From contig JAVZBY010000001.1 of the NCBI GenBank assembly GCA_038874655.1, forward strand, positions 231,094 through 295,093: a stretch of DNA of 64,000 bases, read 5' to 3'. The notes under the pieces are model-generated. The model was given only the letters and a program-made list of their open reading frames with translations. It searched no databases and was not told the origin of the DNA. Every line of letters starts with the position of its first letter. Within the stretch, counting starts at the first letter, position 1. Positions 1 through 64,000 of the stretch are shown here, one piece after another. A program made the translations under genes and the position numbers. The stretch is from Candidatus Woesearchaeota archaeon (GTDB lineage: Archaea > Nanobdellota > Nanobdellia > Woesearchaeales > GW2011-AR15).

Positions 1-1
1 A

Positions 2-469
2 AATAAGGATAAAGAGTTAATGGTTAATAGTTTTTTTAAAGAAGGGGAATCTGTTGATTTAAAGGCTATTACTAAAGGTAAAGGATTTCAAGGTCCAGTA
101 AAAAGATTTGGTATTTCTTTAAGACAAGTTAAATCAGAAAAATCAATTAGAAACCCAGGTTCTTTAGGACCTTGGTGTGCACAAGGGCATATAATGTATA
201 GAGTAGCACACGCTGGAAAAATGGGTTTTCACATGAGAACAGAATATAATAAACAAATAATGAAGATTATAGATGAACCCAAAGAAATAACCCCAGTAGG
301 CGGATTTTTAAATTATGGTAAAGTTAATTCACAAGTGATTTTAGTCAGAGGTTCTGTTGCTGGAGCTAGAAAAAGATTAATTATTTTTGAAAAACCTGTT
401 AGAAAATTTAGAAAAAAAGAATTACCAACAATACTAGAAATAGATATTTCAAGTAAACAAGGAAATTAA
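2..469 (+). CDS. rpl3: 50S ribosomal protein uL3, C-terminal part (gene begins before the window)
   Basis: TKGKGFQGPVKRFG, GSLGPW, AGKMGFHMRTEYNK and ITPVGGFLNYG motifs; frame open back to position 2. Confidence 0.97.
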   Translation, partial: NKDKELMVNSFFKEGESVDLKAITKGKGFQGPVKRFGISLRQVKSEKSIRNPGSLGPWCAQGHIMYRVAHAGKMGFHMRTEYNKQIMKIIDEPKEITPVGGFLNYGKVNSQVILVRGSVAGARKRLIIFEKPVRKFRKKELPTILEIDISSKQGN

Positions 470-504
470 AAAATAAATTAAAATTATTATTAAGGTTATT
501 AAAA

Positions 505-1431
505 ATGAAAGCAATATTAAAATCAAAAACAGGAGAAAAAGAAATAGAATTACCCCTACAATTTAATGAGCCTATAAGACAAGATTTGATAAAAAGAGCT
601 GTGTTAGCAATTCATTCACATAAAAGACAACCTTATGGGACAGATCCAGAGGCAGGAAAAAAACATTCTTCCAAATTATCTAGAAGAAGAAGAGATTATA
701 AAACAGCATATGGAATAGGAATTTCAAGGGTTCCTAGAAAAATTTTAAGTCATAGTGGTTCAAGATTTAATTGGGTAGCTGCAGCAGTGCCATATGCCGT
801 TGGTGGAATGCAAGCACATCCTCCTAAAGCAGAGAAAAAATGGGCACAAAAAATTAATGATAAAGAAAGAAGAAAAGCGATTAGGTCAGCAATGGCAGCA
901 TCTGTTAATAAAGAATTAGTTTTAAAAAGAGGACATAAAATAAAAGAATTAAAATACCCCTTAGTTTTAGAAGATGAAATTGAAAATATTTCCAAAGCAA
1001 AGGAAGCTTTAGAAATGTTATTATCTCTAGGATTAGAAGATGAATTGAAAAGATGCTCAAAATATACTCAAAGATCAGGAAAAGCAACAACTAGAGGAAG
1101 GACCCAAAAATCAAGAAAAGGTCCATTAATAGTTGTTTCGAAAAAATGTAATTTAATGAAAGCAGTAAGAAACATTCCTGGTGTTGATGTTGTTGAAGTA
1201 AAAAATTTGAATGCTGAATTATTGGCTCCAGGAGCTGATATTGGTAGACTAACAGTATATACAAATGCAGCTATAGAACTTTTGAAAAATGAGAATTTGT
1301 TTTTAGATAATAAATTAAAACTAGAAAATAAAATAATTTCAAAAGAAACAGAAGAAAAAAAGAAAAAAGAAACAACAAAAAATGAGAAAATAAAAAAGGA
1401 AACAAAGTCAAAAAAAATAAAGGAGAATTAA
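505..1431 (+). CDS. rpl4: 50S ribosomal protein uL4 (archaeal type, Lys/Glu-rich tail)
   Basis: GIGISRVPR, AVGGMQAHPPK, LLAPG..GRLTVYT; operon order. Confidence 0.97.
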   Translation: MKAILKSKTGEKEIELPLQFNEPIRQDLIKRAVLAIHSHKRQPYGTDPEAGKKHSSKLSRRRRDYKTAYGIGISRVPRKILSHSGSRFNWVAAAVPYAVGGMQAHPPKAEKKWAQKINDKERRKAIRSAMAASVNKELVLKRGHKIKELKYPLVLEDEIENISKAKEALEMLLSLGLEDELKRCSKYTQRSGKATTRGRTQKSRKGPLIVVSKKCNLMKAVRNIPGVDVVEVKNLNAELLAPGADIGRLTVYTNAAIELLKNENLFLDNKLKLENKIISKETEEKKKKETTKNEKIKKETKSKKIKEN

Positions 1432-1432
1432 A

Positions 1433-1687
1433 ATGTCAATAATTAAATATCCTCTATCAACAGAAAAAACAATTAGGTTAATGGAATCTAATAATACTTT
1501 GATTTTTGTAGTTGATAAAAAGGCAGACAAAAAATCAATAAAAGAAGAGTTAGAAAAATTGTATAATGTTAAAATTGAAAGTATAAACACAGTTATAGAT
1601 ACAAAAAAAAATAGAAAAAAAGCATATGTTAAATTTTCAAATGAAAGCCCTGCTATTGATTTAGCAACACAATTAGGCTTAATGTAA
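1433..1687 (+). CDS. rpl23: 50S ribosomal protein uL23
   Basis: YPLSTEK, NTLIFVVD, KKAYVKF. Confidence 0.97.
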   Translation: MSIIKYPLSTEKTIRLMESNNTLIFVVDKKADKKSIKEELEKLYNVKIESINTVIDTKKNRKKAYVKFSNESPAIDLATQLGLM

Positions 1688-1709
1688 AAAATATTAATGG
1701 TTAATTAAA

Positions 1710-2414
1710 ATGGGAAAAAACATAATTCAGCAAGCAAGAGGAAAAGGCTCTCCAACTTACAGAGCACCAAGTTTTAGATATAAAGCTAAAGTTGAGTATC
1801 CTAATCAAGCGACCACAGGACAGATAGTTGATTTAGTAAAATGTAGAGGACATTCTGCACCATTAATAAAGGTTAAATATGATTCAGGAGAAGAAAAGTT
1901 TATTGTTGCTCCTGAAGGAATAAAAGTAGGAGATAAAATTAATTTTGGAGAAAATGCTGAACCAAAAACAGGCAATACTTTATATTTAAAAGATATTCCT
2001 GTCGGAACACCTATTTTTAATATAGAAATTAACCCAGGTGATGGTGGAAAATTTGTTAGAAGTGGAGGTTGTTTTGCAAAAATTATTTCAAAAAGAGAAA
2101 ATGAAATTGTTGTAATGTTACCTTCAAAAAAAGAAAGAGTTTTTAATCCAAATTGTAGAGCAACAATAGGTGTAATTGCAAACTCCGGTAGAAAAGATAA
2201 ACCTTTCTTGAAAGCAGGTAATAGATATTATTATATGAAAGCAAGAAATAAATTATATCCAAGAGTTAAAGGTCAATCAATGAATGCTGTTGATCATCCA
2301 CATGGTACTCATAGATCATCAAGAAAAGGTCAACCAACAATAGCAGATAAAAATGCTCCACCCGGAGCAAAAGTTGGTAAAATTAGACCAAGAAGAACAG
2401 GTATGCCTAGATAG
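1710..2414 (+). CDS. rpl2: 50S ribosomal protein uL2
   Basis: QARGKGSPTYRAPS, MNAVDHPHG, PPGAKVGKIRPRRTG. Confidence 0.98.
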   Translation: MGKNIIQQARGKGSPTYRAPSFRYKAKVEYPNQATTGQIVDLVKCRGHSAPLIKVKYDSGEEKFIVAPEGIKVGDKINFGENAEPKTGNTLYLKDIPVGTPIFNIEINPGDGGKFVRSGGCFAKIISKRENEIVVMLPSKKERVFNPNCRATIGVIANSGRKDKPFLKAGNRYYYMKARNKLYPRVKGQSMNAVDHPHGTHRSSRKGQPTIADKNAPPGAKVGKIRPRRTGMPR

Positions 2415-2448
2415 GCTTATAATTAATAAATAATAATAAGGGTTTAAA

Positions 2449-2829
2449 ATGGCCAAAGAATTAACATACAAAGGAAAAACAATTGAAGAATTAAAAAAGA
2501 TGACATTATCCGATTTTATGAATTTAATTCCTAGTAGAGTAAGAAGAAGTTTAAAAAGAGGTTTAACAGATGAACAAAAGAAATTAATGGAAAAAATAAA
2601 AAATAATGATAGTGATATAAAAACACATGCTCGTGATATGGTTATTATTCCAGAAATGTTAGGAAAAACAATAAAAGTGTATAATGGAAAAGAATATGTT
2701 CCAGTTATAATAACTGAAGAGATGTTAGGTCATTTTTTAGGTGAGTTTTCATTAACAAGAAAAAGAGTTATGCACAACGCACCAGGTGTTGGTGCAACTA
2801 AGAGTAGTGCAAGTGTTTCAGTTAGATAA
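2449..2829 (+). CDS. rps19: 30S ribosomal protein uS19
   Basis: [31 protein letters not shown]. Confidence 0.98.
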
Positions 2830-2842
2830 ATAAGGTGTTAAA

Positions 2843-3304
2843 ATGAAGTTTAAATATTCCTTTCAAGAAGAAGAAAATGATAATATGGCTAAAGCTTATG
2901 GTAGAGATTTGTCTATTAGCACAAAAAAAGCAGTAGAAATTTGTAATTTTTTAAGAGGTAAAAAATTAGAATATGCAAAAAATTTTTTAAATAGAGTTAT
3001 TGATTTAAAAGCAGCAGTTCCAATGAAGAGATATAATAGGGATACAGCACATAAGAAGGGAATAGGTCCAGGAAGATTTCCGGTTAAAGCAGCAAAAGAA
3101 ATTTTATTTGTTTTAAAAAGTGCAGAATCTAATGCAGTTAATAAAGGTTTAAGTTCAAAAGATTTATTTATTTATCATATTGTTGCAAATAAAGCAGCAA
3201 GACCATGGCATTTTGGTAGAAAAAGAAGACAAAAAATGAAAAGAACACATGTTGAAGTTATATTACTAGAAAAAAAGGTTAATACAGAAAATAAAAAGGT
3301 ATAA
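2843..3304 (+). CDS. rpl22: 50S ribosomal protein uL22
   Basis: ISTKKAVEICNFLRG, GRFPVKAA, THVEVIL. Confidence 0.97.
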   Translation: MKFKYSFQEEENDNMAKAYGRDLSISTKKAVEICNFLRGKKLEYAKNFLNRVIDLKAAVPMKRYNRDTAHKKGIGPGRFPVKAAKEILFVLKSAESNAVNKGLSSKDLFIYHIVANKAARPWHFGRKRRQKMKRTHVEVILLEKKVNTENKKV

Positions 3305-3306
3305 AA

Positions 3307-4023
3307 ATGATAGAAAGAGATTTTATATCAAGAAATAAAACTGAGTATCAAATTCAAGAATTCGTAAAAGAAAATTTAAAAGGCGTAGGTTTAAGTCATG
3401 TTAAAGTACAAAGAACACCCTTAGGAGAAAAAATAGTTATTTATGCATCTAGACCTGGTTTGATCATAGGTGGTGGCGGAAATAACATAAAAAAGCTTAC
3501 AAAGCAATTAAAGAAGAAATTTAATTTGGAGAATCCGCAAATAGAGATAAGTGAAATTACAGATGTTAATTTAATAGCAGCTGTTGTAGCAGAAAGAATT
3601 GCTATAGCATTAGAGAAATTCGGAACTATGAGATTTAAAGGAATTGGACATAAAGCAATGGCAGATGTAATGAATGCGGGTGCAAGAGGTGTAGAAATTA
3701 TAATTTCAGGAAAAATACCAAGTGCAAGAGCTAGATCATGGAGGTTTTATCAAGGATATTTAAAAAAATGTGGACAACCAGCATTGGATTTAGTAGATAC
3801 AGCATATGCAATTGCAAAATTAAAATCAGGAATAGTAGGGATAAAAGTAAGTATAATGCCACCAAATGTTAGATTGCCTGATGATGTAGAATTAAAAGAT
3901 GAACAAACATTAGTAATGCAAGAAGCAAAAACAGAAGAATTAGATAATTTAGCAGATAAAAAAACAGAAGAAAAAATTGAAGAAGAAAAACCAAAAAAAC
4001 AGAAAAGATCAAAAAAAGAATAA
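3307..4023 (+). CDS. rps3: 30S ribosomal protein uS3
   Basis: KH domain RPGLIIGGGG, GARGVEIIISGK, GIVGIKVSI. Confidence 0.98.
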   Translation: MIERDFISRNKTEYQIQEFVKENLKGVGLSHVKVQRTPLGEKIVIYASRPGLIIGGGGNNIKKLTKQLKKKFNLENPQIEISEITDVNLIAAVVAERIAIALEKFGTMRFKGIGHKAMADVMNAGARGVEIIISGKIPSARARSWRFYQGYLKKCGQPALDLVDTAYAIAKLKSGIVGIKVSIMPPNVRLPDDVELKDEQTLVMQEAKTEELDNLADKKTEEKIEEEKPKKQKRSKKE

Positions 4024-4033
4024 AGTGTGAAAA

Positions 4034-4219
4034 ATGAAAACAAAGGATTTATTTTCAAAATCAAAAGAAGAACTAGAATCACAATTAGTTGAATTAAAAA
4101 AGGAGTTGATTAAATTAAATGCTCAAGTTGCTACAGGAACAAATTTAAAAAGTCCTGGGCAAGTTAGTAAAATAAAAAAAAATATTGCTAAAATATTAAC
4201 AGTATTAAAAAGAAAATGA
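4034..4219 (+). CDS. rpl29: 50S ribosomal protein uL29
   Basis: LKKELIKL..PGQVSKIKKNIAKILT; position after rps3. Confidence 0.95.
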   Translation: MKTKDLFSKSKEELESQLVELKKELIKLNAQVATGTNLKSPGQVSKIKKNIAKILTVLKRK

Positions 4220-4527
4220 ATATATGTAATACATGTGGTTTGCCAAAAGAACTTTGTGTATGTGAAAATATAGCAAAAGAAACACAACAAGTAATTATAA
4301 AATTGGTAAAAAAGAAGTTTGGGAAAAAAAATACAGTTGTAGAAGGGATTGACGCTAAACAAATTGATGTGAAGGATTTAACAAAAAAATTAAAGAATAT
4401 GTTGGCATGCGGAGGAACATTTAAAGAGGGCAGAATTGAATTGCAGGGAGAGCATGTCAATAAAGTTAAAGAAGAACTTATAAAACTTGGATTTCCTCCG
4501 GAAACAATCCAAGTTGTTTATGAATAG
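4216..4527 (+). CDS. sui1: Translation initiation factor aIF1 (SUI1/YciH family)
   Basis: CxxCGLPKELCVCE zinc knuckle, LACGGT, IELQGEH; standard archaeal position. Confidence 0.95.
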   Translation: MNICNTCGLPKELCVCENIAKETQQVIIKLVKKKFGKKNTVVEGIDAKQIDVKDLTKKLKNMLACGGTFKEGRIELQGEHVNKVKEELIKLGFPPETIQVVYE

Positions 4528-4544
4528 TTGTGTAATAAGTTGAT

Positions 4545-4760
4545 ATGTTTAAAGATATTATAATTGGTGAAAAAGTAATAATCCTTTATAATAAAAAAAA
4601 TTATGATGCAATTATAATTGACGAAACAAAAAATACATTAAAAGCATTAGTAAGGAATAAGAAACTTACATTTTTGAAAAAATCGTCAATTATAAAAATA
4701 AATAATAAAACCATTCATGGGAAAGATATATTAAAAAGACCTGAAGATAGGATAAAATAA
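4545..4760 (+). CDS. rnp1: Ribonuclease P protein subunit Rpp29/POP4 (short form)
   Basis: IIDETKNTL and C-terminal GKDILKRPEDRIK; conserved position between sui1 and rps17. Confidence 0.85.
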   Translation: MFKDIIIGEKVIILYNKKNYDAIIIDETKNTLKALVRNKKLTFLKKSSIIKINNKTIHGKDILKRPEDRIK

Positions 4761-4761
4761 A

Positions 4762-5022
4762 ATGAAACAGACAAAAATTAAAACAAGAGGAAGAACATTC
4801 ATAGGCGAAGTTATCAGTGCAAAAGCACAAAGAACTGTTACTGTGCAATGGCTTAGAAGAGTTTATGTTCCTAAATATGAGAGATATTATCAAAAAAAGA
4901 GTAAGGTAAAAGCACATAATCCTGACGAGATAAGTGCAAAAGAAGGAGATAAAGTAGTTATTAAAGAATGCAGACCTATAAGTAAAACAAAAAAATTTGT
5001 TGTTGTTGAGGTTTTAAAATGA
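4762..5022 (+). CDS. rps17: 30S ribosomal protein uS17
   Basis: [31 protein letters not shown]. Confidence 0.97.
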
Positions 5023-5420
5023 AAGCAGTTAAAGCAAAAATAGTTAGAGGTTTGCCTGTTGGAGCAGAAATTCCAACATGTGATAATTCAGGAGCCAAAA
5101 CAATAGAAATAATCTCTGTTTTAGGATACAAAGGAGTAAAAAGAAGGAAACCTGCTGCAGGCGTAGGAGATTTAGTTAGGGCAGCAGTTAAAAAAGGTAA
5201 ACCAGATATGATGAAACAGATGGTTTATGCAATAATTGTAAGACAGAAAAAAGAATATAGAAGACCTAATGGTATGAGGGTTAAATTTGAAGATAATGCA
5301 GCAGTTGTTTTAAAAGATGATAAAGGTAATCCAAAAGGAACAATTTTTAAAGGACCTATAGCAAAAGAAGCCACAGAAAGATGGCCTGCTGTTGCAAAAG
5401 TGGCTAGCATAATATTATAA
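5019..5420 (+). CDS. rpl14: 50S ribosomal protein uL14
   Basis: [23 protein letters not shown]. Confidence 0.98.
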
Positions 5421-5437
5421 AAAAATAGTGAGGCAAA

Positions 5438-5806
5438 ATGTCAAATTTTTCAACATCATGGAAATCTAGTAAAAAACCAAAAAAACAAAGAAAATTTTTG
5501 TTAAATGCACCTCTTCATGTAAGAAGCAAGTTTTTAAGAGCACATTTATCAGACGAACTTATAAAAAAAATAGGTAAAAAGACATTACGAGTAAGAAAAG
5601 AAGATAAAGTCAAAGTGATGAAGGGACAATTTAAAGGAATTGTTGGAAAAGTGGAAAGAGTTGACACCAAAAAGTCAAAGGTTTATATTACAGGAGTTGA
5701 AATACAAAAGAAAGATGGTACTAAAGTTAAGTATCCTATACATGTATCTAACATAATGATAACTGAACTTTACACATCAGATAAACAAAGAATAAAAAAA
5801 GATTAA
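5438..5806 (+). CDS. rpl24: 50S ribosomal protein uL24
   Basis: SSKKPKKQRK, APLHVR, KOW-type DKVKVMKGQFKG, PIHVSNIMITEL. Confidence 0.97.
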   Translation: MSNFSTSWKSSKKPKKQRKFLLNAPLHVRSKFLRAHLSDELIKKIGKKTLRVRKEDKVKVMKGQFKGIVGKVERVDTKKSKVYITGVEIQKKDGTKVKYPIHVSNIMITELYTSDKQRIKKD

Positions 5807-5817
5807 GAGGATAAAAG

Positions 5818-6507
5818 ATGAAAAGACATCTAAAAGCAATTACTGTTCCTAAAACATGGCCAATAAAAAGAAAAGGTATAAAATTTGTAGTTAGACCTTT
5901 TCCAAGTAAGAAATTTAGTTATAGTATGCCCTTATCTTTAGTTTTTAAGGCATTATTGAAATATTGTAAAACAAATAAAGAAGTTAAGACTATTTTAAGA
6001 GATAAAGAAATATTAGTTGATGGAAGAAGAAAAAAAGATATTAAAGATTTATTAGGTTTTATGGATGTTTTATCAATTCCTGTAGCAAATGAAAATTACA
6101 GGATGTTATTAAATCGTTTTAATAAATTGTCTTTAATACAAATAGATGATCAAGAATCTAAGTTTAAAATTGTTAAGATAATTGGTAAAACAACATTAAA
6201 AAATGGAAAAATGCAATTAAATTTGTTTGATAGTAGAAATATTTTAGTTGATAATAACGATGAATATAAAGTTGGAGATTCGTTGAAAATTGAATTACCA
6301 AGTCAAAAAATATTAGCGCATTATAAATTAGATAAAGGAGCATATGTCTATATTATTTCAGGGAAACACGCAGGTAGTTATGGTGTTATATCTAAATTAG
6401 ATAATAATAATTTTTATGTTAAATCAAATGACGAAGAATATTTAGTTAATAAAGAAAGCCTTTATGTCATAGGCAAAGAAAAATCAGAAATAAAACTTAT
6501 TGAATAA
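5818..6507 (+). CDS. rps4e: 30S ribosomal protein eS4
   Basis: HLKAITVPKTWPIKRK, GFMDVLSI, SGKHAG. Confidence 0.95.
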   Translation: MKRHLKAITVPKTWPIKRKGIKFVVRPFPSKKFSYSMPLSLVFKALLKYCKTNKEVKTILRDKEILVDGRRKKDIKDLLGFMDVLSIPVANENYRMLLNRFNKLSLIQIDDQESKFKIVKIIGKTTLKNGKMQLNLFDSRNILVDNNDEYKVGDSLKIELPSQKILAHYKLDKGAYVYIISGKHAGSYGVISKLDNNNFYVKSNDEEYLVNKESLYVIGKEKSEIKLIE

Positions 6508-6518
6508 GTGATGATTAA

Positions 6519-7031
6519 ATGAATCCAATGAAACAAATAAAAATTGAAAAACTTACTTTTAATGTAGGTGCAGGTACAAACCAAGAATTGTTAAAAAAAG
6601 GAATGAAATTAATTAAAAATTTAACTGGGAAAGAACCAGTTAAAACAATTACTAATAAAAGAATTCCAACATGGGGTATTAGACCTGGTTTGCCAATTGG
6701 TTGTAAATTGACAATTAGAAATAAAGAGGAAATTGATAACTTACTAAAAAGATTGTTAGCTGCAAAGGAAAATAAATTAAAAAGGAGTAATTTTGACAAA
6801 GATGGTAATTTATCCTTTGGGATCCATGAATATATAAATGTTCCTGGATTGGAGTATGATGCAGAAATTGGAATTATAGGATTTGAAGTAACAGCAACTG
6901 TTTCCAGGCCAGGATATAGGGTTAAATATAGAAGAAAATGTCCATCAAAAATAGGAAAAAAACATAAAATTACAAAAGAAGAGAGCATAGCTTTTTTTAA
7001 AGAAAGATATAATGTTATTGTGGAGGAATAA
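6519..7031 (+). CDS. rpl5: 50S ribosomal protein uL5
   Basis: NPMKQIKIEKL, WGIRPGLPIGCKLTIR, FDKDGNLSFGI. Confidence 0.98.
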   Translation: MNPMKQIKIEKLTFNVGAGTNQELLKKGMKLIKNLTGKEPVKTITNKRIPTWGIRPGLPIGCKLTIRNKEEIDNLLKRLLAAKENKLKRSNFDKDGNLSFGIHEYINVPGLEYDAEIGIIGFEVTATVSRPGYRVKYRRKCPSKIGKKHKITKEESIAFFKERYNVIVEE

Positions 7032-7033
7032 TT

Positions 7034-7270
7034 ATGACAACATCTGATCCTAATAAGATGCTTAAACAGCTATCAAAAAAACCTCAAAAAATGAAAAGAT
7101 TTAGAAAGTATAATTTACCAAAACAAAGGTCTTGTGGAAGGCAAACATCAAAATGTATAAGATGTGGTAGAACAGGTGTTGGTGGTTTTGTAGGACAATA
7201 TAATTTAAGATATTGTAGGTGCTGTTTTAGAGAAATAGCTACTGAAATAGGTTTTAAGAAGTATAATTAA
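7034..7270 (+). CDS. rps14: 30S ribosomal protein uS14 (Zn-binding, N-terminally extended)
   Basis: CIRCG...CRCCFREIATEIGFKKY. Confidence 0.95.
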   Translation: MTTSDPNKMLKQLSKKPQKMKRFRKYNLPKQRSCGRQTSKCIRCGRTGVGGFVGQYNLRYCRCCFREIATEIGFKKYN

Positions 7271-7283
7271 AAAGGTTGTTAAA

Positions 7284-7676
7284 ATGGTATTAAATGATCC
7301 CTTATCAAATGTGCTTTCAAGCATTAATACAGCAGAAAAGAAAGGTAAAAAGGTTGTTTTTGTTAAGAATAACTCCAAATTAATTAGAAATGTGTTAAAC
7401 ATAATGACAAAAAATAATTATTTGGGAGAAGTTAAAGAGCACAAAGATGATAAAGGTGGTTATTTAGAAATAAACTTGATAGGAAATATTAATAGTGTAG
7501 GTGTTATAAAACCTAGATATAAATCAAAAGTTGAAGAATATAAAAAATTTGAAAAGAGATATCTGCCAGCTTTTGGGTTTGGTTTTTTAATTGTTTCAAC
7601 AAATAAAGGTTTAATGACACATGAAGAAGCAATTAAAAATAATTTAGGAGGAAGATTAATAGCATATGTTTATTGA
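7284..7676 (+). CDS. rps8: 30S ribosomal protein uS8
   Basis: DPLSNVLS, GVIKPRY, EKRYLPA, STNKGLMTHEEA, GGRLIAYVY. Confidence 0.98.
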   Translation: MVLNDPLSNVLSSINTAEKKGKKVVFVKNNSKLIRNVLNIMTKNNYLGEVKEHKDDKGGYLEINLIGNINSVGVIKPRYKSKVEEYKKFEKRYLPAFGFGFLIVSTNKGLMTHEEAIKNNLGGRLIAYVY

Positions 7677-7709
7677 TTATTATTAATTTTTATATTTAAA
7701 GGGTTAAAA

Positions 7710-8255
7710 ATGGTAAAAAAAGATTTACATGAAATTGTAAAAATTCCACAAGGTATAAATGTTAGTAAAGAAGGAGATTTTTTTATATTTAAAAATCAAA
7801 AATCCACAATAAAAAAGAAATTTATTAATCCAAGAATAAAAATTGATATAAAAAATGGAGAGATAGAATTATTTTGTAAATCTGCAGATAAAAAGGATAA
7901 GGCAACCTTTCAATCATATATAGTACATTTAAACAATATTTTTGCTGGTTTAAAAGAACCATATAAATACACATTAAAAGTTTGTTCAGGTCATTTTCCA
8001 ATGAATGTAAGTATTGTTAATGGTGTTTTGATTGTTAAAAACTTTTTAGGAGAAAAAATTCCAAGACAATTAAAGTTAAAAGAGAATGTAAATGTTAAAG
8101 TTGATGGAAATTTAATTTATGTTGAAAGTCCAGATAAAGAGTTAGCAGGTCAGGTAGCTGCAGATATAGAAAGAGTTACTAGAAGACCTGGCTTTGATAG
8201 AAGAATATTTCAAGATGGTATTTATATAATTGAAAAAGCAGGTAAAGAAATTTAG
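7710..8255 (+). CDS. rpl6: 50S ribosomal protein uL6
   Basis: HFPMNV, NFLGEKIPR, DRRIFQDGIYI. Confidence 0.98.
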   Translation: MVKKDLHEIVKIPQGINVSKEGDFFIFKNQKSTIKKKFINPRIKIDIKNGEIELFCKSADKKDKATFQSYIVHLNNIFAGLKEPYKYTLKVCSGHFPMNVSIVNGVLIVKNFLGEKIPRQLKLKENVNVKVDGNLIYVESPDKELAGQVAADIERVTRRPGFDRRIFQDGIYIIEKAGKEI

Positions 8256-8305
8256 TTTTAAAAATAATTATATGATACTGATTTTATAAATAATGGAGAC
8301 CTAAA

Positions 8306-8863
8306 ATGGATAAAAAATTATTAGACTTTAAAAATAAAAAAAAATCAAAAAATCCTAAGTTTATTAGGCAAGATGCTTATAAAAAAAAGAGAATCACACT
8401 CGGTTGGAGAAAACCTAGGGGTTGGGATTCAAAACAAAGAAAGAGAATGCAGAGACAAGCAATAGTTGAACCAGGTTATGGAAGTCCAAAAGAGTTAAGA
8501 GGAGTACATAAATCAGGATTAAAAATAGTTTATGTGTCAAATTTAGAAGATATTAAAAAAATAAACCCTAAAGAAGAAGGGGTAATTTTAAGTAAAGTTG
8601 GTTTGAAGAAAAAATTGATGCTTATTGAAGAATTAATAAAAAACAATATTACAATCTTAAATATAAAAGAACCTCAGAAATATTTAGAATTGAAGAAAAA
8701 ACAGTTAGAAGATAAAAAGAAAAAAAGTGAGGAAAAGAAAGAAAAAACAAAAGAAACAAAACCAGAGTCAAAAAAAGAATCTATAGAAGAAAAATTAAGT
8801 GATGAGGAAAGAAAAAAATTAGAGAAAGAAGAAATAGATAGATTATTAACAAAGAAATTTTAA
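8306..8863 (+). CDS. rpl32e: 50S ribosomal protein eL32 with charged C-terminal extension
   Basis: PKFIRQD, WRKPRGWDSKQR, GYGSP..RGVHKSG. Confidence 0.95.
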   Translation: MDKKLLDFKNKKKSKNPKFIRQDAYKKKRITLGWRKPRGWDSKQRKRMQRQAIVEPGYGSPKELRGVHKSGLKIVYVSNLEDIKKINPKEEGVILSKVGLKKKLMLIEELIKNNITILNIKEPQKYLELKKKQLEDKKKKSEEKKEKTKETKPESKKESIEEKLSDEERKKLEKEEIDRLLTKKF

Positions 8864-8906
8864 TTTTGATAAAATTTTAAAAATGATTATGAGATGATGA
8901 TGTAAA

Positions 8907-9356
8907 ATGAAACCAATTCAAAAAAGATTAGCAGCAAAGATTACAAAAAGATCAGTAAAAAAAATTAAATTTGATCCTTTAAAAATTAATAAAATAAAAG
9001 AAGCAATTACAAGAGCAGATGTTAAATCTTTAATAAAGGATAATGCAATTATTATTGAAAAAGATAAAGGAATCTCAAAAGCAAGGATAAGAAAAGCAAA
9101 AAAACAAAGAGCAAAAGGTAGAAGAATAGGGCCCGGTTCAAGAAAAGGAAAAGCTACAGCGAGAAATAATCCAAAAAGGGCGTGGATAAATAAAATGAGA
9201 TTGCAAAGAAGTTTTTTAAAAAATTTAAAAGAAAAAGGTAAAATAACAAATGATGTTTATAAAGATTTATATTTAAAATCAAAAGGTGGATTTTTTAGAA
9301 GCAAAAGACATATTAAATTATATTTAACTGAGAAAAAATTAATAAAGACTGATTAA
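8907..9356 (+). CDS. rpl19e: 50S ribosomal protein eL19
   Basis: QKRLAAK, AITRADVK, GPGSRKG, YLKSKGGFF. Confidence 0.97.
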   Translation: MKPIQKRLAAKITKRSVKKIKFDPLKINKIKEAITRADVKSLIKDNAIIIEKDKGISKARIRKAKKQRAKGRRIGPGSRKGKATARNNPKRAWINKMRLQRSFLKNLKEKGKITNDVYKDLYLKSKGGFFRSKRHIKLYLTEKKLIKTD

Positions 9357-9357
9357 A

Positions 9358-9852
9358 ATGAGAAAAAAATTATATACTGTTCCTTATAGAAGAAAAAGAG
9401 AAGGGAAAACAGATTATAGAAAGAGATTAATAATTTTAAAATCTAAATTGCCTAGATTAGTTATTAGAAAATCTAATAAGCATATGTTAGCTCAGATCAT
9501 AGTTTTTAATGAAACAGGAGATAAAGTTTTGTATTCAGCAAATACAAAAGAATTAAATAAATATGGTTGGGATAAAAGTACAAGTAATATTCCAAGTGCT
9601 TATTTAGTTGGATTATTAATAGCAAAAAAGGCATTAAAAGATAATGACGAGCTAGAGGTTGTTGTAGATTTAGGATTACAAGCACCAATAAAGGGTTCAA
9701 AATTATTTGCTGTTGTTAAAGGTGCATCAGATGGTGGTTTAAAAATAAATTATTCAGAAGAAGTTGTTCCAAAAGAAGAAAGATTATTTGGAGAACATAT
9801 ATCTCTAAAAGATTTAGTATTGAAAGTTAAAGATAAAATCTTAAATCAATAA
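9358..9852 (+). CDS. rpl18: 50S ribosomal protein uL18
   Basis: RRKREGKTDYRKRL, PRLVIRKSNK, NIPSAYLVGLL. Confidence 0.97.
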   Translation: MRKKLYTVPYRRKREGKTDYRKRLIILKSKLPRLVIRKSNKHMLAQIIVFNETGDKVLYSANTKELNKYGWDKSTSNIPSAYLVGLLIAKKALKDNDELEVVVDLGLQAPIKGSKLFAVVKGASDGGLKINYSEEVVPKEERLFGEHISLKDLVLKVKDKILNQ

Positions 9853-9873
9853 AAATTTAATTGAATGATAAAA

Positions 9874-10652
9874 ATGGCAGATGAAATTATAGAAAATAAT
9901 TATGATAATGAAATGGAGATTTTGGTAGACGAAGAAGCACCTATCATTATAGATGAGGGTGAATGGAAACCAAAAACCGAATTAGGAAAGAAGGTTGCTT
10001 CAGGAGAAATTACAGATATAAACTTTATGTTATTTTAGAAAAAGGAATTGTAGATAAATTAGTTCCTGATTTGCAAAGCGATTTATTATTAATTGGACAA
10101 GCAAAAGGTAAGTTTGGTGGTGGTAAAAGAAGAGTTTTTAGACAAACACAAAAGAAAACAAAAGAAGGCAATAAACCAAAATTTGCAACATTGGCAGTAG
10201 TTGGAAATAAAAAAGGAATTATTGGTTTAGGATATGGGAAATCTAAAGAAACTGTGCCTGCAAGAGAAAAAGCAATTAGAGATGCTAAGTTTAATATTTT
10301 TAAAATAAGAAGAGGATGTGGTAGTTGGGAATGTGGTTGTGGTGAGCCACATTCATTACCTTTTACAGTTGAAGGAAAATGTGGCAGCACTATTATAAGA
10401 TTAGTTCCTGCTCCTAAAGGAACAGGTTTAAGGGTTGATAAAGAGATAGCTAAAATTTTAGATTTAGCAGGAATAAAAGATGTTTGGTCAAAAACATATG
10501 GTCAATCAAGAACAAAAATAAATATGATTAAAGCAGCTGAAAGAGCTTTAAAGAAGTTGATGTCAACAAAATTACAACCTGTACATTATCAAAAATTAAG
10601 TGCTATAGATGGTCCTACTGAAAAAGAAAAGCAAGGTGTTAAGAATGAATAA
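9874..10652 (+). CDS. rps5: 30S ribosomal protein uS5, split across two frames near 10021-10030
   Basis: ATG 9874 frame reads MADEII...EWKPKTELGKKVASGEITDINFMLF* (conserved uS5 N-terminal motif WxPKTxLGxxV); the rest (ILEKGIVDKLVPDL, RRGCGSWECGC, LVPAPKGTGL) is in the frame of ORF 9963..10652. Confidence 0.9.
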
Positions 10653-11046
10653 GATAGCAGTAATAAGGATTAGAGGAGATGTAAATTTAAGACAAGAAGT
10701 TAAAGATACTTTTAAGCATTTAAATTTATTGAGAAAAAATGTTTGTGTTATATTAGATAATACACCAGAAAATTTAGGACAAGTTGTTAAGGTTAAGGAT
10801 TATGTTACATGGGGAGAAGTTTCTGATGAAGTTATTAAAATGTTGTTCGAGAAAAGAGGAGAATTATATAAAGGGAATAAAGATAATTTTGTAGAATTTA
10901 ATGGAAAAAAGTATAAAAAATATTTTAGATTGAATATGCCTAAAAAAGGGTTTGGCACAAAAGGAATTAAATATCCTTTTAATAAAGGAGGCGCCTTAGG
11001 ATATAGAGGAGATAAAATTAATGATCTAATTATGAGAATGTTATAA
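10645..11046 (+). CDS. rpl30: 50S ribosomal protein uL30
   Basis: IAVIRIRG, VKDYVTWGE, GALGYRGDKINDLIMRML; ATG 10645 preceded by AAGGTG. Confidence 0.96.
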   Translation: MNKIAVIRIRGDVNLRQEVKDTFKHLNLLRKNVCVILDNTPENLGQVVKVKDYVTWGEVSDEVIKMLFEKRGELYKGNKDNFVEFNGKKYKKYFRLNMPKKGFGTKGIKYPFNKGGALGYRGDKINDLIMRML

Positions 11047-11066
11047 TAATTAAGAGGATGATTTAA

Positions 11067-11525
11067 ATGCAACATAAGAGAAGTAAAAGGTCAAGAATAA
11101 GAGCAGCAAAAAAAACAGCAGGGCATGGTTCTAAAAAGAAGAATAGAGGTTCAGGTCAAAGAGGAGGATTTGGTAAATCAAACATAGGTAAAAGGGGTAG
11201 TGCAAAATTAATGAAAATAGCAAAAGGATTAACCCAGCAAGAGTATTTAGGTAAATATGGTTTTAAATCTATAGAAAAAAAGAAAAATAAAAAAGATAAA
11301 ACAATAAATCTTTTTGAATTACAAAACAGACTTATGAGCCTTTTTAATGAAGGTAAAATAAAAAAGGAAAATGATACTTTTATAGTTGATTTAACGGAAT
11401 TAGGTTACGATAAGTTGTTATCAAAAGGAGATGTTATTTACAAAATGAATATTAAAGTAAAAAAAGCAACAGAAAATGCAGTAGATAAGATCAAAGAAAA
11501 AGGGGGAAATGTTGAATTAATATAA
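11067..11525 (+). CDS. rpl15: 50S ribosomal protein uL15
   Basis: KKNRGSGQRGGFG, GKYGF, LGYDKLLSKG, KIKEKGG. Confidence 0.95.
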   Translation: MQHKRSKRSRIRAAKKTAGHGSKKKNRGSGQRGGFGKSNIGKRGSAKLMKIAKGLTQQEYLGKYGFKSIEKKKNKKDKTINLFELQNRLMSLFNEGKIKKENDTFIVDLTELGYDKLLSKGDVIYKMNIKVKKATENAVDKIKEKGGNVELI

Positions 11526-11651
11526 TTCTTTTTTAATTAATTTTTTTTAACTTTTTATTCTTAAATTTTTATAACCTAAAAATATAATAAACTAATTTTA
11601 TAATATTAAATGCAAAAAGATTAAAAAGGTGTTTTTTTTCTAATAATTAAA

Positions 11652-13088
11652 ATGGGATTTTTTGATAATATTTTATTAAATTTACCAGAAGTTGAAGCAC
11701 CAAAACAAAAAAGATTACCTTTTAATGAAAGGCTTAAATGGACCTTAATTGTGTTATTTTTGTTTTTTGTTTTAGGCATGATTCCATTATGGCCTTTAGG
11801 AGAAAATACCTTAGCTCAATTTGAATATTTATCTATTATTTTAGGAGCAGAGTTTGGTAGCTTAATTTCACTTGGAATTGGACCAATTGTAACAGGTTCT
11901 ATAATATTACAATTATTAAATGGTGCAGGAATTTTTAAATTTGATTTAACAACCCATGAAGGGAAACAAAAATTTCAAGGTTTTCAAAAATTGTTTTCCA
12001 TATTTTTTATAATTTTTGAATCAGCAATTTATGTTTTTATGGGAGGTATTTTACCTCCTTCAGGCTTATCAAGTTCATTAAAATTACAAATGCAATTTTT
12101 GTTAATTTTTGAATTATTTTTAGGTGGAATGTTAATCTTATTTATGGATGAAATTGTTAGCAAATGGGGCTTTGGTTCAGGAATTTCTTTGTTTATAGCA
12201 GCTGGCATAAGTAAACAAATTGTAATAAGATTAATATCCTTTACTGATACAGCAGGCAATCTAATTTGGGAATCTGGATTTCAGCCAGAACAAATTGTAG
12301 GAACCTTATGGAGCACTTTTATTTCTTTAAGTAATGGTAATTTACAAGGAGCATTAATAGCATTATCTGCGATTGTTGCAACAATTATTATTTTTGTAAT
12401 TGCAGTTTATGCTCAATCAATGAAAATAGAAATACCTCTGTCATTTGGTAGAATAAGAGGTCAAGGTATAAGATGGCCTTTACAATTTATTTATACAAGT
12501 AATATTCCAGTTATTTTAGTAGCTTCTCTGTTCGCAACTTTACAATTATGGGTTAGATTATTGCAAAATTGGACAGGAGGCAATCCTTTGCCTATTATAG
12601 GTGGTTATACAACAGGAGGTGTCCCTGTTGGTTTAGTTGCTGTTCTAAATGGACCACATTTATTAAATGCATTAATTCAAAGTAATGGTCAATTTTCATT
12701 AATATGGCCTGTATTATTGCAATCATTAATTTATATTATCTTGATGATAGGAGGTTCTGTTTTATTCTCAATATTTTGGGTACAAACATCTGGAATGGAT
12801 GCAGAAAGTTTAGCAAACCAAATTTTAGCATCTGGATTACAAATTCCAGGATTTAGAAAAGATAAGAGAATTTTAGAGAGAATGCTTAATAGATATATTA
12901 TGCCATTAACAGTAATGGGTGCTATTACAGTAGGTTTTTTAGCTGCAGCAGCTGATTTATTAGGAGCACTATCTAGAGGAACAGGAATTTTATTGACTGT
13001 TATGATTGTTTATAAATTATATGAAGATATTGCTAGAGAGCATTTGTATGATATGAATCCTTTAATGAGAAAGTTTATGGGAAAATAA
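11652..13088 (+). CDS. secY: Protein translocase subunit SecY (Sec61 alpha)
   Basis: About 10 TM segments, LGIGPIVTGSIILQLL, KWGFGSGISLFIAAG, YTSNIPVIL, IPGFRKD. Confidence 0.98.
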   Translation: MGFFDNILLNLPEVEAPKQKRLPFNERLKWTLIVLFLFFVLGMIPLWPLGENTLAQFEYLSIILGAEFGSLISLGIGPIVTGSIILQLLNGAGIFKFDLTTHEGKQKFQGFQKLFSIFFIIFESAIYVFMGGILPPSGLSSSLKLQMQFLLIFELFLGGMLILFMDEIVSKWGFGSGISLFIAAGISKQIVIRLISFTDTAGNLIWESGFQPEQIVGTLWSTFISLSNGNLQGALIALSAIVATIIIFVIAVYAQSMKIEIPLSFGRIRGQGIRWPLQFIYTSNIPVILVASLFATLQLWVRLLQNWTGGNPLPIIGGYTTGGVPVGLVAVLNGPHLLNALIQSNGQFSLIWPVLLQSLIYIILMIGGSVLFSIFWVQTSGMDAESLANQILASGLQIPGFRKDKRILERMLNRYIMPLTVMGAITVGFLAAAADLLGALSRGTGILLTVMIVYKLYEDIAREHLYDMNPLMRKFMGK

Positions 13089-13119
13089 GAAATTAAAAAG
13101 TATTTTTTTATTGTTTATT

Positions 13120-14019
13120 TTAATAATCTTTTTTTACTTCATGGCCGCCAAATTTGTTTCTTAATAAAGCTACAATTTTTCCAGAAAAGCTTTCTTGTTG
13201 TCTTGATCTATATCTTAATGCTAATGCTAAACTTATCAATGGACTAGGTGTTTCAGTTTTTAATGATTCAAGTACAGTCCATTTTCCTGTAGATCCGCCA
13301 CCAATGAAATCTTTTGTTTTATCAACATCTTTTAATGATTCAGCAGTTAGTTCTAAAAGCCATGATCTTATAACAGAACCATTGTTCCATAAATTTGCAA
13401 TTTTTTCTAAATCTTGATTTGTAAATTTATATTGTGAATTCTTTAATAACTCAAAACCCTCAGCATATGATTGCATTAACGCATATTCAATTCCATTATG
13501 TATCATTTTTACAAAATGACCAGAGCCACTTTCACCTATATAAGAATAACCATTTTTAGCAGATAATACTTCTAATAATGGTTTTATTTTTTCATATGCT
13601 TTTTTATTACCTCCAACCATTAAACAATAACCGTTTTTTTCACCATGAATTCCGCCACTTGTTCCAATGTCTAAATAATAAATACTCTTTTTTTCTAATT
13701 CTTTTGCTCTTCTGATTGAGTCTTCATAAAAAGTATTGCCACCATCAATTAAAATGTCTTCTTTATTTAAAAAAGGTAATAAATCTTTTATTGTATCATC
13801 AATAGCTTCATGAGGAATCATCATCCAAATTATTTTATTTTTAGGTAATTTATGAGATAATTCTTTTAATGAATATGAAGCTTCTGTATTTTTTATTTTT
13901 TTTACAGCTTCTTTTGTTTTTTCAGGGGTTCTATTATAAACAACAATATTATGTTTTTTTGATAATCTTTTTACCATTGAAAAACCCATTTTTCCTAAAC
14001 CAATAAAACCAATTTTCAT
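13120..14019 (-). CDS. gnd: 6-phosphogluconate dehydrogenase, decarboxylating (short YqeC/GntZ type)
   Basis: GLGKMG, IDGGN, GTSGG, GSGHFVKMIHNGIEY, LRNKFGGH. Confidence 0.95.
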   Translation of the reverse strand: MKIGFIGLGKMGFSMVKRLSKKHNIVVYNRTPEKTKEAVKKIKNTEASYSLKELSHKLPKNKIIWMMIPHEAIDDTIKDLLPFLNKEDILIDGGNTFYEDSIRRAKELEKKSIYYLDIGTSGGIHGEKNGYCLMVGGNKKAYEKIKPLLEVLSAKNGYSYIGESGSGHFVKMIHNGIEYALMQSYAEGFELLKNSQYKFTNQDLEKIANLWNNGSVIRSWLLELTAESLKDVDKTKDFIGGGSTGKWTVLESLKTETPSPLISLALALRYRSRQQESFSGKIVALLRNKFGGHEVKKDY

Positions 14020-14061
14020 ATTTTCACCTTTTTAATTTTGTATTATATGATTTTATATTAT

Positions 14062-14754
14062 TTAGTCAATTTGTAATATTATTGAGTTTATTTTGTAAGC
14101 TAATTTAGCAGGGCATTCATTAATTTTTGTTTTTTTATCTAAAAATTTTTCAAATGCTTGCTTTTTTTCTTTTCCTATAAATAAAAATATGCCTAATTTT
14201 GTTTTTAGAACAAGGCTTTTTGTAGAAGTCATTCTATTTTTTGGTAGTTTAGGTGAGTCATTTATTTCAATAAAATATTTACTATTATTTTTTATACTAT
14301 GATGGTTTGGAAATAATGCACAAATATGACAATCTTCGCCAACACCAAAAATTGCAATATCAAAATAACCAAATTTTTTTAATTCACTTGTATAAGAATT
14401 TATATCATGTTTTTCTATATCAAAAGGATGTATGTTTTTTTCTGGAAGCCCTTTTTCTTTTGTGAGAGTATTAAGTAATTTATTTTTTAGCATATTAAAA
14501 TTGCTTTCTTCATGATGCAATGGAACAATTCTCTCATCAACTAAAAATATGTGCACTTTTTTCCAATCAATATCTTCTTTTTTTAATTCGTTAAACAGAA
14601 TTTGGACACTTCTTCCTCCTGGAAAACCAAACACAATAGGTTTTTTTGATTTATTTATATAATTTTTAATCTTTTTTATAACTTCTTTTATGTTGTTTGT
14701 AATAATTAGGTTTTTTTCTTTTTGTTTTGATTTATTTTTAGATTTTTTTTTCAT
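14062..14754 (-). CDS. pgl: 6-phosphogluconolactonase (DevB/Pgl family)
   Basis: PGGRS, FLVDERIVP..ESN, GVGEDCHICALFP, SPKLPKNRMT. Confidence 0.9.
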   Translation of the reverse strand: MKKKSKNKSKQKEKNLIITNNIKEVIKKIKNYINKSKKPIVFGFPGGRSVQILFNELKKEDIDWKKVHIFLVDERIVPLHHEESNFNMLKNKLLNTLTKEKGLPEKNIHPFDIEKHDINSYTSELKKFGYFDIAIFGVGEDCHICALFPNHHSIKNNSKYFIEINDSPKLPKNRMTSTKSLVLKTKLGIFLFIGKEKKQAFEKFLDKKTKINECPAKLAYKINSIILQID

Positions 14755-14795
14755 TTTTTTTATATTTATCTATTTTAGGATATTGATTTTTATTT

Positions 14796-16169
14796 TTATA
14801 AAGGTTCTTTCCATTTTGTTATTTCAGCTTGATGAGGACCCCAACTAAATTTTTCATATAAATATATTTTCTTAGGTTTTTTTGTTATTTTATCAATTAT
14901 TTTCCATGAATATTTTACTTCTTCCCAACTTGTGAATAATGTTTTATCTCCTACTAAAGCATCATATATTAATTTTTCATATGCTTCAGGTGTATTTAAA
15001 GGAAAAAGACATTCATGACAAAAGTCCATAGAAACAGGAATTAATTTGAATTCATTTCCTGGGTTTTTTGCATTAAATTGTAAATGAATTCCTTCATCAG
15101 GTTGAATTCTTATTCTTAGAATATTGTTTTCTGCTTCTTTGTTTTTTCCTTTTTTAAAGATTATCACAATTTCAGATGCTTTTCTTTTTAAGTATTTTCC
15201 AGTTCTTATAAAAATAGGTACATTTTTCCATCTCTTATTATTTATTTCAATTTTTAGTGCAGAATATGTGTCTGTTTTTGAATTTTTTTTTACATCTTTT
15301 TCTTCTAAGTAGCCAATATATTGACCTAAAATAATTTTTTTTATTTTTACTTTTTTTAAAATTTCTATTTTTGCTTTTTTTATGTCTTTAATATTATTGC
15401 TTCTATTTTCCATTGTTACTAATGAAACTAATTGTAATAGATGATTTTGAATCATGTCTTTTAATGAACCATAATTGTCATAGTAATTACCCCTGTTTTC
15501 AATTCCAATATTTTCTAAAACAGAGATTTGTATTTCTTCAATGTCTTTGTTGCTCCAAAGTTTTTCAAAAATTCTATTTGAGTATCTTAATGCCAATAAA
15601 TTTTGAACAGTTTCTTTTCCTAAGTAATGGTCTATTCTATAAATAGAGTTTTCAGAAAATAATTGATTTAATATTTTATTAAGATTTTGTGCAGATTTTA
15701 AATCATGTCCAAAAGGTTTTTCTATTATTATTCTGTGAACTTTATCTTTTTTTATACATTCATTTAATTTTAGATTTTTTATAATATTTTCAAAATGTTC
15801 AGGTTTTGTTGCTAAATAAAATATTCGGTTTCCTTTTGTATTGTGTTTTATGTCTAAATCACTAAGCAATTTTTTTAATTCGTTATAGTCTTGTTCAGTG
15901 TCAAAATCATTTTTAAAATAATAAATTTTATTTGTTAATCTGTTAATTATTTCCTCTTTATGATGTTTTGTATATTTTTTTATAGATTCTTTTACTTCGT
16001 TTCGATATTCGTCAGTTGTTTTTTCTTTTCTGGCAATACCTATAATGGCAAAGTTTTCAGGCAATAACTTTTTTGATTCTAAATAATATAATGCAGGCAT
16101 TAGTTTTCTGTGGGTTAGATCACCTGTAGAACCAAATATTATAAATAATGTATCAATTGGTTTTTGCAT
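14796..16169 (-). CDS. zwf: Glucose-6-phosphate 1-dehydrogenase (bacterial Zwf type)
   Basis: FGSTGDL, EKPFG, RIDHYLGKE, DMIQNHLLQ, RTGK, AYEKL. Confidence 0.97.
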   Translation of the reverse strand: MQKPIDTLFIIFGSTGDLTHRKLMPALYYLESKKLLPENFAIIGIARKEKTTDEYRNEVKESIKKYTKHHKEEIINRLTNKIYYFKNDFDTEQDYNELKKLLSDLDIKHNTKGNRIFYLATKPEHFENIIKNLKLNECIKKDKVHRIIIEKPFGHDLKSAQNLNKILNQLFSENSIYRIDHYLGKETVQNLLALRYSNRIFEKLWSNKDIEEIQISVLENIGIENRGNYYDNYGSLKDMIQNHLLQLVSLVTMENRSNNIKDIKKAKIEILKKVKIKKIILGQYIGYLEEKDVKKNSKTDTYSALKIEINNKRWKNVPIFIRTGKYLKRKASEIVIIFKKGKNKEAENNILRIRIQPDEGIHLQFNAKNPGNEFKLIPVSMDFCHECLFPLNTPEAYEKLIYDALVGDKTLFTSWEEVKYSWKIIDKITKKPKKIYLYEKFSWGPHQAEITKWKEPL

Positions 16170-16316
16170 AATTTTTTGTAATGGTTTTTATTTTATTAAT
16201 ATTTTGTTTATGTGAATTTTTTTATTGATTTTTTTCTTATTTGTTTTTTAGTTTTTATTTTTTATTTAGTTTGGTTTAAGAATAATTTTATAAAAGAATT
16301 CATTCTTTTAATTTTT

Positions 16317-17156
16317 ATGATAAAGCCAAATGCATTAATGTTTGGAACAGCAGGAATTCCGATTTCAAGTAAAAAAAAAGATACTTTCGGTGGTATTGAA
16401 AGGGTTAGGGAATTAGATTTAGATGCAATGGAGTTAGAGTTTGTACATAATGTAAATGTTAGTAAAGAAAAAGCACCTGAAGTTAAAAAAGTAGCATTGG
16501 ATAAAAAGGTTTTATTGACTTGTCATGCACCCTATTTTATTAATTTAAATGCTGTTGAGCATGAAAAAAGACAGGCAAGCATAGATAGAATTTTAAAATC
16601 AGCAGAAATATTGTATTTAGCAGGTGGCTATAGTGTTTGTTTTCATCCTGGGTTTTATTTAAGTATGGAAAAAACAAAGGTTTATGAAACAATAAAAGAA
16701 AACATAAAAAAAATTAGAAAAGAAATGGATGATAAGGGTTATGATGTTTATTTAAGACCTGAGACAACAGGAAAAGAAACGCAATTTGGAAATGTTGAAG
16801 AATTATTAAAAATAAGTCAAGAGATTAATGGTGTTATGCCTGTTATTGATTTCTCTCATTTGCATGCTAGAACAAATGGAAGATATAATTCCTATGAAGA
16901 GTTTAAAGAAGTTTTAGAACTAGTTGAAAAATATTTAGGTAAAGAGGGCTTAAATAATATGCATATTCATTTATCTGGAATTGATTATAGTGAAAAAGGA
17001 GAGAAAAATCACTTAATCTTAGAAGAATCTGATCTAAATTATAAGGATTTAATTAAAACATGGAAAGAATTTAAAATAAAAGGTGTTGTAATTTCTGAAA
17101 GTCCAAATATAGAGGAGGATGCTTTGTTGATGAAAAGAATTTATAATAGTTTTTAA
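16317..17156 (+). CDS. nfo: Endonuclease IV (AP endonuclease 2 family)
   Basis: FGTAGIP, HAPYFINL, FHPGFY, PETTGK, DFSHLHAR, HIHLSGI; start trimmed to ATG 16317. Confidence 0.92.
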   Translation: MIKPNALMFGTAGIPISSKKKDTFGGIERVRELDLDAMELEFVHNVNVSKEKAPEVKKVALDKKVLLTCHAPYFINLNAVEHEKRQASIDRILKSAEILYLAGGYSVCFHPGFYLSMEKTKVYETIKENIKKIRKEMDDKGYDVYLRPETTGKETQFGNVEELLKISQEINGVMPVIDFSHLHARTNGRYNSYEEFKEVLELVEKYLGKEGLNNMHIHLSGIDYSEKGEKNHLILEESDLNYKDLIKTWKEFKIKGVVISESPNIEEDALLMKRIYNSF

Positions 17157-17169
17157 TTATTTTTTGTAA

Positions 17170-19746
17170 TTATTTGAATTCTGCTTTCATTCTTTCTAAA
17201 TGTTTTTTATTTATTCTTATTTTTTCTAATACTTGAGCTAATGTCATTTCTAATCCTTTGGGTCTTTTTTTGAAAAATTCATCAATATCTTTTTCACTTT
17301 CTGAGTCAGATAGTACTGCTAAGTTTGAGACAACTCTTCTTAATAGCATTTTTGTTTCTCCTAATCTTTTATCTAATTCAGTCCAATTTTCTTTAATAAA
17401 AGGCCAAAGCATTTTTTTAGCGATTGGGTTCCCAGCTAAACCAGAAGCAGGATATAAAATATCTGAAAATCTTATTTCATCAGAAAGCATAAAATCAAAT
17501 GTTTTTTTAAGTAATTTTTCATCTTTGAAAGAAGTAAGTGCTAATAAAAATCTAACTTTTTCTTCCTGTGTTTTTGCGTTTCTATAAAAATCTAAAAATT
17601 TATTATAAAGTAATTCAGAATTTTCATTCCAAGCTAATATATTGAAAACAGGCATTTGTAAATCAGGGTCAAGATTGTTTTTCAAGTATGAATTAAATCT
17701 TTTTTTTGCTTCTTCTATTATTTCTTGATTTTCTAATTTGCCTAAAAATGAAATTACTTTTGCTCTTAACATAGGAGTTGTGTGTTTTTCATTATTTTGT
17801 TTATCCCAAGTTAATTTTTTAAATGATTCATACAAGAATTTTTTGATAAACTCTGAGATAGTTTTGTTAAATGTTTCATAATAAGTTAAATAATAAATTG
17901 ATCCAAGATTATCTAAAATATCAGAGCAAACTAAAAAATCAATTTCACCATAATAATTAGTTATAAAATCTAGATACTCTTTTGTTTTTATTTCTCCGGA
18001 TTTTGCTAATGCATATAAATCATTTTGTAAAGCCCATCTATCAATGTTAGAGAAATTATTTAATTTTGTTTTTAAGTAATTTAAATTTTTTGAATTGTAT
18101 TTAACTCTGTAAAATCCATAATAGCCTTCATTTATTAAATAGGGGGATATTTTTTCTATTTTTGCTTCTTTATTTAATAAAATATCTTTTTTAGTATTTT
18201 TTTCAATAAAGTTAATTCTTACAGGGATAAGCCATTTATCTTTTGAATTTTGTTTTTCTAATAAAAATCTCTTTTGTTTTAATATTATAAATTCTTTTTG
18301 TTTTTGTTTTGTTTTTTTTACTTTTTCATCAGCAATAACTAAAGGATAGCCAGTTTTTTTAATCCAATTTTTTAAAAATTTTTTAATTGGTTTTTTTGAA
18401 ACTTTTTCCCAAGAGTTCCATAAATCAATTGACTCAGTATTAGAATATTTGTATTTTTTTAGATAATATTTAATGCCTTCAATAAAGTGTTTTTCTCCAA
18501 TATAGTGATTAAGCATTCTTAAAATGCTGCCTCCTTTGTCATAACTAATGTCATCAAATATTTCTGCTATTTCTTTTGGTGTTTTTACTTTTGCCTCAAT
18601 TGGATGAGAGCTTTTTAATGAGTCAATTCTCATAGCACTTTCTGTTGAGTCGGATAAAAATTGGTCCCAAAAGTCAAATTCAGGAAACACATCAGCAACA
18701 GCTTTTGTTGCCATATAAGTAGCAAAACTTTCATTAAGCCATAAGTCATTCCACCATTTCATTGTAACTAAGTTGCCAAACCATTGGTGGGCAATTTCAT
18801 GAGCAATGATTTCAGCTATTCTTTGTTTTGTTGCAGTTGAGGAGATCTTAGGATCAAAGAGTAAGGCATTCTCTCTAAAAGTTATTGCTCCCCAATTTTC
18901 CATTGCTCCAGCAGCAAAATCTGCAATTGCAATTAAATCCATTTTTGGCAATGGATAAGGTATTTGAAAGTAATCTTCATAATATTTTAAGAATTTTTTT
19001 CCTAATTCTAAAGCATAATAACCTTGCTCTTTTTTCCCAGGAGTTGTTATAACTCTTATGAGTGTTTCTTTTTCTTTATTTCCTATTTTGTTTTTTACTT
19101 TATCTTCAATCCATTCAAAATTACCTGCAGATAAATAAACTAAATAAGTAGACATTATTGGAGTTGTTTCAAAAATGTGTGCTTTTTTTGTTTCTTTTAT
19201 TATTTCTTTTTTTTCATTTTCTCTTTCTAATATAATTGTTTTTATTTCTTTCATAGGCATATTAGATATTGCGGTTTCATTTTCTTTTGTTATTATTGTT
19301 ATATCAAAAGTCGCTTTATAATTAGGATGGTCTATACAAGGAAAAGCTCTTCTTGCATCAGCAGCTTCAAATTGTGTTGTTGCCATGTATTTTTCAATTT
19401 TAGAATTTGTTTTTTCATCATAGATGTAATATTTGCTTCTATAGAAACCAACTAATTGATCATTAAGAATACCTTTAAAATTAATTTTTATAACAATTTT
19501 TCCAGAAACTTTTTTTGGCAATGTCAATATTAATTCTTCATTTTCATTATTTATTTTTATTTTTGGTTCTAGTTTATTTGATTTATAGATTATTTCTGCT
19601 TTTTTTATTTCTAAATCTGCACTGTTTAAGATAATTTTATTGGTGGGATTTGTTTTTAGTAAAAGCTCAACAATTCCATCAAAAGTAAATTTTTCTAGAT
19701 CGGGTTCAAAAGTTAATTTGTAATTTAAAGGTTTTATTTTATTCAT
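17170..19746 (-). CDS. pepN: M1-family aminopeptidase N (ERAP1-like C-terminal domain)
   Basis: GAMENWG, HEIAH..WLNE zinc motif, ATTQFEAADARRAFPC, YDKG. Confidence 0.95.
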   Translation of the reverse strand: MNKIKPLNYKLTFEPDLEKFTFDGIVELLLKTNPTNKIILNSADLEIKKAEIIYKSNKLEPKIKINNENEELILTLPKKVSGKIVIKINFKGILNDQLVGFYRSKYYIYDEKTNSKIEKYMATTQFEAADARRAFPCIDHPNYKATFDITIITKENETAISNMPMKEIKTIILERENEKKEIIKETKKAHIFETTPIMSTYLVYLSAGNFEWIEDKVKNKIGNKEKETLIRVITTPGKKEQGYYALELGKKFLKYYEDYFQIPYPLPKMDLIAIADFAAGAMENWGAITFRENALLFDPKISSTATKQRIAEIIAHEIAHQWFGNLVTMKWWNDLWLNESFATYMATKAVADVFPEFDFWDQFLSDSTESAMRIDSLKSSHPIEAKVKTPKEIAEIFDDISYDKGGSILRMLNHYIGEKHFIEGIKYYLKKYKYSNTESIDLWNSWEKVSKKPIKKFLKNWIKKTGYPLVIADEKVKKTKQKQKEFIILKQKRFLLEKQNSKDKWLIPVRINFIEKNTKKDILLNKEAKIEKISPYLINEGYYGFYRVKYNSKNLNYLKTKLNNFSNIDRWALQNDLYALAKSGEIKTKEYLDFITNYYGEIDFLVCSDILDNLGSIYYLTYYETFNKTISEFIKKFLYESFKKLTWDKQNNEKHTTPMLRAKVISFLGKLENQEIIEEAKKRFNSYLKNNLDPDLQMPVFNILAWNENSELLYNKFLDFYRNAKTQEEKVRFLLALTSFKDEKLLKKTFDFMLSDEIRFSDILYPASGLAGNPIAKKMLWPFIKENWTELDKRLGETKMLLRRVVSNLAVLSDSESEKDIDEFFKKRPKGLEMTLAQVLEKIRINKKHLERMKAEFK

Positions 19747-19901
19747 TTTCTCACCATTTTTTATCTTACAATTTTTAACTTATAATATTTTTAGGTTATC
19801 AAAATTATTTATTTACTTGTTTTTATAACTTTCCTTTATATCTAATTTTTAATTTTTTCATTATAAAAAAATAGTATTAACAATAGAATTTTTTTTAGAT
19901 T

Positions 19902-20912
19902 TTAGATTATAATGCTGAATAAGGAACTTAATAGGTTTAATGAGATTATATATACAAAATATGAAATTGGTACAAATAAAAAAATGTATTTCAAGCCAGC
20001 TTTTATGCTACCTTCCCTTAAATCAGCAATTATCATAGCAGATATAGTGGATATTATTATTATGCAAATTTTCGAAAATAGTATGAAATCTTTTGGTTGT
20101 ATTGTTTTAAATTTAAAGTTAAAAGGCAATACATTATATGATGAAGTTATGCTTAATTTTTCACCTAAATTTTGAATTATAGTCATTAAATTAAATGATA
20201 AGGAAAATAGAATTGGTGAGATTATTACTGCTGTGAAAGCAATGAATATGACAAAACTTGTAACAGATGCAATAAGTTCTTTTTTCAAGTAATAGGCATC
20301 TTTTACGTTTTCGGCAATTTTTTCTATTAATTCTGATATGTTTGTTCCAGATTTTAATCCTACTATAATCATGTCAATACTTTCCTGTAATAATGTGCTA
20401 TTATATTTTTCAGCAAATTCTTTTAATGCCTCTTCTGTGTCATAACCTGCCATTACTTTTTTAGCAACAATTTCAATTTCCTTTTCTAAAATACCATATT
20501 GTGGTGCAATGGAATTCCAAAGTGCTTTATCAAATGACATTCCTGATCTAAGATTAACAGAAACATCATCTAAAAAATCAGGCAAAACGTTTTCAATTTC
20601 TCTTGTTCTATTAAAAATAACAAATTCATAATAAAGAAAGTATATTAAAAAAATTAACCCTATTGTAATAAACTCAGTTATAGTTAAAATAATAAATGAA
20701 GAAATTCCAACAGCAAAAGGAGAATTTTTTTTTATATAATTATGTGCAAATAAAAAATAAGAGGTTATTGTTAAAATTATTGACAAAAAAAATACAAAAC
20801 CATATTGAGAATAAGGAACATTATAATTGCCTGTTTTAGCTAAGTATTTTTTTAAATTAAGTCTTATGTTTTTTGGAATTATTGCTTCCCCTAAATTTTT
20901 GAAAATGCTCAT
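19902..20912 (-). CDS. Type II secretion F / TadC-like pilus membrane platform protein
   Basis: IENVLPDFL..NLRSGMSFDKAL helical domain with flanking TM segments; downstream of the ATPase. Confidence 0.85.
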   Translation of the reverse strand: MSIFKNLGEAIIPKNIRLNLKKYLAKTGNYNVPYSQYGFVFFLSIILTITSYFLFAHNYIKKNSPFAVGISSFIILTITEFITIGLIFLIYFLYYEFVIFNRTREIENVLPDFLDDVSVNLRSGMSFDKALWNSIAPQYGILEKEIEIVAKKVMAGYDTEEALKEFAEKYNSTLLQESIDMIIVGLKSGTNISELIEKIAENVKDAYYLKKELIASVTSFVIFIAFTAVIISPILFSLSFNLMTIIQNLGEKLSITSSYNVLPFNFKFKTIQPKDFILFSKICIIIISTISAMIIADLREGSIKAGLKYIFLFVPISYFVYIISLNLLSSLFSIII

Positions 20913-21715
20913 TCCATCACCATTGGTTTTAATGATTTAAATAATAAAATAAAAAAAAGCTGTACAACAAAAACAATAAATGCTAATGCTAATAAAACTT
21001 TCATATTTATTATAATTATGCCTGGCATGAAACTAGTAGCAACAACTAATAATGCAGTTCCCAAGGAAGGAAGTATTGTTCCAATTATTAAATAAAACAT
21101 GGTAGCTGGGTTTAGTTTTTTACCATATTCTTGTATTTGAATTAAGTGTTCTTTTGTTATGTCTTTTAGTGTTTCTTTTAATGTGTGTTTAATTTCTGAC
21201 CCAGTTCTTAGAGCGCTTAAAATTTCTTCCATTAATTTTGAATAAGCTTTTGATGGGCTTAATTCAATTGATTTTTTAATAGCATCTTCTAATGGCATAC
21301 CTAAATCTATATCATAGATAAGCTCTTTAAAATAATAGCTGGAATTAGTTTTTAATTTTGAAACACTTTCTAAAGCATTTACTAAAGAAGAACCACTTTC
21401 CAATTTTAATAGTAAATGTCTTGCAGAATATAATAAATCAGATTCAAGCATGGCTTTTCTATTTTCTAATGAAAAATTTGGAAGTAATTTTATAAAATTA
21501 AAAACAAAGATAAAACTAATAAAAAATATTAGCGCTAAATAATATAATGGAAAAGGTCTATTCAAATATAAAAAAAAACCAAATGATGTAAAACTTAAAG
21601 CAATTATAAAACTAAAAAAATAGGTTATCTTAACAAATTTTTCAATATTATAATCGATTTTTGCTTTTTTTATTGTTTCTTCAAAATTTTTTGAAAAAAA
21701 AAGATATTTCTTCAT
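20909..21715 (-). CDS. Type II secretion F / TadB-like pilus membrane platform protein
   Basis: LESGSSLVNAL, GMPLEDAI, EYGKKLNP, TM helices; 4-bp overlap with the next gene. Confidence 0.85.
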   Translation of the reverse strand: MKKYLFFSKNFEETIKKAKIDYNIEKFVKITYFFSFIIALSFTSFGFFLYLNRPFPLYYLALIFFISFIFVFNFIKLLPNFSLENRKAMLESDLLYSARHLLLKLESGSSLVNALESVSKLKTNSSYYFKELIYDIDLGMPLEDAIKKSIELSPSKAYSKLMEEILSALRTGSEIKHTLKETLKDITKEHLIQIQEYGKKLNPATMFYLIIGTILPSLGTALLVVATSFMPGIIIINMKVLLALAFIVFVVQLFFILLFKSLKPMVME

Positions 21716-21768
21716 TTTGTTAATTTTATTTTTTAATTTTTTTATTAAAGCTATAGTGGTTTAGGATT

Positions 21769-23250
21769 TTATTTTTTATAATCTAAGTTATTCAAAACAA
21801 ATCTCATTAATTCATCTTTGTCTGTGTAATAATCACTCATAATTAAACCGATTGTGTTTATATCTTCAATATTTTTTATGACCATCCACTTTAGAATACT
21901 AATTTTTTCCTTTAAATCATCATATATCATTTTAGCTGTCATACCAGTATAAAGATTTAAAGTTCTTATGAGTTTATCAGGATTATTTAATTGTTTCATA
22001 ATACTATTTAATTCGTCATATTGCATTATCATATTTGGCAAGCCATTTTCTAGTATTTCAGCAATCTGGAATGTTTTTCTTTTTCCAGTTCTTCTATTTC
22101 TGTTTTGAACAACTATTAAACCAATAGAGGAAAGTAGTTGTTTTGGCAAGTTTATAGGAGGATTTGTTAATCTTGCAATTGCTTCATCAACATTGCTTGC
22201 ATGAAATGTTGAATATACACTATGACCTGTGTGTATGGCTTCAAACATAACTTCAATTTCTTTTTCTCTTCTAATTTCACCAACTATGATTCTATCTGGT
22301 CTCATTCTTAAGGTGTTTATCATACAATCAAGCATTGTTATTTCGCCTTTTCCCTCTGGATTTGGCAATCTGCTTTGCATTGGAATCCAATGTAATGTTT
22401 CTGGCAAATTTAATTCTCTAGTATCTTCAATTGAAATTATTCTTTGATTTGGCGGAAAAAAGTTTGAGATGCTATTTAAAAAAGATGTTTTTCCTGAACC
22501 TGTTCCACCGACAATTAATATAGAAATTTCATATTGGATTGCTTGCCATATTAACGCAGCAGAACTTAAATCAATTGTTCCATTTTTTATTAGCGATGTT
22601 ATTGTCCATGGGGTTTTTGAAAATTTTCTTATTGTGATGGTGTTTCCTTTACTAGTTATAGGCATTAATGTTGCATTTACTCTGTCTCCAGTTTCTAAAT
22701 GTGCATCTAATAAAGGTTGTAGATAACTAATACCTCTATCAACTTTTCTTCCAATGACTGTAGCAAAATGTCGAATTTTGTTTTCATCATTAAAAATTAT
22801 ATTTGTTTTTAACCAACCATGTTTTCTATGATAAACCCAAACAGGTGTTTTTGCATTGTTAACCACAATTTCTTCTAAATTTGTATCTTCTAATAGAAAT
22901 TCAATCTCAGCTAAACCCAAACTTGTAATTAATATGTAATTTGTTATTATATCAATAGTATTTTGATCTGCATTAGAAAATTGAGTTTTTACTAATTCTT
23001 TTAACTTTATTTTAAATTTTTCTCTAATGTCTTTCTCAGAATCAGTAGTTTTTTTCTTTGATAATTCAAAACTTAAATTTAATATAATTTCTTCTCTTAT
23101 TTTTTCAATAATTCTTTTTGTTTGCTCAGAAATATTTAAGAGAGATAAATAATATATAGGGACAGGTTCTCCTTTTTGTGTATAAATGTGAATTTGTAAA
23201 GGTATTTTGTTAATTTCAATTTGATAAGAATCTAATGTTTTAGTTTCCAA
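21769..23250 (-). CDS. Pilus assembly ATPase (CpaF/TadA/VirB11 family)
   Basis: Walker A GGTGSGKTS, SIEDTREL, LRMRPDRIIVGEIR, TGH..STFHA. Confidence 0.95.
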   Translation of the reverse strand: METKTLDSYQIEINKIPLQIHIYTQKGEPVPIYYLSLLNISEQTKRIIEKIREEIILNLSFELSKKKTTDSEKDIREKFKIKLKELVKTQFSNADQNTIDIITNYILITSLGLAEIEFLLEDTNLEEIVVNNAKTPVWVYHRKHGWLKTNIIFNDENKIRHFATVIGRKVDRGISYLQPLLDAHLETGDRVNATLMPITSKGNTITIRKFSKTPWTITSLIKNGTIDLSSAALIWQAIQYEISILIVGGTGSGKTSFLNSISNFFPPNQRIISIEDTRELNLPETLHWIPMQSRLPNPEGKGEITMLDCMINTLRMRPDRIIVGEIRREKEIEVMFEAIHTGHSVYSTFHASNVDEAIARLTNPPINLPKQLLSSIGLIVVQNRNRRTGKRKTFQIAEILENGLPNMIMQYDELNSIMKQLNNPDKLIRTLNLYTGMTAKMIYDDLKEKISILKWMVIKNIEDINTIGLIMSDYYTDKDELMRFVLNNLDYKK

Positions 23251-23428
23251 AATGGACCCTCTTTTTTAAGATTTATTTTATGTTAATAATTTTTTTAAAC
23301 AATTTTTTAACAATATTATTTTTTGACTATATATATTTATAAATTAAATATTAATCTTTTTTAAATCTTTCTACTTTAGAATTTAAAATTATTATATAAA
23401 AAGTCGTAGAATAAGTTTTAATAATTAA

Positions 23429-23602
23429 TTATATACCAAATAAGTTTTTTCCATACATATTTAATAATAAAATAAGAATTATTATGAAAATTGCTAAAAA
23501 TATAATATGCCCAGGTTTAAATTCTATTTTAGATCTGTAATCTTCAAAATATCTTGTTAAGCCAGCACCACTCATAGGCATACTAATTTTATCTTTTGCC
23601 AT
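23429..23602 (-). CDS. secG: Preprotein translocase subunit Sec61 beta/SecG (57 aa, absent from the ORF track)
   Basis: Hand translation MAKDKISMPMSGAGLTRYFEDYRSKIEFKPGHIIFLAIFIIILILLLNMYGKNLFGI*; AGLxRYF motif plus a single TM helix. Confidence 0.92.
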   Translation of the reverse strand: MAKDKISMPMSGAGLTRYFEDYRSKIEFKPGHIIFLAIFIIILILLLNMYGKNLFGI

Positions 23603-23752
23603 CTTATTTTCTTAAAAATTAAATTTATTTAAAAAAGTTTTGATTAAAGAAGGGGTAAAAATAATTTTCTAACTCTTTTTTTATTTTTTAAGTAATTTTT
23701 AAAGGCATTATTTTAAGTAATATTTTTAAGTATTTAGGTATTTAATTTAAGA

Positions 23753-24877
23753 ATGATAAAAAAAATAAAGAAACTTTTTTTTTCATATTTTTCTTTTATG
23801 AGTAAGGAATTAAATCCAAATACAATTACTTTTTTTAGATTTTTCTTTGGCATAATAATGATATATTTTGCTTTTTTCAAGAATAGGGAATTTTTTTTTA
23901 TGAGTTATGCTTTTGCATTAATTACAGATATTTTAGATGGATTTGTGGCTAGAAAATATAAAAAAGAAACACATAAAGGAAAGATATTAGATATTTTAGC
24001 TGATAATTTTATTTTAGTTTGTTTGTTTATTGGTTTTTTGCTAATGAAAAAGGTCTTTATTTTAGCTTATAAACCACATTTGATTTTTATTTTGAGTTAT
24101 TATTTTTTTGTACAGATTATTAGCTTTATTTTTACAAGCAAATTTATCTTTAAAAGAACAATTGCAGCAAATATAGCTGCTATTATTTTTCCTTTTTTAA
24201 TTTTTTTTATGTTTTTTTTTGATTTAAATTTTTTAGTTTATCCTTATCTTATTTTTATGATATTTAGTTTGAGTGAGAAACTTATCTTAACATTAGCTAA
24301 TGAAGATAGAATTTCTTTGTTTTTGATTAAGTCAAATGTACATAAGATTTTTTTATTTTTTATTGTGATTTTGATGACTTTTTTTTTATTTTTATTAACA
24401 GGTTTTTCAGAAAATTATTTTTTTGAAGAATTATCTAATAAAACATTAGAGAATAACAATATAGATTCTTTAAATCCAAGTTCTAATGATTATTTAGAAG
24501 TTTGTTTTGAAAATTCAAAATGTATTATTGCAGAAGTTAGAGATAATGATAGTGAGAGAATTTTAGGTTTAATGTATCGAGAAAATATTAATGAAAGTTT
24601 TGGAATGCTTTTTGTTTTTGATAGTAATGTTGATTATGCTTTTTGGATGAAAAATATGAAATTTAATATTGATATTATTTTTATTGATGAAAATAAAACA
24701 ATTGTTTCAATAGTAAAAGGTGCTTTTCCATGTAATAAGCCAGATAACGAATGTGAGCTTTATTTTTCAAAAAAGCCCTATAAATATGTAATTGAAGTAA
24801 CATCTGGATTTACAAATAAATATGATATTTTTGAAGGACAAAAGGTTTTTTTTGAGTTTAATTTATCTAAGAAATAA
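23753..24877 (+). CDS. CDP-alcohol phosphatidyltransferase fused to a C-terminal DUF192 domain
   Basis: PNTITFFR, DILDGFVAR..G..LDILAD signature; C-terminal ERILGLMYRE..GMLFVF..FWMKNMKFNIDIIFID. Confidence 0.85.
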   Translation: MIKKIKKLFFSYFSFMSKELNPNTITFFRFFFGIIMIYFAFFKNREFFFMSYAFALITDILDGFVARKYKKETHKGKILDILADNFILVCLFIGFLLMKKVFILAYKPHLIFILSYYFFVQIISFIFTSKFIFKRTIAANIAAIIFPFLIFFMFFFDLNFLVYPYLIFMIFSLSEKLILTLANEDRISLFLIKSNVHKIFLFFIVILMTFFLFLLTGFSENYFFEELSNKTLENNNIDSLNPSSNDYLEVCFENSKCIIAEVRDNDSERILGLMYRENINESFGMLFVFDSNVDYAFWMKNMKFNIDIIFIDENKTIVSIVKGAFPCNKPDNECELYFSKKPYKYVIEVTSGFTNKYDIFEGQKVFFEFNLSKK

Positions 24878-24963
24878 AAAATATTTACTTTATAACTATC
24901 TTGTAAAATAAATTATAGAACAGATTAAATACTTTTTTATTTTTTCTAATTTTTATCTAAAAT

Positions 24964-25728
24964 ATGATAAAAAACACATTTATTTTTTTGCCTAAATTTG
25001 GCTATGAAAAAGAAAAAAAGTTATGGGAATTAGGGATTAAAACTTGGGATGATTTTCTTGCAACAAAAAAAATATTAGGAATCTCAGATTTTAATAAAAA
25101 AAGATATGATGAGATTATTAAAAATGCAAAAAAAGCACTTTTAGATAATAATAGTAGTTATTTTTTGGACAAATTAAAGCATAGGGATAATTGGCGTTTA
25201 TATGATTTTTTTAAGGAAGATTCTGTTTTTTTGGATATTGAAGTTTCAAGAATAAATGGTTTTTTAACAATGATTGGTTTATTTGATGGCATAGATACTA
25301 AAATAATGGTTAAAGATCTAAATTTGAATTTAGATGCATTAAAAAAAGAACTTTCTAAATATAAGTTGATTATAACTTTTAATGGTAGTGTTTTTGATAT
25401 TCCTTTCTTAAATAAAAAATATCCTAATTTATTACCAAGCATACCAAATATAGATGTTAAACATTTGTGTAATTTAATAGGGTTAAAAGGCACATTAAAA
25501 GAAATAGAAAAGAAATTAGAAATAAAAAGACAAAATGAAATAGTCAATAAATTATATGGTGGAGATCCGTTTAGATTATGGAAAATATTTAAAGCAACAG
25601 GAGATAAATATTATTTGGATTTATTAGTTGAATATAATGAAGAAGACATTATTAATTTGAAAAAGATTTGCGAGTATTGTATCAACGAATTAAAAAATGA
25701 GATAAACAATATATTTAAATTATTTTAA
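24964..25728 (+). CDS. RNase H-like exonuclease (YprB/RNase_H_2 type)
   Basis: FLDIE, ITFNGSVFDIPFL, LKEIEKKL, LVEYNEED. Confidence 0.85.
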   Translation: MIKNTFIFLPKFGYEKEKKLWELGIKTWDDFLATKKILGISDFNKKRYDEIIKNAKKALLDNNSSYFLDKLKHRDNWRLYDFFKEDSVFLDIEVSRINGFLTMIGLFDGIDTKIMVKDLNLNLDALKKELSKYKLIITFNGSVFDIPFLNKKYPNLLPSIPNIDVKHLCNLIGLKGTLKEIEKKLEIKRQNEIVNKLYGGDPFRLWKIFKATGDKYYLDLLVEYNEEDIINLKKICEYCINELKNEINNIFKLF

Positions 25729-25742
25729 TTTTATTTCTATTT

Positions 25743-26357
25743 ATGCTTAAATTTTCAAAAGATGAAATAGAGCAGTTAATTAAAGCAGGAATTGTTTTAA
25801 GTTTAGCATTTACTATTTTAAATATTGGTTTGAGGGATTTGATATTTGGTTTTAATAATATCTATAAATTTTTTAATATATTTATAATTTTCATTATTAC
25901 TTTATTAACTGTCGGACTGGCTTTTTTAGTACATGAATTAGCACATAAATTTTTAGCACAAAAATATAAATGTAAAGCAGAATTTAAAGCAAATAATACA
26001 ATGCTTTTTTTTGGTCTTATGACTAGTTTTTTAGGCTTTATTTTTATTTCACCAGGAGCAGTATATATTCAAGGAAGAATTAATAAAAGTCAAAACGCTA
26101 AAATCTCCTTAGTAGGACCATTATCTAATTTAATACTAGGTTTTATCTTTTTTGTTTTTTTTGTTTTTTTTAGAGATACAATAATTAGTAATTTCTTTTT
26201 TTATGGTCTAAAAATTAATTTCTTTTTAGGATTTTTTAATTTATTGCCTTTTTATGGTTTTGATGGATTTAATGTTTTTAAGTGGAATAAATTTATATAT
26301 TTCTTTTTTTTAATAATTGCATTAATTTTATGGTTTCTTTCATTTTTTATTATATAG
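25743..26357 (+). CDS. Site-2 intramembrane metalloprotease (M50)
   Basis: HELAH, GPLSN, FNLLP..FDG within TM segments. Confidence 0.9.
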   Translation: MLKFSKDEIEQLIKAGIVLSLAFTILNIGLRDLIFGFNNIYKFFNIFIIFIITLLTVGLAFLVHELAHKFLAQKYKCKAEFKANNTMLFFGLMTSFLGFIFISPGAVYIQGRINKSQNAKISLVGPLSNLILGFIFFVFFVFFRDTIISNFFFYGLKINFFLGFFNLLPFYGFDGFNVFKWNKFIYFFFLIIALILWFLSFFII

Positions 26358-26574
26358 TTTTTCTACTTTTTCTACTTAATCTTTTTATATTAATTATTTT
26401 TTTTGTCTTTTAAGTTTTTTTATTTAAGTTATTGTTAATAATATGATAATAAGTTAAGTTATGGCTAATAAATTAAGTTATAGCATATATCTTTTTAAAT
26501 AAATTTTATTTTTTCAATTTTAATTCAATATTTTTTGTTTGTTTATTTGTCATTGTGTTATTTAGGGTGATTAT

Positions 26575-27702
26575 ATGGAAAAAAGCATGAAGAAAAAAAA
26601 TGTTTCAGAAAATAAATACAAAGAAGAAGCAAAAAAATATGTAAAGAAAAATTTTATAATCAATATCTCACTTTTATTAGTTTTTATTTTCTTGTTTATT
26701 TCTACACTTTTTATTATTTTTTTGAATACAAGAGAAATGAGTCCAAATGACCCAAGTTTTTTGAAAAGTGCATATTCTTTTAATGAGAGGTTATTTAAAA
26801 AAGAAAAAATGCCTGTAGCAATAGTAAATGGCGAAAAAATAGATTTTGTAGATATAGAAAAAAGATATAATAGCTTACCAGATATTTATAAAAGTGTAAT
26901 GTCTTATGATGATATTTTAAATCAAGTTATAGATGAAAAGATTTTACTTCAAGAGGCAAAAAAAGAAAATATATTGGTGACTGAAGAAGAAATTAACACA
27001 GAGATTCAAAATATTTTGGCATATAATGGTTTAAGTGAAACAGATTTAATTAATCTTTTAAAAGAAAGAAATATGTCAATAAATGATCTAAAAAATTTAT
27101 ATCAATATCAACTTTTAATAACAAAACTTTTGAATAAAACAATTTTATCTAAGATAATTGTAAATGATAAAGAAATTAAAGATTATTATGATGAAAATAT
27201 TGAGCTTTTTAAAGTTCCAGAGACTATCAATGTTAGTCATTTAATCATTTGCCATAATGAGAGTATAAGGTGTGTTTCTGATTTATCAAAAGAAGAATCC
27301 TACAAATTAATCCAAAAAATTAAGAAAGAAATTGATGATTCAAATGAAGCATTTGATTTTTTTGTTAGAAAATATTCAAATGAACCTAATGTCAATATAA
27401 CAAATGGAAATTTAGGTTGGTTAAGTAAAAAAGATAACATAGATAAGGATTTTTTAACAAATGCATTTAATATGACTATAAATGAAACAAGAATAGTAGA
27501 AACACAATTTGGTTATCACATAATTAAGGTTTTTGATAAGAAGCCAGAAGAAATAATAAAATTAGATAAAGTTAAAGATCAAATTAATCAAAGTTTATAT
27601 CAAACAAAAGCAGAAGAGCTATATTTAAACTATTTAAGTGAATTAAGAAATAAATCAACAATAAACATTTTTTTAAACTTAAGTAATTATAATAAAAAAT
27701 AA
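26575..27702 (+). CDS. Membrane-anchored SurA/PrsA-like parvulin peptidyl-prolyl isomerase
   Basis: N-terminal TM, VAIVNGEKI SurA-N domain, VSHLII, GNLGW, ETQFGYHIIK. Confidence 0.9.
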   Translation: MEKSMKKKNVSENKYKEEAKKYVKKNFIINISLLLVFIFLFISTLFIIFLNTREMSPNDPSFLKSAYSFNERLFKKEKMPVAIVNGEKIDFVDIEKRYNSLPDIYKSVMSYDDILNQVIDEKILLQEAKKENILVTEEEINTEIQNILAYNGLSETDLINLLKERNMSINDLKNLYQYQLLITKLLNKTILSKIIVNDKEIKDYYDENIELFKVPETINVSHLIICHNESIRCVSDLSKEESYKLIQKIKKEIDDSNEAFDFFVRKYSNEPNVNITNGNLGWLSKKDNIDKDFLTNAFNMTINETRIVETQFGYHIIKVFDKKPEEIIKLDKVKDQINQSLYQTKAEELYLNYLSELRNKSTINIFLNLSNYNKK

Positions 27703-27761
27703 AATCTTTAATTATTATTTATTTTTTTAAGGATTTTAAAGTTTAAATAATTGATAAGAAA

Positions 27762-28022
27762 ATGCTTTTTATTTTAATTTTTAAAAAATTAGGATTAAAG
27801 TTGAATAAATATGTTTTAGCAATTTTATATGGTTTTTTCTATTTTTTTTTAACACTTTTAATTTTCTTTTTAGTTTCTTTTAAAATTAAGCGATTTATAA
27901 TTTCTCCATTTTTGTTTTCTTTGATTGTAGGTTTTTTTATGGGAATTTTTTTTCTTTTTAAGGAAGAATATTTAATATTAGAAAAAGATATTATAATTAT
28001 GAAAGGAAAAAAGAAGAGATAA
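27762..28022 (+). CDS. Small membrane protein, hypothetical
   Basis: 86-aa ORF with two hydrophobic segments; low complexity. Confidence 0.4.
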   Translation: MLFILIFKKLGLKLNKYVLAILYGFFYFFLTLLIFFLVSFKIKRFIISPFLFSLIVGFFMGIFFLFKEEYLILEKDIIIMKGKKKR

Positions 28023-28076
28023 TTATTTTTTATAATTTTTAAAAAGAAAAAATATATTAAATATGATTAAATCTTT

Positions 28077-28772
28077 TTGTTTATGAAGTTTAAATTGAAT
28101 TATCTTTTTTTGTTATTACTTATTATAACTTTTATTTTTGGTTATTTTTATTTTTTTCAAATTTCCCCGTTTATAGAAAAACCTCTTCCAATTTATAATT
28201 CAAATGAAAGGCAGAATGATCATGATTCAGACATAGATTTGAAAAATAAAATTATCTATTTCTTATATAATCTTGAGGCATATAAATTGCATAGTAATAT
28301 TTTAGATAATACTAAACCTAAAATTTATGTTATTATTACAGATGAAATAAATAATAACCTATCCTTAGAATACTATAATCAACCAAATTATATTTTAGAA
28401 ACAAATTTTTATTCTTTTTATATTGAAAATAATGAGGTCATTAATTCAGATGATATATTAAATGATAATAACTATGATTTAGGATTTATTATAAAAAAAG
28501 ATTTTTTTAATTCAGATATAAATACTAACACAATATTAGAAAATATAGAAAAAGGTAATATAAAAATTAATGTTATTTCAGATGAAAAAACATTGATATT
28601 AAAAGGTTATAAAGTATTATATGATAAATTTAAGAAGATTCAAGAAAAAAATAATGAGATAACAGGAAACTTTGTAAATATAAGACCATTAAAATCAGTA
28701 AAAATTTTTAATTTATTTTTTATATTTTTGTTTGCTTCTTTTGTAGGGTTGCTTATTGAGAGAGAAAAATAA
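28077..28772 (+). CDS. Hypothetical protein with N- and C-terminal TM segments
   Basis: Hydrophobic termini; ITGNFV before the C-terminal TM. Confidence 0.7.
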   Translation: MFMKFKLNYLFLLLLIITFIFGYFYFFQISPFIEKPLPIYNSNERQNDHDSDIDLKNKIIYFLYNLEAYKLHSNILDNTKPKIYVIITDEINNNLSLEYYNQPNYILETNFYSFYIENNEVINSDDILNDNNYDLGFIIKKDFFNSDINTNTILENIEKGNIKINVISDEKTLILKGYKVLYDKFKKIQEKNNEITGNFVNIRPLKSVKIFNLFFIFLFASFVGLLIEREK

Positions 28773-28827
28773 TTAAATAGATTTGAAGAATAATATAAAA
28801 ATTAATAAAAAAAGAATTTTATTAAAA

Positions 28828-29418
28828 TTACTTTATTAAATTATATTTTTTTAATGTTTCTTTATATTTTTGATAATCTTCTGTATTCTTAAATTCATGT
28901 AGTACTTCTTTTGGTAATTTTGAAAGCCATTTATTTTGTATTTTTAAAACTTCTTTTATGTCATCAGGCAATATTTCTTTTTTTTCTTCTATTGTTTCTT
29001 CTTCCTCTTCATCAAATTCGGCTTCTTCACTGAACCATGATCTTATTTTTGCAAAAAAGCCTTTTGATTTTTTTGCTTTTTTTTCACTTTTAAGATCATC
29101 ATTGTAATTAATTTCGTTATTTTCTTCTCTTTTGGTTTCTAAGCTATTTTCATCTTTTTTACTTTTTATATTTTCATCTAATGTTTCTTCTTCCATATTG
29201 TCTTCATCTCCAGATATAAAATCTAAAAATCTTTTTATAATTCCTTTTTTTGGTTTTTTAGTTTTTATTTCTTTTTCATCATTTATGTCTTTTTTTATAT
29301 CCTCTATATTTTTTTTATCTTTTTTTATTATTTTTTTTTCATAATTAGGATTTTCTTTTTTTCTTTTTTCTAAGTATTCATCTAATTCAAAGTTTATGTC
29401 TTTTGTAATTTTTATCAC
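28828..29418 (-). CDS. Hypothetical highly charged protein
   Basis: 196-aa Lys/Glu-rich ORF with two amphipathic KGI/KGF..F segments and a helical C-terminus. Confidence 0.7.
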   Translation of the reverse strand: MIKITKDINFELDEYLEKRKKENPNYEKKIIKKDKKNIEDIKKDINDEKEIKTKKPKKGIIKRFLDFISGDEDNMEEETLDENIKSKKDENSLETKREENNEINYNDDLKSEKKAKKSKGFFAKIRSWFSEEAEFDEEEEETIEEKKEILPDDIKEVLKIQNKWLSKLPKEVLHEFKNTEDYQKYKETLKKYNLIK

Positions 29419-29783
29419 CTAATTTATTATTCTTATTTTTTGATATTTTTTAATAGTTATATTTTTTTAATGTATGTTTTATGAGTATATTAATCTTTCT
29501 TTGATAACTTTGATAATTTTCTTTTATCTATTTTTTTAATATTATCTTGTTATTAATATATCTTGTAATTAATATAGTTTGTATATTTCTGTATATTATA
29601 TTTATTTATATCTTTTTTTATCTTTTTTGTAATTTATTAGTAATTAGTTATTAATAATTTCTTTAATAAGCACATACTATCTTTTTATTTGTTTGTTCTT
29701 TATTTTAATTATTAACTAATTTTCATTTGATATTTTTTTATTTTTCCATTATATTTATATAGTTTTTATTCTTAATTTTTTGT

Positions 29784-30269
29784 ATGAATAAGTTTTTTTG
29801 TTTTTTTAAAGGAAAAATTTCAATAAAAAAATCAAACTTTTTTTTGAAAATAACTAAAAAATCAAATAAATCTCAAGTTAGTATAGAATTTTTGACTATC
29901 TTTGGTTTTGTTTTTTTGATGATTGTGCCTTTAATTATTATATATTTTGATCAGTTAAATTTTCTTAAAGATTCTATCTCTGAAAATCAAATTAGGAATA
30001 TAGCAATTAAAATAGTAGATAAAGCTGAATCAGTTTATTATATGGGTGAACCCTCTCAAACAAAAATGTTAGTTTATTTTCCAGAAAATATAGATTCTGT
30101 TAATATAACTAATAATGCTATAATGTTTAATTATAGAACACAGAGTAATCTTTTGCATACTATATTTTTTAATTCTAAGGTTAATTTAACAGGTAGTTTA
30201 TCTCCAAAATCAGGAATACATAAAATTATTATTAAATCACAAAATGGTGTTGTTAATATTTTTGAATAA
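29784..30269 (+). CDS. Class III signal-peptide (pilin-like) protein
   Basis: KS|QVSIE followed by a hydrophobic helix; AESVYYMG. Confidence 0.85.
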   Translation: MNKFFCFFKGKISIKKSNFFLKITKKSNKSQVSIEFLTIFGFVFLMIVPLIIIYFDQLNFLKDSISENQIRNIAIKIVDKAESVYYMGEPSQTKMLVYFPENIDSVNITNNAIMFNYRTQSNLLHTIFFNSKVNLTGSLSPKSGIHKIIIKSQNGVVNIFE

Positions 30270-30374
30270 CTTTTTATGATAAAAGAAGATTTTTATCTTT
30301 GGATAATAAAATTTTGTAATAATAAAAAATTAATAAAATTAAAAGATTTATAAATAGGATGTTGAAAAATTAAA

Positions 30375-30773
30375 ATGATTAAAAAAAAATTTTTTAAAAG
30401 GTCTCAACTAAGTATAGAATTTATTTATATGATTACTGCTGGAGTTCTTTTTTTGATTGTTTTTACAATTATCTTCTCAGATATTTACAAAGATGTTTAT
30501 AATGAAAAAATGGATAAACTTTTTTTTGATTTTGGTACAAGTATCCAGAATGAATTTTTATTAGCTGAAAATGTTAATTTAGGATATGAAAGGATAATTT
30601 TTATACCTGATAGATTAGAAAATTTTGACTATGATCTATGGAACAATGAAAGAATGTTTTTTTTAAATTATAGTGGTAAAACAATAGCTTTTCAAATACC
30701 TTTTGTTATTGGTAATTTAAAAAAGGGTTATAATACACTATATAATAATGGGACAATAGTTATAAAAAATTGA
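30375..30773 (+). CDS. Class III signal-peptide (pilin-like) protein
   Basis: KRS|QLSIE plus hydrophobic helix; GYER..IP. Confidence 0.85.
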   Translation: MIKKKFFKRSQLSIEFIYMITAGVLFLIVFTIIFSDIYKDVYNEKMDKLFFDFGTSIQNEFLLAENVNLGYERIIFIPDRLENFDYDLWNNERMFFLNYSGKTIAFQIPFVIGNLKKGYNTLYNNGTIVIKN

Positions 30774-30870
30774 CTATTAATTATGATATTGATTATTATT
30801 GTTGGTTATTCAATTAATAAAAAAGATTTTAATAAAATATTATAATATTATTAAAAGAGAAAAAATAAAG

Positions 30871-31392
30871 ATGAAAAAACTAAAAGTAAAATCACAGATA
30901 TTTTATTTGGATTTTATATTAGGTTTAACTATTTTTTTAGTAATTATTTTTTTGGCTTTTAATTTTATTTATAGAGATAAAATTGAAGAAAATAATTTAG
31001 TTATAGAAGCAGAAAGAATCTCTAATATTCTTTTATCAGAAGGCATACCTAAAAACTGGAATGAAGATAATTTAACTACAAATATTTCCTTTTTAGGCAT
31101 AGTGTCTGACAAATCACTAGATATTGAAAAATTAAGAGCACTTAGTTCCTTATGTTTGAACAACTATACAAAGGTTAAAAATATTTTTTCTGTAAAATAT
31201 GACTTTTATGTATATTTTGAAAATCTTAATCAAGAGATTATTAATCTTACTATTATTAATTCAACAGATACTTTTTTGTGTAATTACAAAAAAGATGTTG
31301 AGGATTACATTACTATAAACAGATTATTAGTCTATAGACATGATGATATTGCAGAAGTTTTAAATATGAAAATTGTTGTTTATTCCAGTTGA
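30871..31392 (+). CDS. Class III signal-peptide (minor pilin-like) protein
   Basis: KS|QIFYLDF plus hydrophobic helix; LLSEGIPKNW; start moved to ATG 30871. Confidence 0.8.
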   Translation: MKKLKVKSQIFYLDFILGLTIFLVIIFLAFNFIYRDKIEENNLVIEAERISNILLSEGIPKNWNEDNLTTNISFLGIVSDKSLDIEKLRALSSLCLNNYTKVKNIFSVKYDFYVYFENLNQEIINLTIINSTDTFLCNYKKDVEDYITINRLLVYRHDDIAEVLNMKIVVYSS

Positions 31393-31471
31393 TAATGTCA
31401 TTTTCAATACTTTGTTAAAATTAAGTTTAGTAAATAAGTTTTAATTAATAATAGAGTAAATAAAAATTAAA

Positions 31472-34400
31472 ATGAAAAAAAGAGGGGTATTTTTTATTTT
31501 GGATGCTATTTTTGCAGTTTCTTTAATAGCAATAGCTTTAATATTATCATTAAAGTTTTTTATCATAGATACAAAACCCACACAGGTTAAGTTATATTCA
31601 CAAGATATAATTGATGTTTTTTCAAATATTAAAGTAAAAGAAATTAATAATTCTTATGTTAAATTGTTGATTTCAGAAGGTAAAATAAATAATTTAGATA
31701 ATACAATTATAGAACAAATAGGTGAATTTTATGTTTTAAACATGACAGAGTATGCTAAAAATTTCTCTGAGTTATTTGTTAGTAATTTATCAAAAAATTA
31801 TGGCATAGAAATTTTAGTAAATAATGAACAAATTTTTTTAAAGGAATCATTATACAATAAAAATGATGAGCAAATAAGTTCTCGAAAATTAATTTCTGGA
31901 ATTGAAAAATTTAAACCTTTAAAAGGAGCGACATCAAAAGTTTTTTTGACTGGGTTGGAAAAAAAGAAATATTCAAGCTATGCTTATTTTGGAGGTTTTA
32001 TAGGACAAGGAAATATTTCCATAACAATGTATTTACCAAATAATTTAAATTTTACAAATCTTTATCTTGAATTAAACACAATTTCTAGTTTTCTTTTTTA
32101 TGTTAATGATAGACAATGCGAAGATGTATTTTATCCTTCATTAGTTTATATGGGCGCAGATTCTTATGATTTGAAAAATTGCACATCCTATTTAGTAAAA
32201 AATGCAATTAATAATTTTAGTTTTGTTTTTTTAGATACATTGGATAAAGCATATATAGGAGGTGGTTTTTTAAGAGTTGATTATTATACAGATGAGATGA
32301 AACCTGAAGAAAAAAATTATTATATAAATAATACTTTATATGGTATTAATGGAATCGTAAATGTATATGATTCTTTTTTTGTTCCAGGCAATATAAAAAA
32401 TATAAGTGTTTATTTGCATTATGACATAGATTTAAAAAATTTGACTAATAATACTTTTTATTTTACAATAGGAAATGCAACTATTTTTCGAGATAATAAT
32501 TTAACAGGAGAAAAAAGTGTTTTTTTAAGTTATAATAATATAACTTCTAAAATTCAAGCTTCTATATTAAGCTTTAATACAATACCCTTTAGAATTGGAT
32601 TTGAAAATGCATCTTTTGGCTATATTTATGAAGGAAATGCTGATGTTGCTTTAATAACAGATGTTTCAGGAAGTATGCAATGGACAATGGTTAATTCAAA
32701 TAATGGTGTTCTAAGAGATTGTGATGATCCTAATATAAATAATTCTGATACAGCAAGAATAAGTGTGGCAAAATGTTTAGATAAACAATTTACAGATGAT
32801 ATTTTGAATATAACAGGAAATAAGTTAGGTTTAGTTTCTTTTTCAACTAATACAATAACAAATCAATTAGTAGCGCCAACTAATGATAAAAATTTTTTAT
32901 ACACAACTATTAATTCTTATGTAGCAACCGGTTCAACATGTATTTGCTGTGGGATTAATTCAGCAAGAATGTTATTAACAAATAAAACTAAGAGAACAAT
33001 TTTAATTAATAGAAATAGTAATTGGTTGTATAATAATTTCAGTTTAACTAATGAGCCAGAATTAGATGCAAATGGTAATCCTTGGTATGCTTATTCATAT
33101 GATAAGGAAAAAGAATGGTTTGAAGGAAATACAATATTAGGTAGCACAAATAGCTTAGTTTATAGCCCTTTTGTTAATAAAGAAATTGGTTCTAATTTGT
33201 CATACAATTCTAAGTTTGCCAATTTATGGGAACATTATTTAGATAATCCAGGGCCACCAAATGATTTTACATCAGGAATATTGAATTATAGTGCAAACAC
33301 ATATGGAATTAATGGGAATGATGATGGTTGGGATTGGGATCTAATTAATGGAGTTGGTGTTTTTGGATATGATGACGATATTGACTATAATTTTATTGTC
33401 AATGGTATGCTTGAATTAGATTCTGGAACTGGAAATCCTGTTAGAAATAGATGTTCGAATTATGATTGTTCTGGTGCATATGGTATAGAGATAGTGATTA
33501 GTGAAGATATTTATAATAATTTATTATCTGGAGGGAGTGCAATTTTATCTTTTTATTATGAATGGCGTGAACAAAATGGTAATCCCTTTGAAAACGATGA
33601 TGAAGCGTGGATTAAAGCTAGATGGACAAGTCCATATTCAGGACAGCATTATTTAGGAGGAAATTATGATAATTATGGAACAATATATCAACATTCTGGT
33701 GCAGATAATACATTAGAAATAATGGCAATTGAAAATCCTGATGTTGATCAAACAGGGCATTATTTACAAGATATTAGTTCTTTTATAGAGGGTCCGGGTA
33801 ATTATTATTTAGAGATAGGTGGTAAATTATTAGCAAATGCAAATGATGAATTTGGTTATTGGAGATTTGATAATATTCAACTAGAATTTACAAATTCTAC
33901 AAACACATATTATTTTAGAAAAAATTTCACAATTACAGACTTAAGCTTAGTTAGAAAGGGAATTTTAAATGTTCTATCTGATGATTATGCAGAAGTTTAT
34001 TTAAATGGTGAGCTTATAGATATTGATACTTCTAAACATTCAGCATATTATTGGAATAGAAGGGGGATTATAATACCACAAGAAAAATTTATATTAGGGA
34101 ATAATGTGATAGCAATAAAATTAGTGAACACAAATTTTTCTGCAAAATTTGATTTAGAATTAATAGCTTTAAATGATACAAGGGATTATGCTATGCTAGT
34201 TATGACAGATGGACAAGCTAATTATTATTGTTCTGATTATAATGATACTACAGGCACTTATGATGTTCAAAGAGCAATAAGTTCAGCAATAAATGCTTCT
34301 TGTTATTCAAGAGAAAATTATGGAATTACTGTTTATGCAGTTGGTTTTAGTGATGAAGCAGATGAAGATACTCTACAAAAAATCGCTGAATGTGGTTTAG

Positions 34401-35266
34401 GTATGTACAGAAAAAGTGATAATGTGTCAGCATTAAGAGAATTTTATAAAGATGTGGCTTCTTCTATTGTTTCAGCAAGTAGACATTCACAGACAATAGA
34501 AATGCAAGGAAATATTACTTATAGTAAATTGTATCCAGATTCTTATATTTTTATTGAATATGAACCCTTATTGCAAGAACAATATTTTGCTGAACTGTCA
34601 AAAATTGTTGAAATAAAAAATTTTGACAATTGTAATTTTACTGTTTTTATACCAAATGAGGTAAGAGTTTCTGATGCTAAATTAACAAGTTATTCAGCAG
34701 AGCATTGGACAGATGGATTAAAGGTTAATGATAATGTTATTTATAATTTAAGTCTTTTTTCAAAAGATTATACTGGCTTAGGAGATCCTTTTTTTATCAA
34801 TATACCAGTACAATATTTAAGAAGAGGTAGTAATTATTTTGAATTAAGAACGGGTGATAGTTTAGAGAATTCAACAGGTTGCTCATTAAATAATACATTG
34901 ATTTATGTTGCTAATGTTCAAGGAAGTGCATCATATAATGATGTATTAGAAAAAGCAGTTGGTTGTGAGTGGTTTATTGAATTTGATGATGGTGATACAA
35001 TAAGTATTAATGTTCCACCAGATTATAATGGAAATAAAAAATGTAATTATACAAATCAACAAATAATATCAGGAATTCCAGGATATGACTTAAATGATAC
35101 TTATGATGATGCTATGTTTAAATTATTAAGTAATTTGGATTTTGATAAAGATGGTAGAATATTTATTAATTTAAAAGAGAATGATTTGATTGTTGGCGCA
35201 ATATCAGTTGGAAAAGTTCCTTATCCATGGGGCCCAGCTATTGCAGAAATAAGGGTTTTTGGTTAA
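31472..35266 (+). CDS. Large pilin-like vWA-domain adhesin (1264 aa)
   Basis: KKRG|VFFILDA; MIDAS DVSGS (32660), TGST, VMTDG (34205); many N-x-S/T sequons. Confidence 0.85.
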   Translation: MKKRGVFFILDAIFAVSLIAIALILSLKFFIIDTKPTQVKLYSQDIIDVFSNIKVKEINNSYVKLLISEGKINNLDNTIIEQIGEFYVLNMTEYAKNFSELFVSNLSKNYGIEILVNNEQIFLKESLYNKNDEQISSRKLISGIEKFKPLKGATSKVFLTGLEKKKYSSYAYFGGFIGQGNISITMYLPNNLNFTNLYLELNTISSFLFYVNDRQCEDVFYPSLVYMGADSYDLKNCTSYLVKNAINNFSFVFLDTLDKAYIGGGFLRVDYYTDEMKPEEKNYYINNTLYGINGIVNVYDSFFVPGNIKNISVYLHYDIDLKNLTNNTFYFTIGNATIFRDNNLTGEKSVFLSYNNITSKIQASILSFNTIPFRIGFENASFGYIYEGNADVALITDVSGSMQWTMVNSNNGVLRDCDDPNINNSDTARISVAKCLDKQFTDDILNITGNKLGLVSFSTNTITNQLVAPTNDKNFLYTTINSYVATGSTCICCGINSARMLLTNKTKRTILINRNSNWLYNNFSLTNEPELDANGNPWYAYSYDKEKEWFEGNTILGSTNSLVYSPFVNKEIGSNLSYNSKFANLWEHYLDNPGPPNDFTSGILNYSANTYGINGNDDGWDWDLINGVGVFGYDDDIDYNFIVNGMLELDSGTGNPVRNRCSNYDCSGAYGIEIVISEDIYNNLLSGGSAILSFYYEWREQNGNPFENDDEAWIKARWTSPYSGQHYLGGNYDNYGTIYQHSGADNTLEIMAIENPDVDQTGHYLQDISSFIEGPGNYYLEIGGKLLANANDEFGYWRFDNIQLEFTNSTNTYYFRKNFTITDLSLVRKGILNVLSDDYAEVYLNGELIDIDTSKHSAYYWNRRGIIIPQEKFILGNNVIAIKLVNTNFSAKFDLELIALNDTRDYAMLVMTDGQANYYCSDYNDTTGTYDVQRAISSAINASCYSRENYGITVYAVGFSDEADEDTLQKIAECGLGMYRKSDNVSALREFYKDVASSIVSASRHSQTIEMQGNITYSKLYPDSYIFIEYEPLLQEQYFAELSKIVEIKNFDNCNFTVFIPNEVRVSDAKLTSYSAEHWTDGLKVNDNVIYNLSLFSKDYTGLGDPFFINIPVQYLRRGSNYFELRTGDSLENSTGCSLNNTLIYVANVQGSASYNDVLEKAVGCEWFIEFDDGDTISINVPPDYNGNKKCNYTNQQIISGIPGYDLNDTYDDAMFKLLSNLDFDKDGRIFINLKENDLIVGAISVGKVPYPWGPAIAEIRVFG

Positions 35267-35293
35267 ATATAAATTATAAAAAATTTATAAAAA

Positions 35294-36274
35294 ATGAAAA
35301 TAAAAATTTTTAAAACAAAGAAAGGATTTTTTTTCACATTAGCCTCTATTCTTTTGATTATTTTACTAATCTCAATTATAAGCACAAGAAATACTTATAG
35401 ATATAAAGAAAAACAAGATTCTATAAGCACAAGGATTAAGACAATGAATTCTTTTATAGAAGATTTTGAAAATGATTTAGATAGAGAGTTATATATTGGT
35501 GGATATAGAGCAATTATCAGTATGACTTCATATTTAAAGGAAATACAATCTTTTTTATATGATACAAATTTTGTTTTTAGCGAAGTTTTTCTCAATGGAA
35601 CAATAAATAATACAAATCAAGTGTTAATGAAACAAGAAACAAATGGAATAGAAACAGGCGCAGACTTTAAAAGTTGGCTTTCTAGAATTAATCAAGAAGC
35701 AGATAAATTAAATATTTTTGTTAGCGTTAATATAAATGAAGTAAAAATTTTTCATGAAGATCCTTTTAATATTACTATCTATCTTGAAGGAAATTTTCTT
35801 TTTGAAGATAAAAATAGTTTGGCAAAATTTAATTTCACTAAAAATTTCACAAAAAAGATACCTATTACTGGTTTTGAAGATCCTTTGTATGTTGTTGCAA
35901 GTAAAGATAAAATAACTAACTTAATTAATATTACACCTTACACTATTTTTGTTGATGAAAATAATATTACAAATTTACAAGAGCATTATAGATATTCTTA
36001 TTATAAAGTTAATAATAAAGCACCAAGTTTTTTAATGAGATTTTCTGGTAATTTTTCAGAGTCAATTTATGGAATAGAGAGTATGATTTATTTACCTAAA
36101 TATTATGCACAATTTGGTAATTATAAAGATAGGAGTGTTATAGATTATATCTATTTTGGAAATCAAAGTTTAATGTTTTATTGTAATATTACAGGCATGC
36201 CACCAGAATTTAGAATTGATTCTTTACATTTAAATGATTATCAGATTAATGAGTTAAATTATAGTATTTGTTAA
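35294..36274 (+). CDS. Class III signal-peptide (minor pilin-like) protein
   Basis: KKG|FFFTL plus hydrophobic helix; GFEDPLY, APSFLMRF, GIESM. Confidence 0.8.
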   Translation: MKIKIFKTKKGFFFTLASILLIILLISIISTRNTYRYKEKQDSISTRIKTMNSFIEDFENDLDRELYIGGYRAIISMTSYLKEIQSFLYDTNFVFSEVFLNGTINNTNQVLMKQETNGIETGADFKSWLSRINQEADKLNIFVSVNINEVKIFHEDPFNITIYLEGNFLFEDKNSLAKFNFTKNFTKKIPITGFEDPLYVVASKDKITNLINITPYTIFVDENNITNLQEHYRYSYYKVNNKAPSFLMRFSGNFSESIYGIESMIYLPKYYAQFGNYKDRSVIDYIYFGNQSLMFYCNITGMPPEFRIDSLHLNDYQINELNYSIC

Positions 36275-36326
36275 AGATAATTTTTAAAAATTAGTATCAT
36301 AAAAAACATAATAAACGGTAATTTAT

Positions 36327-36668
36327 ATGATATATAATAAAACTAAAAATATCTTAATTTGTAAAGAAAAAAAAATTTTAAATAATGTTATTGAGAAAGC
36401 AATAGGTTTGATGTTTTCTAAACCTATTAAAGATAAAGGATATATTTTTGTTTTTGAAAAATCCCAAAGAGTTAGTTTGCACATGTTTTTTGTTTTTTTT
36501 CCTATTGATGTTGTTTTTTTAGATGAAAATAAAAGAGTTGTTGAGATAAAAGAAAATTTTAGACCTTTTACTTTTTATTCTAGTAAAAATAAAATAAAAT
36601 TTTTTATTGAGATTCCTCAAGGATTAATAAAAAATAAAATAGAAATAAATGATATTTTGTCTTTTTAG
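36327..36668 (+). CDS. DUF192-family protein
   Basis: GLMFSK, LHMFFVFFPIDVVFLD, FIEIPQG. Confidence 0.88.
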   Translation: MIYNKTKNILICKEKKILNNVIEKAIGLMFSKPIKDKGYIFVFEKSQRVSLHMFFVFFPIDVVFLDENKRVVEIKENFRPFTFYSSKNKIKFFIEIPQGLIKNKIEINDILSF

Positions 36669-36688
36669 TTTTTTTAAGCTTTTTAGTT

Positions 36689-38615
36689 TTATGAATAAAA
36701 TTCAGGAAATAATTCTTTTTCTGTTGCTCCTCTTGTCATTGCAAATGTATTAAAACAATTTTGATTAAAGAATGTTTTTTGAAGTTTTGTTTTATATTTT
36801 TCTTCTAAGCCATTAAATATATCTAATAATGCAGTGTTAAATGCATTTTTTCTTGGAGGAACACCATAATCTTCAGTTTTTCCAGATCTTACTTCAAAAT
36901 GTAGATGGATTCCATTTGCATCTCCAGAATCACTAGCTATCCCTAAAATTTCACCTTTCTTAACATAATTACCTAGGCAATAATATCTGAAATCGTTAGG
37001 GTCATCTGGGTTTCTTATATATAAATTTTCAGGATTTAAATGCATATATAAAAGATAAATAGGATATTCTGTGCATTTCAAAATAACAGTTGCACCATAA
37101 TTAACACCAGGCTCTTCATTTGGTTGATTTTTTTTATATATTATTGTATGTTGCTCATTTTGACATTTCATTTCAACATTAGAATTCCAAATATCTATGA
37201 TTTCAGCATCACATGAAGCAATAACATAAGTTGCAGCATCTATATCTGTTCCAGCATGAATATACTTCTCTAAAGCTGCATTTTTAGAATATTCTCTATC
37301 TGAGAAACAGAATCTTGTAGCTACTTCTTTTTTATAGATTGGATATTCTAATTTGGGAAAAACTTTGTTTATTGATTTAATAGTTATTTTATAATCTATT
37401 TTTTCATATGAACTTACATATATGTATAATTTATTACCTATCTTTTGTTTTATAATATTTATATTCTCATTACTTATTATTGCAATCTTATTAATATCAT
37501 CTTCAAAATCTGCTTCATAAATTATATAGGTTAATTCATCTATACAATTATTTTCTTCAAAGGGGGATAGTAATTTTTTTTCTTATTATATTTATATCAT
37601 TTAAGAGATTATTATTTCTTTCACAATACTCAGAATTTAAATTATCTATTTGTTTTTTCTCACTTTCTTGTGTTATCGCATTTTGTTCATCAGAGTACAA
37701 GCCACCATTATAAAAACCAGATAAATATATCTCATCATCTTTTTTTTCAACAAAAGGGATTTTATTTTTCCCATTTACGATAACATATTTTGAGAAATGA
37801 TTAGTATAGATAATTAGTTCTTTTTTCTTTATATTAACAATAGTAGGTAAAAAACGCCATTCTTTTTTTTCATCATTCAAGTAAGCTATTTTTAAATCAT
37901 ATGGATTTAAACCATTAAGCCACTCATCTTTATATTTTATTCTTAATTCCATTAAATCACTAGATTTTAAGTTATCAGGTTCTAAGTCATAAATAAAATC
38001 GCCAATTATAAAACTAAAATCAGGTTTTTTATCTACTTTGATAGAGATTTGAGAAATTGGTTCATTATTAAGAGAAAAAGAAGTTCCTTTTTTTAAATAT
38101 AAAATTGCATTTTCATCTGTTGAAACAATCTTTGTGTCAAAAGCCAATTCGTTGTTTTCTATTTTTAAATTTTTAAATGAAATTTTTGAAAACATATATC
38201 TATATTCATTTATTTTGTCTATTTGATCTTCCATTTTTAAGGTTGTTTCAAGATTTAATTTTACAGAAATAGTGTTTTCATTTTCTTCTACTGAAATATC
38301 TATATTATTAAGATTATAATCTTTTTCTAGTAAACTAAATTGATTTATACAATTAGGAAAGTCAAATTTTATATAACCCTTTATTTCTTCTGTTTCAAAT
38401 CCATATTCATTTATACCTTTTAAAAAACTTTTTTCTAAGCAGTCATTAGAAAATGACATATAATTATTTAATTTCAGTATGAATAATTCTTTTTTTGTTT
38501 TTTCTAATTCAGCATTTTTAATACTTGTGTCTTTTATTAAAAGAAAAATTATAATAATTAATATAAAGAAAGTAATTAGAATACCTATAAAAAGAGTTAT
38601 TTGAGATTTTTTCAC
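36689..38615 (-). CDS. Pilin-like protein with a ZU5-like NHFS domain and C-terminal M23 metallopeptidase; one +1 frameshift near 37560 (about 641 aa joined)
   Basis: KKS|QITLF signal; ORF 37557..38615 ends ATC CCC CTT TGA; the +1 frame (GAA GAA AAT...) is stop-free into ORF 36689..37171 and supplies HAGTD (37244-37258), completing M23 motifs YMHL, VKKGEILG and HLHFEVR. Confidence 0.85.
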
Positions 38616-38651
38616 ATAAATTAAAATGAAGAATAAATTTTTATATTTTTC

Positions 38652-38861
38652 TCAAATCATTTCTCCAATTTCAACTTCTTCATTTTCATCTATTATTTGT
38701 TCTTCTACTATTTCTGTATTATCTTGTAATGTATTTTTTTGTGTTTCTATTTCTTTTTGTGATTCTTTTTCTACAATATTATTTTCTACTTTTTTTGTAC
38801 ATGCAGTAATTATTGTTAAAATAATTAGGAATGATAAAATAATACTTATTATTTTTTTCAT
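38652..38861 (-). CDS. Small acidic lipoprotein
   Basis: MKKII..IITAC lipobox-like signal; acidic tail EEVEIGEMI; GAGAGTGA upstream. Confidence 0.7.
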   Translation of the reverse strand: MKKIISIILSFLIILTIITACTKKVENNIVEKESQKEIETQKNTLQDNTEIVEEQIIDENEEVEIGEMI

Positions 38862-38909
38862 TTTTATCACTCTCTTTTAATTTTTTATTAATTTTTTATT
38901 ATTTTATTT

Positions 38910-39905
38910 TTATTCTTTTTTTGAATTATTAGCTCTGATTCTGTTTCTTTCCTTTTCTTGTTCTCTAATCTCTTTTAAATTATTTAAAATTTCTTTTTTT
39001 TCTTTTAAAACTTCTTTATTTGTTTTTATTTTTTCTTCAATTAAAATATTTACCTTTGCTTTTTTTTCTTCAATTGTTAAATTAGGATTTTGCATTATTT
39101 CTTTTACTTTATCTACATTTTCATTTTTATCCAGTCTTAATCTTGTGTTTAAAGCAATTTGTTTTCTTATTTCAATTTTTTCTCTTTCTTTGTTAAATCT
39201 TTCTATAATATTCTTTTTTTCTGTAATATTTAATGTTTTTAATCTTTCTTTTACCATATTTTTTATTTCCTTAGATGTTAAGTTTTTTTCTTCAATTTCT
39301 TTTTTTAAATCTTCTAAGTTTATGTTAGTATTATTAAATAAATACATTGTTCTTTTTTTATTTAATTCTTTTATAGCATTTCTAACTTTGTTTTCAATTT
39401 TCTCAACTTCTTCAAATGATTTTTTTTTAAGTTCTTGTCTTAATCTTTCTTTTTCTTCATCACTTAAATTTTTTAGATTATTTTTAAATTCTTTTGTTAA
39501 GTTAATTGCTTTTGATTTTAAATCTACAAATTCTATTACTAATTCTTGGTTAGTTTCATCATTTGAGGTATTAATATTCTCAATTTTTTTAGAAATCTCT
39601 GTATTAATTGATTTTAATTCAGTTAGAATCTCATCCATTCTTTTGTCATAAGTTATATTTTTATTATCTAATGCTTTTAATATTTGCTCTCCATGTAATA
39701 TATTTCTAATAATATTTTTTTGTAATTGCAATAATCTAATTATTGCTCCATGTGGGGTATTCATTATTTCAACATATTTTAAATCTTTATTTAGTTCATC
39801 TATTTGATTAGTTTCATTAGTTTTATTTTGTATTTCTTCTTCTGCAAAAGCAAAGACACTAAAAAGCATGATAGCAATTAAAAGCAAAAAAATATTTTTT
39901 TTCAT
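38910..39905 (-). CDS. Secreted long coiled-coil protein
   Basis: Sec signal ending AFA; HGAIIRLLQLQ followed by Lys/Glu heptads; GGAGG RBS. Confidence 0.75.
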   Translation of the reverse strand: MKKNIFLLLIAIMLFSVFAFAEEEIQNKTNETNQIDELNKDLKYVEIMNTPHGAIIRLLQLQKNIIRNILHGEQILKALDNKNITYDKRMDEILTELKSINTEISKKIENINTSNDETNQELVIEFVDLKSKAINLTKEFKNNLKNLSDEEKERLRQELKKKSFEEVEKIENKVRNAIKELNKKRTMYLFNNTNINLEDLKKEIEEKNLTSKEIKNMVKERLKTLNITEKKNIIERFNKEREKIEIRKQIALNTRLRLDKNENVDKVKEIMQNPNLTIEEKKAKVNILIEEKIKTNKEVLKEKKEILNNLKEIREQEKERNRIRANNSKKE

Positions 39906-39965
39906 TTTTATCCCTCCTTATTCATTTCATTTTTAATTAATATAATTTCAATATAAAATAAAATG

Positions 39966-40016
39966 TGGAACAGGATTTAAATTTTATCTGGAAAAGGTTG
40001 GAACAACACGGAACAG
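39966..40016 (-). promoter_or_regulatory. Direct-repeat operator-like site: four YGGAAMAR copies (as read on +) just upstream of a TATA-like element of the 39905 gene
   Basis: GGAA cores at 39967, 39990, 40000 and 40010 (last three exactly 10 bp apart) in an otherwise AT-rich spacer. Confidence 0.55.
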
Positions 40017-40054
40017 TCTAACTTTTAAAAGATTATTATTAAGAAAATTTATGT

Positions 40055-40861
40055 TTATCTAAATTCATCATTTAAAAAAATAATATTAGACATACCTTTT
40101 TTTTCTTTTATTATTATACCTTTTAATCTTAATGACTCAATATTTCTGGATAAAGATGATTTCGGTAAATTTAGTTTTTTTTGGATCTCTTTTTGTGTTA
40201 TACCTTTTTTTTCTTTTTTTAATATTTCATATATTTTTTTTTGTGTATCTGTTAGAGTGTAAAATAATTTCTTGTATTCTTTGCTTTTTCCAGTATTTAA
40301 ATAAGTATATACCCTTTCATAAGGATATTTATATTCTTCTTTTCTATTTTCTGCTTCATTTTTTATTATATTTATCTTTGTTTTTTTATAATAAAAAAAA
40401 GATATTAGTGTAATTAAAATCAATATTATAATTAAAATTGAAGTTGTTTTCAAATAAAGAGAATTCTTGTTTATTATTTTATATTGTATTAATATTTCTA
40501 TTGAATTATTTTTTCCTAAAAAGATGATTTTTTCATTACTTAATCTAAAATTACCTTTTGATTTTATGTAGTTTATTTCAGAATTTTTTGGATAATTTAT
40601 TTCTATTATGTAATTAGAGTAAGTTTCTTTGCTTGTCAGGTTGAAAAGCCAATATTCCTTATTTTTCATTGTTAGGTTTTGAGTTATTTTTTCGTTTATT
40701 AGTTCTTTTATATAATTGTTATCAGTTTTTCCATTTAAGATTGTAGTTCCATCTTTGTTTATGGTAACTTCTAAATCTAAGTAATATGGATTTGCATAGG
40801 CTGAGAAATAAACATATATATTGATTATAAATAATAATATCATAAATAAAATTTTTTTCAT
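40055..40861 (-). CDS. Membrane-anchored winged-HTH regulator (signal peptide, external beta domain, TM, cytoplasmic MarR-like HTH)
   Basis: LTDTQKKIYEIL..ITQKEIQKKLNLPKSSLSRNIESLRLKGII..GMSN. Confidence 0.85.
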   Translation of the reverse strand: MKKILFMILLFIINIYVYFSAYANPYYLDLEVTINKDGTTILNGKTDNNYIKELINEKITQNLTMKNKEYWLFNLTSKETYSNYIIEINYPKNSEINYIKSKGNFRLSNEKIIFLGKNNSIEILIQYKIINKNSLYLKTTSILIIILILITLISFFYYKKTKINIIKNEAENRKEEYKYPYERVYTYLNTGKSKEYKKLFYTLTDTQKKIYEILKKEKKGITQKEIQKKLNLPKSSLSRNIESLRLKGIIIKEKKGMSNIIFLNDEFR

Positions 40862-41007
40862 TTTTTTAATTTATTTTCTTAATATTTTTTTTATATTTTC
40901 TATTTTTTCCATATCCAGAAAAATTTATATAATATAATAAACTTTTTATTTATTTAATTAAAAGTGTTGTTTTAATAATTTTTATATTTTATTTTTGGGT
41001 GAGGTAG

Positions 41008-44000
41008 ATGAAATTTAAAAAATCACAAATTAGTCTTTTCTTAATTATAGGAATTTTAGTTTTATTTTTGTTAGGTCTTTTATATTTTAAATCAAATTTT
41101 GTTAATAAAGATATTTCTTTAAAAAAAGAGCAAAACATCAATTTTGATACAAATATGGAGAAGTGTATAAATTTTTTGGTTTTTGAGGCTGTTGATGAAT
41201 ATGGTTTGTGTAATACAGAAAATTTTATTGAAGAACATATAATGAATAATTTGTATTCTTGTTTAAATACAGAACAATTCCTTAACAAAGGCTATATACT
41301 AGATCTAGAATCTCATCCAAAAAGTGTAAATGTGGAAATCTTTAATGAAACAATATTAATATATATATATTACCCAATAAGAATTGCTAAAGATGAGTTT
41401 TATTATAATTTTGAAAAGGGGGATTTTAGAGTTTCTAGATTAAAGCAAATAGATATTGTTCTTGATAATAATAAAGTAAAGAATAATTATTTTTTGGTTT
41501 CTCCTGATAATAAATTAGATATTTTTATACCAAAAAATACAAAAATAAATAATTATAATCAAAATAATTTAAAATTAAGCTTATATATAAAAGAATTATG
41601 CCCAGATAATCCTTATTTACTTGGAAGGATTAAATACGAAATATCTCCAGAACTTAATTTTGATAATAATGTTTTTATTTCAATAAGGTATAATGATAAT
41701 TTTAATAGAAAAAATATTGAAAAGAAATTTAAGGTATCATATTTAGACAATAACATATGGAAACAAATATCTAGTGATTCTAATGTTGAAAAAGATTATG
41801 TTAGAGCAGCTACTAATCATTTATCTGAATGGAGTGCAAATTGTGAAGGAGCTAATAAATTAGGAAATACACTTATGTTTAATGAATTAATCTTAAGTGA
41901 TACAGATTTATCAAAAGATGTAGTAAAAAGAGATTTAAATTGTGCTTATAATTTTTCTGGTCAATGCGGTTATGTAAAGGTTATTTTTTATTTAAGACCT
42001 GATAACCAAGATTATATCAAGGTTTATAAAGATATAATCTATAAAATTTATGACAAGCAATTAATCCCAATTATAACATTGAAAGAAAAACCTTCTGATA
42101 GTTTTTATATTCATCCAGGAGATTGTCAAACAATCTTAAATTGTAAATATGGTGAAAATGAAGACGGCACAGAAAAGCCGATTTATGATTATTCCCAGAG
42201 TGCTGATTTAGCAAAAAGACTTATTGATGAATTACATAAAGATAAAAGAGAATTACCTTTGTATGTAGAAATAGGAGAAGAACCAAACTTAGCATATGAA
42301 TGGGGAGATATATCTATAACAGATTATCAAATAAAACAATATGCAAAATATTTTTCAGAAATAGCAAGTGCTATAAAAAGTTTAGATCATTCAAATAACA
42401 TAAAAATAATGTCTGCTGGGTTGGCTCCAACATATGGATTGAAAAAATGTGAATTAACACCTTCATATGCAAAGCAATTTGATACACAACCAGATAGTTT
42501 TGAATTGCCAAAAGAAGGAAGTTATTCTTTTAAAAAAGGAGATTGTAAATTATTGGGTTTTGATTATAATTATATTATAAATAATAACTATTGTACACCA
42601 GAGTCTATAGCTAACATCAATTTTAATCTACCTTCATGTGCTTCAAAGGATATTTGCTGTAATGAAATAAGTAATCCTAATTGTGAACCAAAAACAGATT
42701 GTTATGATAGTGAAAAAGAAAAGGCAGAGCAATGTGTTTGTCCAGTAAAGAGAAATTATATTAAAGAGATATCAGAATGGTATAATTTTTATGTTTCAAA
42801 AGGGTATAATCATGTTTTTGCTGATTTAAAAAATGAGGTTGAATCTGCGTTAAACTGGGATTGTAATGAAAATAACTATGAATCAAATCAACAGGTTCAA
42901 GTAATGGAAAAAGTTAAGCAAAGGATATTAGATACTTTTGGAAAATATTGTTATGAAAAGATTGTTGAAGTGAATACGAACGAATATTTGAATAAATTTT
43001 TATCTGATCAAGATTATGGGGTAAATGTGTGTAGGTTAATAGATGTATATGCAGATCACACTTATCCAGATGAAAATTCTTTAGATTCTGAAGATGGAGG
43101 GCAAAATCCTTTTGGAATTAATGCATATAAAGAAAGATTTTCAATTTTAAATAATATATGTAATAATAAACTTAAAGTGAGTTGTACTTTACCTTATAAT
43201 GTTGATGCAGATTCAGATGGAATTTTTGATATTTTTGATAATTGTCCATTAATTAAAAATGAAGATCAAAAAGATAGAGATAAAGATGGAATAGGAGATG
43301 TCTGTGATGATTCTGATAAAGATGGAAAGGTTGATAGTGAAGATAAATGCCCAAATCTTTTTGATATAAGTGATGGCGAAGACACTGATAATGATGGAAT
43401 TGCAGATGTTTGTGATAATTGTGTTAATTTTGAGAATAATGTTCAACAGGATTTAGATATGGACGGAGTAGGAGATGCGTGTGATAGTGATATTGATGGA
43501 GATGGAATTCCAGAGATAGGTTTTGATTCATTTTGTAAAGATTCAATAACTAATTGTAAAGATAATTGTAAATATGTTCCTAATGGTAAAATAATGGGAA
43601 CTTGTTTAAATAAACCAAATATTATATGTAATGCAAATACAGATTGTAGTGATGGTGTTTGTGAGATTAATCAGAAAGATAGTGATGGTGATGGTGTAGG
43701 TGATGTTTGTGATAATTGTCCAGATATTAAAAATCCAGATCAAGCAGATTGGAATAATAATGGAAAAGGAGATGCATGCGAGGACACAGATGGAGATGGA
43801 TTTATTGATAAAGAAGACAAATGCCCTGCAATATATTCAACAGAAAATAAAGATGATTTTTGTAAATCTGAGGAATTATGTATAGGAAAAATTATAATAA
43901 CAGAAACAACATGGATGCCACATCCAAGAATACATCATAAACAGGAGTTTAGTGATTTGGATATAGATAATTATGCTTCTAAAATGAAAGCAGTATTTAA

Positions 44001-44637
44001 GTTATGGGAAGAAGATGATAATGTTTTGTCAGTTATACATTATCATTTAGGCGAAGAAGATACAATAGTTCAAGAAAAATTGAGAAACTATTCTTATACA
44101 AAGCAAATGTGTGAAAATAATTGTGTTGGAAAAAACATTTTTAATGTGTTAGCTGAAAATTTAAATCCAATAGATAAATGTGAAGAAGAATTAGTAATAA
44201 ATGGTCCTTGTACAACAAGTAAAGTTTTTATCAAAAATTTGAAAAGTGAAGTTGGTGAAGGCAATATTGTTTATAAATGCTATGATTGCCAAAATGAATA
44301 TAAAGAACCAAGTAATAATCCTGAAAAAACTTTTAATGTCAATGGAATTAATTATTTATATTATGATATGTCAAAATGTTTTGAAAAACAAATATCTTTA
44401 CCAAATTATTGTCCAGATAGTGACGGTAGTGTTAGAGAGGGGATTTTATGTGAAGAGTTTGAAATAGATAATATAAAGTATTATGGTTTAATAAAATGTG
44501 AGCCAAGTATAACATCAAATAATGCAATTGTTCATATATGCGGCACAGTTGAAGAATGTAAATATAATAAAAATAATTGTTGTGAATCAGGTGGCAATTA
44601 TGGTAATAGATGGCATTCATGCAAAAAATTAAATTAA
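41008..44637 (+). CDS. Pilin-like protein with ZU5-like NHLS domain, clan GH-A glycoside hydrolase-like domain, thrombospondin type 3 repeats and Cys-rich tail (1209 aa)
   Basis: KKS|QISLF; YVEIGEEPN, SAGLAP, DVYADHTYP, IIITETTW; repeated DxDxDGxGDxCDNC. Confidence 0.78.
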   Translation: MKFKKSQISLFLIIGILVLFLLGLLYFKSNFVNKDISLKKEQNINFDTNMEKCINFLVFEAVDEYGLCNTENFIEEHIMNNLYSCLNTEQFLNKGYILDLESHPKSVNVEIFNETILIYIYYPIRIAKDEFYYNFEKGDFRVSRLKQIDIVLDNNKVKNNYFLVSPDNKLDIFIPKNTKINNYNQNNLKLSLYIKELCPDNPYLLGRIKYEISPELNFDNNVFISIRYNDNFNRKNIEKKFKVSYLDNNIWKQISSDSNVEKDYVRAATNHLSEWSANCEGANKLGNTLMFNELILSDTDLSKDVVKRDLNCAYNFSGQCGYVKVIFYLRPDNQDYIKVYKDIIYKIYDKQLIPIITLKEKPSDSFYIHPGDCQTILNCKYGENEDGTEKPIYDYSQSADLAKRLIDELHKDKRELPLYVEIGEEPNLAYEWGDISITDYQIKQYAKYFSEIASAIKSLDHSNNIKIMSAGLAPTYGLKKCELTPSYAKQFDTQPDSFELPKEGSYSFKKGDCKLLGFDYNYIINNNYCTPESIANINFNLPSCASKDICCNEISNPNCEPKTDCYDSEKEKAEQCVCPVKRNYIKEISEWYNFYVSKGYNHVFADLKNEVESALNWDCNENNYESNQQVQVMEKVKQRILDTFGKYCYEKIVEVNTNEYLNKFLSDQDYGVNVCRLIDVYADHTYPDENSLDSEDGGQNPFGINAYKERFSILNNICNNKLKVSCTLPYNVDADSDGIFDIFDNCPLIKNEDQKDRDKDGIGDVCDDSDKDGKVDSEDKCPNLFDISDGEDTDNDGIADVCDNCVNFENNVQQDLDMDGVGDACDSDIDGDGIPEIGFDSFCKDSITNCKDNCKYVPNGKIMGTCLNKPNIICNANTDCSDGVCEINQKDSDGDGVGDVCDNCPDIKNPDQADWNNNGKGDACEDTDGDGFIDKEDKCPAIYSTENKDDFCKSEELCIGKIIITETTWMPHPRIHHKQEFSDLDIDNYASKMKAVFKLWEEDDNVLSVIHYHLGEEDTIVQEKLRNYSYTKQMCENNCVGKNIFNVLAENLNPIDKCEEELVINGPCTTSKVFIKNLKSEVGEGNIVYKCYDCQNEYKEPSNNPEKTFNVNGINYLYYDMSKCFEKQISLPNYCPDSDGSVREGILCEEFEIDNIKYYGLIKCEPSITSNNAIVHICGTVEECKYNKNNCCESGGNYGNRWHSCKKLN
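43204..43860 (+). repeat. Thrombospondin type 3 (Ca-binding) protein repeats inside the 41008 CDS
   Basis: Multiple DxDxDG[IV]xD[AV]CD / DNCP units. Confidence 0.9.
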
Positions 44638-44656
44638 ATGTTAAATTAGAGTCTTT

Positions 44657-46930
44657 TTAATCTTTCTTTCTTTTTCTTACTTCATTCTCAAACCAGAAAA
44701 GCCATTCTTGGTATATTCTTTTATGGTCTAATTTTCCAGTTTTTCTTTTAACTTTTTCACTTATTAAATGATAATTATCATTACAGAGGATAACAAAAGG
44801 TGCTTCTAGCATATCAGGGTCATTAATTTCAAGAGATTTTTTAACTAATGTTTCTTTACATTGTGCTCTTGTTAATATGTCTTGCCAAACAGCATCCCAT
44901 TTACCAGCATAGTCTGATATTTTTGAAGCAATAGTTTTTAAAACTTCAGATTCTCCGTTAATTAGATCTAAGGTTGGTTCTAATTCATCTGTGGTTGCAT
45001 TATATTTCATTAAATCAACAAAACCCTTTTCTAATAAAGGATCATTTTCCCAGGATTTTTGAACTTCTGTAATTTGTGTAATTCTCCTATATCTGTGTAA
45101 GCCATCCGCAGATTTTATGGGTGTAGCAACAATTATGATGTCTGTTGCTTTGAAACTAGTTTTAGGAACACCAATATCATTTACAACCCTATCATATAAA
45201 CCATAAGGAGAATCTGCATGAATTGTGCCAGCAACTACATTAGCTGCAGCACCGACTCTCATTGCTTCATACAAAGCAATAGCTTCTTTACTTCTTACTT
45301 CACCAATAATTAAAGAAGAATCACCTAGTCTTAATGTTGCTCTTATTCCTGTTGATGAATCAACTTCATTTCCGGTTTGTGTTAAGGAGCTAGCTACTTT
45401 CATAGATTGAATGTTAAATCCTAAATCCCTTAATTGTGGAACAGGTAATTCTAATGTATCTTCAATTGTAATTATTCTATATCTACGCATTATTTCCACA
45501 ATTAGAGATGATAAAAAACTACTTTTTCCAGAACTTCTTGTTCCGCAAACCATAAAAGTTCTAGTGCCATCAATTAAGAAGCTTAATAAACCAGCTGCTA
45601 AGGGGTTTATCATTTTATATTTTATAAATAGAGGAAGTGTCCATGGTTTATCTCTATGCCTTCTATAAGAAAAAGCTAAACCAGTTGGATTTAATGGGGG
45701 ATTTATTACAGAAACTCTTGTAGAAGCACCAGGAATATTTAATTCTGTATCTAAAATAGGATTTGCTTCATCTAAAGGTCTACCAGATATCATTCTTAAT
45801 TTAGAAGCCCAACTTTCTGTTTCTTGTTGTGTGGGTATTATATTTGTTATGCAGTCATCATATTTTCCATGAACAATGAAAATAGGTGTTTTTCCAACAG
45901 GACTATTTACAGAAATGTCTTGTATATTTTCATCTTGTAAAAGAACTTCTATTAAACCAAAACCAACAGTATATCTAACTAAGATATTAGTTAATTCCTC
46001 AATTTCCTTTTCTCTTAGATTTATTTTTCTGTAATCTGCTAACTCTCTTATTAGGTCTTTTCCTACATTGAAGAAAACTTCTCTCATTCTTCTAGGATCA
46101 ACAAAATCAGACTTTTGAGGTTTATGTTCAGCCATTATGTTTTTAGCAGTATCTAATAATTCATATTTCTCTTCATTTAATTTAAATTCTGGAGGCATTA
46201 AATGATATAATGTTTGTGTATTATTATTTAATCTAAAAATAGTTACTTCTGTGTCTTCACCTAATTTATATGAATCAATTTCTTCAGCATCTTTAGGATA
46301 CATAGACATTAATTTAGTATACATAAAGTCAGGTTTAATTGTTGGTGAAAAAATCTTTCTATATACCCCTCTATCCCCTATTTCATAACCAGCTAAATAT
46401 GGTTTTGATATAATAGCAATTTTTGTATTTTCTAGAAGTTCTATTAAATAATCTAAAACAGAGATAAAATTCGTTGTGCAATATACAGTTAATTCATTTT
46501 CAGCTTTTTCAAGAACAATGTTTTCTCTTCTTTTTAATCTTTTTAATTCTACAAGCGCGCCTAATGGGTCTTTTAATAATAAATTAAAGATTATTTCTCT
46601 AACTTGATTATACCAAGTATCAGCAAAATTTTTACATTTCCCAAAAGTTAATGCGGATAAACTTAATCTATTTTTCTCTCGAGTTAATTCAGCATAAATA
46701 GAAGCAATTTCTTTTAAAAAAAGGGTTTGTTCATAATCATACTCAAATTCTCTTTTTTGAAAAAAGACTATTTTTGTAATAGATTGATTTTCAGCTAGTT
46801 TTTCAATTGTTTTAGCCATTGTGTAAGGGCTATCTTCAATAGAAGCAGGATAACTAGTATCAGAAAAATCACCTTTTAAAATAGTATCTTCATTTGTTCT
46901 TTCAATAGTAAATTTTATTTCTTTATCCAT
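44657..46930 (-). CDS. Second, long secretion/pilus ATPase (VirB11/ArlI family, 757 aa)
   Basis: Walker A GTRSSGKSS, TIEDTLEL, LRLGDSSLIIGEVRS, GTIHAD; long N-terminal extension. Confidence 0.92.
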   Translation of the reverse strand: MDKEIKFTIERTNEDTILKGDFSDTSYPASIEDSPYTMAKTIEKLAENQSITKIVFFQKREFEYDYEQTLFLKEIASIYAELTREKNRLSLSALTFGKCKNFADTWYNQVREIIFNLLLKDPLGALVELKRLKRRENIVLEKAENELTVYCTTNFISVLDYLIELLENTKIAIISKPYLAGYEIGDRGVYRKIFSPTIKPDFMYTKLMSMYPKDAEEIDSYKLGEDTEVTIFRLNNNTQTLYHLMPPEFKLNEEKYELLDTAKNIMAEHKPQKSDFVDPRRMREVFFNVGKDLIRELADYRKINLREKEIEELTNILVRYTVGFGLIEVLLQDENIQDISVNSPVGKTPIFIVHGKYDDCITNIIPTQQETESWASKLRMISGRPLDEANPILDTELNIPGASTRVSVINPPLNPTGLAFSYRRHRDKPWTLPLFIKYKMINPLAAGLLSFLIDGTRTFMVCGTRSSGKSSFLSSLIVEIMRRYRIITIEDTLELPVPQLRDLGFNIQSMKVASSLTQTGNEVDSSTGIRATLRLGDSSLIIGEVRSKEAIALYEAMRVGAAANVVAGTIHADSPYGLYDRVVNDIGVPKTSFKATDIIIVATPIKSADGLHRYRRITQITEVQKSWENDPLLEKGFVDLMKYNATTDELEPTLDLINGESEVLKTIASKISDYAGKWDAVWQDILTRAQCKETLVKKSLEINDPDMLEAPFVILCNDNYHLISEKVKRKTGKLDHKRIYQEWLFWFENEVRKRKKD

Positions 46931-47042
46931 CCAAAGTTTTAAATACTTTTATGGCTTTAAATATTTTATTGATTTTATAAATTTATAAATTTTGTATTTA
47001 TTAAATTTACATAGTACTTTTTATTATATGATAATATGTAAA

Positions 47043-47456
47043 ATGGTAGATCAAAAAAAAGTAGTAGATCAAAAAAAGCAAGAGCCTGAAATTCCTAAAG
47101 AGATAACTACAAATATAGAAGAATTAATGCATAGATTAAGACTTCTTGAGGAAAGATTTTCTAATTTAAGAAAAAAGAGTGATTTCATAGAACAAACAAT
47201 TTTAAAAGACACAAAAGATATATTTGAAGAAATTAATGTTTTAGAATCAAATTTAAGTGAATTAAAAAATGAGATTTCAGAGTTAAGTGAAAAAATGATT
47301 AAATTAACAGAAGAAATTAATCAAACTGTAAAAAAAAGTGAATTTAATGTTTTAGCTAAATATCTAGAATTTTGGCAACCAATGGAATTTTTAACAAAAG
47401 AAGAAGCAAAAAAATTGTTAAATGAGATTTATTTATTAAAAAAAGAAGAAAAATAA
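47043..47456 (+). CDS. Coiled-coil hypothetical protein
   Basis: RLRLLEERFSNLRKK heptads, KYLEFWQPMEF; start moved to ATG 47043. Confidence 0.75.
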   Translation: MVDQKKVVDQKKQEPEIPKEITTNIEELMHRLRLLEERFSNLRKKSDFIEQTILKDTKDIFEEINVLESNLSELKNEISELSEKMIKLTEEINQTVKKSEFNVLAKYLEFWQPMEFLTKEEAKKLLNEIYLLKKEEK

Positions 47457-47528
47457 TAATAAAAAAACTAATACTAAAAATTAAAAACAGAAAGGTATAA
47501 ATACTTTTTTAAACTTAATTAATTTAAA

Positions 47529-48164
47529 ATGGCACAAGGTTCACCAATTAATGAAATTTTTCAAATGAGACAACAAGGATTATCAAATAATCAGATAATA
47601 CAAAATTTGCAAAGATCAGGTTATACTAATACGCAAATTTTTGATGCGATGAATCAAGCAGACACAAAAATGGCTGTTGAAGGCATACAACCAAGCTTTC
47701 AATTTCAAGATCAAGGGTTATTTACACAACCAACAAATGTTGAAACACAAACAACAATGCAGACAAATACAGAATTTTCTCAACCAATAGAACCAGTTTA
47801 TCAAGATTATAATGATCAAGGGCATATTACTTCAGCAGTTAAAACAGAGGAATTAATTGAAGCAATCATTGAAGAAAAATGGGAGGAATTGATAAAAGAA
47901 GTAAATAAAATAGTAGAATGGAAAAATAAAGTAGAAACTAGAATTTCAGAAATTGAAATAAAACTTGAAACCTTAAGAGAAAGTTTTTCTGATCTTAATA
48001 GAGCAGTTATAGGAAAAGTTAATGAATATGATAAACACATATTAGAAATTGGTTCAGATATAAAGGCAATGGAAAAGGTTTTTTCAAAAGTATTGCCAGT
48101 TTTTACTGAAAATGTTAATGAGTTATCTAGAATAACTTCAAGAATTAAAAGATTAGAAGAATAA
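47529..48164 (+). CDS. Hypothetical protein (small N-terminal helical domain, Gln/Thr linker, coiled coil)
   Basis: MRQQGLSNNQIIQNLQRSGY; EELIEAIIEEKW; KAMEKVFSKVLP. Confidence 0.8.
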   Translation: MAQGSPINEIFQMRQQGLSNNQIIQNLQRSGYTNTQIFDAMNQADTKMAVEGIQPSFQFQDQGLFTQPTNVETQTTMQTNTEFSQPIEPVYQDYNDQGHITSAVKTEELIEAIIEEKWEELIKEVNKIVEWKNKVETRISEIEIKLETLRESFSDLNRAVIGKVNEYDKHILEIGSDIKAMEKVFSKVLPVFTENVNELSRITSRIKRLEE

Positions 48165-48182
48165 TCTTTAAAGGGTGATATA

Positions 48183-48710
48183 ATGAAAAAAGCACAATTA
48201 GCTGTTGAAACTTTGATGATATATGGCATTGCAATTTTAATTGTTATGGTAGCAATTGGCGCATTAATAGGATTTGGTGTTTTGGATTTAGGTGGTTTAT
48301 TACCTGACACATGTTCAATTACAGGAGCATCATTAACTTGTGATGAATATTATTTTTCAAAATCCACTGGCTTAAATATGGAAATAACAAATAATTTAGG
48401 AAAAAATTTAGAATCCTTAAATTTAACAAGTTTAAAACCAAGTGATAAAAATGATCAAGGGTTAGTTCAATGTGATCTTTCAACTCAACAGGTTTCATTT
48501 ACAGTTGATGGAACAAATCCAGTATCAGCTACTAATCCTTTAATTAATGGAGAAAAAGCCTCATTATCAGCAATTAATTGTTTGCCTGCTCAAAGTTTAA
48601 AAGCTGGAAAGAAAATAAGTTTGAATTTTGAATTATCATATAAAACAGTAGGTAGTAATTTACAAAATAGAAAAGTAAGTGGAAAAATGAGAGTAACTAT
48701 TGTAGAATAA
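48183..48710 (+). CDS. Type IV pilin (candidate major pilin)
   Basis: KKA|QLAVE (Glu +5), YGIAILIVMVAIGAL..FGVL, PDTC..C; GGGTGA RBS. Confidence 0.88.
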   Translation: MKKAQLAVETLMIYGIAILIVMVAIGALIGFGVLDLGGLLPDTCSITGASLTCDEYYFSKSTGLNMEITNNLGKNLESLNLTSLKPSDKNDQGLVQCDLSTQQVSFTVDGTNPVSATNPLINGEKASLSAINCLPAQSLKAGKKISLNFELSYKTVGSNLQNRKVSGKMRVTIVE

Positions 48711-48749
48711 AAATGACTTAATATTTTTTTACTTTTTTATGTTAAAAAA

Positions 48750-49451
48750 TTATCTACCAAATCTTCTTCTTCTTTTGGAATATTCTTCTAAACAATAGAT
48801 AAAATCTTGTTTTTCAATTTCAGGCCACATTTTTTCAATAAAAATAAATTCACTATATGCAGATTGAAAACTTAAAAAATTTGAGAGTCTTTTTTCACCT
48901 CCAGTTCTTATAATTAAATCAGGTTCAGAATCTAAATAAAGATGTTTTCTAAATATTTTTTCATTTATTTTTTTTATATCTATCTCTCCTTTTTTAATTT
49001 TTTCAGCAATCTTTAAAGTTGCGTCAATAACTTCTTCTTGGCCTCCATAAGCCATAGCAAAATTGATTATATATCTTTTATGATTTTTAGTTTTTTCCAT
49101 AATGTCTATTATTTTTTTTTGAACCTTTTTTGGAAACATCCATATTCTGCCAATGACATTTATTCTTATTTTATTTTCATAAATTCTTTTATCATTTTTT
49201 AACTTTTCAAAGTTTTCTTCAAATATTTTCATTAGGTAATTAAATTCTTTTTTTGGTCTGTTAAAATTTTGTATAGAAAAAGTATATAAAGTTACTTCTT
49301 TTATTTTATATTCATGGCACCAATCTAAAACTTGTTCTAATTTTTTTGCACCCCATTCATGCCCTTTCCAAGGCTTAAGCATTAGTTTTTTAGAGAATCT
49401 TCTATTACCATCCATTATTATGCCAATATGTTTTGGCACATTTTTTATCAT
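48750..49451 (-). CDS. uppS: cis-prenyltransferase (UppS family; polyprenyl/dolichyl carrier synthesis)
   Basis: PKHIGIIMDGNRR, YTFSIQNFNRP, PDLIIRTGGEKRLSNFL. Confidence 0.97.
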   Translation of the reverse strand: MIKNVPKHIGIIMDGNRRFSKKLMLKPWKGHEWGAKKLEQVLDWCHEYKIKEVTLYTFSIQNFNRPKKEFNYLMKIFEENFEKLKNDKRIYENKIRINVIGRIWMFPKKVQKKIIDIMEKTKNHKRYIINFAMAYGGQEEVIDATLKIAEKIKKGEIDIKKINEKIFRKHLYLDSEPDLIIRTGGEKRLSNFLSFQSAYSEFIFIEKMWPEIEKQDFIYCLEEYSKRRRRFGR

Positions 49452-49584
49452 TTTATTTTAAAAAGAAATTAATATATTTAAAAACTTTTTTATAAATTTT
49501 TTATAAATCTTATTTTATATAATCTATAAGTATATTTTAATAAAATTATTATTTTTAATTTAATAATCATTTTAAAAACAAATC

Positions 49585-49592
49585 TTTATAAA
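49585..49592 (+). promoter_or_regulatory. TATA box (TTTATAAA) with A-rich BRE-like upstream sequence for the structured RNA/dnaG transcript
   Basis: Lies about 20-28 nt upstream of where the GC-rich structured segment starts (49613). Confidence 0.55.
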
Positions 49593-49612
49593 TTATTTTT
49601 CTTTCTAATAAA

Positions 49613-49949
49613 GTTGTGCAAATGGGTCCTCTAATGAGACACCTTTGTAAGGTGGTCTATGAGTTTGAGACACTCTTGCATAATACAGCCCGCCATGAGA
49701 GTACCCAATGGAGCTCACGATGCAATCAAGCAATGAGCTTGGGGGTTAGTGTTGCGGGCGACAATGTTTATGTTTAAATGTTTATTATGATCCTAAACTA
49801 GAACAAGTATTATTATCCTTTATCAATATTTATTAGGATTTATTAAGAGACTTGTTCTAGATAGCACAACATAAGAAAATGGCATTCCTACTATCCTTTA
49901 TTTTTTTTAAATACATATTTTTGGTAGATGCTTTTCTTTATGTTGGGCT
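49613..49949 (+). ncRNA. Unassigned structured RNA (about 340 nt, four stem domains) upstream of dnaG
   Basis: About 49% GC in 49613-49760 (hand count) against AT-rich flanks; stems GTGCAA/TTGCAT, AGACACCTT/AAGGTGGTCT, GCCCGC/GCGGGC, GAGCTCA/TGAGCTT, CTAGAACAAGT/ACTTGTTCTAG, AGCACAACATAAGAAAA/TTTTCTTTATGTTGGGCT. Confidence 0.7.
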
Positions 49950-50001
49950 TATTTAGTATTTAAAAAATAAATACAAAATTAATTAAATTGGAGGCGAGAT
50001 T

Positions 50002-51360
50002 ATGGGGAAAATAAGCCCTGTTTCAGCTAAATATATTATACATGCAAGTATTACAATAGATGGTGTAGTTGATAAACCAGATGTAATTGGTGCTATTTTT
50101 GGGCAAACCGAGGGTTTATTAGGTTCTGAGCTTGAATTAAGAGAATTACAGAGATCAGGTAGAATAGGCAGAATTGAAGTAGAAACAGAAACAAAATCAG
50201 GAAAAACAAAAGGAATGATAATTATACCAAGTAGTTTAGATAAAGCAGAAACAGCAATAGTTGGAGCAGCTTTGGAGATAATTCAAAGAATTGGGCCATG
50301 TAATGCAAAGATAGAAGTTCAAAATATAGAAGATGTTAGAATTTCTAAAAGAAATTTTGTTATAGAGAGAGCAAAAGAATTATTAAGAAAAATGATGGAT
50401 ACTGTAATGCCAGATTCACAAGAATTGGCTGATGAAGTTGCATATTCTGTTAGAGTAATGGAAATTCAAGAGTATGGTAAATCAAGATTACCTGCAGGGC
50501 CTGCAATAGAAGAATCTGATGAAGTTATTGTTGTAGAAGGAAGAGCTGATGTTTTAAATTTATTAAAACATGGATTTAAGAATGCTATAGCTATAAATGG
50601 AACTTCTGTCCCTGAAGAAATTGTAGATTTAGGGAAAAGAAAGGTTTTAACTGCTTTTGTAGATGGTGATAGAGGAGGAACTTTAATAGTTCAGGAATTA
50701 ATGAGTGTTACTGAGATTGATTATGTTGCAAGGGCACCAGATGGAAAAGAAGTAGAAGAATTAACAAAGAAGGAAATACATAAAGCATTAAGAAGTAGAA
50801 TAGCAACAGAGCAATTAAAGTTAGAGAGTAATGAGCAAGAAAAACAGGAAAAGCAAGAAAAGTATGAATTTGTGAAGAAAGAGTCAAAAGAAACATATAA
50901 GCCAGAATTTAAAGAAATTAAACCTGAGCAGAATAAATCTGAACAGAAGCAGGATTTTAAGCAAGACAAAAAGGTTTTTGTTAAAACAAGTTCACAAGTT
51001 CAAACAACAACACAGCAAAATATGCAACCACAAAGGGAAATACAAAAACCAAAAGAAAAGTCTTTATCTGAAAGAGAAAAAAAGGTTTTTAGTGAAATGT
51101 TAGAAGATTTAATTGGCACAAGAGGAGCTTATATATTAGATAACAACTTGGAAATACTAGGTAAAGTGCCTATCTCGGAATTAATATCAACATTGAATTC
51201 ATTAAATACAAATCTATATGCTGTTATTTTTGATGGTGTTATTGATAAAGAGATTTTAGCAGCAGCAGAAAAAGCAAATGTTAGTTATTTAATTGCAATG
51301 GATAACAAAGTAAAAAATAAATTGTCCAAGGTTGAACAACTAACAGTTGAAGACTTTTAA
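50002..51360 (+). CDS. dnaG: Archaeal DnaG (TOPRIM; primase-like, exosome-associated RNA-binding protein)
   Basis: [45 protein letters not shown]; GGAGG RBS at 49990. Confidence 0.96.
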
Positions 51361-51524
51361 TTTTTTTATTTTTTAATTTTTATTTATAAATTTTATTTTT
51401 CAATAGTTTTTTTTATTACTATTTGCTTTTTAGTTATTAAAGCAATAAATTTTATATACCTTCTCTTTTTGTATTTTTATATTATTTGAAAAATTTTAAT
51501 TTTTTATAATTTAAACATTAATGG

Positions 51525-54491
51525 GTGGGTAATTTGAAAGATGAAGATTTGTCATTATTTGGTTTTTTTAAAAAAAGTAGTGATAAAAAAGATAAAAATA
51601 AGGATTACAAAGAAAAAAATGGTTTAAAAAAAGATAAAGTAAAAAATGAAGTAAAATATCAAAGTGTGATAGGTGATAAAGAAAAAAAAGAGCAATTAGA
51701 AGTAGATAAAGATACTGATATTAGTATTGATTTTGCAAAATTTTTTGTTTTTTTAAAAAAATACTCTTATTTATTTCTTTTGTTGATTCCTATTATTTTG
51801 TCAATTTATTTGAGAACAATGCCAGCAAATTTACCAATTGCTGAAAAATGGGCAAGTTCTAGTATAGAACAAGGAATAAAAAATAATATATTAGACCAAT
51901 TAAGAAAGCAATATCCTAATTTACCAACCCAAAATTTAATGCCTTTAGTAGAAGAACAATATAAAGCAGTTTATTCTCAACAAAAAGATGCAATTAATAA
52001 TGCAATTTTACAAAATGCAGAATTTATTAGACAATATTTTAGAGATAATAAAGGAGTAACATATTTAGGAGATATTGATTCTTATTATTGGTTAAGGTAT
52101 GCAAGAAATATAGTTGAAAAAGGACACATTGAAGATGAGAAAATAGATGGTCTTTTAATAGATAATCATATGTTAGCACCTCTGGGAAGTACGGTAATTG
52201 TAAATATTTACCCTTATGTAATAGCATATGTGCATAAATTTTTGTCTTTTTTTAATAAAGATATTACAATTATGCAATCTTCATTTTATACACCAATTAT
52301 TTTATCTATATTTACAGTTATAATAGCTTTTTTATTAGGTAGAAAATTATCAGGAGATTTAGCAGGATTAATTGCAAGTGTTTTAATAGCAGTAAATCCA
52401 ACATTATTAAGTAGAACCTTAGGATCTGATAATGATCTAACAAATATTATTTTTCCATTAATAGTTATGCTTTTTACTCTATATGCTTTTGATTCAAAAG
52501 ACTTTGTAAAGAAAGCGGTATTTTCAGCATTAGCCGGTTTGTTTGTAGGGATTTATGGTTTTGGTTGGTCAGGTTGGTGGTTTATATTTTTATTTTTGAT
52601 TGTAGCATCAATAATTTATTTAGTTTATACTTTAGTATATGAAATTTATAATTTTAAAGATAAAAAGTCAAAAGTCTTTTTTAAGTATCTAATAAAGAAC
52701 GAGTCTATAAAAAGTATTTTTATATTTTTGATTTTTTTTATGATATTTACTTTTATAGGATTAAGTTTTTTTGGATTACAAGAACAATTTTTTAGGTCTT
52801 TTACAAATCCTTTTAATATTGTAAAAATTAAACAAGCAGCAAAACCAGATTTATGGCCAAATGTTTATACAACAGTAGCAGAAATGAATGAAGCAGATTT
52901 TAATCAAATAGTAAATTCTTTTGGTGGGGTATTTTTTATTTTAATAGCATTCTTAGGAACTATTATATCTATTACACTATTAGATGAAAAAAATAGAAAT
53001 AAAGGATTACTTTTCTTAGGATTTTCTACCATATATTACTTATTTATTATAAATACAGCAAGCAATCTTTCTTCTGTTATGTTAATGATTCTAATTTTTA
53101 TACCTTTGGCAATTGGGTTATTGATTTCAATTATTTATAAAACTAAAGTAGAGCCAATGCACTCAATTTTATTAATAATATGGTTTATGGCAACAATTTA
53201 TGCATCAATAAAAGGTGTTAGATTTATTGTATTAATATTGCCGGCTTTTGCTGTTTCTTTTGCTGTCTTTTTCTCTGAAATTAGTAATAAATTATCACTT
53301 TTATTAAGTAAACTCTTTGATATAAGATTAGAAATTACAAAAATTTTAGTAATAATTATTGCAGGTATATTTTTAATTCAACCTATTAATATGGGTTATG
53401 CAACAGCATATAATTATGTGCCAAGTATTAATGATGCATGGGTTGAGACATTGACAAAGATAAATCAAGAAAGTAAAGAAAACGCAATAATTAACTCTTG
53501 GTGGGATTTTGGGCATTGGTTTAAATATTTTGCTGATAGAGCAGTAACTTTTGATGGAGCTTCTCAAAATAAACCACAAGCCCATTGGATTGGAAAAGTT
53601 TTATTAACAAATGATGAAAAACAAGCAGTAGCAATTCTTAGAATGTTAGATTGCGAAGGTAATAAAGCTTTTTATTATATAGATGAAGAATTAAATGATA
53701 CTCATGAATCTGTTAAATTAGTTTATAGATTATTAAATATGTCAAAAGAAGAAGCAAAAAAAGATTTAAGCAAAAGGTTTAGTGAAGAAAAAGTAAATAA
53801 AATATTGAATGCTATGTATTGCGAGCCACCAGAGAATTTTTTTATTACTAGTGAAGATATGGTAGGAAAAGCGCCTGTCTGGGGGCATTTTGGGTTATGG
53901 AATTTTGAAAGAGCAGATTATTATAATTATTATAGAACAAATAATTATAATGGTTTTATAAAGAGTTTAAAAGAGGAATATAATTTAAGTGAAAACGAAG
54001 CAAAAAAAATTTACTATGAATTAGCAGCATTAAGAGATGATAGATCTGTTAATGATTGGATAGCATCTTGGCCAGGATATTTTGGAAGTGCAAGATGTAA
54101 TGAAAAAAATAATGAAAATTTGTTAGTGTGTAATATAGGATTGCCTAATAATCAAGTTATACCCATTAATGTAAATTTAACTAATATGGAAGCATATGTG
54201 TCAACAAATAATGATAAAATATATCCTAATGCCTTTTCTTATATAGATACTAATAAAAAAGAATTAGCAATAAAAAAATATGATAAAAACAAGCTAGGTT
54301 ATGGAATATCTTTATTAAGTGATAATAGAACGGTTATTTTAATGAGTGAGGAATTAGTTGGAAGCATGTTCACAAGGTTGTTTTATTATGATGGATATGG
54401 TTTAAAATATTTTGATAAATTTTATGATATTACAGATATTACTGGATTAAGAATAATAACATGGAAAATTGATTGGCAAGGTAAAATTTAG
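51525..54491 (+). CDS. aglB: Oligosaccharyltransferase AglB (STT3 family)
   Basis: DIDSYYWLR, TTVAE, multiple TM segments, SWWDFGHW, DGASQ; exact start uncertain. Confidence 0.95.
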   Translation: MGNLKDEDLSLFGFFKKSSDKKDKNKDYKEKNGLKKDKVKNEVKYQSVIGDKEKKEQLEVDKDTDISIDFAKFFVFLKKYSYLFLLLIPIILSIYLRTMPANLPIAEKWASSSIEQGIKNNILDQLRKQYPNLPTQNLMPLVEEQYKAVYSQQKDAINNAILQNAEFIRQYFRDNKGVTYLGDIDSYYWLRYARNIVEKGHIEDEKIDGLLIDNHMLAPLGSTVIVNIYPYVIAYVHKFLSFFNKDITIMQSSFYTPIILSIFTVIIAFLLGRKLSGDLAGLIASVLIAVNPTLLSRTLGSDNDLTNIIFPLIVMLFTLYAFDSKDFVKKAVFSALAGLFVGIYGFGWSGWWFIFLFLIVASIIYLVYTLVYEIYNFKDKKSKVFFKYLIKNESIKSIFIFLIFFMIFTFIGLSFFGLQEQFFRSFTNPFNIVKIKQAAKPDLWPNVYTTVAEMNEADFNQIVNSFGGVFFILIAFLGTIISITLLDEKNRNKGLLFLGFSTIYYLFIINTASNLSSVMLMILIFIPLAIGLLISIIYKTKVEPMHSILLIIWFMATIYASIKGVRFIVLILPAFAVSFAVFFSEISNKLSLLLSKLFDIRLEITKILVIIIAGIFLIQPINMGYATAYNYVPSINDAWVETLTKINQESKENAIINSWWDFGHWFKYFADRAVTFDGASQNKPQAHWIGKVLLTNDEKQAVAILRMLDCEGNKAFYYIDEELNDTHESVKLVYRLLNMSKEEAKKDLSKRFSEEKVNKILNAMYCEPPENFFITSEDMVGKAPVWGHFGLWNFERADYYNYYRTNNYNGFIKSLKEEYNLSENEAKKIYYELAALRDDRSVNDWIASWPGYFGSARCNEKNNENLLVCNIGLPNNQVIPINVNLTNMEAYVSTNNDKIYPNAFSYIDTNKKELAIKKYDKNKLGYGISLLSDNRTVILMSEELVGSMFTRLFYYDGYGLKYFDKFYDITDITGLRIITWKIDWQGKI

Positions 54492-54558
54492 TAATAATTT
54501 TTTTTAATTTTATTATAATTAAATTAAATTTTATAGCTTAATATTAAAGAGGTGTAAA

Positions 54559-55515
54559 ATGGAAACAATTTTAGTTACAGGCGGAGCAGGTTTTATAGGA
54601 AGCCATGTTTGTGATAAATTATTAGAAAAAAAGAAAAAAGTAATTTGTTTAGATAACTTTAATGATTATTACGACCCAGAGATTAAGAGAAAGAATATTT
54701 TGCATAATTTAAAAAATAAGAATTATGTGTTAATCAAAGCAGATATAAGAGATTATGATAAATTAAAAGAGGTTTTTAAAAATTATAAACCTAATAAAGT
54801 AGTTCATTTAGCAGCAAGGGCAGGAGTAAGGCCCTCTCTTGAAAATCCTTTTATTTATGAAGAAACTAATGTAAATGGCACTTTAAATTTACTGGAGCTT
54901 TCCAAAGATTATAAAGTTAAGAACTTTGTTTTTGCTTCAAGTTCTTCTGTTTATGGAAATAATAAAAAAGTGCCTTTTTCAGAAGATGATAAAACAGATA
55001 ATGCTATAAGTCCTTATGCAGCAACAAAAAAAGCTGGAGAAGTTTTGTGTTATACTTATAGTTATTTATATAATTTAAATTCATCATGTTTAAGGTTTTT
55101 TACTGTTTATGGGCCAAGGGGTAGGCCGGATATGGCTCCTTATATGTTTACAAAAAATATTTTAGAAGGAAAACCAATAAAGGTTTATGGAGATGGTTCA
55201 TCAAAAAGAGATTATACATATGTTAGTGATGTTGTTTCTGGAATAATAGCAGCATTAGAAAAAAATTTTAAATATGAAATTTTTAACTTAGGAAATTCAA
55301 ATACGGTTTCTTTAAATGAGTTAATAAAGACAATTGAAGAAATAACAGGAAAAAAAGCAATTATTAAAAGAGAAAAAATGCCAAAAGGAGATGTTCCTTT
55401 AACATATGCAGATATAACAAAATCAAAGAGATTATTAGGTTATGAGCCAAAAACAAATATTAAAGAAGGCATGCAAAAATTTTATGAATGGTATAAAGAA
55501 GTATTTAAAATATAA
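54559..55515 (+). CDS. NAD-dependent nucleotide-sugar epimerase (UDP-glucuronate 4-epimerase-like)
   Basis: TGGAGFIG, HLAARAGVR, SSSSVYG, YAATK, RFFTVYGPRGRPDMA. Confidence 0.93.
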   Translation: METILVTGGAGFIGSHVCDKLLEKKKKVICLDNFNDYYDPEIKRKNILHNLKNKNYVLIKADIRDYDKLKEVFKNYKPNKVVHLAARAGVRPSLENPFIYEETNVNGTLNLLELSKDYKVKNFVFASSSSVYGNNKKVPFSEDDKTDNAISPYAATKKAGEVLCYTYSYLYNLNSSCLRFFTVYGPRGRPDMAPYMFTKNILEGKPIKVYGDGSSKRDYTYVSDVVSGIIAALEKNFKYEIFNLGNSNTVSLNELIKTIEEITGKKAIIKREKMPKGDVPLTYADITKSKRLLGYEPKTNIKEGMQKFYEWYKEVFKI

Positions 55516-55612
55516 TTTTTTATATTTTATTGAAATTATATCTCTTTTAAACTTTTTATCATTATATATAACAAGATATAAACTTAAAAATAACAATTTT
55601 TTTTTGTAATTT

Positions 55613-56875
55613 ATGGATTTTGGAATAATATTAATTTATGTAATCTCTTATTTTGGTTTATTTACAGGCATTTATTTTCTTTTAACTCTTTTTGAGAATA
55701 AAGAAAATATTAGAATTAATGGTTTAAATTATCATAATTTACCTATTGTTTCTGTAATTGTTCCTGCTTTTAATGAAGAGAAAAGTATAGCTAAAACATT
55801 AAAGTCTTTGTTAGATTTAAAATATCCAAAAAATAAACTACAAATAATAGTAGTTGATGATGGTTCAACAGATAATACTTATAATGTTGCAATGAGCATT
55901 AAAAAAAGGTATAATGCTAAAAATTTAGAAATCTACAAAAAGGAAAATGGTGGAAAAGGAAGTGCATTGAATTATGGGCTAAAAAAAGCAAAAGGTGTTT
56001 TTGTAGGAGCATTAGATGCAGATTCTTTTGTTGATAAAATGGCTTTATTAAACATATTGCCTTATTTTAAAAATAAGAAAGTAATGGCTGTGACACCTTC
56101 TTTAAAAGTTTATCAACCAAAAAGCATTTTGCAAAGAATACAAATGGTTGAGTATATGATTGGTGTATTTTTAAGAAAAATATTCTCTTTTTTAGGTAGT
56201 ATTCATGTCACACCAGGACCTTTTACTATATATAGAAAGGAGTTTTTTGATAAATATGGTTTCTATGATGAAAACAACTTAACAGAAGATATTGAAATTG
56301 CTTTAAGAATACAGAAAAATGGTTTTGAAATTGAGAATTCCATTGATGCAGAAGTTTATACAGTTTCACCTTATCATTTTAAACCATTGTTAAATCAACG
56401 AATAAGGTGGTATTTAGGTTTTATAGAAAATGTCTATAATTATAGAAAATTATTTAATCCAGAGCATGGTAATTTAGGATTAATTGTTTTGCCAGCCGCT
56501 TTTATTTCTGTATTTTTGCTTATTGTCATGTTTTTTTACACAATTTATAAATTTTTAGAATCAACTGTAAAAAATTTAATTAATTATTATAATATTAATT
56601 TTGATTTGCTTAGATTATTTAAAATAAACACAGATACTTTTTATATAAATTTTAGTGGTTATGTTTTAATATCTTTTATAACACTTATTTTAGGGTTAAT
56701 GATTTTTTTCATAGCAAAAATTATGTCAAAAGAAAATCTTAATATAAAAAGAAATTATTTATTATATACATTATTTTATTGGATGTTATTTTCATTTTGG
56801 TGGTTATCTGCAATATTTTTAAAAATAAGTGGAAAAGGTTTAATATGGGGTAAGAAAAAATATGGCAAAAAATAA
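55613..56875 (+). CDS. Membrane GT2 glycosyltransferase of the processive type (PgaC/cellulose-synthase-like)
   Basis: VPAFNEE, DDGS, GGKGSALN, DADS, TED, QRIRW; N- and C-terminal TM segments. Confidence 0.92.
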   Translation: MDFGIILIYVISYFGLFTGIYFLLTLFENKENIRINGLNYHNLPIVSVIVPAFNEEKSIAKTLKSLLDLKYPKNKLQIIVVDDGSTDNTYNVAMSIKKRYNAKNLEIYKKENGGKGSALNYGLKKAKGVFVGALDADSFVDKMALLNILPYFKNKKVMAVTPSLKVYQPKSILQRIQMVEYMIGVFLRKIFSFLGSIHVTPGPFTIYRKEFFDKYGFYDENNLTEDIEIALRIQKNGFEIENSIDAEVYTVSPYHFKPLLNQRIRWYLGFIENVYNYRKLFNPEHGNLGLIVLPAAFISVFLLIVMFFYTIYKFLESTVKNLINYYNINFDLLRLFKINTDTFYINFSGYVLISFITLILGLMIFFIAKIMSKENLNIKRNYLLYTLFYWMLFSFWWLSAIFLKISGKGLIWGKKKYGKK

Positions 56876-57503
56876 TAAGGATTTGAATTATTATAAACTT
56901 TTAGCTGTTTTTGCAATAACAACTTTAATTTTTATTTTAGGTATTATTGTTGGGAATCATTTGACAAATAAAAAAATTGAAAAAATAAATTTGATTGAAA
57001 AAAATATTAAGACAAACATAGATGCAACAGAATTACAATATTTAATTTTAACAGAAAACCCTTGTAATGCAGATGTTGAGTTTATAACAAAAGATTTAGA
57101 GGAGTTAGGTTCAAAAATAACATATATGGAAAATATGTTAGGTTATAATAATAAGGAAGTATTGCAGTTAAAAAATGATTATAGTTTAATACAAATAAAG
57201 CATTATCTTTTTTTAAAAAAAATAAGTAAAGAATGTAATGAATCTTACAATTTTATTATTTATTTTTATTCTAATAAGGGTGATTGTCCAAAATGTGAGC
57301 AACAGGGATTTATATTAGATTATTTAAAAAAGAAATACACAAATTTAATGATTTATGCTTTTGATATTAATAATGACAATACAGCATTAGAAACCATTAA
57401 AAAAATCAATAAAATAGAAAAAACACCAGGTTTGATTATTAATAATAAAGTATACCAAGAATTTATGAGTTTAGAGGACATTGAAAAGATTTTGAATAAT
57501 TAA
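56862..57503 (+). CDS. Membrane-anchored thioredoxin-fold protein
   Basis: N-terminal TM, coiled coil, YFYS..CPKC..QG, TPGLIIN cis-Pro region. Confidence 0.75.
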   Translation: MAKNNKDLNYYKLLAVFAITTLIFILGIIVGNHLTNKKIEKINLIEKNIKTNIDATELQYLILTENPCNADVEFITKDLEELGSKITYMENMLGYNNKEVLQLKNDYSLIQIKHYLFLKKISKECNESYNFIIYFYSNKGDCPKCEQQGFILDYLKKKYTNLMIYAFDINNDNTALETIKKINKIEKTPGLIINNKVYQEFMSLEDIEKILNN

Positions 57504-57517
57504 ATTTTTAAGCTTAA

Positions 57518-58843
57518 TTAATTTAAAAACTCCCATATTGTAATATCCTTATAATAATAGATTTTTTTAAAGTTTCTTGTGTTTTGTAATATTAATAAAA
57601 TTCCATCATCTTCTTTTTTTCCAATTTTATCTTTTAAATTTTTGTTTATTATAATGTATTTTATTTTATTTTCTCTTAAAAAATTTATAATCTCTTTTAA
57701 GTTTCTAGATTTTATTATTTTTTCTGTTTCATTTATTTTTACTCTGCTAGAATATTTATAATATTCTTTATCAGTGTAGGGGGTTAGATTATAATATTTT
57801 AAAATAAAACCTATATTATAATCATTTAAAACAGAAAAATAACTCTCCTTGTTAGTTATTGTTTTGGTAGTATTTTCTTTATTATTACTTAACTTTTCAT
57901 ATTCAGCTAACCATTCATATGCTTTTATTTCAATTTTTTCAGGCATATCTTTTTTTAAATTGTTCAAAAAAGAGAGTGTGCTAAATAATAATCCACAAAA
58001 AATTAGGATTAATACATAATTTTTTAACATATCAGTCTCCCAAATGTTTTTAGAAATTTTTTCATAAGCATATGATGCAAAAAAAGCTATTATAATTGTT
58101 AAAAATATTATATAATTTTCTTCTAACAAGCAAATATAATAAATAAAGGGGATTATGAATAATATTATTAAATTTCTTTTATTGTTATTTATAAAATAAT
58201 ATGCACCTATTGTTGATAATAAAATTAAAAAAATGCTAATACCATTACTTCCAAAATCAGATATAATAAAAAAATTTTCTTTTGCTTTTATTAAGCTGAA
58301 AATGTATGATAAAATTATTATTATAAAAAATGTAATTTTATTGTTTTCTCTAATATAACTATAATATAAACTTAAAATTAAAATTATAATGTAAAAAAAA
58401 TATGGGTTCAAAATTAAAGTCAAAAGGTATAATAAGCTACTTATTATATAGTTATCTTGAATTAGAACATATGTTGCAATTAGGGTTATAAAAAAGGGAA
58501 TAACAAAACTATTGTAAATTAAATGTATATAAATAAAAGATGGACTCATCATAATAAAAAAGGTAAATGAAGAATCAATCTTTAATTTTTTAGCAATCTT
58601 ATCTATTAATAAAATGTTTATAATAAATATTAATATCATAATAAATTTAAATAAAAAAATTTCTGATATATTATTTAAGAATTTGACTTGTGTATATAGT
58701 TCTCTAACAAATAAATTATCTTTTATTTCATTCAAATAGTAGAATTCATCATAATGAATGATTGAATTACTTTGAATTATTGTTGAATAAAAAAATAAAA
58801 TTATTAATATACTTAAATTTGCTAATATAAGTTCTTTTCTCAT
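57518..58843 (-). CDS. Multi-TM GT-C-like membrane protein
   Basis: YDEFYY in first loop, many TM segments, C-terminal AYEWL..KIKYIII soluble domain. Confidence 0.6.
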   Translation of the reverse strand: MRKELILANLSILIILFFYSTIIQSNSIIHYDEFYYLNEIKDNLFVRELYTQVKFLNNISEIFLFKFIMILIFIINILLIDKIAKKLKIDSSFTFFIMMSPSFIYIHLIYNSFVIPFFITLIATYVLIQDNYIISSLLYLLTLILNPYFFYIIILILSLYYSYIRENNKITFFIIIILSYIFSLIKAKENFFIISDFGSNGISIFLILLSTIGAYYFINNNKRNLIILFIIPFIYYICLLEENYIIFLTIIIAFFASYAYEKISKNIWETDMLKNYVLILIFCGLLFSTLSFLNNLKKDMPEKIEIKAYEWLAEYEKLSNNKENTTKTITNKESYFSVLNDYNIGFILKYYNLTPYTDKEYYKYSSRVKINETEKIIKSRNLKEIINFLRENKIKYIIINKNLKDKIGKKEDDGILLILQNTRNFKKIYYYKDITIWEFLN

Positions 58844-58864
58844 TTTTGATTATATTTAGGTTTA

Positions 58865-60376
58865 TTATATTGTTTGAATTTTGCACTTTTGTGAATTATA
58901 TTCATATAATTTAAAATCATTCTTGTTTATGATTAAATCAAAACAATTTTTTATAAAATTAGTTTCTGTGATATTGTAGTTTTTTGTTTTTTCAGTATAT
59001 ATGATGTAGTTAGCGTGGTATTTATTTAATATATTTAGATTTTCAATTTTTAAATCTTTTTTATAAATGCTAAAGATATCAGAAATTCTTTCATTGATAT
59101 TTTCAATACCCAAAAAATCTGTATCAATTACATTCTTTTTATTGCCAAAATATGTTATTAAATGTCCTTCTTCGGGTAGGCTAATTATAATAGAATCATT
59201 TTTTAAATCTTTTAGTAATTTGAAATTTTCATAGTAATCTTTTTTATAACTATTTTGCGAGGAAATAATTAAAATTGTAGGTAAAAATTGTGTAAAAATT
59301 AATATGATAATTAAAGTTATATAAACTTTTGATTCATGATTGAAAAATTTTGTTTTCTTAAATGTTGAGAAAAAATCACTCCAAAATATACCAAATAAAA
59401 TAATATTAAATATTCCTATTGATAAAATAGCAAATTTATAAGGAATTAATTTTAAAATTAATAATAAAGTGCTGGAAAAAAATAAGGAAATTATTAATAA
59501 AATATTTTTGTTTTTTGTTCTTACAATATATTTGTAGATTATGTAAAAACTAAAAAATAATTGTAATAATCCTAGACTTGTAATAAGATGGTAAAAATTA
59601 ACATCTAAAAAATAATTTTCAATGTACATGTTTGGGATATTTTGCCAAAAAAAGTTTATTCCATTTTTGATAATAGCATTTTTATAGATAATAAAATTTG
59701 ACCAGAAAAAGAAAAGAGTAAAAAATATAATAAACTCAATTCTTATTTTTTCAATTTCATCCTTTTCTATGTAGTTTAAAATTATGTAAATTATAAATCC
59801 AAGTAATAGAATTATTGAATAATAACTTGTTAAAATTGTTATTATTGTAATGAATATTAAAAGACTTATATTCTCTTTATTACTTTTATAAATTAAAAAG
59901 ATTATTAAAAGAAATAATGAAAAGATTATTGAATAATAGTTTAATTTGTTTAAGGTTTCTGTAATATATAAGGGGAAAGATGCAGTTAATAATGAGCAAA
60001 TTAATGCAACATTTCTATTTTTTTCCAAGTAAGCAATGATTAAATAAACTATTATTATTAATAAAGAAGCAAAAAAATTGTTTATTATTTTTAGTAGAAT
60101 TATAGAATTTAAATTTTGATTAATTAATAAAAATAATTTAGTTATTATAGCAATTAAATAATAGTAGAAAGGCATAAAGTAAAATGTTCTGCCACCATAA
60201 CTTAACTCATCATAAAATATAGGTTTTCCTTTTTTTATTATGTTTTCTATTTGTTTTAAATATAGATAAGAATCAGTGTCATCAAAATAATTAGTTTGTA
60301 GAGTAAAATATAATCTTATTAAAAAATAAGCAAAAAAAATACTTATTAGTATTAAATGTCTTGGTTTTATTTTCAT
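58865..60376 (-). CDS. GT-C fold glycosyltransferase-like membrane protein (PMT/STT3-like)
   Basis: DDTDSYLY, DELSYGGR, many TM segments, EGHLITYFGNKKNVID, ANYII. Confidence 0.7.
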   Translation of the reverse strand: MKIKPRHLILISIFFAYFLIRLYFTLQTNYFDDTDSYLYLKQIENIIKKGKPIFYDELSYGGRTFYFMPFYYYLIAIITKLFLLINQNLNSIILLKIINNFFASLLIIIVYLIIAYLEKNRNVALICSLLTASFPLYITETLNKLNYYSIIFSLFLLIIFLIYKSNKENISLLIFITIITILTSYYSIILLLGFIIYIILNYIEKDEIEKIRIEFIIFFTLFFFWSNFIIYKNAIIKNGINFFWQNIPNMYIENYFLDVNFYHLITSLGLLQLFFSFYIIYKYIVRTKNKNILLIISLFFSSTLLLILKLIPYKFAILSIGIFNIILFGIFWSDFFSTFKKTKFFNHESKVYITLIIILIFTQFLPTILIISSQNSYKKDYYENFKLLKDLKNDSIIISLPEEGHLITYFGNKKNVIDTDFLGIENINERISDIFSIYKKDLKIENLNILNKYHANYIIYTEKTKNYNITETNFIKNCFDLIINKNDFKLYEYNSQKCKIQTI

Positions 60377-60384
60377 GATATTAA

Positions 60385-60738
60385 TTAATTTGAGGTATTT
60401 TTTAATCTTTTCTGTAAAATTGAAATAATAAAAAGTATAATAGTTGTTATAAAAAAAGTTATTTTTGTTAAAGATATTTTTAAAATGACATCCATTACAA
60501 CATATATTCCAGAGTAAGTTAATCCAATTAAATTTACTAAAAAGAATTTTTCTACAAAATTTTTGTTAGAAAACCAAAAAATAAAAGGCAATATAAAAAA
60601 AGTTGTGTATATAAAAGACATTTTTAATGCTAAAAAAAGATCTTTTAATGTAAGAGAAATTATGAAAAAGATAATATAATACAAAATAATTTCAAACATA
60701 TCTTCTTTAATATATTTATCAATTTTAACTTTTTTCAT
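60385..60738 (-). CDS. Small multi-TM membrane protein
   Basis: 117 aa, about four hydrophobic segments, within the minus-strand glycosylation operon. Confidence 0.65.
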   Translation of the reverse strand: MKKVKIDKYIKEDMFEIILYYIIFFIISLTLKDLFLALKMSFIYTTFFILPFIFWFSNKNFVEKFFLVNLIGLTYSGIYVVMDVILKISLTKITFFITTIILFIISILQKRLKNTSN

Positions 60739-60744
60739 TTTTAT

Positions 60745-62409
60745 TTATGTTAATTTATTTGTGTTTTTCATTATTATAAATCCATTTTTATTATATACAA
60801 TTATAAAACCATATTTTTGATATTCACTTATAAGAAAATGGTTTACATTTGCTATTTCTGGTGTTAAATCATTGAAAAATAAATATTCAAAATCTAATAT
60901 GTTAAAAGTATTATTTGGCTCATTTACTTTTTCATATGAAAAAAAGTTTTTTTCTATTTTATTAGTTCTTAATGTATTTGCCCCCCAAACACCTGAAAAT
61001 ATTAATGGCGTTTGATTTGTTGATATATATTCATTTATTCTTTTTTGATACTCACTATAATCAAATAGAGCAGTTATTCTTTTTGTATATATTTGTTCAG
61101 ATTGAAAAACACCACCAAAAAATAAAATTTTATCATTTTTTTTAGTGTTTTCTTGAATCCATTTATAAGCATCCCATTTTTGTAAAGAAATATGTTCGTA
61201 TTTTAATTGTTCTTTTAATGAAAAATAAGTGGGGAGGGAATACAATAAGATTAAACTAAAGAGTAGTATGATAGATATTTTTACTAAATTTTTTATTTTT
61301 AATTTTTCTTCAACCTGTTTTATAAGATAATATGTAAAATAAGATATGCTAGGATATAAAATATAAGGGGTTAAGGTTCTTAATCTGGCAAAGTAATACG
61401 GTTGCTCAATAAATATTAATAAAACATAGGTTATTATAAAAAAATAAATATTAACAAAAAGCCATTTTTTGTATTTTTCTTTATTGATATATAACTGTAA
61501 TATGCTCAAAAACCAAATAATAATTAAATATAAAGGAACAAAAGTAATCAATGGAAAAACCAAACCTCCAGAGTATTCTTTCGTGAAAAAGTTGCTTCTA
61601 AAACCATAAAAGCCAAATTTATATTGAGACGCTCCACTAGAACCCCACACAAATAAAAACCTTGGTAATAAAGTTAAAAAGATTATAGCAAAAGGTATGA
61701 TAAGAAATAAATAATTATATATTGTTTTTTTTATAGAGTTGATAATGTCTTTTGATAAATTTTTTTTAAAAATATAATATGCTAAATATAAACAGGGTAA
61801 AAATAAAACTCCTAAATCTTGTGGGTGAACTAATAAAATACCAGTAAGGCATATTCCTATAAAAAAAAGAACAATTGTTTCTTGTTTTTTTAAATATTTA
61901 ATAAAAAGCCAGATAAATGTTAAAATAAAAAAATTGCTTGGAACTTGAAGCCATAATCCTATATATAAAGGGTAAAGCCAAACATTTAAGGGAATTGGAA
62001 AAATGGAAAATATAGAGGCTAATATTGCTATTTCTTCATTTTCAAAAATTTCCTTTGTTAAAAGATACATTATAATAACATTAAGTGCCATTGTTATGCA
62101 TAATATAAAATAAAGAGTTATCCAAGGAGGTAAATTAGAAAAGGTGGTTAATATTGCAGACGTTATATAATATAAAGGAGGTTGAAGACTAACTTCTTTT
62201 TCTCTTCCTAGAGAAATATATTTATCATAATAATTCCACTGTTTTGTGTCAATTATATTTTCTACAGCAATAACATGGTAAAAAGGATCTGCAGCTTTTA
62301 TGTTTCCAGGATTTGATATAGGTAAACCGTTTAAATTTAAATAAAAAATATTTGAAAGCAAAAAAAGAGATATTATAACTATATTTATTAAATTATATTC
62401 CTCTTTCAT
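60745..62409 (-). CDS. GT-C fold glycosyltransferase-like membrane protein
   Basis: ADPFYH, QPPLYY, LVHP, AYKWIQENT..DKILF. Confidence 0.7.
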   Translation of the reverse strand: MKEEYNLINIVIISLFLLSNIFYLNLNGLPISNPGNIKAADPFYHVIAVENIIDTKQWNYYDKYISLGREKEVSLQPPLYYITSAILTTFSNLPPWITLYFILCITMALNVIIMYLLTKEIFENEEIAILASIFSIFPIPLNVWLYPLYIGLWLQVPSNFFILTFIWLFIKYLKKQETIVLFFIGICLTGILLVHPQDLGVLFLPCLYLAYYIFKKNLSKDIINSIKKTIYNYLFLIIPFAIIFLTLLPRFLFVWGSSGASQYKFGFYGFRSNFFTKEYSGGLVFPLITFVPLYLIIIWFLSILQLYINKEKYKKWLFVNIYFFIITYVLLIFIEQPYYFARLRTLTPYILYPSISYFTYYLIKQVEEKLKIKNLVKISIILLFSLILLYSLPTYFSLKEQLKYEHISLQKWDAYKWIQENTKKNDKILFFGGVFQSEQIYTKRITALFDYSEYQKRINEYISTNQTPLIFSGVWGANTLRTNKIEKNFFSYEKVNEPNNTFNILDFEYLFFNDLTPEIANVNHFLISEYQKYGFIIVYNKNGFIIMKNTNKLT

Positions 62410-62514
62410 TTCTTAATGTTAAATAAAAATTTTTTATTTATAAATTATTTTCTTTTTTACTTTTTTAATTAAACAACAATTAAGCTTAAATACTTTTTAT
62501 TTAATCTAATTAAT

Positions 62515-63171
62515 ATGCAAAGTTTTAATCATACTATAAATAACAAAAAAAATGACCATTTATTTATGCCTCTAAATCATATGGATTCAGTTTATAATTC
62601 AAAAAATCCTTTAGTTAGGTTTGTTCATAGAAATAGATTAAAAAAAATAGTTGAAAATTTGCCAAAAAAAAATTTTATGAAAATACTTGATGCAGGTTGT
62701 GGTGAAGGTCATTTAATTTTAGAGATGTATTCAATAAATAAAAAGAATATTTATTATGGTGTTGATGTTACAGAAGTGGCATTAAAATCTGCAAAAAAAA
62801 GGGTTCCTTTTGCTAGAATAGAAAAAATGGATTTAACAAATTTAAAATTTGAGGATAATTATTTTGATATTATTGTGTGCAGTGAAGTTTTGGAGCACAT
62901 TTATAATTATAATAAAGTTATTGATGAATTAACAAGAGTTTTAAAAAAAGGTGGTTTTTTAATATTAACGTTTCCTAATGAGTTTCTTTGGGTATTAAGC
63001 AGATTATTTTTATTTAGATGGCCGATTAAAGTTCCAGACCATGTGAATTCTTTTTCACCAAATCAAATAAGAAAAATTGTAAAAATGAAATTAATAAATC
63101 AAATTAATTTGCCATTTGGGTTGCCTTTTTTTTTCTCCTTAGGTTGCCTAATGAAATTTGAAAAAAACTAA
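62515..63171 (+). CDS. Class I SAM-dependent methyltransferase
   Basis: ILDAGCGEG, GVD, FDIIVCSEVLEH, RVLKKGG; start may be slightly downstream. Confidence 0.92.
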   Translation: MQSFNHTINNKKNDHLFMPLNHMDSVYNSKNPLVRFVHRNRLKKIVENLPKKNFMKILDAGCGEGHLILEMYSINKKNIYYGVDVTEVALKSAKKRVPFARIEKMDLTNLKFEDNYFDIIVCSEVLEHIYNYNKVIDELTRVLKKGGFLILTFPNEFLWVLSRLFLFRWPIKVPDHVNSFSPNQIRKIVKMKLINQINLPFGLPFFFSLGCLMKFEKN

Positions 63172-63179
63172 GAAAAAAA

Positions 63180-63878
63180 CTAATAATATTTTTTTATATC
63201 ATTAACTCTGATTTTTATGATATCTATAAACATATTAAAAGCATCTTTAAAAAATTTTACTTTACTTAATGAATTGTTATACCAATTAATTCCAACTTCT
63301 TTTATTTTCAGATTATATTTTTTTGCTAAATAAAGTAATTCTACATCAAAACTAAATCTTTTGATTGTTAATTTTTTAAAAATTTTTAAACATTTTTTTC
63401 TGTTAAATAATTTAAATCCACATTGTGTATCTTTTATACCTAATGGCATAATTATTGAAACTAATAAAGGAAAAATATTGCCAGCAATTACTCTAAAAAT
63501 TTTTTGTTTTTGAACAACATTAGAATCTTTTAATCTTCTTGAACCAATTATTATGTCGTAATTTTTTAAATGAGGAAGAAATTTATCTAGTTCTTCTATA
63601 GGAGTACTTAAATCAGCATCTGTAAATAAAACATAATCATATTTTGAATTTAAAAAGCCTTTTTTTACACTGAATCCTTTGCCTGAATTTTGTTTATTTT
63701 TGATTACAATTGCATTATGTTTTGAAGCTATTTCGGCAGTTTTGTCTTTTGAACCATCATCTACAACAATTATTTCGTGTTTTATTTTTTTATTTTTTAA
63801 GTATTCTTTAATTTTAGATAAAGTGATATCTATTCTTTTTTCTTCATTGTACGCGGGTATTATTATAGAGAGGTTCAT
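63180..63878 (-). CDS. Dolichyl-phosphate hexose synthase-like GT2 (Alg5/DPM type)
   Basis: IIPAYNEE, DDGSKD, GKG, DADLSTP, IGSR, DTQCGFKLF, FSFDVELL. Confidence 0.93.
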   Translation of the reverse strand: MNLSIIIPAYNEEKRIDITLSKIKEYLKNKKIKHEIIVVDDGSKDKTAEIASKHNAIVIKNKQNSGKGFSVKKGFLNSKYDYVLFTDADLSTPIEELDKFLPHLKNYDIIIGSRRLKDSNVVQKQKIFRVIAGNIFPLLVSIIMPLGIKDTQCGFKLFNRKKCLKIFKKLTIKRFSFDVELLYLAKKYNLKIKEVGINWYNNSLSKVKFFKDAFNMFIDIIKIRVNDIKKYY

Positions 63879-64000
63879 TTTTTTATTTTTTTGCGAACTA
63901 GATTTATAAACTATAACTATAAATAAGGATTTGTTTGATTTTTTAACATAATTTTATTAATATAAATTTTTAATTATCTTTTATTTCAATTGTTATTGTT

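Follow-up and report, generated by a model that had tools for sequence, protein, structure and literature searches.

A probable two-hairpin box H/ACA guide RNA directly upstream of dnaG in Woesearchaeota, followed by a conserved AU-rich leader

The GC-rich part of the region preceding dnaG in a Woesearchaeota genome (positions 49613 to 49766, plus strand, about 154 nt) is very probably, at a probability of about 0.88, a two-hairpin archaeal box H/ACA guide sRNA for pseudouridines of the large-subunit (LSU) rRNA. Positions are those of the window, the whole stretch of 64,000 nucleotides that was analyzed. The archaeal box H/ACA pseudouridylation guide is a known class of RNA, and the single unassigned RNA of about 340 nt proposed in the initial annotation therefore has to give way for these 154 nucleotides. 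Its more general proposal, a structured RNA region on the plus strand between a promoter and dnaG, stands: stems 1 and 2 covary, and relatives retain stems 3 and 4. In this lineage the guide RNA gene has a fixed place immediately 5' of dnaG. The suggested cis-regulatory leader narrows to positions 49798 to 49949, a conserved dnaG leader and candidate cis-acting element, as 49613 to 49766 is assigned to the guide RNA; binding by DnaG itself, also suggested initially, is speculative.

Composition and gene context of the stretch

GC content reaches 41 to 49% in 100-nt windows at 49600 to 49799, against 5 to 6% at 49450 to 49599, and is 24.2% for the whole window. When the whole window was scanned, GC of at least 40% outside open reading frames (ORFs) of at least 80 amino acids occurred solely at 49601 to 49800, so that the initial annotation was right to single out this markedly GC-rich intergenic stretch. 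The four stem domains that it described were found in place (49613 to 49684, 49688 to 49759, 49798 to 49860, and 49863 to 49949), including the perfect 11-bp stem of the third. Both halves fold better than shuffled sequences: the fold of 49613 to 49765 has an energy of -53.1 kcal/mol (z = -2.91) and that of 49766 to 49960 an energy of -40.1 kcal/mol (z = -3.43), values equaled by none of 200 shuffles in either case. A tRNA scan of the window found none. The stretch is contained in four sequencing runs, all of DNA from hot-spring metagenomes and none of RNA.

The TATA-box-like element TTTATAAA (49585 to 49592, plus strand), also noticed initially, lies 28 nt 5' of G49613, the predicted 5' end of the H/ACA RNA. 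Of the 21 loci with hairpin 1, 18 have a TATA-like hexamer beginning at -27 to -33 and two have one at -37 or -38; the remaining locus has none. Judged from its sequence and position, TTTATAAA would act as a promoter, and transcription of the guide RNA probably starts from it.

Downstream, dnaG (50002 to 51360, plus strand) encodes the archaeal Toprim protein DnaG, which associates with the exosome in other archaea. Its product matches the NCBIfam model NF003108 "DNA primase DnaG" at 503 bits (cut-off, 300) and carries Pfam Toprim domains, and its closest relatives are proteins of Candidatus Woesearchaeota and Nanoarchaeota archaeon. The Shine-Dalgarno (SD) sequence GGAGG of dnaG was read at 49990 to 49994 (plus strand), and GGAGG is present in 27 of 30 leaders.

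Both hairpins have the anatomy of archaeal H/ACA guides

Each of the two GC-rich hairpins consists of a lower stem, a pocket, an upper stem of six positions, a K-turn with tandem GA on both strands after this upper stem, and an ACA. The 3-nt bulge and the C-stem of each K-turn could be read off the sequence. In the available text of PMC7991803, the rule for archaeal H/ACA RNAs is a distance of 14 to 16 nt from target to box and a K-turn or K-loop five to six positions above the pocket.

Hairpin 1 with its hinge box occupies 49613 to 49687 (plus strand, as are all its parts) and was delimited by fold, alignment, covariation, and target match. Its lower stem (49613-49620/49677-49684) and upper stem (49629-49634/49664-49669) enclose the 5' guide AAUGGGU (49621 to 49627) and the 3' guide ACACUCU (49670 to 49676); above them lie the K-turn GA pairs (49636-49637 and 49661-49662) and an apical stem-loop (49638 to 49657), and the hinge ACA is at 49685 to 49687. 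Hairpin 2 with the 3' box (49688 to 49766, plus strand throughout) was delimited by alignment, covariation, the covariance model R1 described below, and a match to helix 69. Its lower stem (49688-49693/49754-49759) is extended by 49694-49696/49749-49751, the 5' guide GAGAGU (49697 to 49702) and the 3' pocket strand GGUUA (49744 to 49748) adjoin the upper stem (49704-49708/49739-49743), and the K-turn GA pairs (49711-49712 and 49735-49736) are followed by an apical mini-stem (49719-49721/49725-49727). The ACA is at 49761 to 49763, and the RNA 3' end is predicted about 3 nt further.

In the alignments of both hairpins variation is found in the stems and none in the pocket strands, and the GA dinucleotides of both K-turns are invariant or nearly so. 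Among 21 sequences related to hairpin 1, 89.4% of the cells were paired, and both sides had changed in 11 of 17 pairs; the observed covariation score was reached by none of 500 shuffles, and slid partners were only 30 to 46% paired. For hairpin 2 (30 related sequences), the corresponding values were 91.9% of the cells, 10 of 21 pairs, none of 500 shuffles, and 13 to 41%. At the 3' box, 27 of the 30 sequences have ACA, one has AAA, and two have CCA. Because ACA is found at the hinge in merely 13 of 21 sequences, with UCA in four and CCA in four, the hinge box is looser than the ANA consensus.

The pockets match the A loop and helix 69 of LSU rRNA

A search for rRNA in the window's own genome assembly found none, so targets were read in the rRNAs of four relatives, in which the guide strands are invariant. 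Hairpin 1 pairs over 7 + 7 bp, leaving UN unpaired, at one site per LSU rRNA in all four, while the same guide at fixed geometry and with no mismatch has no site in four small-subunit rRNAs. None of 1,000 permuted guides matched as well. Alignment to E. coli rrlH places the site at U2555 (E. coli numbering) in the A loop (helix 92), and the distance from target site to ACA is 15 nt (49670 to 49684). Hairpin 1 is thus predicted to direct a pseudouridine at the A-loop U2555 equivalent. The neighboring A-loop pseudouridine at E. coli 2554 is guided by snR10 in yeast. A limited literature search found no record of an archaeal pseudouridine mapped at the U2555 equivalent.

Hairpin 2 matches helix 69 in all four LSU rRNAs and in two registers, although the match is short (4 + 6 bp). 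In the standard register, alignment to E. coli rrlH gives U1917 as the site, the ruler to the ACA is 14 nt, and 16 of 1,000 permuted guides match equally well. In the UNUN register, GUUA/UAAC and GAGAGU/ACUCUC pair and UAUA is left unpaired, with 16 nt between G49745 and the ACA; one of 1,000 permuted guides equals this match, and a single additional match was seen in one LSU rRNA. Here the ruler is 17 and 19 nt, which falls outside the archaeal rule of 14 to 16 nt but equals the distances at which stem-loop 2 of Haloferax volcanii sR-h45 works, according to the available text of Majumder et al. (2020; PMC7075261). Hairpin 2 is accordingly predicted to target helix 69: U1917 alone if the standard register is used, and U1915 as well as U1917 if the UNUN register is used. 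Read forward, this predicts that RNA-guided pseudouridylation persists even in these reduced genomes, both at helix 69, the best conserved of all ribosomal pseudouridine sites, and in the A loop.

The protein partners of such an RNA are encoded in the same genome. Cbf5 matches TIGR00425 at 427.9 bits and has the DKCLD, TruB_N, and PUA domains, and both Nop10 and L7Ae are present. PF04410 found no match for Gar1 in the genome, and this model also missed Gar1 in one of four control archaea (Sulfolobus acidocaldarius). In the proposed mechanism, L7Ae would bind the K-turn of each hairpin and Cbf5-Nop10 the lower stem and ACA box; the internal-loop strands would pair with LSU rRNA, leaving one unpaired uridine in the Cbf5 active site for conversion to pseudouridine.

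Relation to known H/ACA RNAs

No Rfam family matches anywhere in the window at its gathering score. The absence of a family assignment in the initial annotation thus holds at that threshold, but the best match below it is already an H/ACA family: in an E-value scan of 49400 to 50100, which returned a weak HgcG match and a chance microRNA match, RF00064 (HgcG/Pab40) scored 17.4 bits with E = 0.014 (701-nt search). Because its gathering score is 77, the stretch is not a member of RF00064. The likeness is still structural: in the available text on the Pyrococcus RNA (PMC2377435), consecutive K-turn hairpins are each followed by ACA, and the matched motif shares a GCCCG-type lower stem, while Pab40 has three motifs and other targets, unlike the RNA described here.

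The closest known system is in Nanoarchaeum equitans, of the same phylum. As far as the available text of Randau (2012; PMC3491384) describes it, this organism has one H/ACA sRNA of 159 nt, with two K-turn hairpins joined by ACA alone. The two RNAs are alike in being single per genome, about 155 to 160 nt long, and preceded by a TATA-type promoter, and in having two hairpins with a K-turn each, a joint of only ACA, and no proper H box; on these grounds the RNA in the window corresponds, in Woesearchaeota, to the single N. equitans sRNA described in that text. The N. equitans gene, according to the same source, lies between a tyrosyl-tRNA synthetase gene and a hypothetical gene and has its own T-stretch terminator, whereas in the window's lineage the guide gene is fixed upstream of dnaG and mostly lacks a terminator.

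A second likeness is to sR-h45 of H. volcanii, also a double stem-loop H/ACA RNA. In the available text (PMC7075261), its 3' stem-loop guides both pseudouridines of helix 69 (1915 and 1917 in E. coli) in a register shown experimentally, in which UNUN stays unpaired and the ACA is 17 and 19 nt away; window hairpin 2 can leave UNUN unpaired at the same distances. The 5' stem-loop, in the usual UN arrangement and at 15 nt from the box, the distance also found in hairpin 1, guides a pseudouridine in domain V. This target is U2605 of H. volcanii, close to the peptidyl transferase loop, whereas hairpin 1 is predicted to target the A-loop U2555 equivalent. The linker is 56 nt in sR-h45 and 3 nt, ACA only, in the window RNA. 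The two have no sequence similarity by Rfam-type search, and the available text of PMC7075261 does not report sR-h45 beside dnaG. The same text names eukaryotic guides of helix-69 pseudouridines, human U19 and yeast snR191; as described there, and unlike the window RNA, guides in eukaryotes lack a K-turn, possess an H box, and serve each of the two helix-69 positions from a pocket of its own.

The guide RNA gene is linked to dnaG across the phylum

From hairpin 2 we built the covariance model R1. Of 151 genomes sampled from the phylum, 141 contain exactly one match to it, and in the window's genome this match is exactly the hairpin 2 site. R1 can annotate the gene phylum-wide, where Rfam now finds nothing. 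With the present finding an H/ACA guide RNA is annotated for Woesearchaeota and their relatives; a limited literature search turned up no earlier account of such RNAs in Woesearchaeota.

In all 30 loci examined, dnaG lies 90 to 567 nt downstream on the same strand. The same arrangement was seen in 48 of 50 further loci (seven of these 50 being genomes already among the first 30), a count that includes 19 of 20 loci from other orders. A run of T5 or longer within 30 nt past the box occurs in only two of the 30 loci, and in 14 there is no such run before dnaG. Since dnaG is on the same strand and usually no T-run intervenes, co-transcription of guide RNA and dnaG is likely. Many loci have a TATA-like word just 3' of the ACA box, so a separate dnaG promoter is possible. 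The instructive case is G107, a one-contig genome of 0.49 Mb from the same class, in which dnaG is elsewhere and the guide RNA ends with T5. Its RNA, an R1 match, is likewise GC-rich and two-hairpinned and has hairpin-2 guide strands identical to those of the window, but its 5' hairpin has other pocket sequences and therefore another target.

The guide RNA most likely forms the first part of the dnaG primary transcript, and the AU-rich hairpins at 49798 to 49949 would be the dnaG leader left after its release. The guide RNA itself is of an ordinary kind; the phylum-wide linkage of a modification guide to dnaG via a conserved leader is less so. Co-transcription of the two, if it occurs, would make this locus a clear archaeal example of a guide RNA carried in the 5' part of an mRNA, and a candidate for feedback between RNA processing and the expression of a processing factor.

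The AU-rich leader of dnaG

The leader contains two hairpins on the plus strand. Hairpin 3 (49798 to 49860), single copy in the genome, has a perfect 11-bp stem CUAGAACAAGU/ACUUGUUCUAG and a 41-nt AU-rich loop. A class-wide scan of 72 dnaG leaders found CUUGUUC(U) and a pairing partner in 48; this partner alternates between A and G with G-U pairs kept, which fits the plus strand only. Hairpin 4 (49863 to 49949) is a long imperfect stem AGCACAACAUAAGAAAA ... CUUUUCUUUAUGUUGGGCU with a pyrimidine-rich loop. It is mainly limited to the window's own family, and its consensus 11-bp stem in 10 relatives has both sides changed in three pairs. A loose hairpin-4 pattern had one unrelated match on another contig (C15) of the genome. 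The leader accompanies dnaG across the class, even in a genome without an H/ACA match (G092) and in one with the match on another contig (G118).

Two other classes of RNA were considered for this region and rejected. No C box/D box arrangement was seen by eye on either strand, and UGAY is depleted on the plus strand. Because hairpins 3 and 4 have no K-turn and no conserved ACA, they were also dropped as further H/ACA motifs.

What the leader does may be explained in several ways. Somewhat doubtful, yet deserving attention, is the reading that hairpin 4 (49863 to 49956) mainly holds a translated upstream ORF (uORF) for a leader peptide M[F/I/L][I/T]x[S/T]F... of about 20 to 25 codons, whose translation would open the stem and influence that of dnaG. 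In the window, a putative uORF of 25 codons, MAFLLSFIFFKYIFLVDAFLYVGLI (49879 to 49956, plus strand), lies inside hairpin 4. An ATG-started frame of 14 to 27 codons is open in 19 of 30 leaders, while the other two frames read from that start average 11 and 9.7 codons, and such ORFs also occur in the leaders of G092 and G118. Many loci have an SD-like AAGGAG, AAGAGG, or AAGAAGG 5 to 10 nt 5' of the ATG, and L014 and L020 lack both the SD-like motif and the ATG. Moreover, the SF pair is kept via synonymous codons, UCAUUC in most leaders and UCCUUU in the window's genus. However, the uORF is absent from 11 of the 30 leaders, several of which carry ACG or AUA at the ATG position, and the window's own uORF has no usable SD. 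Because only ORFs of at least 10 codons were chosen, the mean near 21 codons is about that expected by chance. The frames differ across the conserved GGGCUU tail, so the conservation of this tail is at the nucleotide level, and the hairpin 3 loop, which lacks an ATG, is likewise full of UCAUCA-type words.

It is also possible, if rather unlikely, that the hairpins at 49798 to 49949 help to process or stabilize a shared transcript, marking the place where the guide RNA is cut from the dnaG mRNA or protecting the new mRNA 5' end. Proteins, perhaps the DnaG-exosome or one with a KH domain, would then bind the CUUGUUCU strand and the UCAY-rich loops, with feedback on dnaG. The preference of KH domains for YCAY is known from eukaryotic Nova. 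This reading accords with the way the leader travels with dnaG, with the rarity of T-runs between guide RNA and dnaG, and with the almost invariant CUUGUUCU strand, whose partner drifts across leaders. UCAY occurs at 2.85 per 100 nt in the leaders versus 1.03 in the upstream flanks, and two adjacent RNase PH genes in the genome represent the exosome core. The available text of PMC4227792 describes DnaG as a subunit of the exosome that binds RNA, stable RNA included, but gives its preference as poly(A), not UCAY. Furthermore, the hairpins are absent from some loci, L018 having neither hairpin 3 nor hairpin 4.

A wider proposal, which we consider quite improbable, would join these elements: the guide RNA and dnaG would form one ancient Nanoarchaeota transcription unit, and the leader (the CUUGUUCU hairpin, the UCAY-rich loops, and a second hairpin with a uORF in some families) would, as a cis-acting element, make the stability or translation of dnaG mRNA depend on maturation of the H/ACA RNA 3' end by the DnaG-containing exosome, in an autoregulatory loop. 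Mimicry of the 3' part of 16S rRNA might be the way in which the leader acts. If this were true, the gene of an exosome subunit would be controlled through RNA that the exosome must process.

Readings of the whole stretch as a single element

The H/ACA assignment of 49613 to 49766 was also weighed against the reading that all of 49613 to 49949 is one novel cis-regulatory leader, riboswitch-like or protein-operated, that switches folds to control dnaG. The four domains do lie between one promoter and dnaG, with synteny in 30 of 30 loci and folds better than shuffles in both halves, and the alternative pairing on which the initial annotation built its mutually exclusive folds (49613 to 49619 with 49864 to 49870) is present in the window with 7 bp. 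This pairing does not carry over to relatives: it amounts to 3 to 6 bp in 12 other loci, is not above shuffles there, and neither covaries nor follows the changes in the hairpin 1 stem. The leader shows no tendency to sequester the SD of dnaG (mean z, +0.14; z below -2 in merely two of 30 loci). Domains 1 and 2 have H/ACA anatomy and rRNA targets of their own, and in G107 hairpin 2 belongs to an independent T5-terminated gene with dnaG elsewhere. A single switching leader is therefore very unlikely.

A small protein-coding gene in the GC-rich stretch is barely credible: both candidate ORFs are open (49616 to 49777, plus strand, 53 amino acids; 49605 to 49733, minus strand, 42 amino acids), but the start codon of the plus-strand ORF lies inside the lower stem, insertions and deletions of 1 to 2 nt are common in the apical parts, and variation falls at paired, compensating positions while the invariant blocks are loop strands, and hence there is no codon pattern.

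A tandem box H/ACA guide RNA precedes dnaG

The 154 GC-rich nucleotides upstream of dnaG are an archaeal box H/ACA guide sRNA, a known kind of RNA; what is new here is the assignment of its targets, a usable covariance model, a phylum-wide linkage of guide RNA and dnaG, and a conserved, unexplained leader. The window has a GC content of 24.2%, and outside open reading frames of at least 80 amino acids only 49601-49800 reaches at least 40% GC in 100-nt windows (maximum 52%). It lies between the undecaprenyl diphosphate synthase gene (48750-49451, - strand) and the gene of a Toprim protein, archaeal DnaG (50002-51360, + strand; NF003108, 503 bits, cut-off 300), which is followed on the + strand by an STT3/AglB homologue. 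The nearest relatives of this DnaG carry the source names Candidatus Woesearchaeota or Nanoarchaeota archaeon. A TATA-like word read from the sequence, TTTATAAA (49585-49592, +), stands 28 nt upstream of G49613. Folding gave -53.1 kcal/mol (z -2.91) for 49613-49765 and -40.1 kcal/mol (z -3.43) for 49766-49960, each equalled by none of 200 shuffles, and the positions at which the initial annotation had placed four stem domains agree with these folds.

At gathering score, Rfam had no match in the whole 64-kb window, in which no tRNA was found either. A permissive scan returned a single weak match, 49548-49768 to HgcG/Pab40, a Pyrococcus H/ACA sRNA (17.4 bits against a gathering score of 77). Reading the sequence with this lead, we found the archaeal H/ACA motif twice in tandem on the + strand. 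Hairpin 1 consists of a lower stem (49613-49620/49677-49684), the pocket strands AAUGGGU (49621-49627) and ACACUCU (49670-49676), an upper stem (49629-49634/49664-49669), a K-turn formed by GA 49636-37 and GA 49661-62 with a 3-nt bulge, an apical stem-loop above it, and the ACA box (49685-49687). Hairpin 2 begins at the very next base, with a lower stem (49688-49693/49754-49759) extended past a 2-nt bulge by 49694-96/49749-51, the pocket strands GAGAGU(A) and GGUUA, an upper stem (49704-08/49739-43), GA dinucleotides at 49711-12 and 49735-36 below a 3-bp apical mini-stem, and the ACA box at 49761-63. The single 159-nt H/ACA sRNA of N. equitans, a member of the same phylum, is described in PMC3491384 as two K-turn hairpins with ACA as the only linker; this is the same architecture, in which the two RNAs are homologous. 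The genome encodes Cbf5 (TIGR00425 at 427.9 bits; domains DKCLD, TruB_N, TruB_C_2 and PUA), Nop10 and L7Ae; for Gar1 it has no match to PF04410, which likewise failed in one of four control archaea.

Predicted rRNA targets

Because the window's own genome, 97% complete, has no assembled 16S or 23S rRNA, targets were sought in the LSU and SSU rRNAs of four relatives. The guide RNA is predicted to target the A loop and helix 69. For hairpin 1, the four LSU rRNAs share one site, GGGGUGU-UC-ACCCAUU, whose two flanks each form 7 bp with the pocket, running right up to the stems. Under fixed geometry without mismatches this is the sole match in each LSU, the SSU rRNAs have none, and none of 1000 permuted guides gave four matches. 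Alignment to E. coli rrlH places this site at U2555 (A loop, helix 92). In these LSUs (L031-L034, from G035, G010, G016 and G044) the A-loop hairpin reads GGGGG-UGUUC-ACCC, so that a G stands opposite A where E. coli has a closing C-G pair (2551-2557).

In each of the four LSU rRNAs, hairpin 2 is complementary to helix 69, GGGAGUAAC-UAUA-ACUCUC, and two registers are available. The standard one pairs UAGU/ACUA and GAGAGU/ACUCUC and leaves unpaired the second U of UAUA, whereas the UNUN register pairs GUUA/UAAC and leaves UAUA wholly unpaired. Permuted guides matched as often in 16 of 1000 cases (standard) and 1 of 1000 (UNUN, which has one extra match, in one LSU). The site aligns with E. coli U1917, with U1915 two bases upstream. 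The ACA box lies 15 nt from the site for hairpin 1; for hairpin 2 the standard register puts it at 14 nt and the UNUN register at 17 and 19 nt. PMC7991803 gives the archaeal rule as 14-16 nt and places the K-turn 5-6 positions above the pocket. The UNUN distances are exactly those of SL2, the 3' stem-loop of Haloferax volcanii sR-h45, for which PMC7075261 describes both helix-69 pseudouridines as made through a 17/19-nt UNUN arrangement. The window's guide RNA would be a functional parallel of sR-h45.

Conservation and covariation

BLAST (E < 1e-4) matched the stretch in about 45 of 60 same-order relatives. Hairpin 2 was aligned across 30 loci. Of these, 21 share the window's 5' hairpin and entered the hairpin 1 alignment; in the other nine it is different or truncated. 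In both alignments the stems vary, while the pocket strands and GA dinucleotides are invariant or nearly so. Hairpin 1 has 89.4% of cells paired and changes on both sides in 11 of 17 pairs; for hairpin 2 the figures are 91.9% and 10 of 21. Neither covariation score was reached by any of 500 shuffles, and sliding the partner (by 1-3 columns for hairpin 1) lowered pairing to 30-46% and 13-41%, respectively. ACA forms the 3' box at 27 of 30 loci, with CCA at two and AAA at one; the hinge box (ACA 13/21, UCA 4/21, CCA 4/21) is looser than the ANA consensus.

Of 151 genomes sampled from the whole phylum, 141 contain exactly one match to the covariance model built from hairpin 2. Six other-order loci, inspected out of sets of 20 and two, have a TATA-like word directly before hairpin 2 and no 5' hairpin; the helix-69 guide is therefore the ancient part, to which the window's order has added the A-loop guide. 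More distant families (L019, L023, L025, L027, L029, L030) have a 5' hairpin with other pocket sequences, e.g., AAAGAAGCC, so that it is probably aimed at another target. At locus L026 the 5' hairpin has shrunk to about 40 nt and lacks the upper stem and K-turn.

Linkage of the guide RNA to dnaG

In all 30 loci dnaG is encoded on the strand of the guide RNA and begins 90-567 nt beyond it. Another 50 loci, seven of them from genomes already counted among the 30, show a same-strand downstream dnaG in 48 cases (19 of 20 in other orders). There are two exceptions. In G118, dnaG lies at a contig start (C17, locus L097) with its leader hairpins intact, and the H/ACA locus (L062) has a partial tandem repeat over the junction of the hairpins and no dnaG after it; an assembly break is likely. 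In G107, a one-contig genome of 0.49 Mb, the guide RNA ends in T5, and dnaG lies elsewhere (region L101 1252-3414, - strand), 21 nt downstream of a Nop-domain gene of the Nop5/56/58 type, belonging to the C/D box RNP, so that dnaG again adjoins a guide-RNP component.

A run of T5 or longer occurs within 30 nt after the box in only 2 of the 30 dnaG-linked loci; in 14 of the 30 the whole interval up to dnaG is free of such runs. The gap between ACA and hairpin 3 (49798-49860) is as short as about 10 nt at several loci, too little to hold a promoter there, and a TATA-like hexamer stands 27-33 nt upstream of hairpin 1 in 18 of 21 loci. The simplest reading of these observations is that guide RNA and dnaG are co-transcribed from the guide RNA promoter. 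A second promoter just after ACA is possible, since many loci have a TATA-like word there. At L010, L015, L016, L019, L021 and L023, additional GC-richer inserts of 50-300 nt follow the ACA box and precede hairpin 3. Some of them form stems of their own and carry GA-rich bulges, and the inserts could represent additional H/ACA motifs or other small RNAs.

The dnaG leader

Hairpin 3 is single-copy in the genome, and CUUGUUC(U) with a pairing partner occurs in 48 of 72 leaders scanned across the class, only partners with at least 7 of 8 pairs being selected. Hardly any variation occurs in its 3' strand; on the 5' side the variants AGAACAAG, AGGACAAG, AGGGCAAG and AGAACAGG keep G-U pairs that would be A-C mismatches on the opposite strand, and the stem extensions covary. 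In other orders 14-45 nt lie between the end of hairpin 3 and the dnaG ATG, which puts the hairpin immediately upstream of the SD. Hairpin 4 (49863-49949) is found mainly in the window's family; across 10 relatives its consensus stem measures 11 bp, and three of its pairs show changes in both strands. Words of the UCAUCA/UUCAC type abound in the loops of hairpins 3 and 4: UCAY reaches 2.85 per 100 nt, compared with 1.03 in the flanks upstream. Sequestration of the dnaG SD by the leader was rejected by a test across leaders.

Hairpin 4 may tentatively be read as a regulatory uORF, a role compatible with the other readings. An AUG opening a frame of 14-27 codons, together with an SD-like word, is found there in 19 of 30 leaders, the other two frames averaging 11 and 9.7 codons, although these lengths are biased by the choice of ORFs of at least 10 codons; the frame recurs in G118 and in G092, a genome without a match to the hairpin-2 model. 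However, it is absent from 11 of 30 leaders, the reading frames differ through the conserved GGGCUU tail, and the window's own candidate (49879-49956, +) has no usable SD. With only slightly less confidence, the leader may be a processing, stability or protein-binding element. Two neighbouring RNase PH genes give the genome an exosome core, and PMC4227792 describes DnaG as an exosome subunit with RNA-binding activity that binds stable RNA, which makes feedback on dnaG through the exosome conceivable. A riboswitch-like switch is unlikely. The alternative pairing proposed initially, of 49864-49870 with 49613-49619 in place of 49941-49949, is not conserved among relatives.

The 5' strand of hairpin 3, AGAACAAGUA (49800-49808), and the AUCAC/AUCAU words in the loops 49809-49849 and 49880-49929 resemble single-stranded portions of the 16S 3' region of relatives (stretches ..AACAAGGUAGCC.. 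and ..GGAUCACCUCCU of the SSU rRNAs L035-L038), a likeness that may be due to chance. Although G092 (L098) lacks the guide RNA match, a long hairpin whose loop is UCAY-rich still stands in its dnaG leader, together with an SD-like GGGGGAG and an ORF of 25 codons; a tRNA-like gene lies just upstream on the opposite strand.
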